Part shown: positions 1 through 64,000 of the stretch, piece by piece
How positions within the stretch are numbered: the first letter of the stretch is position 1
Layout: each line of letters opens with the position of its first letter
NCBI GenBank assembly: GCA_964016885.1
Contig: OZ024741.1
Location: 310,248,001-310,312,000, forward strand
Origin: Eledone cirrhosa
Taxonomy: Eukaryota
Direction of reading: 5' to 3'
DNA length: 64,000 nt
Translations under genes and position numbers: made by a program
Notes under the pieces: generated by a model
Database searches by the model: none
What the model was told of the DNA's origin: nothing
Seen by the model: the letters and a program-made list of their open reading frames with translations, nothing else

Positions 1-280
1 GCCTACTTATATGAAATGATGAGTTATATATAGTTTTGCGAGGTTTTTTATATGAAATCGTGTGTCGAAACAAATATTGTTATACTTGGGGAGGGTCATA
101 TTTGTGTAATATTGCCAGAATTAATAACAGAACACACTCACTGTTTGGTTGGTTTTCGCTTTTCGCTTCTGTGTCTTTTATATCGGTAATCTAATTTATT
201 CGGTCCTCAATGTTGCCATTGACTGACCGGCGGTCAAAAATAATACAGATACAATATAGACACAAACACATATATATGGT

Positions 281-326
281 TTATCAGAGTTCTTTCGTTG
301 CACATCTGCAACATCGTCAGTGGTGC
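281..326 (-). ncRNA. Type I hammerhead ribozyme (weak stem I) in PLE 3' region
   Basis: Minus strand: gcacca CTGACGA t gttgc-agatgt-gcaac GAAA g-aa-c TC tgataa. Same sense as the PLE ORF; stem I only partly paired. Confidence 0.6.
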
Positions 327-566
327 TATTGTTTCCTCCCGTTGCATTGTATGTCTACGCCATTTTTATTTAGTCCGTCTATATATTTATTTATTTATTT
401 GTTTGTTCATTTTATTTTGTCTTCTTTGCGCATGCGTTTGCGTGTGTGTATAGTGTTTTGTTTGATGTGTGTTCGTGATTGGGTGACTAGTGTGTGTTTA
501 TATGTGTTTGTTGTTATTGTGCTTGTGTATGTATTTATTTATTTATTTATCTATTTATTTACTTAT

Positions 567-1934
567 TTATACTTCTCTTAGGTCAGTGTTGTTTGTTTGG
601 GTGTTGTTGTTATTCCATTCATTCTTTCTGTTTAGTCTTGGCCTTCTAAGTTCTATTTCACTGGCCTCTCTGATTTGCCTATCTGCTGGGTCATTTCTAT
701 GTTTAGATATTATTCTAATTTCTATGTTGTCTATGTTACCGTCGTGTTGTTGTCTGGCATGTTCGTATAGTACTGACCCGTTTTTTCGTCCTTTTAGTTC
801 CGCCCAGTGTTGGTCTATCCTTTCACCTATGCTACGAGCTGTCTCGCCTATGTATGTTGTTGTCATGTTTCTGCAAGTACCCTCTGTACATCTTATGCTA
901 TAGACTACGTTTCTAGTTTTACAGTTTATCCGGGGGTTTACCTTACATATGATACATTTCCTATTAGTACAGTGGGTTTTCTTAACAGGGTAGGTTTTGC
1001 TGATCAGGGATTTTATGGTGGTTCCTGGCTTTTCTACCACCTTAATCTTTAAGTGGGTCTTTCTCAGGGCCTTTCTACACTGGTTAGCTAATTTCCCTCC
1101 AGGGGTAGCGTCCACAAACATGACACTCTGGTATCTCTGGTTGTCGTACCATGAGGTGGCTTTCCCTATCTTATGTGTAGCTCTATCTAAGCTATTCCAT
1201 GATTTGCTCCTGTATAACGGGCAAATTCCTTTCATGTCCAGTTCTATGAGGGTCTTATACTTCTCCATGGCTCCTTCGTATACTCTGACTCTCTCGGTTT
1301 GGTTGTAGCCAGAGAACTGCATACGGTTGATGAAGTGTTGGATGTGTCTTTCCATTTCTGTTGGGTCGCACATGCGGGACACATTCTTCATCACTCGTAC
1401 CAAATCTGCGATCAGAATATTAAACTTAGCACTACTGGACATTGCTGAGTTTTTGAGTATCAGGTATTTGGAGGCCATGGGTTTAGCATAGTGTGAGTGG
1501 AGAATTTGGTCTCTCTCGTCTATAGTGTTAATCCAGAGTTCCGTGTCTAATACAGGTAGTCTATTGTTAGGGTGTTTGGAAGGGAAGTCGATAGTTACAG
1601 TTATAGTCTGGTGTATGGAATTAGCTATCTGCTGGATGCTTTCCATTGTGCTACGTTCTAAATCAAACTTGTTAGTGCTCTCTAGTGGGGATGTTCTTAT
1701 AACTATATTGATATCGTCTACGTAACGAGAGTACATGATGAGGTCTATGGAGCTCTCATTAAGGAGATCTTTAAGTCTCCTTTCCCACCATACCAAGAAA
1801 AGGTTGGCAACATCACCAGCTATGCTGACGCCAATGGCTGCTCCCTCATTTTGGGTGTAGATCTTCTCGTTGAATTTGAATATGTGGCCCTTTAGGGTAG
1901 TTTTGATACTAGCCCCTATTGCATGTGCGACCAT
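567..1934 (-). mobile_element. Penelope-like element, 5'-truncated ORF (RT C-terminal half, thumb, Cys linker, GIY-YIG endonuclease)
   Basis: ORF has RT motifs QNEGAAIG and YSRYVDD, LPVLDTELW, a Cys linker (CTNRKCIIC..NC) and GIY-YIG NVVYSIRC...TYIGETARSIGERIDQH...RQIREA...LNRKNE. Confidence 0.92.
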
Positions 1935-1988
1935 TTTTCTTACCTGATCATTGTTTTGGGGGGTCCGTATAGCTTTGGTCCACCCAAA

Positions 1989-2260
1989 GGGAATTCATTA
2001 AAAGCTAATTCTTTAAAGCTATAAAATATTTAGAGTAACAAAGGCAGAAAGAATTCTATAAACAAGTTCAGAATGGGGTGCCACTCCTTATTTTTAAGTT
2101 TCTCTTAAGCTAACAATGCCTAGATTTCAGGTATGTATAAGATCGTTGGGGGTCAGTCATGGTTGATGGATTTAAAGAAAAGGGAAATTCTTTAAAAGCT
2201 AATTCTTTAAGGTTCTACTTAGTAACAAAGGCCTAGAGAATTCTATAGACCAGTTCAAAA
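1989..2260. repeat. Two diverged tandem copies of a pLTR-like segment; first copy is an exact inverted match to 6534-6590
   Basis: gggaattcattaaaagctaattctttaaagctataaaatatttagagtaacaaaggc (1989-2045) is the reverse complement of 6534-6590; a second diverged copy lies at ~2182-2260. Confidence 0.75.
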
Positions 2261-2329
2261 TATTGAGTGCATATCATACCATTATCTTCAAATTTCTCTT
2301 AAACTATATTCCAAAAGTCAACAGACACA

Positions 2330-4000
<1,671 letters not shown>

Positions 4001-4183
4001 GCATACACACAGGCACATAAAAACAGCTCTACAGGCAGAAAATGCAGATAGGTAAGAGGTACTCACATAACCATAGTGGCTGTATTTCAGGTGGAGGAGG
4101 GGTGGGGGTGGGGTGGGAAGGAGGTAGAGGGTGCTAAAAGGAGGAACTCGTTTTTAGCCATCGGGCTTTAACACTGGCTTAAG

Positions 4184-6454
4184 CTATTTGAAAGTTGCAA
4201 AGTTCTTGTGCATGCATTTCGGGCAGTGTTCAGAGAGTTTGTTCAGTAGCGGGTCCTTGGCGAATAAAATTTCATAGCTCTCTGAGATACAAAGGTCGCA
4301 GCCCTTGTGTCCTCCGTTGTAAGAGCGCGCTTTCTGGAGTATTTTCCATTTAAGCGTGAAGGGGGTGGAGTTCCTTTTGAGGTCCCAAACATAGGAGGCG
4401 CGTGTTGTCTGGTTTGATTTGTCCGGTCTTCTGAGGGAGTGGGTATGGGCATACCAACGGGTCTTAAAGTTATTGGAAGTCATGCCGATGTAAGTCTTTT
4501 TGTTGTTGCAATCATCGGTGTCTGAGATGACATCGCATTTGTATACGATATCATTTGTCAGGCATTTGTTTTCAAGTGGGCAGGCTTCCTTATTTAGGCA
4601 ATTACACAAGGCCCCAGACCGGGGATTGGGTTCGGAGGTGGTTGGCTTATTTAATTTTTTAGAATTGTGGTTGGCTATATTCCTAGCTAGGTTAGGTGTG
4701 GTGGAGTAGGAGAGTCTTATTGTGTTCTTATTAAAGATGGTGTAGTACCTATGTTGCATGGTGAAGTTTGTTTTCAGCAAAGTGAAGAAAATCCTAGCTA
4801 TCGGTGTAGAGACCTCTCTATTGAAGGGAGGGTTGTACCAGCTAATCTGCCTATGCCTATTCCGCCTCTGCAATCTTGCGGTGGTTTCTAGGTAGGTTAT
4901 CTTTTCTTTAAATCCGCTGCGGGCGAGGGCCTCATTGTAGTAGGAGGCAGAGGCGTTAAAAATATCTTCGTTGGCAGAGAGGCCAGAGATTCTAATAGAG
5001 ACACTTTTTACTAAGTTATCAGTGATGTTTTGGGGGTGGTTAGAATTAACATTAATATATCTAAGGGACTCGTTTGGTTTGTGGTACGGGTAATAGAGGG
5101 AAGTATCTAGGTCGAGAGTGACATCTAAGAAGTTGGCCCTAGTCATATTAGATTCTATAGTTATACTAAATCCTAGATTAGAGAAGAACGAGCTTAAGTT
5201 TCTCCGAAACCCATCGGTGGTTCTGGGGTTAACCTTGTGCAGAGCGAAGAGGCCATCGTCTCGGTATAAACCTCCGGTTAGGCCGGTAAAGAGGTTCTTC
5301 AGGTGATGTAAGATTTACAAGCCCACAAGGTCACTAATTTCAGCCGAGTCACTCGCTCCCATGCTGACGTCAAATATCCTGACGTCAAATATCCTAGTTC
5401 CAAGAATTACCCGACAAACACCACACTCGCTTCCTGCAACTCGACATAGAAAATGACTATGCTTCTATCTCGGAGCCCCCCTGAAGGACGCAATTACCTT
5501 TGCCAGGAATTTTACCACCATTACCGATGCTGAGCAAGTTGTTATCCTCCACACCCGTCTGAGACTTCTTGTTGATCCAGTAAGATCCATCGTGGTATAG
5601 AAAGGTCTTACGGGCGTGGAGGATAACAACTTGCTCAGCATAGGTAATGGTGGTAAAATTCCTGGCAAAGGTAATTGCGTCCTTCAGGAGGGGCTCCGAG
5701 ATAGAAGCATAGTCGTTTTCTATGTCGAGTTGCAGGAAGCGAGTGTGGTGTTTGTCGGGATATTGCCTCAGATGTTCTGCTCCAGAGTGGGAGTGGTGAG
5801 GCAGCCCGCAATGATGGTAGAACTCTATCTAGGATCTTCTTACTGATAGAGTCTGAACGAGTGGGGTTGATAAGTCTGACTGATGGTTTGTTGAGGAAGT
5901 TTCCCTTATGGTCCTTCAGGGTAAAGTGCGGGGTCTTTACCCTTAAAGGTTCGGTTCGGTCATGTAATTTAAGGGACTTGGCGATTTCTTTTCCGGCCGC
6001 GTTTGTCTCAGTCAATGCCATCTCTATTACCTTTTTGTAGGTGGTCGTGATGGCATTTTTTGCCAGCTTATTGTAGGTCTGTGGGTCTACCTCATAAACG
6101 TTTTTGGTTTTATCGGAGGAGACATGAAGATTAGGGGATTTTTTTATATTCCGCAATTCAGTATTTAAGTAGGCCTGGAATGGTGTGGTGGCTCTACGGA
6201 ATTTTATATCTTTTATCATCTTGAAGAGGTCTTCTTCAAATGGTTGAAGTAGGCTGTTGGTGGGTGGTGTCTTATTCGCTTTGAAGCCGAACTTCTCATC
6301 ATTGGTAGATGCTACATCAGGGTTGTTGAGGAAGAAGGCTCTCCATCTAATGAAAGAACTCGTCGGTACGTCTGATGAGTGTTTTTAGGTATAGTTTCCT
6401 TGGAGGGATTGGGATGTTCTTCATGGAGACATCAAGGTCGAGTTTGGTCAGCAT
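4184..6454 (-). mobile_element. Penelope-like element, frameshifted RT plus GIY-YIG
   Basis: N-terminal KNIPIP..RWRAFF, SDKTKNVY, TLKDHK..VRLINP, MGASDSA, GGLYRDDG, NFLDVTLDL, WYNPPF, CNCLNKEACPL, DIVYKC..TYIGMT..FKTRWYAH. Confidence 0.93.
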
Positions 6455-6685
6455 AGTTTCTTGATGATGGTTATAAGGGGCACAGAGAGTGCTAAAAGGT
6501 ACGTTATTCCGGGTTGAATCGGAGGTTCTTTCGGCCTTTGTTACTCTAAATATTTTATAGCTTTAAAGAATTAGCTTTTAATGAATTCCCCTTTCTATCA
6601 ACCAATGACCTCTACCCATCCCACTCCCTACCCTCTCCTACCACCCGAAGAGACCTATAAATACCATATTTATTTTTTGATACCC

Positions 6686-6863
<178 letters not shown>

Positions 6864-7974
6864 AAATAAATAAGTCAAATATTTAAAATTTTGCTTCGTT
6901 TATTAAAGGTGTACTGCTATATATATTTCGGTACACATGTTGTTGAGGTGTTTAACTCCGTCAATACTCCGATATGCCCAGTTCCTGGTTGGGTTGTTAT
7001 TTCCCTGAGGAACTGGAATCATATGAATTCGAACAAACGAATTTCGGTGTCAAAGGACACTCTCTCCTCCCATTGGTCAGTTGTGAGAACATTCCTCAGT
7101 CTATAGAAATTTTTTCTGGGGCAAGGCAATCAGTTGTGGTGGTTTGTGTTAAGTACAGCTGACTTCCTCCCTTGTATTGGTAGTGGTGTTAGTGTTGGGG
7201 TCAGCTTTAGTTCGGCTGCTGCTATTTTTAGAAGAATTTGTGTGTGTGTGTTGGCATCAATCCTGTCACCATTTCTCGTGGTGGTGGTGGTGGTGGTGAG
7301 GGGGGGGGGGCGGTGTGCCAAACAGATGAAGAAATAAGATAAAGTAAAATGGAGAAATAAAAGAATATAAGGCAATAAAATGAAGAAAATAAAAATGAAG
7401 AAAAAAAAAAATAAAAGAATAAAAAAAAAATAAAAAAGTAAAAAAAATAAATAAATAAACAAAAAAAAAATAGTAAAAAGAATAAGATAATAAAAGAATA
7501 AAATAAAATAATAAAATAAAATGCATGTGTGTTATAACCAATCTCAAAGTTTGAAAGATTTGGAAGATATTGACCGAAGTAGAAAGCCTGTGTCAGAATC
7601 AAGAGGACTACAGTTCCTATTTCGGCATAGAACACATATGCGTGTATGTCAACTCACATCGTTCCAAGCACACACGCACAGGCACAGGCTCAGGTGCATC
7701 CCCTAGGCACCCCCACATTATCCCCACTCACCCCCACACATACCCCCACATGCACACGCACACACACCCATACACCCACACACACACATGTAAGTATCTG
7801 TGCATGTATAATCTTAAATAACAGTATCTATGTATGGACATATGCATAAGTATGTGTTGTCACAGGAGTCGATCGAGGCAGGGGTAGGGGTGGTGACTGT
7901 GCAGGGGGTGGTTTACCGTGGGCTCGGTGTGGTGGGGCTGCTGTCCTTATAGTTAGAGGGAAGTCCCCATCCCA

Positions 7975-8145
7975 ATGTGTTGTTATTGTCCATATAGCTT
8001 GAAGAAGGTCCCGGCTCTGAGGTGTCTGCATGTCCCGGAGGAGTCCCTATAGCTTGAGGGGAGTTACCATCCTAATGTGTTGTTACTGTCCATATAGCTT
8101 GAGGAAGGTCCCGGCCCTGAGGTGTCTACATGTCCCGAAGAAGTC
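7975..8145. repeat. ~100-bp tandem duplication in PLE 3' region
   Basis: aatgtgttgtta(t/c)tgtccatatagcttga..aaggtcccggc.ctgaggtgtct.catgtcccg occurs twice. Confidence 0.8.
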
Positions 8146-10935
8146 AGTCCTGAGGTTTATCAGGCTGCTTCCATCTCGAGGGTCTCGCTCAGACATAGTT
8201 TGCAGATGCCAGATCTCCCTTTATCAGGTGGTACTTTCCTGATTATGGACCAGGCCAGATATTACGGGGTCCTGTCCAGCTTGAGCTTCCAGATCAGTTC
8301 GGAAAGAGCCATACTTTTCCTTTTGTCCTCCCTGGTTATACCATCGGTCTTTAAAGCTCGTTGATGTGGATCCTATGTAAAGGTGTTCAGAGTTGGGGTT
8401 TTTTACTCTACATCCGTATATTAAGTTCTTCCTAAGGCATTCATTACTAAGGGGGTATAATTCGGGGTTTCTGCAGTTGCAGGAGGTGGTCGACCTCCGC
8501 GTGCCTAGTGTGGGGTTCCCGTTACGTGTTATATAGTGGTCTTCCCCCCGGCCCGGTGGGGGGTCCCTGGGTCTGTTTGGGTTTCCAGGGTGGGCACTGG
8601 GTCCACCCTTCTTTCCCTCCACATGGTTCTGCTGGCTGCTTATATTGCCAGCTTCTGGTTGTGTGTGGTTTTTAAGTCTACCCCTATTGATGATAGCTAT
8701 GTGCTGGGTCCCATTTCGCGTGGTAGAATACGAGAGCTTCACAGTGTGTCTGTTGAAGATCTTGTGGTATCTATGGTCCCTCAGGAAGCATTTATCTAGT
8801 ACTCTAAAGAATGAGCGGGCCAAGATGTTCTTTAGGGCCGCTGAGTAGGGTGGGTTGTACCATGTGATTTTTCTGCCTCTACTCCCATGTGAGTGGGTTG
8901 AGCTTGTCGTGGGCTGTTGGGGAGTTGTTGGGTTGCTAGTGGTTCCCGCATTGCTGCTTCCCCTTTGGGCGCTATGTGTTTTGCTACCTTCTCGGCCCGA
9001 ATCTGTGGGGTGGTTGTTGCCCGCGCTGGAGGCTCTACAATGGGATGGTCCTCCATCACTCCCTTTACGTGTCTTGCGGTTGGGGGCGTCGGGCCCGGGG
9101 TGGTTAGTATCTCCCCTGAGACCGCTACCCGTATTGGGTTTCCTCCCATGGTTATGCGTACGCGTCCCCCTCGCCCATGTGGTGGTGTCGGGCTCATGGT
9201 GTTTAGTTGTTTCCATTCTGCCTGTATTGTTAGGGTTCGCCCCCTCCCGGACACCATGGGTGGGGGTGTCCCGTGGGCCATCCCCATCATGGCGCCTCGG
9301 ATTATATGATATATTTTGGTCATGTGCCCCCTCATTTAGAGCTGCGTTGTAATATTCTGCGTTGCTATCGAAGATTTCCTTATTTGCGGACAGGCTGGAG
9401 ATCCTATCCGAGACACTCTTCACTACAGCCTTAATTATGGGTCTAGGGTGGTTTGACTTCGCTTTAACATATACAAGTTTCTCATTGGGCTTGTGGTAGG
9501 GGTAGTATTGCTCGGTGTTCAGATTTAGGGTGGTGTCTAGGAAGTTAACTACCTTTCTATTTGGGTCTAGTTCGATACTGAGCCCCTGGTTCTTAAAGAA
9601 ATTTCGAATACGCCTCCTCATTCTTTCCACCATAGTGGTGCTATGGTCATAGACTGTGAAGAGACCATCGTCACAATATAAACCGCCGCCCAGGCAAGGG
9701 ATTTCTTCTTTTATCTACTTCAGCAGGAAGAGCCCAACCAGGTCCGTTACCTGTGCGGAGTCGCTGGAGCCCATCGTGATGTCAAAGTTATTTGGCCAAT
9801 CACTCCTGGTCCAAAGGTCTCCACCGAAACGGATCAAGGTCTTTCGGGCGGCGTGGATGATGCCCACCTCCTCTCGGGTTAGGTCCGTATTGGACATCGC
9901 TAAAAAAAGGGCCCTATTGAGTACTATGGGCGAGATTGAAGAGTAGTAGCTTGCGATATCCAGTTGGATAAAGCTGATCCTACTTTTCCCAAGTAGTATC
10001 TTAAACCATTCTATTACCTCTCCCTTGCATGGCCATTGCTGTAATCTAGTTTTTTTTCCGAAGCTTGGGCAAAACCCTATCTAGTATGCTTTTACTGACG
10101 ATCCCTAGGTCTAATCTGGAGGGGGCTATTAGTCTAACAGGGAGGTCGGACTCAAAGTTTGGCTTGTGATCTTTAAGGGTAATCCGCGGCTCCCTTGGTT
10201 GGTATGGGGCCGTCCTGTCCTCTTTGCCGAGTCCGGATATAATCCTGTAAGCTGTGGCGTTGATCTCATCCAGGGTAAATCCAAGTGTTTTATGTATCAT
10301 TTCCTCAGTTCCCTGAGAATTATCTTATTATACAGTTCAATGTCCATGTTGTAGAGGTTGTTGGTTTTATCGGCATGGACAAGTATTCCAGTTGTCTCTT
10401 TAAGTATTGTAATCCCCTTTCCCAGGTGTCTGAGGTACTCCTGACTTCTGGGTGGGTTTCCGGAGAATTTGAGGTTGGAGATAATGTTAATCATCTCGTT
10501 TTCGAACTCCTCCATTAGCCTGTTGTGGGGAGGGTTCCTCCTTGATCTAAAAAGGTACTCCATGTTTTGGGTGTTGGTAATTTTAGGCGTTCCTCTTTCA
10601 AAGTGGAATGCCTTCCATCTCATCCTACAGTCAAGGGAGTACATACTCCTGATGAGATCACTGGTGTATTCCCGTTTGCCAGGTAGGGGGATATCCTTCA
10701 GTGACGCCAAGGTTGCCAGTTTTTCCATAGTGACTTAAGTCCGCTACTGTTTGAAGCGCTCAACACGTGGTGGAGCTAGATAAATTTTGAGTATATGTTG
10801 GTTGTTTACCAGCACCTCGGTATGCAGATTGGAGCACTCGACGAAGTGCGCAGGTTGGTTTGGTTACTCCGGAGTAATGTAAAATAAAATAAATAAGTCA
10901 AATATTTAAAATTTGGCTTCGTTTATTAAAGGTGT

Positions 10936-10990
10936 ACTACTATATATATTTCGGTGACAGCCATCTTTGGCTGTGACCTCTTCAGGCAGT
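10936..10990 (-). ncRNA. Minimal type I hammerhead ribozyme in PLE 5' pLTR
   Basis: actgc CTGAAGA ggtcacagcc-aaagat-ggctgtcacc GAAA tatata TA gtagt; palindromic stem/loop III. Confidence 0.88.
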
Positions 10991-11391
10991 CCGAATTGGT
11001 GTGGTAGAGACGAGTACACATGTTATTGAGGTGTTTAACTCCGTCAATACTCCGATATGCCAAGTTCCTGGTTGGGGTGTTATTTCTCTGAGGAACTGGA
11101 ACACCAACACCACTACCAACACAAGGGAGGAGGTCAGCTGTACTTAACAAAAACAACCACAACAGATTGCCTTGCCCCAGAAAAAATTTCTATAGACTTT
11201 TGACTGAGGAATGTTCTCACAACTGACCAATGGGAGGAGAGAGTGTCCTTTGACACCGAAATTCGTTTGTTCGAATTCATATGATTCCAGTTCCTCAGAG
11301 AAATAACAACCCAACCAGGAACTGGGCATATCGGAGTATTGACGGAGTTAAACACCTCAACAACATGTGTACCCGTCTCATGTGTACCCGG

Positions 11392-11446
11392 ACTGCCTGA
11401 AGAGGTCATAGCCAAAGATGGCTGTCACCGAAATATATATAGTAGT
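11392..11446 (+). ncRNA. Same hammerhead in the inverted pLTR copy
   Basis: actgc CTGAAGA ggtcatagcc-aaagat-ggctgtcacc GAAA tatata TA gtagt. Confidence 0.88.
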
Positions 11447-11576
11447 ACACCTTTAATAAATGAAGCCAAATTTTAAATATTTGACTTATTTATTTTATTT
11501 TACATTACTCCCGAGTAACCAAATCAATCTGCGCACTTCGTCGAGTGCTCCATACTTAGGGTAGTAGAGTGGGTAA

Positions 11577-11702
11577 TAGGAAAATGTATGACCCCGACGG
11601 CAGAGCTCAAGCCGTTTCGACGGCTATTTCTGGACTGAATTTAGTCCAGAAATAGCCGTCGAAACGGCTTGAGCTCTGCCGTCGGCGTCATATCTATTCC
11701 TA
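11577..11702. repeat. ~125-bp near-perfect palindrome derived from a hammerhead family
   Basis: Arms 11594-11639 and 11640-11685 are reverse complements (one mismatch); outer flanks pair imperfectly; homologous to the degenerate HHR at 44862-44990. Confidence 0.9.
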
Positions 11703-11831
11703 TATATATATATATATATATATGTGTGAATGAAGTAATTCCATCGGAAAAGTCCAGGAAAAAAGAGTGCTCTATGTAAGCAACAGAGCTTAATTATTAT
11801 TATTATGTAATAAACAACATAAGGCAATTAT

Positions 11832-11889
11832 TCCATTTACCAGTGGTTTCTTAAAAGCAAAAGGTTTTGCTTTCAATCCTCAGAATGAA
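11832..11889 (-). ncRNA. Type I hammerhead ribozyme in PLE 3' pLTR
   Basis: ttcatt CTGAGGA ttgaaagcaaaa-cc-ttttgcttttaa GAAA ccactgg TA aatgga. Confidence 0.87.
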
Positions 11890-12248
11890 AAATCCTGGTT
11901 TGTTTATTGAATATGGATTCTAAAAACAAAAATGCAATCTATATGAAAGTGAGGCTGGAAAAGGGAGAAGGAAAGGAAAAATAAAATAAAATAAAACTAC
12001 ACATGCAAACACACACAAAAAAAAACAACACAAAAGCATACTTACACACACACACATATATACACATATAATTTGCACGCATACACATATACACATACAC
12101 ACATATATAATATATATATATATATATATATACATATACATACATATATATACATATGTATATATATATACATATATATATAAAGAGCGTACACCTACAC
12201 ACACATACACATATATACACACATATACACATACATATATTCATACAT

Positions 12249-12291
<43 letters not shown>

Positions 12292-12328
12292 CATACACAC
12301 ACACATATATATACACATGTACATATCC

Positions 12329-12372
<44 letters not shown>

Positions 12373-12858
12373 ATACATATATACATATATATATATACAT
12401 ATATATACATACATACATATACACACATATACACATATACATACACACACACACACATGTGTGTGTACAAGCCTACACATACACACACACATATATATAC
12501 ACACACATATACATACATTCACACAAACATACAACGTACATACATACACATACATGAATGCACTCCACTACATATTAACACACGCAAATAAATATAAGAA
12601 AAAAATATATAAATAATATTAACAAATATTTGACAGCGATACATGCCCCAGCTAACAGGACAGACACGCGTGGTAAGTAATACACACATAAGCACATATA
12701 CATACGTTCGAAATAGTAAACACATACACACACTCTCACACATAAATATACATATACAAATACATAAACACGTACATACACATACATACGCAAACACGTA
12801 CACGTATACAATATAAACACACACATATGTATATGTAATTATATACACACACACACGC

Positions 12859-12905
<47 letters not shown>

Positions 12906-13176
12906 CAAAAATATAAAAATATAAACGCACACACACATATAAATACGTAAACACACATATACATACATAGCTAAACAATTATACACATGCAAATACGTAT
13001 ATATCAAAAGAACGCACAACCAAATACAAACACACACACATATATACACACACACACACACACACAAACCCACACATGCATAAAAATAAATAAAAACACA
13101 CGCAACATATACATACATACACATACATATACACATATACATTTATACACATACATATATATATATATACACATAC

Positions 13177-13207
<31 letters not shown>

Positions 13208-13492
13208 CACACATACACGTACACATACACACATGCATACACATACACACACACATATACATGTGTGTATGTGTAAAGCTCAGTATTAGATAAGACAAAT
13301 GAACCTTACATAAACGTATATATAGTAGTAAAGTAATAAAGCCATACAAGGCAATTAATCCATTCACCAGAGGTTTCTTAAAAGCAAAAAAAGTTTCCTT
13401 CAATCTACAGAATGAAAAAAAGCCCTGGTTTATCCACATATACATACATATACACACACAAATATACAAATATATACACACATACAGACACG

Positions 13493-13550
<58 letters not shown>

Positions 13551-14524
13551 TATATATATTTATATATATATATATATATACAGACACATATACATACACA
13601 TATATACACACACATACATATACATACATACATACACATATATATACATACACAAACATATATGTACACATATACATATATACACACAAAAATACATACA
13701 CATACACATAGGTATGTGAAGGGCAAAACAAAAAGAATATATGGGGGGGGGGGCTAAGAGGAGGTAAAAATATAAGGGGAGGTAAGGGAGAACATTTTTT
13801 TTTAAATACAAGAGTACAGAAGGTAGAAGCAGCAAAATAAAAGCCGTAGCAAAAGTAAAGAGCAGAGAAGGAGTTCAAGGCGGTTGATTTATCGTAGGAG
13901 TGTCAATCCAGTTACAGATCAGATGCGATTTCAGATGAGGACAGCATCTGAAGATCTCAGTCTTAGAGTTAAGGCAAGCGGAAGTGTCTCTCAAGTTTAG
14001 CAAAATCCTATACTTTTCTGTGGTACACAAAGAACAATTCTTTGTGCCCCTTTGGTACTCCCTCGAATGGTCTAATATAGACCAATCAATAGAGTACGGG
14101 ATATTACTATCCTTGAGATCCCATACCTTACTTGCGAGGGCCGTTGATGTTCGTTTATCTGAGTGTTTAAAAGAAGCGACATGTGAGTAAAATCTGGTTT
14201 TAAACCTGTCCTGGGTCATACCGACATATCGCTCGCTTCTGGCTGGCTGGTTGTTGATAACTGGCGTTATTTTAGCCTCATAAACGACAGATTTTGTGTT
14301 ACATTTACCCTGCAATGGGCATTCATCCGGCTTCCTGCAACTGCATCCTGGATTTATCCTCGTACGGTTTGAACTGGTGATTTTGGATTTCATGGATGGA
14401 CAACAAGAGTAGCTGATCTTAACTACATTCCTATTAAAAATCTTATAATATCTATGAATAGGAGGAAAATGTTTGTCTAATAGTTCAAGGAATTTCCTTC
14501 CTACATTAGTTTTGACCAGGATTT

Positions 14525-14582
14525 TTCATTCTGAGGATTGAAAGCAAAACCTTTTGCTTTTAAGAAACCACTGGTAAATGGA
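14525..14582 (+). ncRNA. Type I hammerhead ribozyme (inverted pLTR copy)
   Basis: Exact reverse complement of 11832-11889; CUGAGGA core, GUA triplet. Confidence 0.87.
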
Positions 14583-14615
14583 ATAATTGCCTTATGTTGT
14601 TTATTACATAATAAT

Positions 14616-14694
<79 letters not shown>

Positions 14695-14867
14695 TAACTT
14701 AACAAAATATACAGGAAAACTACTTAGGGAGGAAAGTTCATATTTTTGTCCGTAGTTTCATTTCGTTCTCTGTTAGTGTTGACCAACAGTAGTGGTAGCA
14801 GTTTAAGCTGCTTCTCCTTCCTTACCATAGGCCTGCTAATACTACCACACCTATCCCTGTCCCTCCC

Positions 14868-14898
<31 letters not shown>

Positions 14899-14989
14899 CT
14901 TCTTCTTCTTCTTCTTCTTCTTCTTCTTCTTCTCCCCTCCACTACTACCACTACAGTCGAAGCCAACAACTTAAACTGCTACCACCACA

Positions 14990-17380
14990 GTGTCCCCAGG
15001 TTGAGAGGTGCAACGTTCTTTCTTGAGAGCCTCAGTGAATTGCCTTACAAGTTCTGGCTGGTACATATTGCTGACATAAAGGTAAGGATTCCCCTGTTCC
15101 TTGACTGGATGGAATCTCTTGGGTTGCTGCCTGATCTGCAACACATCAAGGAGTGGTCTGTGTCACAGTCTGCACTGTGGTGGGAGCGTGTGTGGAGAAC
15201 GTTCTTGATGACGCCACGTCTAATCAGAGTGAAATCTAGCTGGTGCCAGTGCTTTGAGCGTGGATGTCTCCATGATACCTTGTGTTACGGCTTGGTGCAG
15301 CAGTAGGGGCTGGTGATGCACAGGTTGTGATAAGTACACAGCTTGTAAGTGCATAGCCTAATCCACGCTTTCTGGGCTCCTGAGAGCCCCTCCCCTGCCA
15401 GTAGAACGTGTAGACGTTTTCCTTCAGCGTACTGAGTCCGCCAGTCTCGTTTCCTGAAGGGTGGCTCTATCTACGTTCAGTCTCTTCAGCTCGGTTTTAA
15501 CACAGCTGTTTTTCTGCAGTCACTGATATTCAGCATGTTGTTGAAAAGGCCAGACATCATTGTCCGGACATTCCAAGTTCACTGTTTTCGAGCAGATTAC
15601 TTTTGCTGATTGGCTGTTTTAGCTGGTGCAAAGGTTGCAGTTTGCTGTTCGGATGAATCCTAATCCTCATGCACCTAACGAGGAAAGCAGACTGTGACAA
15701 GACAACACCTGGGGGCTGCCCAGTTTGAGGCGGGTGATAGCTATCCAGTGAGATCTGAAAATCTCTTCCACCATCGGGAGCAACCCCGGGCGCTTGCCTT
15801 TACGCCAAATGACTGAAGACTTATCACCGGTAACTGCTACTCCCTTTTTTGTATCCACGCTGTAGGTGCAGCTGGATTGTCCTCTCCAGGTATATGGTGC
15901 TAGTTTTTTTGATGAGTGGTACATAGAATGGAGTGGCTGGATACAAGCCTGGGCGATGTGATTTGGAGAACAGGATGTTTCCCATGTAGCATGTCCTCGC
16001 TCTCCACAATGCTGCTGGATCCAAAGGAGCTGCGAGGCTGCTACTGTTTGGCAGCAGCCTTGTCACAGAAGCTGCCAGAACGAAGTTGTAATGAATGACG
16101 AACAGTCCATCAGGATGACAGCTATCATTGAAGCCAAGCATGTTGCCCTAGCTGAGTACAAATGATTGCCCAGCGAAAAAACCTGCAGACTCTCAGGGCT
16201 GCTAGAAACAAGGTTCAACAGACTACAAGGCACAGTGTTAATGGGTACTGAACACAGCTCAGTGAGGACATCTAGACAGCTGCCATAACAGGGAACATCA
16301 GAGGCATGTACGATGGCATCAAGAAGGCACTGGGAACGGTTCAGAGCAAGACAGCTCCCCAGAAATTCAACACTGGGGAAGTAATCACTGACAGAGGCTG
16401 GCTGATGGTGAGATGGGTGGAGCACTACTCTGACCGCTACTCCAGACAGAACACCGTGTCCCACTCGGTTCTCAATGCTGTTGAGTGCCTGCCTGTCATG
16501 GAAGAGCTTGATACTGAGCCGACCTTGGGAGAGCTCAACAAGGCAATTAACAACTTGGGCTCAGGTTAGTATCCAGGCGACGATGGGTTTCCTCCTGACC
16601 TGATCACGTAATGCAGGACTACCCTACTGCGACCACTGCATGAGGTCCTCTGCCAGTACTGGAAAGAAGGTGCAGTGCCACAGGACATGAGGGACGCCAA
16701 TACCAGATCAGACGGCAAGCTGTTCAACCTCTCCCACCTCAGAGCGAAGACAAAGGTACGTAAAAACCTCATTAGAGACATGCTATTTTCCGATGATGCC
16801 GCGGTTGCGACGCACTCCCAGCAGGAATACCAAATGCTCTTGGAGCGCTTCCTCCAGGTCTGCAGGGATTTTTGGCTGACCATCAGCCTTGGGAATTCAA
16901 ACGTCTTGGGATAGGACACTGAAATACCACTAGTCATCAAAATTGATGACGACGAGCTCGACATCATCCATTAGTTCACCCACCTCGGTTCCACTATCAC
17001 CGACAACATCTCCCTGGACACAGAGCTCGACAGGAGATTTGGGAAGGCAGCCACAACGTTTGCTCGCCTCACAACCCGAATGTGGACAAACTCCAAGCTG
17101 GTGGTAAAGACCAAGATAGCTGTGTACAATGCCTGTCTCATCGGCGCACTGCCGTATGGCAGTGAGACATGGTACCCATATGCCAGACAGGAGAGGCGAC
17201 TCAACATCATCCATCTGAGATATCTACGCCGGATCCTGCTGGCTTTCTTTCCAAGAGGCCAGCCCCCATATAAGATGTCTTTTTGGATGCGGTGGACGTG
17301 TCCTAGCCAGCGTAGTCTGCACTGTCGAAGCAGGATAAACATGCTGGGAAGGCCAGCACGAATAAAGACCTCGGCGTTGT
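14990..17380. mobile_element. RTE (BovB-like) LINE remnant: 5'UTR and APE on minus (~16110->14990), linker/RT on plus (~16115-17240), short minus 3' piece (~17240-17380)
   Basis: Minus: TWNVRTM, HPRSKHWHQLD, SADCDTDHSL. Plus: MYDGIKKALG, RWVEHYS, LFSDDAA, VYNACL..LPYGSETW. Minus: RLRWLGHVHR..KDILYG. Confidence 0.88.
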
Positions 17381-17400
17381 CCACTTTGTTCTTATTATAG

Positions 17401-18364
17401 ACTAGCAGCAGTACCCAGCGTTGCCTGGGTAGGTAAAATAATATCTGCTTTGATGAAAAGGTGTTGATCTTAGCGACTGCTTCTCGATGACTCATCTATG
17501 ACCACACACAGGCCACGCGGGGGAGGGTGGTGATGACCTCTATCACTGAGAAACGCGGGTGACTGACGAAGGGGCATGCTGGGAGAGGGAGGTAATGACC
17601 TCTAACATTAAGCCAAATTTCCTCACGCTACTTGATTGGAAACCGATGAATTCTAAAATACACAACTAAAAGCTCAGACGACGTCAGTGGCCATCGTTTT
17701 GCCTTTGACCATCTATAAGATGTGCAATGATCGGTTCTATCGTAGTATAAAAGTTGAACCAAATAAATTGATTTATGTGTGAGGTGGAGCCGAAGTTTCG
17801 AATTTGAACGAAATCGGTTGAAAAATGTGAGAGCTAGAGCCAAAAAGGCGGGAATTTGAGCGAAAAGGTGGTATTTTCGAATATTTAAGCGGCTGCCACA
17901 CCGTTCCTGAACAAAAAATCCAAAATCTAAAGCCACTTTAAGACGTGAAATAATCAGATCTAGCGTAGAGTAAAATTTGAAGAAAGTAGGTTGATTAATG
18001 TGGGAGCTAGAGCCGAAAAAGTGGAAATTAAAGTCTAAAAGTGGTATTTTTGCATATTTAAGCAGCCGCCACGCCGTCCCTTAACAACAAATGCAAAATA
18101 TAAAGCCATTATAGGATGTGCAATGATAAATTCTATTTTGCTTTAAAATTTGAACGAAATCGGTGGCAAAATCTGGGAGCTAAAGCCCAAAATCTTATTT
18201 TTCGATACCTAAAAAAGGTGCCCCCCTATCGATTTTTATCTGCAGAATGACCCCGGAATAAAAAAAACGATACGCTGGTATATAGAAAACACTCCCCGAT
18301 GACTAATCTATGAGCCTGTAAAGTTTCATGAAAATTGGTCGTAAGATGTAGGCCCCTATAGGTA

Positions 18365-18432
<68 letters not shown>

Positions 18433-18450
18433 AATTTTATATATATACAG
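17401..18450 (+). mobile_element. Non-autonomous Helentron/DINE-1-like (HINE) element
   Basis: Starts actagcagcagt-acccagcgttgcctgggt (subterminal hairpin), has three ~175-bp internal repeats (atttgaa.gaaa..ggt...gagcta.agcc), aagtttcatgaaaattgg, (CA)n and ends ttttatatatatacagat. Confidence 0.65.
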
Positions 18451-18639
18451 ATAAAGGTACCTTTTATTCAGAGTGGATAGCAGTAGAAATATTTTTACTG
18501 CAAGATGCAACAAATTTACCTCGTACTTTGAAATGTTTTTGAAATCTTTCTGAAGAAATGCAATATTTAATGTATTACTAGTGAATGGGCATAATAATAT
18601 TAATATGCAATCAACACTATGTAGACTTATAATATAATA

Positions 18640-18698
18640 ATTCTTTAACATGTTTCAATACAATATAACTTATATTGTATTGAAACATGTTAAAGAAT
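18640..18698. repeat. Perfect 59-bp palindrome containing a hammerhead right half
   Basis: attctttaacatgtttcaatacaatataa-c-ttatattgtattgaaacatgttaaagaat. Confidence 0.92.
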
Positions 18699-19394
18699 GA
18701 ACTTTTGCAAACAATCTTCACTTTTTCTATACTTCACGCCTAGCCTTTGTTTTTCTTATACATTTAAATATATATTTATGGGAGAAGAAATGATGTATAT
18801 ATATTATCAAATGATTCCATGGACATGCTTTACTTTATAGTATTTTGCTCTGATTATTTAATTTATTACTTCTTCATTGAGCCACATCGTGAATGGTTGC
18901 CAAAACACATATATGTCTGTGACTTTGTTTAATTGGTGTATATGTAAATATTTATATTTAATAATCTCCCATAAGGTTGAGATGCAATTTGGGCGATATT
19001 GGGCTGCGCTTTCTAGCAACCAACCCACTCGCAGTAAGCAACCAATCACACTCTTTCTGACTTGACCACTGCCACGTCACGGTTCTCAGCCATTTTGAAT
19101 TCGTGTTTGGCGGGGGCCACTTCAGAAAATAATCTGTCCTAGCGAGTTTGTCCCCTGAAAAGTTCGAAACTCGAGATTTATCCTTAATAGGATATCTGAA
19201 AATGAGAACGAAACCCATGGGTCGGGATTTAGGGATTTAATCCTGGTATGTATATAAGCATTTCTAACTTTAATTTTATACCTAATTGTGTATGGTTGAC
19301 CGTATATTTAATTAATTTCCACGTGCTGTTGAAATGTTTGGTAAATATTCTATAGCGGTTGGCCGCGAAGACGCTGCTATCGTTTATTTATATC

Positions 19395-22300
19395 ATCGTC
19401 AGCTCCGCAAAGGTTTGTTATTTCCGTTTGTTAAAAATTGCCATTTATGGAAAATTTTTATTGTTATCTATATATAAGCGCACATACATTGTTTTCCGAA
19501 AAGGACACCCAAAAAGATTGAGGCCTTGTGCCCAAAATTTAAACTTTTATGATTATCAAAAAATTTCTTTGAAAAAAAATGGCTAATTCACCTCTGCACC
19601 AAGCAGCTGAAAGCCTTCCTCACAAATTAACACCTCTCACCGACACCACCATTGTAAATGATACTACGTTTGCCAACACAAACAATTTAAGCACTAGCAA
19701 TATTTTAAATTTGTCTCAGGCAGACATTCATTTCCCGCCATTACCAATGACTGCAGGTGTTAAAGCCGCCAGCATCACCACCACCGCGACAACCCCCCCC
19801 CCACCGCGACAACAGAAACAAAAGGAAAAAATAAATCAACTCGTGATGTCGAAATATTTTGAACCAAATTGGACTCTTCCAAACCGAACTCCACTGACGT
19901 CACCACCACCACAACTGAAACTGAAATTAATAATAACAAAAATAACGATAGCAACAACAACAACAATGACATTAAAAAAACCACCCTGAGTTTTGCCAGA
20001 GTAGCAAAACAGTGAGAAGCATTTACGGTAACTCAGGAGGAATTAGAAAATGCCAAAAAAATGGTAAAGAAAGATGGGTACAGGGTCAGCCTCACCCCCC
20101 ACCTAATAAAATGGAGCATCGGCGCCTATGCACCGTGTCGTATCGAACAATAAATGTAAAATCGCGCCGAGTGGAACGGGCATCCGAGTCCCTAATCCAA
20201 AAAGCTTTGGGACATGTGTGGGTAAGAAAAACCCACATCAGACGTGGGCAGAAGTATGGAACCGTGGACGTGTTCTTTGAAACACCAGAGGAGGCTAGAG
20301 AACACTCCATGGCCCCATTAAGAAGTGACGACTTCACACTCGTCCCAAGCTATTGTGGCCAGAGACTCGTAAAGATCAGGGTGACCCACGTTCCACTGGC
20401 CATCGAAATTCCCTGGCTAATAGCGGCCGTCCTCGCCGGCATCGAAGCCAACACAAAGATAATAGCAATAGCAAAAGAAAAGCAGGAGAACTGGTCCGGA
20501 TCTGGGATGGAGCTCCTGATCCAAGCGGACCAAAAAAGCATTGAGGAGATCCCAGAGGTAATAGACCTCACTGACGGCAGCCACCTCACGGTAATTGTCG
20601 AGGGCAGAAGACCTAGGTGTGTCGTTTGTGGTGAAGGAACCCACCTAAGGGCTTTCTGCCCTCAGGCTAAAAGGTTGAGGCCACCTCTCCTACCCACCCC
20701 AGTGACACAACCATCAACACCACCAGTAGCAGAGATGGCAGCAACAACTGTAGCAGCAACAACAGAAGCAACTATAACAGCAACAACCCCAGCAACAGTA
20801 GCAAAACCAACACCACCACCACCACCAGCAAAACCAACACCACCACCACCCAACGCTTCAGAACTAGCACCAGCGCCTACACCATCCACCACGCCACAAC
20901 CAAAACTAACGGCTGTGCAGGATTTTCCACTCCCCGGCCTATCACAACTGGAGACAGATTGTGACGACGAGGAGTGGGAAACGATATCCGGAAAAAAGAA
21001 AAGAAACCAAAAAAGAAAAAATTCTCTTCCTTCCCCCTCCAAAAACAAAATACAGAGGGAAACAAATAAATTAACAAACAAAAAAGTTAGGACAGATATG
21101 CCACCATCCACACCAGCATCACCAATCCCATCACCCCAAACACCAACACCATCATTAACCCCAAAACCACCATCACCTACACCACAAAAGTCACCAAAAT
21201 GCGAAACAGAAACAAACCCACAACAAACGCAAACAAAACAAAACAACCAAAACGATACACACTACACAGCATTAAATTTGAACAACAAGCAATTATTACA
21301 CTACATCCAACACAACACCAGCATCACAGAAAAAGACTACACAACAACCCCAAAATTCACACCCCCTCCACACATACAAATCACTCGCATCACACAGAAA
21401 ACGTACCTGACACTAAAACAAAAATTCCCCAAAGACATCGGAGACTTCCGACAAGCACTCTCCAGGAGGATGTATAAGGACATCCTTCCGGAGGAGGCCA
21501 CAAGCAGTGAAAAGATGGAAAAACCGTCCTTCCTCTACGAGAAGTAAGGTAAGTGGTCTTTCCCATGTTTTCCACTCCTTTTCAACATGACCTCACTCAG
21601 AATAGGCAGCATAAATGCACGTGGCTTGGGGTCGTCATGGAAGCAGGGCCACCTGCAAAACGACCTCAGGTCACTAAACATAGATGTAGTGGCCATCAGC
21701 GAGACCAGAATCTCCGAAGCACGGGCCTTCGCACCTATCTTCGGCGGCTACGATGTGTACGCATCTCCCAGCCGTCCGGGATCGGGGGGAGGAGTTGCTG
21801 TGCTTTTTCGGAGAGGTTTGGATCTCGCCATACGGGCCATCTTCCTGGACCCAGAAGGTAAGTTGGTGGTGCTGGACGTGACCAGCGGAGACGGGCAAGC
21901 TTTCAGGTTAGTGGCCGTCTATGCCCCGACAGGAGCAGGGCGGCCTGATTTCTTCCGGCGTCTAGAGACCTTTCTTGGAACGTCCCGCTCTTTAGTGTTA
22001 GTGGGCGACTGGAACGGGATCTTAGATGCACGCTGGGATTGTGTGGGATTAGTGGATAGGGAATGAGGGTGCAAGAGTCTCACCAACCTGCTCAGACGTT
22101 TTGAACTGTCTGACAGGTACCGATTGGATTTCCCGAATGTACCAATGTGGACTTGGATAAATCGCATAGGGTCATCCAGATCATCTAGATAGAGTATTTT
22201 GTAGGGACATAGATAGGTCTAGCATAGGCTGTCCACAATTCAAGATAGTCAGTTACACGGACCACAAATTCGTGATCTGTGTGCTAGACTTAGATAGGAT

Positions 22301-25159
22301 TCATAGACGAGGACCCGGCTACTGGAAGCTAAACGCGTCCTTACCAGCGCGCAAGTCCTACAGAGACCGAATTAGCGAACTAGTTAAGCGGGCGTTGACG
22401 GGGGCCATCGTCAACAACAAGTGGTGGTTTGCTCTGAAAAGAGCAATTAGAATAGAGTCCATTAGGTTTAGTAAGGCTTTAGCAATAGAGAAAAATAGAG
22501 CAGAGGGAGAACTAGTTAGAAAATTAGACGAGGCGCTTTGCAAAGGCATCGCTACCGACGTACTTGCGGCGAAATTGGCCCTTGACCAATTCTTCAATGC
22601 AAAGCACGAAGGCTGCGTTGTCAGAGCTAGGGTGCGTGCTGTCAGACACGAGGGGACGAAAGCCGTTCAATGGGCCCGAGTGGCGGAGGCGCGTCGTGGC
22701 AACAAAGCCACTATCTGGTCTTTGGTGGACCACGACGGGCGCATGTTACTCGATCCCGGGCAAATGTGTGAAGCTTTTCAGCGACACTTCGCTCAACTGT
22801 TCGGGGGCAGCGGCGATAACAACCGCTGAAGTACGGGAGGCAATGACTGGCTGCACAAGGCGTAAATCGCCTGGTTTGGATGGTCTGCCCTATGAACTTT
22901 ACGTACAAATGCCAGACTTGTTCGGAGGCCTCTTGGCGGACGTCTACTGCAACTGGCAACAGAACGGGAGAATTCCCAGCTCTGTGAGCCGAGGAGCGGT
23001 GGCGCTGCTGAGAAAGGATCCGAACAAGGGGGATAACATAGATAATTTTAGGCCCATAACTCTGCTAAACACAGAGTTCAAGATTTTGGCCAAGGTGCTA
23101 GGAAAGAGGTTGGCGCTTGTCGTTGGTGGTCTGGTGGGAGAGGCACAGACATGCGCCATTCCCGACAGATCCATCCACGACAACCTCCACCTCATGCGAT
23201 ACATCGTAGAGAGGGTAGCTAGGGAACCTGGCACGGGTGGGTCTTTGATCAATTTAGATCAGTCGAAAGCCTTCGATAGGGTCGACCATCGTTACCTAGC
23301 GGCAGTACTGAGGGCGGCTGGCTTTGGGCCCGTCTTCAGAGGCTGGATCGCTGCCATGCACAGCGACATCTGCTCTGTAGTGAGAGTGAACGGTCACCTT
23401 TCGGAACCGTTCAACATCATGCGCTCGGTCCGCCAAGGATGTCCCCTCTCGTCCCTATTGTACGTATTGACTCTCGAGCAATTACTGCACAAACTGGAGA
23501 CATTGAGGGGGGTCCCGCGCGAACTAGGATGCGGAAGATCCGTGTCAGCATATGCGGACGATGTCGCCGTAGTGGTGTCGAACGCCAAACACATCGAGGC
23601 GATCGGCACTACACTAAGAGAATACGAAGCGGTGACAGGAGCAATGATCAACCAGGAAAAGTCAGTGGGCCTGCAGCTCGGCACCTGGAGAGGCAGGTCC
23701 ATGCCGTCCAACAGCGTCGTCGGGCGCTGGACGGACGGACCGGTTAAATTGCTAGGGGTCTGGTTCGGTCCAGACCTCCAGACGGACAAAAACTGGGACG
23801 AGGTGACGAGCAGGGTGGCTTCTCTCACCCAGAAATGGGCCGAGAGGAAGCTATCCCTGAAAGGTCGAGCGGAGGTGGCTAACGCGTACATCGCGTCCGT
23901 CATCTACTACCGCCTGACCGTCGTACCTTGTCCTAAGCCCCGCCTGACTGCGCTGGAGCGTTTGCTATTTCGCTTCTTGTGGAAGGGACGTGCTCCGATG
24001 GTCAGGCGGTCCATCTGCTGTCAACACCCGCTACGTGGAGGGCTGGGCATGCCGTGGCTGATGATGCGCAGACACGCGCTCAGGCTACGACATCTCCACC
24101 TCTTCCTCGACGGTGATCAGGTGTGGTCGCCGTTTGCTAGACACGTTTTTCCCCAGCTCGTCTCCTTGACGGAGCAGCAGTCCTGGGTCAAGCGAAGACC
24201 GAGAGGGAGCGCTTGGAGACTGGAATGTCTTCAGGCGCTCACAGCCCTCGACCAATCGGGCAATGTGATCGGTGGAAACTCCACCTTGGCGTTCTATAGG
24301 GGATTAGTGGAGGGGAAGAGCGACGACGTACTTGGAGAAACTCTAGGCGTCGACGAAAATCAACTAGCCAATCTCTTCGGAAGGACTTTCGGGCCGGGGC
24401 CTATGGACAACTTCCAGAAATCCCTGGCCTGGCAGTGCTACCGGGGTGCTTTGCCAGTTCGGGATAAACTTTACAGGCTTGGAGGTGCCGTCAGCCGGGC
24501 ATGTCCGAGATGCGCACAGGGCGACGAAACCGTCCTGCACGCACTCGTCCAGTGTCCGAGCATTGCTGACTTGTGGGTTTATGTCGAACACCTGCTGTCA
24601 CGTGTAGGACGGATCCCGATATCAGCTGAGTCCATCGTGAGGATTGCCCCGCCCTCTTCCTTTAGCCGGGAAGGGCAGGCAGTTTTTATCTGTCTGGTGG
24701 CCATGGCGAAAGAGATAGTATGGTGGACACGTTTGAAAGGGCTGAAGACGAGCACTTACCTCTTCGGTGATGCCCTGATTAACTTTTTCAAATTTCATCT
24801 GAAAAGGAAAATCAGGGTAGAGAGGGAAGTGCTCTCTTCCCAGCATTTTGTTGAAAGATGGGTGAGAGAGGCAAGTATGGCCCGAATGAATGGGCCTTCT
24901 CTGAGTATGTGTCTGTAAATTAAAGGTGGAAAACTGGGAGAGGGCACTTGCCCTGGTGGTCAGGGTCACTGTGGTCTTTTAATGGGCTTTCTCCACAAAT
25001 GTCCCTCGGAAGTCTCCCCCCTATTGGGGAATTTTTCTTTGTTATTTTATTACATCCTCTGTTTTTTACACGCAGAAATGCCCATTTGTACCGTCCTGTA
25101 TTGTCCTGTACTGTCCTTAATGTCTACTTTATGTAAACCCTTGTGGTTAATAAAGAAAA

Positions 25160-25190
<31 letters not shown>
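19395..25190 (+). mobile_element. Tx1/L1-clade LINE copy 1, full-length, disrupted (ORF1 19579-21547 frameshifted; ORF2 21587-24918 with stop and frameshifts)
   Basis: ORF1 CCHC knuckle CVVCGEGTHLRAFC. ORF2 APE (INARGL, ISETRI, GDWNG, YTDHK), RT (SPGLDG, FRPITLLN, LDQSKAFDRVDH, QGCPLS, YADD) and C-terminal CPRC..H..C. aataaa then (ATT)n. Confidence 0.95.
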
Positions 25191-25192
<2 letters not shown>

Positions 25193-28040
25193 AGTTGCAT
25201 TTATCTTGCTTTATGTTCATACGAGTTATCACCAAGTCACAACCAGTGACTTCAAGAGACAACAAGGTCTGTCATGTTCAGGAAAGAACACACACATACA
25301 TGTATCTTTAGTTGTTTAAACTTGTGATGTATTTATACTGACAGAATCTTCCTTAGTATATGGGCAGTTCCCATTAATACTATCTTTTGAATTTCTTCTA
25401 TAGGCGGGTTTCCTGGGATTTGGGATAAGTAATCATTCCTAGAGCACCTACAACCACTGGTATTGTTTTAGTTCTCAACTTCCACATTTTTCCAATCTCT
25501 GTCTCCACGTCTTTATACTTGCTCAATTTTTCAAATGTTTTTATTGATACATTCTTGTCGATTGGAACGGACATATCAATTAGCAGGCATACTCTCTTTT
25601 TTAAGTCCTTCAGTATTATATCAGGTCTATTTGTATCTATTTTTCGGTCTGGTTGGATGCTAAAGTTCCACAAGATTGAGATGTGATCTTTTTCAAGTAC
25701 GGGGGGTGGTTGATGCTCCCACCAATTCTTTTGATGGGGCAAGTCAAAATGCTTACACATTACCCAATGTATGTATTGTGCAGCTCTGTCGTGCCCGTTT
25801 AGGTATTCGGTTGGAGCTATAGGACTGCACATTGAAATTATATGATCAATGGTCTCTGGTTGCTTTTTACATACACAGCATAATGGGTTGCATCCATTTT
25901 TTATTGTTGGTATGATAACTTTTTGTTGGCAGACACTGATCTTGTGCTGATATAATCAGTCCTTCAGTCTCCGATTTCAGTTCAGATGATGCCAACCACT
26001 GATGGGTTAAAGTTTTGTCAACATCAGGATTGTTAGTTCTTTCTGGGTATTTTCCTACAAGTTTTTTTGCCATTTCTTAGCCAGTTTCTGTAGCAGTTCT
26101 TTCTTTGCAGTTACTTTTACCGGCCTTGCTTTTTTTTGTGTTTTTCATTTCAGCAGTAAAGGGAACTTCTGAAATTTGTAGCTCATTACTGTATCTTTGT
26201 GCATCTTTTGTAATGGAGTATGATCTTTTGATGCTTTCATATTTCAAAACGAGTTTGATCATCCAATTGTTGCCGTTTTCAAAGCAATATCTAACTGGAT
26301 TAATCCACGTCCTCCTTCTAGATATATTCTATCTGTATCTGCCTTAGGGTGATGCATTCTGTGCATGGTTAAGAATTTTCGAATTTTTGTATCGAGCCTA
26401 CGGATCTCTGTGCTTGACCAGTTGATGACATTGAAACAGTAGGTTACTACTGGTATTGCAAGCGTGTTTATGGCATAGATCCTATTCCTTGCATTCAATT
26501 CCGTTCTTAAGATTGCTCTGACTCTGCGGTAACATTCCTTCCTTATCCTTTCCATCATTGTCGAGTGCTTGATTCCGTCTCCGTCACAAACACCTATATA
26601 TTTGTCAGTTTCCTCTTGATCAAGTTCTCTTATCACATTCCCCCGATCAAGATTAATGTCTGAACTTCTCAGCAGCTTTCTTCTGGTGAACGTGGCTTTG
26701 GCGCATTTGTCTAGTCCAAACTCCATTTTAATATCATCACTGAACTGCTCCACAGTGGATAATAGCCCTTGCAATAGCTCATCATTTTTTGCAAATAGTT
26801 TCAGTCATCCATGCAGAACAAGTGATTAATGGTTTTGTCATAGACTTTATATCCAAGTTTTGTTTCATTGAGCATTTTACTTAATGGTATAAGTGCGAGG
26901 CAGAATAAAAGCGGTGATAAAGAGTCACCTTGAAAAATTCCACAATTAATATTAACATCTCCAGCTTCCAGTGATTTTTTTCACTATTCAAAAAGAGTGT
27001 CGTTTTCCATGTCTTCATACTGAATGACAGGAACCACCTGACAATGGGAGATATTTTGAAAATCTCTAAATACTTTTCAATCCAACTGTGTGGCAAACTA
27101 TCGAATGCTTTTTTCTCATCTATCCAAGCAATTGATAGATTTTTGAGTCAATTATGACAATCTTCCAGTATCATTTTGTTAACCAAAAGCTGATCCTTAC
27201 AGCCATATGAGCCTCGTTTACACCCTTACTGCTCATTGGGAAATAGATCATTTGTTATCAGGTGATCATATATATATTCAGTTAGGACTGATGTTACAAT
27301 GTTATACATTGTGCTCAAGCAAGTTATCGGTCTGTAATTTTTGGGATTGTTTCATCATTCTTCGGAAGTAGGAATGTAATGCCGTTAACTAGCCATGATG
27401 GTATCTTTTCTGGCTCCTTAACCATTTCATTGTAAAGTTGGGCTAACAGCTCATGAGACTCTGTGAAGGCATTTATCAAAAAATTTGGTATTTTGTCTTT
27501 CCCTGGGGATTTCCATTTGCTGGATTTTCTAAGAGCTAAACGCAGATGTTCAACTGTTATATTTTCCCATATTTGTTCCTCAAGGTGAGCTGTATCTTTC
27601 ATTTGTCTGTCTATCCATGGGACATGTATATTATGAACTTTTTCTTCGGCCCAGATGTTTTCCCAGAATTCTTGCACTTCCTCCTTAGGTGGTATTGATT
27701 TAGCAGTTATTGTTGACTTACCAATTTTTCTCTAGAAGTTTCTTTGGTTGTTTTTGAACATATTATTGTTCTTATAGAATCTAGATCGTTTTTCAAAGCG
27801 CCTTATACGAGCAGCTTTGGCCGACACTTTTTGCTTGATTGTTTCTATCAGCATGTCTATGTCACTTGTTGATTTTATACTGTATTTTCTTTTCAATTTT
27901 CTAAGTTTAGTTTGTTTAACATGTTCACCTACTTTGTACCTTGCTAAAATTTCTGTCAGATCGGAGAAGGTTTATTTGGCGATTGATGTTCTCTTGCCAA
28001 GTAGGTTTTTTGAGGGGATTCCTTTGTTTTTTCATTATTA
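25191..28040 (-). mobile_element. R4/Dong-clade LINE, degraded RT plus restriction-like endonuclease, (TAA)n tail
   Basis: KWKSPGKDKI, GIFQGDSLSP-like region, MEFGLDKCA, GGRGL, SETEGLIISAQDQ, ETIDHIISMC, HDRAAQYIHW, NRPDIIL, LIDMSVP, EKLSKY. Confidence 0.92.
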
Positions 28041-28042
28041 TT

Positions 28043-28222
28043 GGATTGGCAGTATCGGTAGAGGATCGGACACCATGCTTTGACGCATAGAGTTATGGCC
28101 CTTGCCATTCTGAGTTCAAATCCCGCCGAGGTTAACTTTGCCTTTCATCCTTATGGGGTCGATAAAATAAAGTACCAGTAATGCACTGTGATAATTGCTG
28201 GCCTTGTGCCCAAAGTGGAAAC
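28043..28222 (+). mobile_element. tRNA-derived SINE (octopus-type)
   Basis: A-box tggcagtatcggtag, B-box gagttcaaatcc, body gccgaggttaactttgcctttcatcc..ggggtcgataaaataaagtaccagt; second copy at 48185-48405. Confidence 0.85.
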
Positions 28223-28245
28223 AATTATTATTATTATTGTTATTG

Positions 28246-28452
28246 TTCTTTGAGTCTCACTCATTGATGTTATTTAACTGGAAAATTTGTTGAAATAAAT
28301 ATCAAGCCGCTACCTGCAGCCTCAGATATTCACTTTTCGCAATATAACGGTCAGGGGTATCAGGGCAAGGACAAACAGTAGAGGGGACAAACTATCTCCC
28401 TGGAAGATACCTCTCTTGATCTTCACGCCTCCCAAGGATTCTCCACCCGATG
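28246..28452 (-). mobile_element. Short internally deleted R4/Dong-like fragment between (TAA)n tracts
   Basis: Minus-strand translation VKIKRGIFQGDSLSPLLFVLALIPL; flanked by (ATT)n at 28224-28245 and 28455-28485. Confidence 0.75.
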
Positions 28453-28485
<33 letters not shown>

Positions 28486-28509
28486 GGCGACCTACGTAGT
28501 AAATCGTAC

Positions 28510-31500
28510 CATCGTGAGCTCCGCAAAGGTTTGTTATTTCCGTTTGTTAAAAATTGCCATTTATGGAAAATTTTATTGTTAACTGTTTATAAGCACACAT
28601 ACATTGTTTTCCGAAAAGGACACCCAAAAAGATTGGGGCCTTGTGCCCGAAATTTTAACTTTTATTATTATCAAAAAATTTCTTTGAAAAAAAAATGGCT
28701 AATTCACCTCTGCACGAAGCAGCTGAAAGCCTTCCTCACAAAATAACACCTCACACCGACACCACCATTGGAAATGTTACTACGTTTGCCAACACAAAAA
28801 AAAATATAAGCAGTAGCAATATTTTAAATTTGTCTCAGGCAGACATTCATTTCCCGCCATTACCAATGACTGCAGGTGTTAAAGCCTCCACCACCACCAC
28901 AACCGCGACAACCACCACCACCACCACCACCACCACCGCGACAACAGAAACAAAAGAAGAAAAAAATAAATTAACTCGTGATGTCGAAATGAAATCAAGC
29001 AAAATGGACTCTTCCCCACCAAAGACGACTGACGTCACCACCACCACAACTGAAACTAAAATTAATATTAACGATAGCAACAACAACAACAATGACATTA
29101 TAAAAACGTCCCCCAGTTTTGCAATAGTAGCAAAACAGTTCGAAGCATATACGGTAACTCAGGAGGATTTAGAAAATGCCAAACAAATGGTAAAGAAAGA
29201 TGGGTACAGGGTCAGCCTCACCCCCCCACCTAATAAAATGGAGCATCGGCGCCTATGCACCGTGTCGTATCGAACAATAAATGTAAAATCGCGCCGAGTG
29301 GAACGGGCATCCGAGTCCCAAATCGAAAAAGCTTTGGGACATGTGTGGGCAAGAAAAACCCACATCAGACGTGGGAAAAAGTATGGAACCGTGGACGTGT
29401 TCTTTGAAACACCAGAGGAGGCTAGAGAACACTCCATGGCCCCATTAAGAAGTGACGACTTCACACTCGTCCCAAGCTATTGTGGCCAGAGACTCGTAAA
29501 GATCAGGGTGACCCACGTTCCACCGGCCATCGAAATTCCCTGGCTAATAGCGGCTGTCCTCGCCGGCATCGAAGCCAACACGAAAATAATAGCAATATCA
29601 AAAGAAAAGCAGGAGAACTGGTCCGGATCTGGTATGGAGCTCCTGATCCAAGCGGACCAAAAAAGCATTGAGGAGATCCCAGAGGTAATAGACCTCACTG
29701 ACGGCAGCCACCTCACGGTAATTGTCAAGGGCAGAAGACCTAGGTGTGTCGTTTGTGGTGAAGGAACCCACCTAAGGGCTTTCTGCCCTCAGGCTAAAAG
29801 GTTGAGGCCACCTCTCCTACCCACCCCAGTGACACAACCATCAACACCACCAGTAGCAGAGATGGCAGCAACAACTGTAGCAGCAACAACAGAAGCAACT
29901 ATAACAGCAACAACCCCAGCAACAGTAGCAAAACCAACACCACCACCACCCAACGCTTCAGAACTAGCACCAGCGCCTACACCATCCACCACGCCACAAC
30001 CAAAACTAACGGCTGTGCAGGATTTTCCACTCTCCGGCCTATCACTGGAGACAGATTGTGACGACGAGGAGTGGGAAACGATATCCGGAAAAAAGAAAAG
30101 AAACCAAAAAAGAAAAAATTCTCTTCCTTCCCCCTCCAAAAACAAAATACAGGGGGAAACAAATAAATTAAGAAACAAAAAAGTTAGGACAGATATGCCA
30201 CCATCCACACCAGCATCACCAACCCCATCAACCCAAACACCAACACCATCACCATCATTAACCCCAACACCACCATCACCTACACCACAAAAGTCACCAA
30301 AATGCGAAACAGAAACAAACCCACAACAAACGCAAACAAAACAAAACAACCAAAACGATACACACTACACAGCATTAAATTTGAACAACAAGCAATTATT
30401 ACACTACATCCAACACAACACCAGCATCACAGAAAAAGACTACACAACAACCCCAAAATTCACACCACCTCCACACATACAAATCACTCGCATCACACAG
30501 AAAACGTACATGACACTAAAACAAAAATTCCCCAAAGACATCGGAGACTTCCGACAAGCACTCTCCAGGAGGATTTATAAGGACATCCTTCCTGAGGAGG
30601 CCACAAGCAGTGAAAAGATGGAAAAACCGTCCTTCCCCTACGAGAAGTAAGGTAAGTGGTCTTTCCCATCTTTTCCACTCCTTTTCAACATGACCTCACT
30701 CAGAATAGGCAGCATAAATGCGCGTGGCTTGGGGTCGTCATGGAAGCAGGGCCACCTGCTCAACGACCTCAGGTCACTAAACATAGATGTAGTGGCCATC
30801 AGCGAGACCAGAATCTCCGAAGCACAGGCTTTCGCACCGATCTTCGGCGGCTACGATGTGTACGCATCTCCCAGCCGTCCGGGATCGGGGGGAGGAGTTG
30901 CTGTGCTTTTTCGGAGAGGTTTGGATCTTGCCATACGGGCCATCTTCCTGGACCCAGAAGGTAAGTTGGTGGTGCTGGACGTGACCAGCGGAGACGGGCA
31001 AGCTTTCAGGCGTCTGGAGACCTTTCTTGGAACGTCCCGCTCTTTAGTGTTAGTGGGCGACTGGAACGGGATCTTAGATGCACGCTGGGATTGTGTGGGA
31101 TTAGTGGATAGGGAATGAGGGTGCAAGAGTCTCACCAACCTGCTCAGACGTTTTGAACTGTCTGACAGGTACCGAATGGATTTCCCGAATGTACCAATGT
31201 GGACTTGGACAAATCGCATAGGGTCATCCAGATCATATCTAGATAGAGTATTTTGTAGGGAAATAGATAGGTCTAGCATAGGCTGTCCACAATTCAAGAT
31301 AGTCAGCTACACGGACCACAAATTCGTGATCTGTGTGCTTGACTTAGATAGGCTTCATAGGCGAGGACCCGGCTACTGGAAGCTAAACGCGTCCTTACCA
31401 GCGCGCATGGCCTACAGAGACCGGATTAGCGAACTAGTTAAGCGGGCGTTGACGGGGGCCATCGTCAACAACAAGTGGTGGTTTGCTCTGAAAAGAGCGA

Positions 31501-33258
31501 TTAGAATAGAGTCCATTAGGTTTAGTAAGGCTTTAGCAATAGAGAAAAATAGAGCAGAGGGAGAACTAGTTAGAAAATTAAACGAGGCGCTTAGCAAAAG
31601 CATCGCTACCGACGTACTTGCGGCGAAATTGACCCTTGACCAATTCTTCAATGCAAAGCACGAAGGCTGCGTTGTCAGAGCTAGGGTGCGTGCTGTCAGA
31701 CACGAGGGGACGAAAGCCGTTCAATGGGCCCGAGTGGCGGAGGCGCGTCGTGGCAACAAAGCCACTATCCGCTCTTTGGCGGACCACGACGGGCGCATGC
31801 TACTCGATCCCGGGAAAATGTGTGAAGCTTTTCAGCGACACTTCGCACAACTGTTCGGGGGCATCGGCAGGCCGGATCGAGGGATGGACTTTCGTGTCTA
31901 CCTCGACGGACTGCCGCGGGTCTCGGCCACCGAGGCGGAGTGTTGTGAAAAGCCGATAACAGCCGCTGAAGTACGGGAGGCAATGACTGGCTGCACAAGG
32001 GGTAAATCGCCTGGTTTGGATGGTCTGCCCTATGAACTTTACGTATAGATGCCAGACTTATTCGGAGGCCTCTTGGCGGACGTCTACTGCAACTGGCAAC
32101 AGAACGGGAGAATTCCCAGCTCTGTGAGCCGAGGAGCGGTGGAGCTGCTGAGAAAGGATCTGAACAAGGAGATAACATAGATAATTTCAGGCCCATAACT
32201 CTGTTAAACACAGAGTTCAAGATTTTGGCCAAGGTTCTTGCAAAGAGGTTGGCGCTTGTCGTTGGTGGTCTGGTTGGGAGAGGCGCAGACATGCGCCATT
32301 CCCGACAGATCCATTCTCGACAACCTCCACCTCATGCGATACATCGTAGAGAGGGTAGCTAGGGAACCTGACACGAGTGGGTCCTTGATCAATTTAGATC
32401 AGTCGAAAGCTTTCAATAGGGTCGACCATCGTTACATAGCGGCAGTCCTGAGGGCGGCTGGCTTTGGGCCCGTCTTCAGAGGCTGGATCGCTGCCATGCA
32501 CAGCAACATCTGCTCTGTGGTGAGAGTGAACGGTCACCTATCGGAACCGTTCAACATCATGCGCTCGCACCGCCAAGGATGTCCCCTCTCGTCCCTATTG
32601 TACGTATTGACTCTCGAGCCATTACTGCACAAACTGGAGACGTTGAGGAGGGTCCCGCGCGAACTCGGATGCGGAAGATCCGTGTCAACATATGTGGACG
32701 ATGTCACCGTAGTGGTGTCGAACGCCAAACACATCGAGGCAATCGGCACTACACTAAGAGAATACGAAGCGGTGACAGGAGCAATGATCAACCAGGAAAA
32801 GTCAGTGGGCCTGTAACTCGGCACCTGGATAGGCAGGTCCATGCTGTCCAACAGCGTCATCGGGCGTTGGACGGACGGACCGGTTAAATTGCTAGGGGTC
32901 TGGTTCGGTCCGGACCTCCAGACGGACAAAAACTGGGACGAGGTGACGAGCAGGGTGGCTTCTCTCACCCAGAAATGGGCGGAGAGGAAGCTATCCCTGA
33001 AAGTCGAGCGGAGGTGGCTAACGCGTACATCGCGTCCGCCAACTACTACCGCCTGACCGTCGTACCTTGTCCTAAGCCTCGCCTGACTACGCTGGAGCGT
33101 TTGCTCCTTCGCTTTTTGTGGAAGGGACGCGCTCCGATAGTCAGGAGGTCCATCTGCTGTCAACACCCGCTACGTGGAGGGGTGGGCATGCCGTAGCTGA
33201 TGATGCGCAGACACGCGCTCAGGCTACGACATCTCGACCTCTTCCTCGACGGAGATAA
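28510..33258 (+). mobile_element. Tx1/L1-clade LINE copy 2, 3'-truncated
   Basis: Highly similar to copy 1; ORF2 from 30690 has several stops and frameshifts and ends abruptly at ~33255. Confidence 0.95.
28695..30650 (+). CDS. Intact LINE ORF1 (651 aa; putative RRM-like region, CCHC zinc knuckle, Pro/Thr-rich tail, basic KKKRNQKRK)
   Basis: Uninterrupted ORF; CX2CX4HX4C; followed 40 bp later by ORF2 ATG. Confidence 0.88.
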   Translation: MANSPLHEAAESLPHKITPHTDTTIGNVTTFANTKKNISSSNILNLSQADIHFPPLPMTAGVKASTTTTTATTTTTTTTTTATTETKEEKNKLTRDVEMKSSKMDSSPPKTTDVTTTTTETKININDSNNNNNDIIKTSPSFAIVAKQFEAYTVTQEDLENAKQMVKKDGYRVSLTPPPNKMEHRRLCTVSYRTINVKSRRVERASESQIEKALGHVWARKTHIRRGKKYGTVDVFFETPEEAREHSMAPLRSDDFTLVPSYCGQRLVKIRVTHVPPAIEIPWLIAAVLAGIEANTKIIAISKEKQENWSGSGMELLIQADQKSIEEIPEVIDLTDGSHLTVIVKGRRPRCVVCGEGTHLRAFCPQAKRLRPPLLPTPVTQPSTPPVAEMAATTVAATTEATITATTPATVAKPTPPPPNASELAPAPTPSTTPQPKLTAVQDFPLSGLSLETDCDDEEWETISGKKKRNQKRKNSLPSPSKNKIQGETNKLRNKKVRTDMPPSTPASPTPSTQTPTPSPSLTPTPPSPTPQKSPKCETETNPQQTQTKQNNQNDTHYTALNLNNKQLLHYIQHNTSITEKDYTTTPKFTPPPHIQITRITQKTYMTLKQKFPKDIGDFRQALSRRIYKDILPEEATSSEKMEKPSFPYEK

Positions 33259-33401
33259 AGTACACTATATATACATTCATATATATATATGGCTATTTCA
33301 GAGCACCAATTCTAATTTTTAATTTCTGCCTGACCGGCAACCGCTCTGTATAATCAGACCCTGATTATTTACTAGAATTCTATAAGAACCAAACATCCGT
33401 G

Positions 33402-33496
33402 ATTTCAGCAGACGGGAGGAGTAGTTGGCTTTGATCAGCATCAATAAATGCAGAAACATGGCCTTGTCAGCTTTATCTCCCCCTGTTTGCTGAAAT
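33402..33496 (+). ncRNA. Degenerate hammerhead in long hairpin
   Basis: ggct TTGATCA gcat-caataa-atgc a GAAA ca-tggcct-tg TC agct, inside atttcagcagacggg/ccctgtttgctgaaat arms; core mutated at positions 3 and 8. Confidence 0.5.
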
Positions 33497-34129
33497 TAAA
33501 GTAGGTGAGTCTGTCACTACACTAAAACAATAGCATAAGGTCTTCGAAATGCTTTTAATTAAGCATAAAGTGTATTGCAAAATACACTATATATACATTC
33601 ATATATATATATATATATATATATACACTCTCACACATACACACTCATACTCTCTAAAACCATATCCCCAAAATAGAATTTCTTTTATAACCCCACTTTT
33701 GCCAATCCCATTTACCTCCCTCACCTATAGAATTTGTCTCTAGCTTACAATTCCCCTCTTCACCACCCCATCTGAACTGTTGACCAGTCCATTAACACAA
33801 TTAAGATACACACACATATTTACAGAAAATCTCCCTAAAGATAATTTTGTTCTGTGTGAAACAACACAACTACCAGCACTGCTTCTGTTGCTACTACCAT
33901 GACTACCTCCCCTTTTCCAGTCTTTTTCTCAACAAGAAAGATGAACAAACTTGCTCAACATGTAATTTTAAATCTTTAATTTTTAATTCTTTTTAATTCT
34001 TATTAATTGTAATACTCAATTGTAATGATAAGTTTGATTTTACTAATACATCGAAACCAGTTATATTTTATATATTTTATATACACTATAAAACTCTTTT
34101 TAAAAAGAATTGTCTCTCTCATTTTTTTT

Positions 34130-35300
34130 CAATAATGTCACTTTGACGAATCAAAGAAAAGGGAAAAAAAAGAAGAAAAACAGTAAAAAGATGCGGATGA
34201 CCCCAACTGTGGTATATGCGTCAACCTAATAGAGGGATCAGAGTCTTGCTTCAAATAAGGGCACCGCTTTACGGTGAAATACAATTTTACATGCGCATCA
34301 GAAAACCTGATATATGTGTTAACGTGCTCAAGCTGTCGAGAGCACTACATAGGACAGACTAAAAATATATAATGAACGTTCATAGATCCCGAATTAAAAT
34401 ACGAGAATATAGAAAAATAGCACTGAGTGAACACATTTCCACCCGCGCCTCTAATGAACAATCCTATTTCAGAATTTTCCCCCCTCTACAAATTTAAAGA
34501 TAACGCTTCCTACATTCAGCGCATTAGCAAATGATCACATTTTATCTCTAAATACGAACTCCCTTTAAATGCATTTACCTCTGACGAAACTGCAACGAGC
34601 ATCCACCATTGACACCAATGGACAGATTAAGGAAGATAGATTTCTTTAGAAACAACTACACTGCAAGTCAATTTCCAACACCAACGGACAAACCAAGAAT
34701 GCCTGCATTAACGACTGAAATACTAAGATAGGTAAATTTAGAAACAATTACTTCCTCAGTCAACTTTAAGGTCACTCACTTATTTAAGTTAGTCCCACAG
34801 ACAGCTCCCTTTACTGCCATAAATAGTGATACTATTACTACTACACTTCCCCGTCGTCTCCTTCTTTTTCGTACACCCCTTCTTCGTCTTTCCCTTCGTT
34901 CTTTGCCATTACCCCTTTATTACTACCACACCTCTCTTCTTCTTCTTCTTCTTCTTCTTCTTCTTCTTCTTCTTCTTCTTCTTCTACCACTAACACCACT
35001 ACAATCGAAGTCAACATCAAGAACATATAACGAGCTAGTGCTACTTTCACTACCATTGCTGCAATTATAGTGAACACCATCAAAGAGGGAAAGCGGTAAA
35101 CAAAAATGTGAACTCTTCTATATATATGTATGTTAACCATGTTATTTTATGCCATATTCTTATTAATATACAACTTAAATCCATTATAAATGTTATTATA
35201 CACTTCCGAAATATGAAGAAGCACATGTGGCTAAAACCGGTACGATAAATTTCTTTTTTATAAATAAATGTTTTGCTGTCATTCTATGAGAAAATCCCAT
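34130..35300 (+). mobile_element. Old PLE 3' fragment (GIY-YIG) with (CTT)n-containing 3' region
   Basis: Translation PNCGICVNLIEG...TCASENLIYVLTCSSCREHYIGQT (~34200-34365); the 3' region resembles 14860-14975. Confidence 0.75.
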
Positions 35301-35332
35301 TAGCATTTTCTACTGTTTTTTTCTTTTTTAGT

Positions 35333-35396
<64 letters not shown>

Positions 35397-35592
35397 GGTT
35401 TGTTGGTTCACCACTGGATAGAATTGGTCATTCCGTATGATCAATCTCGTAGTAATATTATGGAGAGTACTCAACGTAATGCAGCTCACCCGTCTTCGTT
35501 TGTGTAGTTGGTGGTGCGAGTATGGAGTGGAGTTAATTATTATAATAAAATAACAGGAGGCTGGACTGGTGTATATCCTTGAAAGGTTTATT

Positions 35593-35650
35593 ATACTATG
35601 ATCATTTCAATGACCGGGTTCCGTATGAATCCGGTGATATCATCAGGTAT
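35593..35650 (-). ncRNA. Minimal type I hammerhead ribozyme, solo cassette
   Basis: atac CTGATGA t-atcaccgg..ccggtcat-t GAAA tgatca TA gtat; palindromic loop III. Confidence 0.82.
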
Positions 35651-35812
35651 TCGAAATATAACAAAGGAATATAACAGACAAAATCCATGGGGCTGAAAAT
35701 CATAGACAAGAGGACAACCGACCATCTAGCATCTTCTACCTCAGTCGGTCGCCCTCAAGTGTCTATGATTTTCAGCCCCATGGATTTTGTTTGTTATATT
35801 TCGAATACCTGA

Positions 35813-35857
<45 letters not shown>

Positions 35858-35922
35858 AGATTTTCTTTAGAACTGCTGGACTAACAACCTAGCAGTCCCC
35901 TCAATATTAATGTTATTGGGCA

Positions 35923-36045
35923 CCCACTGAAGATTTATAAGAGCTCACTTGAATAAGTATCTGTTGATCTTATACAAGCTTCTACATAACTTGGTATAAT
36001 TTCACCCAACTTGTAGAAATCTTATAATGAAACGAGTCGTTTGGG
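35923..36045 (+). ncRNA. Type I hammerhead with ~95-nt stem II domain
   Basis: ccca CTGAAGA t-ttataaga...tcttataa-t GAAA cga-g-tcg TT tggg; homolog at 49794-49920 (-). Confidence 0.7.
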
Positions 36046-36212
36046 AAATGATATATTTGATATATCTCATATGAAATAATACAGCCAATTATCCACACAA
36101 TACAATTTAGTTAGTACCCCAAACGTTTAATTGGGAATATACTCAGGTATTTCCTAATGTTTGTTGAGTGAGTTGGAATTTGGGCGGAGTATCGCTTTTA
36201 GCTTTCTCCGAT

Positions 36213-36294
<82 letters not shown>

Positions 36295-36461
36295 TATAAA
36301 CGGAAAATATGAAACGAAATTTCATTTCTCACTCTCAGTACGGCTGTTACTTAAATATAAGTATGTATACGTACATACATATATGTATACAGACGTCCAG
36401 TAGTATGTATATATATATATACATACATGCACAGACGTTCAATCATCTGGCAGGAAGGTAT

Positions 36462-36504
36462 ACGTTGCTGACGATAGCTAATAAGCTTGAAACTAGTACA
36501 GCGT
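36462..36504 (+). ncRNA. Minimal type I hammerhead ribozyme, solo cassette
   Basis: acgttg CTGACGA t-agct-aata-agct-t GAAA ctag TA cagcgt; palindromic loop III, GUA triplet. Confidence 0.87.
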
Positions 36505-36707
36505 TCCTTTGTCAGGGTTGAACAAATGAGCAACGATGGTTGCTAGACACTGTGCGGCTTAATTCGGGATGTTTGTTTACAAACACACCGAGCATAATAA
36601 TAAATGTTCGGTGAATCCATACGTACATATATATATGTGTGCATGTATGTATATATATATACATACTACTGTACGTCTGTATACATATATGTATGTACGA
36701 ATACATA

Positions 36708-36804
<97 letters not shown>

Positions 36805-36822
36805 CACACATATATACATATA

Positions 36823-38362
36823 GTCGTCAATAGGTGTGCTAAAAATAGCAGCTAAATGGGGGAACCTCGTTGTGGTCCATAGGTTTGCTTGATAAAGCAG
36901 TTATACATAAGCTAAATAGGGGAACCTCATGGTGAACAATAGGTGTGCTAGAAAAAGCATCTAAATAGGGAAAACGTGATTGTGGTCCGTAGAAGTGCTA
37001 AAAATAGCAGCCCAATAGGGGGAAGCACATAGCCGTCCATAGGTGTGCTAGAAATAGCAGCTACATCAACTAAACAGGGAGAACCTCATCGTGGTCCAAA
37101 GACGTGCTAGAAATAGGAACTAAATATGGGGAACCACATGGTGGTCAATATGTGTGCTAGAAATAGGCAGCTACATCAGCTAAAAAGAGGGAACCATATG
37201 GTGGTCAGTATGTGTGCTAGAAGTAGCTGCTAAATAAGGGGAAGCACACGGTGGTCAATAAGTGTGCTAGAAATAGCAGCTACACCAGTTAAACAGGAGG
37301 CACCACGTGGTGGTCCATAGGTATGCTAGAAATAGCAACTAATTTGGGGGAACTTCCTGGTGGTCTATAATTGTGCTAGAAATACCATCTGATTAAATAG
37401 AACTTCATGGTGGTAAATAAGTGTGCAAGAAATAGAAGCTACATCAGCTAAACAGGGGAAATCTCATAATAGTACATAGGTTGGCAAGAAATAGCAGCTA
37501 CACACGCAGGGGAAACTCATGCTGGTCAACGGGTGTGTAAGAAATACCAGCTAAATGACGAAACACATGGTTTGCTAGAAATAAGAGCTACATCAAATAA
37601 ACAGGGGGAACATCATGGTGACCCATAGGTAGGCTAATAATAGCAGTTAAATATGGAGACCCATATGGTGGTCAATAGGTGTGCTAGATATTGCAATTAC
37701 ATCAGCTAAACAGGGGAAAACTCATGGTGGTACATAGGAACAAACTTATAATGTATGTTAGGTGTGCCAAAATAGCAGCTAAATAGGGAGAATCTCATAG
37801 TGGTCGATAAGTGTGCTAGAAAAAGTAGCTAAATCGTGTGAACCTCATACTAGTCCATAAGTGTGTTAAAAATTGAAGCTAAATAGAGGAACCTCATGGT
37901 GGTCCATAGGTGTGCTTGATATAACAGTAAAATAGTGGGCACCTGGTGGTGGACTATAGGTGTGCAAGTAATAGCAGCTACATCGAGCGGAAATTCATAG
38001 TGGTCCAGAGGTGTGCTAAAAATAGCAGCTAAATAGGGGAAACCTCATGCTGGTCCATAGGTGTGGTAGAAATAGCAGGTGAATAGGGAGAATCCTATGG
38101 TGGTCCATAGATGTGCTAGAAATAGCAGCTATATTAGCTAAACAGGCAAATATTATGGTAGTACGTATGTGTGCTAGAAATAACAGCTACATAGGGGAAC
38201 CTCACGGTCGTTCATAGGTTGTCGAGAAATAGTAGCTACATCAGCTAAACAGAGGGAACCTCATGGTGGTCCTTAGGTGTGGTAGAAATAGCATCTAAAG
38301 ATGGGAACGCGATAGTTGTCAATAGTTGTGCAAGAAATAGCAAGAAATAGCAGCTAAAGATG
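36823..38362 (+). repeat. Tandem satellite of mixed ~50-bp and ~59-bp units
   Basis: Consensus ataggtgtgctagaaatagcagct[acatcagct]aaataggggaacctcatggtggtcc, roughly 28 diverged copies. Confidence 0.92.
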
Positions 38363-38364
38363 GG

Positions 38365-41100
38365 TGACCGTGTCTTGCTCATACAGAACTGATTTTGCCT
38401 TGGTTTCTACAGCTGGACGCCCTTTCTAGTGCCAACCTCATTTACAGTGCTTTTTACCGTGGTGCCTACACGACCACTTTACAGTGTGGACTGGGTGATA
38501 TTTTGTTGTGACACCTACACGACTACCTTACAGTGGGAGGGGTAGGGGCATAATGTCTATATGCTTCAGCTTCGGCTTGTACCCGTCGGAAGTCGGGTCT
38601 TCTGTATTATTGCGTAACGCCAGAGATCTCGGTCCTGTGTCATCGCTTTTGAGAGGTGCAATTGGGCAAGATCAACTTTTATAACCTCATCCCAGGTCTT
38701 CTTGGGTCTCCCCACTCCAAGGCTTCCATCGATTTTGAGCGCTCTGCACCTTTTTTTATGCAACTGTCATCCTTTATATGCATCACATGTCCATACCAGT
38801 GTAATCTCCTCTCCTGCACACAGCATTTGATTCCTCTTATGCCTAGTCTCTCTCTCAATTCGTTTATTATTTGCCGTTCACGTATATTACTATTACACAT
38901 CCATCGGAGCATGCAAGCTCCATTTCTTTCTAATCTACGCAAGTCTTCTGTACACATCAACCAGGTCTCACTACCATGCAACATTGCTGTTTGTCTACAC
39001 ACATCATACAGTCTGCCTTTCATTTTGAGGGAAAGACCTTTTGTAGCTAGCAGTGGTAGCTCCCTGAACTTCTTCCATCCTGTTCTTACTCTGGTTACTG
39101 TACTTTCAGAACACCTACCTCCGCTGCTAATTTGGTCACCTAGGTAGCAGAAGGAGTCTACTGTTTCTACAGATCCTCCCAGAATTTGGTAGCACTTGTT
39201 TGCTGTGGTCGTTTACTGCTTAGTGTTCTGGTGTGCTGCTACATCTAAAGCCTATATTCTTAACTAAATTTCCTGAGATCCCATTACATCTCTTGTGTAC
39301 CCATAGTTTGCATTTGGGGCAGAGAATGGAATTTCTACCTACACCTTTCCTACATACTGAGCAAGGACATTTCCCTGAGGGGATATGGGTTCTGTTTTCT
39401 CTTCTACTTATGAGGACCTTAGTCTTTGTCAGGTTGACTTTGAGACCCCCTTCTTTCTAGGCACAGCTTCCATGTTTGGAATTTCTTCTCTAGTTCCACC
39501 ATAGATTCAGCTATAAATGTAAGATCATCCACGTACAGAAGTTCCCATGGGCATCTGGTCTTAAACTGCTCTATTATAACCTGCAATACGATAATAAACA
39601 GAGCCCTGCTGGACACAAACCTGTATGCTAAATTCCTCGCTATAGTCATTGTTAACCCTAACTTTGCTGACTGCTCCCCTATATATGGCTTGTACAGCCT
39701 TCCCAAGCCACTTATCCACTCCTAGTTTTCTAATAGTCCACCAAATTATAGCATGAGACACTCTGTCGAAGGCTTTTTTCAGATCGACAAATGCCAGGTA
39801 GAGTGGCTTACTTATAGCCAGGTACTTTTCCTGTAACTGCCTCACAAGGAAGAAAGCATCAGTGGTGCTTTTGCCTGGCACAAACCTAAACTGCACCTCA
39901 TCTAGTTTTACCCAGTCTCTAATCAGCTGTGCTATAACTCTTTCTGTTACTTTCATGACCTGGTCCATCAGCTTTATACCTCTATACTTTCCTCTATCTA
40001 GTGCATCTCCTTTACCCTTGTAGCAGTTGACATCTAGTATTACTTGGTTTACAATACGTGTAGTTATGGTGTGACCTACAGACCCAGGCAGCTATACCCG
40101 ATGGACCGGTTGCTTTCCCAGTTGAGGTAGGGTCTCCTCCTCCCATGCATTCTCCTCATGCAGTAATCTTTCATAATGGCTCTTCCAAGCAGCTTTCTTC
40201 TCAGTACTTGTGAGGGCAAGCACATCCTTATCACCCATGACACACTTCTCACCAATAACCTCACAATTTTCTCTCACACACTGCCTCACAATCCTGAACA
40301 CCTCCTGTTTCTGGTCCTCATGCTGCAAAACAGGCTTGAATTTTTTATTCTCTGCTTCCCTTCTAGCTAAGTATACTTGTCATCTAGGTTCCCACCTGGT
40401 CTCTATGTAATATACCCTGCTTTCCCTGTTCTTCCATTCATTACATGCCTGTCTCTTGGCATTAACTGCCTCATCTACCTTATTGTTTCACCACAAAGTC
40501 ACTCTCCTTCACCCTGTAGTCTTGCTCCAGCCACAAACCTCGTCTGTCACCTTTAGTAAGTTATTTTTTAGGAACTCCCAGTGCTCTTCTATATTGAATG
40601 TCTCTATCTGTTCTTCTTTACTGTCATAGGCGTCAAGTAAGATATCTTTATATTTGTTGCTGGCTGAGGGGTCATCCAGCTTCCAGATCTTTCTTCTCCA
40701 GGTTGCATTGTGTTTACAACCGTCCATCTATCTCATCCTCTGATAAGGATAAAATCTGACTAGAATGCTCCCCTGATCTATAGGTGATCGGGTGGTTGAC
40801 GGTTTTTCTTACATATTGACATGTCATTGGCATCACAGAATTCTAGAAGCCTAAAGCCTTCTTCATTTCTTGTGCCAAACCCGTAGCCTCCATGGACTCT
40901 ATAGAAGCCGTCACCATGTTTCCCAATGTGTTTGTTAAAGTCTCCTGCAATGATTAGTTAGTCATTGTCGTTTGTTATGGCAGTAGTGTGCATTAGCGAC
41001 TCGTAAAACCTATCCTTAAGTTCGTCTGGCGACCCAGATTGGAGTGCTTAAGTGAATATAATTGTAGCTATTGTTTTATTCAGGACTAGTCTGTGTTGTT
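38365..41100 (-). mobile_element. RTE-X-like LINE, degraded (APE remnant, RT, PHD-like finger, 3' UTR)
   Basis: GDFNKH, STTDAFFLVRQLQEKYL, AFVDLKKAFDRV, PWELLYVDDL, LHGSETW, RLHWYGHV, GRPKKTW. Confidence 0.88.
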
Positions 41101-41343
41101 ATAAAATGTTCCAAAAGGCTTGGACTAACACAGGTTATAGAAGCCCCCCCCCTCTCTTTCTTGCTTTTCAAAACCTTAACACTTCTGAAGGGAGGTTCCG
41201 ACTTCAAATTGCAAGGATAATATCAGACTGCAACATTTTATTTGTATGTATACAATGTTTGAAAAGCCCTCTCCTCAGTCAGCAAAGTTAGGGTTAACAA
41301 TGACTATAGCGAGGAATTTAGCATACAGGTTTGTCTCCACACA

Positions 41344-41388
<45 letters not shown>

Positions 41389-41389
41389 T

Positions 41390-42678
41390 CATCATCATTG
41401 TTTAACTTCTATCTTCCACTCTAGCATGGGTTAGACAGGTTTGTCCCATTTAAAGATAAGTTGGGTCAGGTGACCATGTCTCGCTCATATAGGACTGTTT
41501 CTGGCTGGTTTTCTAGGGCTGGATGCCTTTCCTAACGCCAACCACATTTACAGTCTGTGCGGGTGCTTTTTGTCGTGTCACCTACATGACCACATTAGAG
41601 TGTGGACTGGGCACTTTTGTTTTGGGACCTGCTAAGGGTGGGAGGGACTTGGGGAAGTTGTGGACATAGGTAATAGGAGAGGGATGGATACCACAAAGGG
41701 AGGTGAATGAGAGGGGAGAAGTTTGAGGAAGGTGTTGTCTACTAGGTATAAGCCTCAGCTTGAGAATAATAGAGGTGAGTCTTCTATAAAACTGCATTGC
41801 GCCAGAGGTAACGGTGCTATGTCATTGCAATTGAGAGGTGTAATTGTGCAAGGTCAGCTTTTATTACATCATCCCAAGTCTTCCTAGGCCTTCCCACTCC
41901 ACGGCTACCATCAACTTTGAGTGCACTGCACCTTTTTATACAGCTGTCATCCTTCATACGCATCACATGTCCAAATGAATGCAATCTCCTCTCCTACACA
42001 CAACAACTGACCCCTCTTATGCCTAATTTTTCACACAGTACATTTATATTTTACCGTTCACGTATATTGCTATTGCACATCCAGCGAAGCATGGAGGTTT
42101 CATTTCTTTCCAATCTTCGTAGGTCCTCAGCACACAGTGCCCAGATCTCGCTGCTGTGTAACATTGCTGTTCGTATACATGTATCATACAGTTTGCCTTT
42201 CATTTTGAGAGAAAAACTTTTTGTAGTTAGTAACGGTAGTAGTTCCCAACCTGATCTCACTCTGGTTACTGTGCTTCAGAACACCCTCCTAACTACTGAT
42301 TTGGTCACCCAGGTAACAGAAACTATCTACCACTTCTACAGAGCCCTCTGAACATTTGAAGGTGATTGTATCCTGAGGATTCTTGCTAGTTACTGCCCCT
42401 GTGCATCGGCCACAAGTAAAACCTACATTCTTTGTTAGCCTGCCTGAGATCCCACTACATCTCTTGTATATCCATTGCTTGCATTTGGTACATTGAATGG
42501 AATTTCTACCTACTCCTTTTTTGCACACTAAGCAGGGGAATTTCCCAGATGAGATCTAGGCCCTGCCTCCCCTTCTACTTACTAGGACTTTAGTCTTTGC
42601 CAGGTTGACTTTAAGACCTTTAGATTCTAGGCCTTGTTACTGGTTCTGGAATTTCATCTCTAGTTCAGCTATAGATTC
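41390..42678 (-). mobile_element. RTE-X-like LINE 3' part
   Basis: CKKGVGRNSIQCTKCKQWIYKRCSG..CGRC, VDSFCYLGDQI, MLHSSEIW..MLRWMC; 3' UTR like 38365-38560. Confidence 0.85.
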
Positions 42679-42679
42679 G

Positions 42680-43120
42680 GAGTGGATGCAGGAGAAATAT
42701 GCAGTGATATACATATGGAAGATCCTGGAAGGGTTAACACCAAACTTTGGCATTGAAGGCAGGAACAGCCCATGAACAGGATGCCACTGTGTAGGGCCAA
42801 AACTCCCATCCGTCGCAACAAGAATGGCGACTGCATATTGCAATAGCCTGGGGTTCAAGGGACCCCAGCTATTTAATAAGCTGCCAAAATATCTGAGAGA
42901 TTTACATGGTGTGCATGTGGATGTTTTCAAGAGACATCTTGATAATCTACTGACCAAGATCCCGGATGAACCCACAACACCAAGCAAATCACAACAAGAC
43001 CAACAGCAACAAACTCTCTTTTGCATCAATGGCCAACCAGGGAAGGCTGGCTATAGAAAGTGTAGCATTGGTGGCAGTGTCCCAGCTTGGCCTCAGCCTC
43101 CTGGCTGGAACACATAATAG
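42680..43120 (+). mobile_element. CR1/Jockey-group LINE 3' fragment
   Basis: YAVIYIWKILEGL, NSLGFKGPQLFNKLPKYLRDL..FKRHLD..L..IPDEP. Confidence 0.75.
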
Positions 43121-43136
43121 AGTAATATATATATGT

Positions 43137-43395
43137 AGCTGAATCTATGGCAGAACTAGAGAAGAATTCTGAACCTGGAAGCTTGGCCTAGAATCAAAGG
43201 CCTTAAAGTTCACTGGTTTAAGACTAAAGTTGTAGTATGTAGAAAGGAAAATAGGGCACAGGTGCCCTCTGGGAAATGGCTTTGCTCAGTGTGTAGGAAA
43301 GGAGTAGGTAGAATTTCTATGTTCCAAATGTAAACTATGGGTATATGAGAGATGTAGTGGGATCACAGGCAAGCTATCAAATAATGTAGGTTTGT
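43137..43395 (+). mobile_element. RTE-X-like fragment (PHD-finger region)
   Basis: AESMAELEK..KTKVVV..SGKWLCSVCRKGVGR. Confidence 0.75.
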
Positions 43396-43396
43396 A

Positions 43397-44852
43397 TGGA
43401 GAAACAGCTGGTACAGACAACATTCCAGCAGAACTGATATCGCATGGAGGAGAGGCTGTGACTGAAGTTCCTACCAAAATCTGTAACAAGATCTGGCAGA
43501 CTGGAGAGTGGCCATCACCGTGGACTCAGTCACTCGTTATCACACTCCTCAAGAAAGACAATCTACAATACTGCCAACATTATAGAACCATCAACCTTGT
43601 CAGCCACACAAGCAAAGTGATGTTCAAAGTTATTCTGAAGAGGCTTAAGTCACAGGCTGAGGAAATCATTGCGGAGGAGCAGCAGAGAGCACATTTTCAA
43701 TCTGAGAGTTCTGTGAGAAGTATAGCCAACACCAACGGGATCTGTCACAAGGGTTTCTTAACTTCAAGAAAGCCTTTGACAGGGTATGGCATGATACATT
43801 GTGGGCGACCATGAAGAAATATAACATGGGCCAAGAGATCATCCACATGATACAACAGCTGTGTGTGAAAGAAAGCCTCAAGCGTGGTACTGGTCCAAGG
43901 CATGATGGGGGATTGGTTCCACACGTCAGTAGAAGTCCGGCAGGGCTGTCTCCTCTCCCTGACACTGTTCAACATCTTCCATGAACGAATCATGACGGTC
44001 GCCCTAGAGGGCAATCCTGGCTCAGTGTAGGAGGACAAACTGTCACAAACCTCAGGTTCACTGATGACATTGATGGCTTAGCTGGTAGTGAAGAAGAACT
44101 CTCTGAGCTGGTGAAACACCAGGATACACTCTCTACTAGATACGGCATGGAGATCAGTGCTGAGAAAACCAAGCTGATGACAAACTCCTCAAAGCCAATA
44201 GAAAGAAAGATCACAGTCAATGATCAAGAGCTGAAGACTGTAACACAGTTCAAAGTACCTTGGTGCCATCAACAGTGATGAAGGATCAAAGCCAGAGGTC
44301 CTTGCACTAACAGCCACAGCACTTGCTAAACTGAAACAACTCTGGAGAGATAAAAACATCACTCTCAAGTACAAAATAAAATTACTGTGTGTGTTGGTCA
44401 TGTTCATTTTCCTATACGCATGTAAGTCATGGACCCTAACTGTGGAACTGTAAAGGAAGGTCCAAGCAGGGGTGATGAGATGCTTTTAGAGAATCCTGGG
44501 AATCTCCTACACAGAGTAGATCCTGAACGAGGAAGTCCGCAAAAGAATCACCCAGCATGTGAGCGACTTTGAAGATATGCTGACCACGGTGAAGAGGAGG
44601 AAGCTGAGGGGGTATGGACATGTAACAAGATCAGACTCGCAACAATGATTCTCCAGGGAACAGTGCGGGGGAAGAGAAAGCCAGGCAGACAGAGGAAGTG
44701 GTGAACTGATAACATAGCTGAGTGGACAGGAAAGAACTTTTCCACAATACTGGCCCATGACTGTCAGAGATGGAAGCAGTTGGTGAAATGTTCAACAGTA
44801 CAGTGCCCCAACAACCCTGTAAAGGGTTAGAGCAGGGGACCATGATGATGAT
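43397..44852 (+). mobile_element. RTE LINE RT/3' fragment
   Basis: AGTDNIPAEL, KIWQTGEWP, YRTINLVSH, GVRQGCLLS-like region, NLRFTDDI, FKYLG, GRQRKW; (ATG)n tail. Confidence 0.88.
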
Positions 44853-44861
44853 CATATATAT

Positions 44862-44990
44862 ATATGAAAAATTCGGGACCCTGACAGGTGAGCTCCTGCT
44901 CAGATCTAGCTGTTGAAACGACAAGAGCACAGCCGTCGGGGTCCTAAATTTTTCATATTACCCATTCAACTACCCCAAGTATCGAGTACT
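44862..44990 (+). ncRNA. Degenerate hammerhead with ~20-bp stem I
   Basis: atatgaaaaattcgggacc CTGACAG..GAAA cgac-aagagcaca-gccg TC ggggtcctaaatttttcatat; core mutated; downstream flank homologous to 11541-11595 (-). Confidence 0.55.
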
Positions 44991-45000
44991 CTGGTGAGAA

Positions 45001-47197
45001 ATGGGTATAGGAAAATGAACATGACCAACACACATAGTAATTATATTTTGTACTTGAGAGTGATGTTTTTATCTCTCCAGAGTTGTTTCAGTTTAGCAAG
45101 TGCTGTGGCTGTTAGTGCAAGGACCTCTGGCTTTGATCCTTCATCACTGTTGATGGCACCAAGGTACTTTGAACTGTGTTACAGTCTTCAGCTCTTGATC
45201 ATTGACTGTGATCTTTCTTTCTATTGGCTTTGAGGAGTTTGTCATCAGCTTGGTTTTCTCAGCACTGATCTCCATGCCGTATCTAGTAGAGGTTATATCC
45301 AGGTGTTTCACCAGCTCAGAGAGTTCTTCTTCACTACCAGCTAAGACATCAATGTCATCAGTGAACCTGAGGTTTGTGACAGTTTGTCCTCCTACACTGA
45401 GCCAGGATTGCCCTCTAGGGCGACCGTCATGATTCGTTCAAGGAAGATGTTGAACAGTGTTAGGGAGAGGAGACAACCCTGCCGGACTTCTACTGACGTG
45501 TGGAACCAATCCCCCATCATGCCTTGGACCAGTACCACGCTTGAGGCTTTCTTTCACACACAGCTGTTGTATCATGTGGATGATCTCTTGGCCCATGTTA
45601 TATTTCTTCATGGTCGCCCACAATGTATCATGCCATACCCTGTCAAAGGCTTTCTTGAAGTCAACAAACCCTTGGGACAGATCCCAGATTGAAAATGTGC
45701 TCTCTGCTGCTCCTCCGCAATGATTTCCTCAGCCTGTGACTTAAGCCTCTTCAGAATAACTTTGAACATCACTTTGCTTGTGTGGCTGACAAGGTTGATG
45801 GTTCTATAATGTTGGCAGTATTGTAGATTGTCTTTCTTGAGGAGTGTGATAACGAGTGACTGAGTCCACGGTGATGGCCACTCTCCAGTCTGCCAGATCT
45901 TGTTACAGATTTTTGTAGGAACTTCAGTCACAGCCTCTCCTCCATGCATTATCAGTCCTGCTGGAATGTTGTCTGTACCAGCTGTTTCTCCAGTTTTCAG
46001 TGATTTAATTGCTATCTCCACTTCTTCACACAGGACAGGGAAGTCATCCTGTTTGACACTTCTTGACTGATAAGTACCCTGGGGTCTCCATGGGTCTGAT
46101 GGCTGTACAGCTTTGAGCAGTATTCTGTTCATTTCCTGGCAATGTCGTTTCCCTGGTTGTCTTGGGAATCACCAATGACAATACTGGCTCGGTCGTCGCC
46201 CGGGCTAACAAGGACTGTGCCATCCGTCGTACACCAGGGAGGAGGTGCTAAATATACAACTGGAAATGTATTGAAAAGTATCCGCATGAGGGAGAACCTC
46301 ACAATTGCCACTTGGAATGTGAGAACACTTGCCCAACATTGCAAACTGCAGGAACTCACCCATGAAATGAGGAGATACAGCTGGCACAATGTGGGACTCT
46401 GTGAAGTCAGATGGAAACATTCTGTTGAACACCTTACTAATGAAGGTCATACACTCTACTTCAGTGGAGAACCTGACAAACAGGTACAAGGCATGGGTTT
46501 TCTTGTTAATAAGAGCATAAAAAACCGCTGTACTCAAATGCTGCTCAATATCGCACAGACTCATCAGCATCTGCCTTTGATCGGCACCATTTAACATCAC
46601 AGTAGTACAGGCCTATGCACCAACATCTGACTATGAAGACGAACAGTTATACATAGAACTTCAGAACGCCATTGACAAGGTTGATAGGAAAGATATCCTT
46701 CTTGTACAGGGAGATTGGAATGCCAAAGTGGGTGAGGATGTGGTGAAGGACTGGTGAGAACTTTTCCTGCTTGAATTTGCCAGTTGTAATGACATGGTGC
46801 TTGCTAACACCCTTGGTAGGTAACCATAAAGCATCATGGCGCTGGACTTGACACTGCCCCTACGGTACACACCACCAGATAGACTACATTATGGTGAAGA
46901 ACTGGTTTCGGTCTGGAATCAGCAGGCCAAAGCAAGAACTTTTCCAGGTGCAGCAGACTGAAATTCAACTTGGATAGGCTGAAGAACCCTACCATTGCTG
47001 AATCCTTCCAATAACTGTTGGTGGAAAATTTGCAGCTCTGTTTGCGCTTGAAGAGGGTGTTGAAGCAATGACAGCTAAGTTCAACATGGTAAGCAAATTA
47101 TGTCTTAGAGAAAAGCCACAGGATATCTCAACAACAAAAGGGCCTTTCAAATTGTGAAAGATCTCACGAAACAGAAACACCCAAGAGTCAGCACCAT
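45001..47197. mobile_element. RTE LINE with 5' inversion: RT on minus (46130->45001), 5' end plus APE on plus (46130-47197)
   Basis: Plus: IATWNVRTL, GLCEVRW, QAYAPT, QGDWNAKVG, QIDYIMV. Minus part is a ~1-kb inverted near-copy of 43397-44421. Confidence 0.88.
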
Positions 47198-47244
<47 letters not shown>

Positions 47245-47248
<4 letters not shown>

Positions 47249-47690
47249 CTAGTTTGTAGAAAGGAAAATAGGGCACATGTGTCCTCAGGGAAATGGCCAT
47301 GCTCAGTGTGTAGGAAAGGAGTAGGCAGAAATTCTATTTTATGTCCCAAATGCAAACCATGGGTACATAAAAGATGTAGTGGGATCACAGGTAAACTATC
47401 TAAGAATGTAGACTTTATATGTGGCCGATGCTCAGGTGCAATAAGTAGCAAGTGCCCACAGGATACTAGCTCCTTCTATTGCCCAGATGATTCTATAGAA
47501 ATAGTGAACACTTTCCGTTTCCTGGGTGACGAAATCAGCAGTGGTGGAGGGTGCTCTGAAAGTACAGTAGCCAGAGTCAGAACGGGATGGAAAAAGTTCA
47601 GAGAGCTTATACCGCTGTTGGCCACATGATGCACATGAAAGACGACAGCTGTATAACAAAGTGCAGGGCGATCAAAATTAATGGTAGTTA
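47245..47690 (+). mobile_element. RTE-X-like fragment with intact PHD-like finger
   Basis: KWPCSVCRKGVGRNSILCPKCKPWVHKRCSG..FICGRC..TFRFLGDEI..GWKKFREL. Confidence 0.85.
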
Positions 47691-48125
47691 CGGAGACACT
47701 CGTTCTCTCAAGGAAGCTTGCGCAGTGCACGCTATATGTGAACGGAGTTCCACTGAAGCAGGTAGAAAAGTTCAAGTATCTCGGGGCCGCGTTCATGAGT
47801 GATGGAAAGCAGAAGGCTGAATTAACTGCAAAAATTGCAGGAGCTGGTGCAGTAATGTGTCAGCTTCAGCATTCAGTAATCAGAATAAGGGAGGTAAGTG
47901 TAAAAGCCAAACTCGCTATCTTCAATTCGGTATTTGTGTCAACACTTACCTATGGTCATGAATCTTGGATAATGACCAAAAGAATACAATCTTTGGAGTA
48001 ACGTTACTTGATAAAATGTGTAGCTCTGAGATCAGACAGTCACTCAGGTAGAGCCGCTACTTCTCCAAATTGAGAGATCACAGCTCCGATACTATGGGCA
48101 TGTGGTTAGAATGTCACAGGGAAGA
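47690..48125 (+). mobile_element. RTE-family RT C-terminal fragment
   Basis: QVEKFKYLG, IFNSVFVSTLTYGHESW, QLRYYGHVVRM; related 3' piece at ~62590-62980. Confidence 0.78.
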
Positions 48126-48184
48126 AGCTTTAGTTAACGATTTGAAATACTTCACAAAAACACTATGAATATTTATGTCTTCTA

Positions 48185-48405
48185 TGGCGGTGGATTGGCA
48201 GTATCGGTAGAGAATCAGACGCCATGCTTTGCAGCATAGTGTTACGGCCCTTTATGATCTGAGTTCAAAATCCGCCGAGGTTAACTTTGCTTCTCATCCT
48301 TAAGGGGTCGATAAAATAAAGTACCAGTCACGTACTGAGGTCGAATTAATCGACTTTCCCCTCCTCCCAAAATTGCTAACCTTGTGCCTATATAAGAAAC
48401 CAATA
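48185..48405 (+). mobile_element. tRNA-derived SINE (octopus-type)
   Basis: ggcggtggattggcagtatcggtag..gagttcaaaatccgccgagg..gtcgattaatcgac-like hairpin; matches 28043-28222. Confidence 0.85.
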
Positions 48406-48832
48406 TTTATGTCTTCTGCTTTAATGGTCACTTGTTACTCCCACTCTCATTCTTCCTTCTACTGTCACACTGCCTTCCACTTCCTCCAACTCTCCCACTG
48501 CCTTCTACTTCCCCCTTCCTCCTACTGTCACCCTCTCTTCCCCACTCCGTCGTCCGCCATACCGTTCTGTAATTGAAGGGAATAACATTCTAAAATGCCA
48601 GGAATTATCTTGAAACTATTTTCTGAGCCTATGGCGTTCGAGATTCTTGTCATTGTTGGCTGCTCATCTGACCAACCTATCAGATGTTGTTCCTGCTGAG
48701 GGTGCCTGGCTATTGCAGTGTCTTAGCCTCGTTCAATGCCGTGAGTGTATTTGTTTGTCTAAAATGTATTAGAGGGAGGATCCAGCGTTCATTGTGGCGT
48801 ATAATTGAGTGTGTGTGTCTTCTGCCACTTTA

Positions 48833-48867
<35 letters not shown>

Positions 48868-49619
48868 CACATATACACTGTGTTTATTTGTATGCATAAT
48901 TATGTGAAATTAGGGTCTAGTGAGGAGGGTATATGCAACCCCAGCAGCAGGAAAACAAAACAAGAGCTGTTAAAATAGGTGAACTCCTCAAAGACAATGG
49001 TCATCTACCACAACTTTAGCTTAAATAGCTTCACCAAATCAAAATCAGGTAAGCGTGGTGAGTATGGCTATATCCCTGACATGACCCAAAACAAACAGAA
49101 AGTGGCAGACGTCAACCAGGGAGGGGTTCCTCCAATACGATTGGATTACATTAGATTAATCTAGAATTAGAATCGAGAATTTAAAAGGTTGACATTTTTG
49201 AAATGAAATATTAATTCTCTTCTTTCACCCGGCGGCTGTTAGGGCAAGACGTGTTTTCTTGGGCTCTGCTACAGTCAGCAGCAACACACAACCACATGTT
49301 GCTACACACAAGGAAAGAAAAAAAATATGAGACCAATAGAGATATGTACATTTATATCTAAATATCGCTGTTATCATTTACAGATGTCCCTCTGTGTTTA
49401 ATGTTAAACACATGTTCATTAGTATATGTGTTGTTATTTCTGTTTACATTTTACATACATATAAATATATCAATGCTTACGTGGACCTCTCAAAATTCGT
49501 TGGATTTTCTAATTGGATTTTCACCCCGAAACTGGATACCAACCCTGAGTACACTTGAACTTCCACCAGGAAATCTTTCGTATCATTGAAATTTTCTTTG
49601 CTTCTTATATATATATATA

Positions 49620-50040
49620 AATACATTATCGGAGAAAGCTAATAGCGATACTCCGGCCAAATCCCAACTCACTCAACAAACATTAGGAAATAAGTGAGTA
49701 TATTCCTAATTAAACGTTCGGGGTGTTAACAAATTGTATTTTGTGGAAAATTGGCTGTATTATTTCATATGAGATATATCAAATATATCTCTTCCCAGAC
49801 GGACGTCTCGCTTCATTATAAGATTCCTACAAGTTAGGTGAAATTATACCAATTTATGTAGAAGCTTGTATAAGATCAACAGATACTTATTCAAGTGGGC
49901 TCTTATAATTCTTCAGTAGGTGCCCAATAATATTAATATTGATAATCAAATCAACATCAATATTTAGCGATAATCACCATCAGTGGTTGAGGTAGCTGTT
50001 AGATTGCTAGCCCAGCAGTTCTAAAGAAATTCTCATACTG
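49620..50040 (-). mobile_element. Solo pLTR-like cassette, homolog of 35854-36215, carrying the long-stem-II HHR (49794-49920) with GAAA changed to GAAG
   Basis: Reverse complement aligns with 35856-36212. Confidence 0.8.
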
Positions 50041-50402
50041 TCTCAAAAAAAGAGGAAGGAGAATTACCGCCAAAATACAATACATGCGCAGGACAATGAA
50101 TTCTAAAAGGAATTCAAGCCACGTGCTAGAACTCAATTAGAATTTGAAAAAATATCCATATGTGTACATCGTTTGATGACACACATAGATATTTTCTCGG
50201 GCAAAATAACAGAATGAGATACAAGAAACAATCAATATTCATATATAAAAATAAACAAAGAGAGTCAAACCTTATATCGGGAAGTTCATATCCGTTGCAC
50301 CAAGAGTAATTTTATAAATACATTATCGGAGAAAGCTAATAGCGATACTCCGATATTTATATATATATATATATAAGAAGCAAAGAAAATTTCAATGATA
50401 CG

Positions 50403-50442
<40 letters not shown>

Positions 50443-50468
50443 CGTATCATTGAAATTTAGTATAGAGA

Positions 50469-51070
50469 GTATATCTCGACTTCCGCCCAAAGGGGGGGGG
50501 GGGGTTCCCGTGGCGATTCGAAACTCTCTCTCTTGCAGCTCGTTCCTCAAGCATAGACAATATGTAGCAACAAATATCACTACGGGACTGGCTAACGCCT
50601 CAGCCAGTTGACTGTACCCATTTAAACCTTTATAACCTTTTAATTGATAACATTAACTAACCTCTCAAGAGACATTCTTCTAATCTTTGTAATATGTAAA
50701 TAAATTATATACAAACAATTATAAAGTGTGTACTATGTGTGTATTTGTGTATTGTATCACAGAAATTACCATTGAAGATGTTAAAAGCAATGTTGTGGAA
50801 AATAGCATCTTACGACTTTATAATTGTTTATATATAATTTATTTACAGATTACAAAGATTAGAAGAATGTCTCTTGAGAGGTTAGTTAATGTTATCAATT
50901 AAAAGGTTATAAAGGTTTAAATGGGTACAGTCAACTGGCTGAGGCGTTAGCCAGTCCCGTAGTGATATTTGTTGCTACATATTGTCTATGCTTGAGGAAC
51001 GAGCTGCAAGAGAGAGAGAGATAGTTTCGAATCGCCACGGGACCCCCCCTGGGCGGAAGTCGTGATATAC
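50469..51070. repeat. Long inverted repeat (~255-bp arms, ~85-bp spacer)
   Basis: 50469-50727 versus 50815-51070 are reverse complements with few mismatches. Confidence 0.9.
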
Positions 51071-52559
51071 TCTCCTATGCTGGTAGAGATTGGTTGAACT
51101 GAGCCAAACAACGTACGGAGAATGTATCCATGAGCGCCTCAGAATGTAGGTCACTATAAATATATATATATATATATTATAGTTAAAACAGAAAACAAAA
51201 AACAAAAACAAAGCGAAGAGTGCAGTACAAAGTGTTAGTATTAGGTTCACATGTGTGTATGTATATATGTGTGCGTGAGTGAGTGTGCACATTTTTGTGA
51301 TTGGAAAAATGTTTTGGACCTACCAATTCAACACCAAACGAGATAAAAATGTTCAACTTTTCCCTTTTCTTGTGTGCTTTGTCTGAGACATCTTGAAAGT
51401 ATTCTTCAAAGAACTGTGGAATTTACCATTCCGTTGGATCACTTAACTCCCAGGGACATTCGAACGGATTTGACATTTACAATCCATGGAGAGGAATAAC
51501 AGATCTTTAGAAGAAAACTTTAAAAGGATTGGTTGCGGACCAGAATCCACTGTCATATTCCACTGACGACAACGCATGGCACCAACCTGGAGCAATTGTA
51601 TCACACAATTACACATTCCTCCTTAACGTACACTTACCCCCCCCCCCCCAAAAAAAAATGGTGAGGAACTTGCACTAGCTTCACAAGAAGAGATAACACA
51701 TGGCACCACCTCATCGCCCTCTTGAAATAACCTGAATCTATTTATAGACAGGTGTGACTGAAAGGTCAATCCATACTTCCACTTCATTTCACAGAATTAG
51801 AAGCTTTGACCACTTGATAGAATTCAGGACCAGTAATGTAAACATTCTGTAATTGTAAACATCTTGTATCACTAACATTCCTTTCATTCTTTTCAAAGTG
51901 ACCATATTAAACTATCGCATATATATACGTTAGTTCATTAACTTCAATAATTTTCAAAATGAGAGTAAATAACACCACACTCCATTACCAAAATAACATT
52001 CACAATTTTTTTTTAAGACATGGATATCGTTTTTATAACATATAAATAAATTTACAGTAGAATAACATAACAAATATGTTTTAAATATATACATAAATAA
52101 CATTACAAATGCTTAGATAACATTATAAATTGCTCGCGATTCTTTCAGAAAGAAATATTCTTTTAATGTTGCAATATTAAAGAAAATATAAAGGAAGGGG
52201 TGCACAACCAAGCCAACACCAGAGCAAAAGACAACAGCGTCGCAAATTGTGTTAGTAATTGACCAAACTCCTAAATGGCAATAGCTAATGACACCCGCAT
52301 CTTCGGTCAAAGAAGGCATTCGAACTTCAGCAGCCAGCCTGGCAGCCGAAATAGGGAGCTGTATCAACTACCATTACCATTAACAAGAGGAGGGCAATGA
52401 CAGCAACAGTGACAACAACACTAGCAACAACAACGTATATGTGTATACACTAACATCATACCAGCAATCACTACCACTACCATTAACAAGAGAAAGCCAA
52501 CGCCAGCAGCAGTGACACTAACAACAACACCAGCAACAACAACAAATCGGGGTGCGGCT

Positions 52560-54432
52560 GTTTCCACCACCTCACTTGTGTTGGCTTGACGCGTCGAGCC
52601 TCCAGTGCCCTCGCAGCGTGGAGATGCAGAAACTGTCTCTTCCTCTCGTCTACTCAGCCGCGACCGTCTGGCACACCATCAGATGAGACAGCGAGCTTGT
52701 CTGATGCTCAAGCCTCGCTGGTCAACATCGCTCGGCTCCGGCGGCTCCAGAAGATTCCCCTCAAACCTCCAGAGCTGCCCGGGTGCCGATAGCCGATGCC
52801 CTCGCTTCTTCAATTCAGAGGGCCCTGGACTGTAATCGAGCCAGCGACTGGGAGTGCCTCTTTTATTTCTCCCCACTCGCTCTCAGCCTCCCCAACTCTG
52901 GCTCTGACTGAGGTGGCCTGTCGACAGCAGCCTTTGTCAAGGCCAATGTTTCGACCTTTGGACAAGCGTCCATCCCAAGCGTGCCGAAGGACGCCACGCC
53001 CTCTGCTCTCATGTATCTTAAATCCTCCACCCCTGAGGCCACCGCCAAGAGTTTACGTGACCGCGTAAACGCCAAAATAATCATGGGTGATGTCTCGGCT
53101 GCAGTCAGAGTGGTTGTCTCAGAGGACACTGTGCTCCACCCCACCGAGGAGGTCCTGGCTTCCTTGTAACTCAAGCACCTAGAGCCACCCGCTGACCTTA
53201 GACCTATACGCCCACCTGATCCTCAATTGCTCCTTGAGGCTTCCGACGCAGACATCATGTCTGCCATCAAGTTCTTCCCAGCTAGCAGCAGCGGTGGTGC
53301 TGGTGGTCTCCGACTTGGCCATCTCAAGGAGCTGTTATCCCCCTCTCTGGCACTCACCAGCAGGCTCATCCATGGCGCCCTGGACCCTCACGCCCGTGGC
53401 CTCTGTTCTTCGGCTAGCCTGGCCGCTCTCAGAAAGAAATACGGTGGTATGTGCCTCATCGCTGTGGGCAATGTCTTCCGGAGGCTGGCTGGTAAGGTAG
53501 TCTGCAGGTCCATAACACCTGAACTGGGCGAGGAGCTCAGTCCGGTGCAACTGGGTGTCGGCGTGCAACCAGGCAGTTCTTCAATAGCTGCCCACTGGGA
53601 CCGGCATCCAGGCATCTCATTGTCAAGCTTGACATGAGGAATGCCTTCAACTGCATACGCCGTGACCATCTGTTCGATGCCTACTCGCTGACCTACCTGT
53701 CATATGGAGCCCCAAGCATGCTCCTTGCTGCTGATACGGTCATACCTTCAGCCACTGGGGTCCAACAGGGTTACCCTTTGGGTCCCCTCCTGTTTTCTCT
53801 TGGCATAGACCACATTGCCCGGAGTATCACGCCCCCTCTCAACGTTTGGTACCTGGATGATGCTACGTTGGGCGTCTGCCATGACCTACAATCGGTGGTT
53901 CCCCTCCCAGCTCGAACCGGTGGAGCTGGACCGAATGGTCACCAAAAGGCCAGACGGTATGACGATCTTCCCGTTCCACGGTGGCAAACCCCTCGTCTGG
54001 GATGCCACTTGCTCCGACACTTTCCCCAGCCGCATCCTGGTGCAGCCTGCGACTAACCAAGGTTCTGCTGCACTTCGGGCTGAGAAGGCCAAACCCTCCA
54101 AGTACCGGTCACTCTCCGACAGGTTTACGGTCGTGCCCTTGGCAGTGGAGACTTCTGGTGTCATTGGCCTTAGGGCTACCTCCCTACTAACCACCATAGG
54201 CAATGAGCTGGCCAGCCGCAAGTGTGAGCCTCGTGAGATGGAATGGCTCTTCCAGCGCATCTCCCTTATCATGATCCGGGGAAACGCCTACTCTATTCTG
54301 TCCACCGAGGTTGTGGGGCGGCCAGCACGTGGAACCTCATTTGCTCACTATACAGTGAGATGGGGGCGATGACGGTGGGAGTTCGACTCTTCCGTGCTCG
54401 GACACATTGCACTTATCATGGCCACATTATAG

Positions 54433-54437
<5 letters not shown>
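52560..54437 (+). mobile_element. CRE-clade LINE, degraded and internally deleted (RT plus restriction-like endonuclease)
   Basis: GGAGGLRLGHLKEL, IAVGNVFRRLAGK, QLGVG, LDMRNAFN, GVQQGYPLGPLLF, WYLDD, then KRPDGMT..PLVWDATCSD..KY..PLAVETSG..FQRISL..RGNA; ends at (TA)n. Confidence 0.9.
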
Positions 54438-54499
<62 letters not shown>

Positions 54500-54504
<5 letters not shown>

Positions 54505-55241
54505 GTTAAAACGATCAAATTTTAGTTTAGAACATTTATTAGCTGACAATTGTTTCTTCCAGAGGGAAGTCTGGAATCATCGGAGCATAAGGAATGTCAA
54601 AAACGTGTAACTAGAATCCTAGTCATTTAGAACATTTAGGGTACATGGTTGTTATTAGTGTCAAAGGCATCATGTGGAGATTCAGGCGTTACAAAGATGT
54701 TCCGCTTGAAATAACACAATTACAGGCAGCACTGGTTGGAAGTGTAATAGGGATAAGTAAAAGTGTAATAGGGATAAGTAAAAGTGTAATAGGTATAAGT
54801 AAAAGTAAAAAAAGCACAAACAAATTTTCTTTTTTTTCTTCTTTTTTTTGTCTATTTTTCTTTCTTTTTTTTCTTTTTTTTCTTTCATTTTTTTCTTCTC
54901 TTTTTTCTTTTTTTTCTTTTTTTCCTTTTCTTTTTTCCCCTTTTATTTGCTTGCGATTTTTTTGCTTGTGCTTTTTACTTTTACGTATACCTATTACACT
55001 TCCAACCAGTGCTGCCTGTAATTGTGTTATTTCAAGCGGAACATCTTTGTAACTCCTGAATATCCACATGATGCCTTTGACACTAATAACAATTATGTAC
55101 CCTAAATGTTCTAATTGACTAGGATTCTAGTTACACGTTTTCAACATTCCTTATGCTCCAATGATTCCAGACTCCCCTCTGGAAGAAGCAATTGTCAGCT
55201 AATAAATGTTCTAAACTAAAATTTGATCGTTTTAACACTTT
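54500..55241. repeat. Long inverted repeat (~260-bp arms) with pyrimidine-rich spacer and 21-bp tandem triplication
   Basis: 54500-54760 versus ~54985-55241; aagtgtaatagg.ataagtaa x3 at 54739-54800. Confidence 0.9.
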
Positions 55242-55499
55242 GTATCTCGGCTCTGTAAACACTTGAAAATTTGCATTGAGCCTTTTGTCATACCGGTAAC
55301 CGGCTAGTACTTAGTACTACCCTCCATATTTATAGTTGTATTACACATATATAAATATAGATATCAATATTACTATATATATATATATATACTGCCACAC
55401 TAAATGCTGTAATGAATGTTGACCCACAATATTTGCATATGTATCTGTATGTTTCTTGGGTGAAAAGGAGGTCATATAAGTGTTCATTCAATAATAAAT

Positions 55500-55546
55500 T
55501 GTTCCGAAGAATCCAAACCTCGGTTTGGAGGAAACAGTTGTAAGCA
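55500..55546 (+). ncRNA. Variant hammerhead (CCGAAGA core) in 5' pLTR
   Basis: tgtt CCGAAGA a-tccaaacc-tc-ggtttgga-g GAAA cagttg TA agca. Confidence 0.7.
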
Positions 55547-58500
55547 TAAAAATGTTTTGAACAGTTCTTTGATTCTTATAATTCATATAACTGCTCTGTA
55601 AATCATCTGATGTTATTACATTGAGCTATTTAACTTACTGGTAATAAGGTAGTAATATATTACTGCCTACCACTATTTAGGGTTTATAAAAATATATATA
55701 ACTACAAAAGGTTTTTGTATTTGTATAACCATAAATAGTATACTTAATACTATTAACTGCTCCATACTGTTGAGCTGACATACAATAAATTATCAATATG
55801 CTAATCAAAGACTAACTCCCCATGTCAACCAAGAACATACCAATACCATTCAAGAATACATATGAGAAATTGCTGATCAACAGTGTAATTTCCTTTATCA
55901 ATAGAGTGAGATGGAGGACATTCCATTATGATAGAAACAGATCTAACAATGTTAATAATACTAACAAATTTGACTCCTTCGGCTTTAAAACCTTTAAAAG
56001 CCCTCCTCATAACACACTACTTAACTCCTTTGAAAATGACCTAGTAAAACTAGTTAAGAACATTAAATACAATAAGCACCGTAATAGAAGCAACACCTTC
56101 TTAAACAAACTTAACACCTCTATTAATGAATTCAAAACTAGTAATAAAAGTACACGCGGATAAAACTAATAACATATACAGCCTGATTATAATACTTATA
56201 GAAAGTTTATATATAATGAACTACATAAAAGCTACAAGAAAACTACTATGAAAAACTTAGAGGATATTAATATAGTGTCTAAACTAGGACTTCAGAGGCA
56301 TACACAACCATACACCCCAAACCACCCTAGATTCTCTCTGAAGGATCATAAGGAGGACTTCATTAGCAACCCCTCGATTAGACTTATCTGCCCTTCCAAG
56401 TCCGACATTGGCATTATCAGCAAGAAAATTTTAGATAAAATCATCCCACAAATTAAACACAAGATACACCTTAAACAATGAGGAAATACGGGTGGAGTTA
56501 TTGAATGGTTCAAAGATATCAAGAATAACAAGGACAAAAAATTTATTCAATTTGATATCAATTCATACTACACCTCTATTTCCCCTATCCTATTAAATAA
56601 GGTACTAATCATGGCCATGAACAATAGCGACCTGACTAGAACCCAGATTGATGTCATCCTTGCGACCCGTAAAACTATAATCACCTTTGAGGACCAACTA
56701 CGGACCCGCAAGGATACGCACAACAACTTAGACATAACCATGGGGTCTAGTGACTCGGCGCAGGTAACTGATTTGGTCCGCCTATACTTACTTAATGAAA
56801 TCCATAAGGACCTCCCATACCTCAACGGTGGTTTGTACCGCGATGATGCACTTCTACTTATAGAATATAAAAAATTCAATATAGAAAGAACTAGAAAACT
56901 ATTGCACAAGACATTCAAAAACTTTAACCTTAGTATCACCATGGACAAAAACACTAAAAACGTTAACTTCCTAGACGCCACACTATACCTAGACTCAAAA
57001 ACAAAAATAGAAGAAGAAATAATACACTTTTCAACCCTCCTTTCAACCTAAACGTCTCCACCAACATACCTAGGGCTTTCTTCTCACTACTAGATAAAAA
57101 CTTCCCTCTAGGACACAAGTACCATAACCTTTTAAGCAAAAACACTATTAAAATCTCATACTCTACGACGCCTAACATAGCATACCACATAGCTAGCAGC
57201 AATAAAAGTAAAATTAATTCTTACTTCCAACAAACGAAATCGCAACAAGAGGTAAACCTTCAAAATACCTCTATAGCAAGCAACCCTAATAACGGCAGTA
57301 ATAATAGAAATAACACTAGCATAAGCAATAACACCGGGGTCGACAACCCGAATGTCCAAAATCCTATAGCTACCACCCGGACTTCTGCACAGCATTATAA
57401 CCAGCAGACTAACACCCAGAATAATTGTAACTGTAGAGCAAATAGAACCTGCCCTTTAGATAAAAAAAGCCTAACCAAGGATATCATATACTCATGCACC
57501 GTCACAACTAGCAACTCTTCAGAAACCTATGTAGGCTCCACTTCTAACTGCTTCAAAACCAGGTATAATTCGCACATCCACTCGTTCAAAAAGCACAGTC
57601 TAGCCAGCTCCACCTCACTATCTAGCTACATACACTATCTAAAAACTAAAAATAAACCTTACACACTCAAATGGGAAGTGATAGTTAGCGCGACTTCGTA
57701 CAAACCACCTAATAAATTTTGTAACCTCTGTATACTAGAGACCCACACTATTATCTTCTCTAACCGTAACCTACTTAACAAAAACTGAAGTGTTTACAAC
57801 TTGCCAGCACTGCTTCAGACATTCCTTCCAAAACTTTAAGCCCAATATATAGCAATGTCGGACTTGAACCAGACACCACCTCTAGCATCAAACACCAGGG
57901 GCACACCTTATACCACATCCCCACACTCATTGATCTAATATAACACTAATCGGGATATCCCTCTAGAACCCTTCACAGTGGGAATACCCCTTTGTACTTC
58001 TACTTTAGGTATGACTACATCCAGTTGCTGGAACTGCACTACACCACTTTATAGTTAATGTAAAATTTAAGCATTGAATTGATTGTATTGTTGGTGCTAT
58101 GCGGAGGAAGTGCCATCGTCGGATAAATGGAAGACTAATTAATCTAGTAACGTTGATGAGCTGTACGACCGGTATGCTGAGTGCAGTGAATGTATTGCAA
58201 GTGGCGTATGGGTTGTACATATATGTATGATTTGATGGTCAGATTAGTGACATGAGGAGTGTGGATTGACCTCTGGTCTGCCCTAGTGATGATTATCTTT
58301 CGACATCCAATATAGGAACTTACCAGGGATCATTGTGTGTTGAAGTGATTCTGGAATCACCTTGACTGGTTCTATGAGTAGACTACAATCACAATGATCA
58401 TTAATTTAGAAATCTCGCTCGTCGTCTATAATATTCATTTGTGGCACTCTACGATGGAGGATAATCACCATAATAGGAACACCTTCAGCACAGCTTAATA

Positions 58501-59262
58501 GACTACATTATAGTTAAGACACTTTAAATTTGTAGAAACTGCGCATAACCATATAAATTAGGGACTATTTTGAGACACAATTTATTAGTTAGTAATAGAA
58601 ACTACTGAGTTACCTCCCCTCATGCATTAACTCCCCTTATCCACACACACACTTCCGGGTAATATTTCGATGTCGATTCTCGCAACGTAACAACCTGCTG
58701 TATTGAGCTAAAGAACATCAGACTTCGATTCTCTAACAGGATTGTCAAACGCCCAATATCGAATCGTCGTGGATTATGTGAGGGGCATATAATCTGAAAA
58801 ATACGCTCCCCGGACTATGAAAATGTCGCAGTGCATGAAATCCATATCATCGCTTCGCTACGCATTTCCAATATTTTTAATGCTTACATTATTTTTAATG
58901 CTTATATTATTTCTCCACGCACAGGCTATAACAATCATATAAAGAATTCATTACCAGATCAACCCCCTTAACACTCTTGATTACCTGCTTAAGTGCTTCT
59001 ATTACACGTAACTTTCTGCCACACTATATAAACAAGACGCACATGCTTGCCACACGTATAACTATTGCACCCTATAACCGCTTAATTTCATGTTGTATTT
59101 TAACCTGTATTTTTGATTGTATCTTTTAATATGAATGTAATCTCTAAATGTGTACTGCCACACTAAATGCTGTAATGAATGTTGACCCACAATATTTGCA
59201 TATGTATCTGTATGTCTCTTGGGTGAAAAGGAGGTCATATAAGTGTTCATTCAATAATAAAT

Positions 59263-59309
59263 TGCTCCGAAGAATCCAAACCTCGGTTTGGAGGAAACAG
59301 TTGTAAGCA
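59263..59309 (+). ncRNA. Variant hammerhead (CCGAAGA core) in 3' pLTR
   Basis: tgct CCGAAGA a-tccaaacc-tc-ggtttgga-g GAAA cagttg TA agca; perfect stem I. Confidence 0.72.
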
Positions 59310-59344
59310 TAAAAATGTTTTGAACAGTTCTTTGATTCTTATAA

Positions 59345-59426
<82 letters not shown>

Positions 59427-59699
59427 CCACCAAAATCCCTGTCAACAGTATACTTACTCTTTAAATAATTAAATAAATTATTTAAAGAGTATATACTTTT
59501 TAATCTGCTAAGAAACTTTTTTCATTACATCGCAAGATTAACAAAATAGGGCTTTCAATTTGTCGGAAAGTTTGTATATAAAACATTCCTTAAATCTTTA
59601 TTGAAGTGTAAATATTTATTTCTCATTTCAGTTTTATTTTAAAACAGTATTAACAGTATTATTACATTCAATAAAGTTGATCCTTTGTTTTTATATTAT

Positions 59700-61350
59700 T
59701 TTACTGGACAAAATATATTTTATATTTAGACAAAATATTTGTCAACATAACCACCATCATAATATTACAAATAAAAAGAGAAAAAGAAAGAAAAGGGAAA
59801 GGAAAGATAAAAAATACCCAAGCAGGTAATACACACATTTAGGGCCACATACAACACACAAGCAGGTAATTCACAATATAGCGAGGAGCACTGGAAAACC
59901 TCTCTAATAATGTTTTAGGCAAGCCAGCACATTTGCAACATTACCTCCGGTGATGGCGAGGCTGAGGCGCTGGAAATTACAAACACAAATACTTTATCTA
60001 TCAAACTTCAACACATACAAATATATTTCTATTACATAATTATATAAATATTTCACATTAAAATATAGAATCAAAATGAAAGAAAATTTTAATTCAACAC
60101 GTCTGCTAATCAGTCACAGACCACAAGGGGTGCCGGAGCCTCTAATATTTTTTGAGAGAAGCCAACACGGTAGCATTACAGCGGGTGATAGCGTCGCTAA
60201 GACGTCAAACCTGACATCAGCTACAGATGTATAGAAATGGTGTATATATGTAGCTTTTATGTACAAATGTATAACAGTAGAATAACATTGCAAATATGTT
60301 TTAAATGATTGTGAATACTGGCCACTGCAATTAGCATAACCATTGTAGACGATAGATGTCCATGTGGATACATAATAACTATATATATTTTTCGCAAAAG
60401 GATACTATATATATTGGCTTTGGGTCCTCTCTGTATTATGGAACGAAATACTCGTTGAAGAAGCCTTTCCGCGTTCATCTCTTCTCTAGAAGTCTTATAT
60501 ATTTTTTATGTGGGCTGATAGTGATTGGATTAAGGAATTGCAGAAACCCAAGAAGCTAGATTTAACATCTTTCTAGCGGGTCCGGGTGAGTTTTTTTACA
60601 TTCATTTAATTTATTAATTTATTGATATTTTATTTGAGTGACCCGAATCTTCCTGGTCGTTCTTTTTCGGCTGCACGGGTGATTTTAGGCATGATCTCTA
60701 TGTGTTGGTATTTTAACGATAGTTATAGCTCTGATTTTTCCAAATTATTGAGCCCTCTGCCACATATATCGGATATTGTTTATCGTGATTTCGTGGGCTG
60801 ATATTCCGATTCTCGATTATTCTACTATATATATTTATATATATACATAAATAACATTACAAATGCGTAAAATTTTTATAAATTGCTCGCAATTCGTTCA
60901 GAAGGACATTACAAATATATTGTCTAAACCGTGTATAGAAACACAATAATATAATTTCATTGAACAAAAATGATAAAGGAAAAAAAAAAAAGGGGAGGGA
61001 CAATTCCCCCCCCCCCCCCCAAGTGTGATCATCTGCCGCACCTCCCACCTTAGGGGTTAACTATACACTTTGAGCCAAGCCAACACGCTGTCAACGGCCC
61101 ACCGATCGTCTGGAAAAAATAATTGTTTAATAAGTCCTGGTATTTCCGAATATTATTCCGTTCGGCAACGGAAGCAGTGACCCCTCCACATTCACCGCGG
61201 CGTCCATGACGTGGGATGGGGCAAAAGAGTCATTGACTATGATATTCCAGATGAGACATCTACCTCTCACCCAGGCACAAAGAGTAAGGTCATCTGGTCT
61301 CTTCCCATCACTTCTGGATAAACTAGCCGAGTCCAGAACTGTGGGGGCCA
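59700..61350 (-). mobile_element. Three tandem CRE-clade 3' ends
   Basis: Minus translations FQRLSLAITGGNVANVLA (~59975->59920), RLSDAITRCNATVLA (~60205->60158), and SRSDGKRPDDLTLCAWVRGRCLIWN..DSFAPSH..KYQDL (~61325->61100). Confidence 0.78.
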
Positions 61351-61389
61351 GGTCCCGTTAACAGCGTAAATATTATATTATATACACAA

Positions 61390-61754
61390 CGGTGTAATAT
61401 ATATTTATATATACACCGAGTATAGCGTAATATCAGCTACAGATGTGTAGGAATAGTGTATATATTATATCAAACATACAATATATACAACAGTGTATAT
61501 ATTATATCTCTATATATAACAGTAATACCGTAATACCAGCTACAGTTGTATAGAAATCGTGTATATATTATATCTATATATCTATATATATACAACGGTG
61601 ATATTGTAATGTCAGCTACAGATGTATAGAAATAATGTATATATTATATTTATATATACATAAGTGTAATATAATCTATATATAGAGCAGTGTAATATAT
61701 TATATCTATAGATAGAGAGAGGTGTAATATATTATCTATACATATAGAGCAGTG

Positions 61755-61770
<16 letters not shown>
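61390..61770 (+). repeat. AT-rich minisatellite
   Basis: cagctacagatgtatagaaat..tgtatatattatat x3; dispersed copies at ~60217 and ~62544. Confidence 0.75.
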
Positions 61771-61802
<32 letters not shown>

Positions 61803-61923
61803 GGAGGTGAGTTTTATTGTAGCACAATAAAGCAATGCAAATATCGGATAAGTAGCACTCTACAGTTTGTAGGACTGGAGTATAAATAATATAAGATCAA
61901 AAGATGGTTAAAAGAGTTCCAAG

Positions 61924-61994
61924 TATTTTATTATGCGCATTTCAAAAACAAATATCATCATGGGATGATATCTGCGTTTTCATCAGATAAAATA
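61924..61994 (-). ncRNA. Type I hammerhead ribozyme, solo
   Basis: tattttat CTGATGA aaacgcagatatcatc-ccat-gatgatatttgttttt GAAA tgcgca TA ataaaata: 8-bp stem I, 16-bp stem II, palindromic loop III. Confidence 0.92.
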
Positions 61995-62149
61995 GGGATA
62001 CATGATATGAAGCTTAAAAAACACTTGTGAATAGTGAAGTTTTAAATCAACATATGTTGGAATGGCTATTTCAACGTATCTCTCGTTATCATCCAGAGTA
62101 ACACCTCAATTTTGTTCTCTGTGGTTCTGCTACACTATCCGGGATCATA

Positions 62150-62440
62150 TCAATGGGGGTCTAAAGTCTGTCTCGATCCCGGAGGCTCATCAGGCTAGTT
62201 TTTCCCCCAGTTTCCGTGGCGTGAAATGACAAGACTCTACCCTCTGAACAGAACGCCAGTCCATCGCAGGGTTAACCCCCAACCCAGCTATTACTGGTAC
62301 ACATTTGTAGCTGAATATACTGGAGCAACGTAAAATGAAGTGCTTTGCTCAAGAACACAACACAAAATCCAGTTCAGCTATCGAACCCATGACATGATGG
62401 TAAGTTCAACACCCTTACCACTAAGCCATGCACCTTCACA
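62150..62440 (-). mobile_element. tRNA-derived SINE
   Basis: Minus strand begins gaaggtgcatggcttagtggtaagggtg..gggttcgat (A/B boxes); similar head at 63905-63968. Confidence 0.72.
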
Positions 62441-63395
62441 TGTCATTGGGATGGCGATCTGTAAGTAGTCTTTCTCATATTTTTGTTGCAATCTTTGAAG
62501 CTTATTCAACAATTGATAAAGTAAGCCGCTAAAGGTGTAATATTAGCTACAAATGTATAGAAATGAGGTTCCTTTGAAGGGTCTTTGGCGTAACCTTACT
62601 CGATAGAGTGTTTAGCTCGGAGATCAGAGTCGCTCCAGATAGAGCCATCAGAGCTCTGATATTATGGACACGTGGCTAGAATATCCCAGGAAAGAATGGC
62701 AGGAAACGCCCCAAGTAGAGTCACTACTTTTCCGTATTGAGAGATGACAGCTCCGATATTACGGACATGTGGTTAGAATGTCTCAGGAAAGAATCGCTGG
62801 ACAGATATTACAGGCAAAACCAACCAGGAATAAACCATGAGAAAGGTGGTTGGATAACATCCATGAGTTCGGCTGATTTCGCAGGGTCAATTGGAGACGG
62901 TTGCTACTGACAGGATCCGCTGGAAGGAGTGTTTGAGGACTCTGCCCTCACCGCCCCGCCAAGAATATGTGGGCGAAGAAAAAGAATTCACTAAAGGCAT
63001 CCCCAAGTCAACCAAATACACAAAATCTTAGTTAAAACAAATTAAAGGGAAGTAAATCTTGATACCTAAGAAGCAGGACAGAAGGAATTATTTCCCGTTG
63101 ATAGTTACTCTAATCGGTTAAAACAATTTCCACACAATGACAAATAACTTCTTGGTCGCTCTACCAGCTAAAAATACATTGAACAAAATATTTAAGTAAA
63201 ATCATCTTAAGAAACATCAACACCATTCTATCATGAGACACTACTAATGAAAAAGACGAATGTAGGAGAAATCGTCAATCCATATAAACTTTCACCGTTA
63301 ACTCAACAGACGACATGACTTAATATCTACACTCCTACATCGATCTATATGTTAATCCTTTCTCTCTCTCTATTATATATATATAACCTTTCTCT

Positions 63396-63533
<138 letters not shown>

Positions 63534-63639
63534 ACCAAAGACTAGTATGGTTCGTTGATTACTCAACAAAAACAATTTTACAATAGATTAGAAGCACTCA
63601 ACTAAAAAGTTTTCCTGGAGTTTTTAATATTATTCATAT

Positions 63640-63700
63640 ATTTTGTCTGATGAAAACGTACTGAAACAACACAGTACCTTTGAAATATATATAATAAAGT
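63640..63700 (+). ncRNA. Type I hammerhead ribozyme, solo
   Basis: attttgt CTGATGA aaacgtactg-aaacaaca-cagtaccttt GAAA tatata TA ataaagt. Confidence 0.88.
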
Positions 63701-63759
63701 GTATATTTTGATTATGCGAGTATTTTTCATTTGTTAACATTTTGAATATTATATATATC

Positions 63760-63966
63760 ACCTTGATCACTTTGACCGACCAGTCTGTCGGGCGCCACTC
63801 GGCGCCGCTGGTCACAGCACGTCGTGCTGTATTAGCCATAAGAAAACGCCATCATACTGGGTGGGCGGACAGGCCGGTACTCATTTCTACAGCCGAGTAA
63901 ACTGGAATTGAACTCACAACCTTTCGATTGCAAGCCCAATGCTTTAACCACTAAGCCATGCGCCTT

Positions 63967-63968
<2 letters not shown>
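63760..63968 (-). mobile_element. tRNA-derived SINE
   Basis: Minus gaaggcgcatggcttagtggttaaagcattgggcttgcaatcgaaaggttgtgagttcaattcc (tRNA-like head). Confidence 0.75.
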
Positions 63969-63997
<29 letters not shown>

Positions 63998-64000
63998 AAA

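Follow-up and report, generated by a model that had tools for sequence, protein, structure and literature searches.

Type I hammerhead motifs like those described here have been reported from two kinds of mobile DNA, the non-LTR retrozymes and the Penelope-like elements (PLEs). Insertions of PLEs are described as partial tandems with an inverted 5' copy and an optional tail (PMC8557442, PMC3846280), and their reverse transcription is reported to initiate internally, at two sites downstream of the hammerhead, on AT-rich targets (PMC11167929). Minimal PLE hammerheads were uncleaved as single motifs and cleaved at a low level as dimers (PMC4209133). For the retrozymes, eight of nine Xenopus dimers were uncleaved in vitro in a study whose phylogenetic scope leaves out invertebrates (bioRxiv 10.64898/2026.07.22.740005), and the axolotl hammerhead HHR_Amex2, which has a U.U at the base of helix II, reached 22% cleavage in monomeric form and more in dimeric form (PMC7229834). 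The enzyme that moves animal retrozymes has so far been inferred rather than shown, according to the latter source.

The window, meaning the whole 64-kb stretch of DNA analyzed here, comes from a genome of 3.0 Gb with chromosomes of up to 443 Mb, likely that of an animal to judge by its elements, and is crowded throughout with microsatellites and retroelement fragments. At window positions 35,337 to 36,822, three hammerhead-bearing cassettes lie between (TA)n tracts. We read them as truncated copies of three non-coding, high-copy families, called U1, U2, and U3 below, which very probably were inserted into one (TA)n tract, likely independently of one another, by the proteins of an autonomous PLE acting in trans.

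Layout of the cluster and its hammerhead motifs

The features of the cluster, in window coordinates, are as follows.

35337 to 35393, no strand: (TA)28 tract, the 3' flank of cassette 1
35396 to 35762, minus: main piece of cassette 1, U1 positions 1725-2086 (the 3' 362 nt), 92.6% identical by blastn to a natural unit
35593 to 35650, minus: HHR1, type I, U10.1.U11.1, AUA triplet, predicted cut after 35597
35760 to 35818, plus: 5'-inverted piece of U1, positions 1779-1850, ending within a partial hammerhead core that enters the TA tract
35815 to 35854, no strand: (TA)20 tract separating cassettes 1 and 2
35854 to 36216, plus: cassette 2, a 5'-truncated U2 made of unit positions 282-332 and 377-692, with 44 nt missing
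35923 to 36045, plus: HHR2, type I, 95-nt branched domain II, U10.1.U11.1, GUU triplet, predicted cut after 36041
36213 to 36298, no strand: (TA)n tract separating cassettes 2 and 3
36299 to 36433, minus: 5'-inverted piece of U3, unit positions 299-427
36432 to 36717, plus: main piece of cassette 3, a truncated U3 monomer, unit positions 91-374, ending at the commonest 3' end of the family
36462 to 36504, plus: HHR3, minimal type I, stem III ACUAGU, GUA triplet, predicted cut after 36498
36627 to 36822, no strand: TA-rich or (TA)n tract, of which 36710 to 36822 is listed as the 3' flank of cassette 3

An earlier note on this DNA had described the four tracts, three cassettes, and three hammerheads, and all were found where it had placed them. 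Its description of the cassettes as nonhomologous and noncoding also held: the full U1, U2, and U3 units gave no mutual alignment better than an E value of 0.27, and the ATG-started frames within positions 35340 to 36820 reach at most 84 amino acids, five of the six being mostly microsatellite translation. The two inverted duplications that it had called internal (35637-35818 and 36355-36433/36638-36714) exist, but they are the usual 5' inversions of Penelope-type elements. The cassettes themselves cannot be taken for whole units as that note had done; none of the three is complete, all being 5' truncated and two also 5' inverted, and they derive from families of 2,086, 692, and 427 nt. Contigs of four sequencing runs matched the locus at the family level, with no piece spanning it, and the few contig pieces from organisms B and C match no more than portions of the families. 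On the right, the cluster adjoins a minisatellite with repeats of 50, 101, and 109 nt (window 36826-38342). Elsewhere in the window two related LINE-type elements with ORF1, endonuclease, and reverse transcriptase frames lie in tandem orientation on the plus strand (19976-24918 and 28659-33169).

The conserved anatomy of HHR1, HHR2, and HHR3 establishes them as real motifs and, from the sequence, as predicted ribozymes. HHR1 (minus strand, 35650-35593) has a stem I of 4 bp, CUGAUGA at 35646-35640, and GAAA at 35608-35605; its stem III is a perfect 8-nt palindrome, AUGAUCAU, with predicted cleavage after A35597. A search of both strands with a type I descriptor gave six motifs in the window, against zero in 100 dinucleotide shuffles of it made block by block. 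HHR2 and HHR3 pass the strict form of this descriptor. HHR1 fails it at a C.C mismatch that follows the first 2 bp of stem II, after which 5 more bp form, and this variant is the commonest in the U1 family (12 of 34). In all three motifs stem II is closed by U10.1.U11.1 and not by G-C, with 4 bp following in HHR3, and the feature of minimal PLE hammerheads, G10.1-C11.1 with an extra nucleotide after A9, is absent from each. Natural hammerheads with a U.U closure are known, and the closure is tolerated (PMC3088659). The motifs described by the earlier note are confirmed. Counting against them, an Rfam scan gave no hammerhead among its 93 matches at E ≤ 1; the analysis adds three U.U-closed predicted hammerheads that Rfam overlooked. 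The microRNA matches in the same scan were rejected as TA- and CA-repeat artifacts below the gathering score.

The palindromic helix III and loop 3 that would serve cleavage as a dimer are present, with predicted homoduplexes of -4.8 to -9.6 kcal/mol. Also on the negative side, the isolated motifs do not fold with unusual stability (z of -0.70, -1.23, and +0.37), which is expected for motifs that need a dimer. Across the families, the core is intact in 38 of 42 extracted U3 motifs and 16 of 20 U2 motifs, overlapping loci being kept in these counts. Two further motifs were seen in the window. One, at 6686-6736 on the plus strand, again has U10.1.U11.1 and lies beside (TC)n(TA)n, upstream of and antisense to PLE ORF fragments at 4184-6384; the other, at 18545-18696 on the plus strand, is a descriptor match with a palindromic stem III and an AT-rich domain II of 125 nt (domain z of -3.0).

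Three families for which no coding parent was found

Exact motif matches in the genome numbered 4,832 for U1, 204 for U2, and 6,060 for U3, against none for reversed controls; these counts are lower bounds on motifs and not numbers of insertions. Family membership was taken from genome searches in which the best 40 candidates were scored per search.

U3 is a 427-nt unit repeated head to tail at a spacing of about 430 nt, each unit carrying a single type I hammerhead. Its arrays contain 5, 10, or about 50 units, the longest consisting of 51 pieces over about 21 kb, in which neighboring units are about 96% alike (differing by about 3.6%). This array lies at contig C1:51,772,400-51,793,800, and some of its cores are mutated. 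U2 is likewise a head-to-tail unit, of 692 nt, with one type I hammerhead and a spacing of 679 to 699 nt; its arrays range from monomers to trimers, with no more than three full units and part of another. As circles, both units are predicted to be about 66% paired, with minimum free energies well below those of shuffled sequences (z of -9.3 against 60 shuffles for U3 and -5.3 against 30 shuffles for U2), and their GC contents are 0.37 (U3) and 0.35 (U2). U3 and U2 fit non-LTR retrozymes in sequence, all readable features that were tested being present. An older, second U2 insertion on the minus strand of the window (49624-50352) holds a full 692-nt unit and a 32-nt partial, 86% alike; its hammerhead is damaged, short stretches of TA border it, and DNA from its flank is duplicated in inverted orientation.

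The architecture of U1 is different. In this 2,086-nt element a copy of its own 3' end stands before a non-coding body, and the hammerhead region closes that body. This partial tandem, with the 3' end (pLTR) preceding the 5' part, was found at 23 of 30 loci, and the pLTR was followed by the same non-coding body at all 30, some of them broken off early, across subfamilies that are 76 to 95% alike. By its architecture U1 is a non-autonomous Penelope-type element, for which no parent was found.

The best-surviving alternative, still a very improbable one in our estimate, is that the cassettes are mere 3' stubs, or solo pLTRs, of ORF-bearing PLEs that were missed, and have no life cycle of their own. 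A hammerhead near the 3' end, a tail, and an inversion are what PLE ends look like (PMC8557442, PMC3846280), and the genome searches scored the best 40 to 150 candidates only. Against such an origin, U2 and U3 units join one another in tandem with no ORF at the junction, and the U1 pLTR leads to the same non-coding body throughout. Searches with PLE proteins, taken both from intact copies and from the window, gave no match to U1, U2, or U3 better than an E value of 0.37; at the DNA level, the three families showed no similarity to PLE families A and B (described below) or to the PLE fragments of the window beyond simple repeats. No ORF for a reverse transcriptase plus GIY-YIG endonuclease was found between pLTRs in U1, U2, or U3, and the 5' part of U1 led into a PLE ORF at 0 of 30 loci. 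ORF fragments lay upstream on the same strand at 6 of 157 loci, none of them joined to the pLTR by an endonuclease and stop codon: two are matches to a LINE-type ORF, two break off in mid-protein, one is the end of family A itself, and one is a 29-amino-acid match. In the 5' region of U1, T-rich frames of 112 to 149 amino acids occur at 9 of 30 loci (one was scanned, with no Pfam match), and of 450 candidates 150 were scored, in which the open frame surrounding a 51-amino-acid 5' frame reached at most 120 amino acids.

No ORF-bearing parent was thus found for any of the three families; one may be diverged or unassembled. The finding supports the earlier description of retrozyme-like or pLTR-like units without a long ORF. 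A 43-amino-acid hydrophobic ATG frame in the U1 5' region (L279:1570-1698, plus strand) is kept in most U1 copies and has no Pfam or Atlas match. It is not established as a gene: its shared changes show a weak synonymous excess, 10 against 5 nonsynonymous, but other frames show 7 against 6 and 6 against 7.

Probable insertion into (TA)n tracts and proposed formation of the cluster

Flanks were sampled from the first 30 pattern matches per family on contig C1, with rows of the same insertion dropped (7 for U1, 4 for U2, and 9 for U3); the samples are first matches on one chromosome and not a random genome-wide draw. On the 3' side, (TA)5 or more was found in 20 of 23 U1, 23 of 26 U2, and 14 of 21 U3 insertions, the last count replacing one of 9 of 21 whose alignments ran into the TA tracts; no TA tract follows about a third of the U3 3' ends (7 of 21). 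On the 5' side the counts were 11 of 23, 17 of 26, and 8 of 20, respectively. The chance TA background is 3.8% in the window and 9.0% in 27 ten-kilobase stretches. In these contig C1 samples, TA flanks therefore stand well above background on both sides of all three families, as the proposal of homing into (TA)n had it. The earlier note had named as its counter-case copies confined to ORF-bearing PLEs and without TA bias; we found a TA bias and no ORF-bearing parent, an outcome in favor of the note.

The 3' ends of the insertions are fixed. In U2, 41 of 45 fall at unit positions 685-692; in U3, 30 of 48 fall at 368-381 (near 374) and 13 of 48 at 421-427; and in U1, 12 of 23 fall at 1939-1953 (near 1946) and 9 of 23 at 2077-2086, about 135 nt apart. 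All lie 56 to 270 nt downstream of the predicted hammerhead cut site. The 5' ends are scattered or inverted, with an inverted piece in 11 of 23 U1 copies. They did not pile up at the cleavage site, either among 47 U3 starts (nearest 145 and 169, site at 158) or among 45 U2 starts (nearest 527, site at 518), from loci mostly selected by their hammerhead. Fixed 3' ends, scattered or inverted 5' ends, and optional tails together make up the signature of PLEs. U1 position 1726 (near window position 35761) is a hot spot of truncation and inversion at a strong hairpin, where 6 of 23 position-ordered copies break.

Many ends overlap a TA-like template by at least 2 nt: 28 of 29 in U2, 15 of 25 in U1, and 22 of 26 in PLE family A (at least four of these being internal tracts), where 7 to 11% would be expected. 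The overlap hints at priming by short pairing. A corresponding count for U3 junctions (36 of 41) was rejected, most rows being TA tracts inside the unit. The ends lie within (TA)n, where a target-site duplication is unreadable.

A different route of spread, by LINE-type reverse transcriptase or by amplification and dispersal of a satellite at the DNA level, would make the TA tracts tails added or expanded at insertion and not targets. LINE-type ORFs are abundant in the window, the divergence of about 3.6% between neighbors in the long U3 array indicates that DNA-level turnover occurs, and the element ends fall within TA-like sequence of the element's own. A 3' tail, however, cannot account for TA at the variable 5' ends of U2 and U1 counted above, which points to a TA target that existed before insertion, and the head-to-head inversions, partial tandems, and paired 3' ends are hallmarks of PLEs that family A shows as well. 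We consider this route even more doubtful than the stubs of missed PLEs.

Two young autonomous PLE families, A and B, are candidates for the helper; for each, 150 scored copies were 96 to 100% identical. Family A has intact ORFs of 1,150 to 1,217 amino acids with a C-x4-C-x2-C linker, which in Neptune elements is tied to a (TA)n bias (PMC8557442). Of its 27 readable ends 26 run into (TA)n, it too has alternative ends, and the end motif was absent from 3 of 30. Family B (714 amino acids) carries the Hydra-clade motifs RWK, DKT, and CxCx5C (PMC8557442). We call family A Neptune-like and family B Hydra-like, names that come from motifs alone and not from a tree; their full ORFs had no match in Pfam or the PDB. 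Family A is the best candidate and the likely helper, judged from its target and its end pattern only, and other PLE families exist in the genome beyond the two surveyed. Copies of family A at window 567-1994 (minus) and at a second locus (L168) carry an asparagine-rich insert, and the family A hammerhead is only a half, with a core and stem II and unclear stems I and III. Family B has two identical hammerheads with U10.1-A11.1 in the window (14524-14583, plus, and 11890-11831, minus), one of them inverted on the 5' side of the ORF fragment at 13875-14525; intact copies have a second, degenerate hammerhead-like motif about 400 to 490 nt past the stop codon.

On our preferred reading, insertion by PLE proteins in trans, tandem master loci would be transcribed, and homodimeric hammerheads may cut the multimers into monomers or circles. 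The PLE endonuclease would nick (TA)n, and reverse transcription of a multimer or circle that had stayed uncut would start inside it, at UA-rich sites, run back through the hammerhead, and often stop early or fold back, giving the 5' inversions. Every insertion would divide the TA tract into two new TA targets, so that unrelated families would pile up. A more specific version, which we hold only tentatively and judge somewhat less probable than its negation, is that one Neptune-like PLE protein mobilizes several ribozyme RNAs that have no sequence in common with it or with one another. Short pairing with nicked (TA)n would let reverse transcription begin at fixed UA-rich positions inside the RNA, past the hammerhead, the template being a multimer or circle that has not been cut; U1, at 2.1 kb, would be an unusually large member, possibly with a 43-amino-acid peptide. 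If that version is true, the families directly record retrozyme integration.

It is likely that the three cassettes, parasites of known kinds, became neighbors by chance and that no array was built for a purpose. The U2-TA-U3 junction pattern has two matches in the genome, of which one is the window and the other involves no U3; the composite junction occurs once. Another of five families lay within 150 nt at 8 of 142 loci (15 further rows having been dropped as duplicates), with varying partners and orientations, and pairs among U1, U2, and U3 themselves made up 2 of 142. If neighbors occur at about 3% per side, some 10,000 insertions should by a rough inference include several mixed-family triples; the exact trio is a rare draw.

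The earlier note's built array, with an RNA of about 460 nt excised between two same-strand hammerheads, does not fit these observations: partners and order differ elsewhere, and HHR1 faces the opposite way. In favor of such excision, HHR2 and HHR3 lie on the same strand with intact cores and predicted cleavage sites 457 nt apart, the HHR2 monomer can form a 3-bp stem III, and U.U-closed hammerheads are able to cleave (HHR_Amex2, 22% as a monomer, PMC7229834) or are tolerated (PMC3088659). A U2/U3 heterodimer of stem III, however, is predicted at -0.4 kcal/mol, against -4.8, -7.2, and -9.6 kcal/mol for the homodimers, which would make HHR3 dependent on another copy of U3; the 457-nt piece would be chimeric, joining the tail of U2 to a TA tract and a fragment of U3 in inverted orientation; and HHR2 in the window carries a minority triplet (in the first 100 genomic matches, GUC occurs 89 times and GUU 10). 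The excised RNA is possible on paper and unlikely to matter, and with three cassettes that are ordinary truncated family copies, a functional or comobilized ribozyme array releasing a 457-nt and possibly circularized RNA is the least credible of the explanations weighed here.

Comparison with retrozymes and Penelope-like elements

Like U2 and U3, the non-LTR retrozymes described in PMC7229834 and bioRxiv 10.64898/2026.07.22.740005 are non-coding tandem units with a type I hammerhead and a GC content below 50%, occur as monomers to multimers, are predicted to form self-paired circles, and coexist with PLEs. The U.U at the base of helix II in the axolotl HHR_Amex2 is found in HHR1 to HHR3 as well (PMC7229834). 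At 692 nt, U2 exceeds the usual retrozyme size of 150 to 450 bp and falls within the full range of 51 to 972 bp (bioRxiv 10.64898/2026.07.22.740005), and the 95-nt branched domain II of its HHR2 differs from known non-LTR retrozymes as those sources present them. The accessible text of the same two sources does not describe non-LTR retrozymes with strong targeting of (TA)n, 3' ends fixed at internal positions, or inversions at the 5' end. A further difference is that U1 to U3, here known from DNA sequence, had no pLTR homology to a helper that we could find. In the open papers searched there was no description of U1 to U3 or of (TA)n-targeted retrozymes; Repbase and Dfam lay outside that search, so the families may already be catalogued.

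With endonuclease-bearing PLEs (PMC4209133, PMC8557442, PMC3846280, PMC11167929), U1 to U3 share partial tandems, 5' truncation and inversion, an optional tail, a 3'-proximal hammerhead, a palindromic helix III, and AT-rich or (TA)n targets. They differ in that the reverse transcriptase/GIY-YIG ORF of those elements is absent and their G10.1-C11.1 is U.U here. The tails of 53 nt (U3) and about 135 nt (U1) compare with 30 to 40 nt as given for PLEs, and the ends of U1 and U2 overlap a TA-like template, whereas the anole element is reported to initiate at a site nonhomologous to the cut DNA. U1, a 2.1-kb body between pLTR-like ends that has no long ORF and has multiplied as a family, is closest in kind to non-autonomous PLEs such as Chlamys-type MRC1 (PMC8557442) and the unrelated DNA carried between pLTRs in Adineta (PMC3846280). 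Known non-autonomous PLEs, as described, generally share 3' sequence with an autonomous family; the families tested here yielded no such partner for U1.

The grouping of the three cassettes is likely accidental, and the families behind it are a test bed for retrozyme movement. Beside the described systems, this genome offers thousands of young retrozyme insertions, readable PLE-type junctions, and intact candidate helper ORFs, and the mover of animal retrozymes is testable here with the published in vitro PLE assay.
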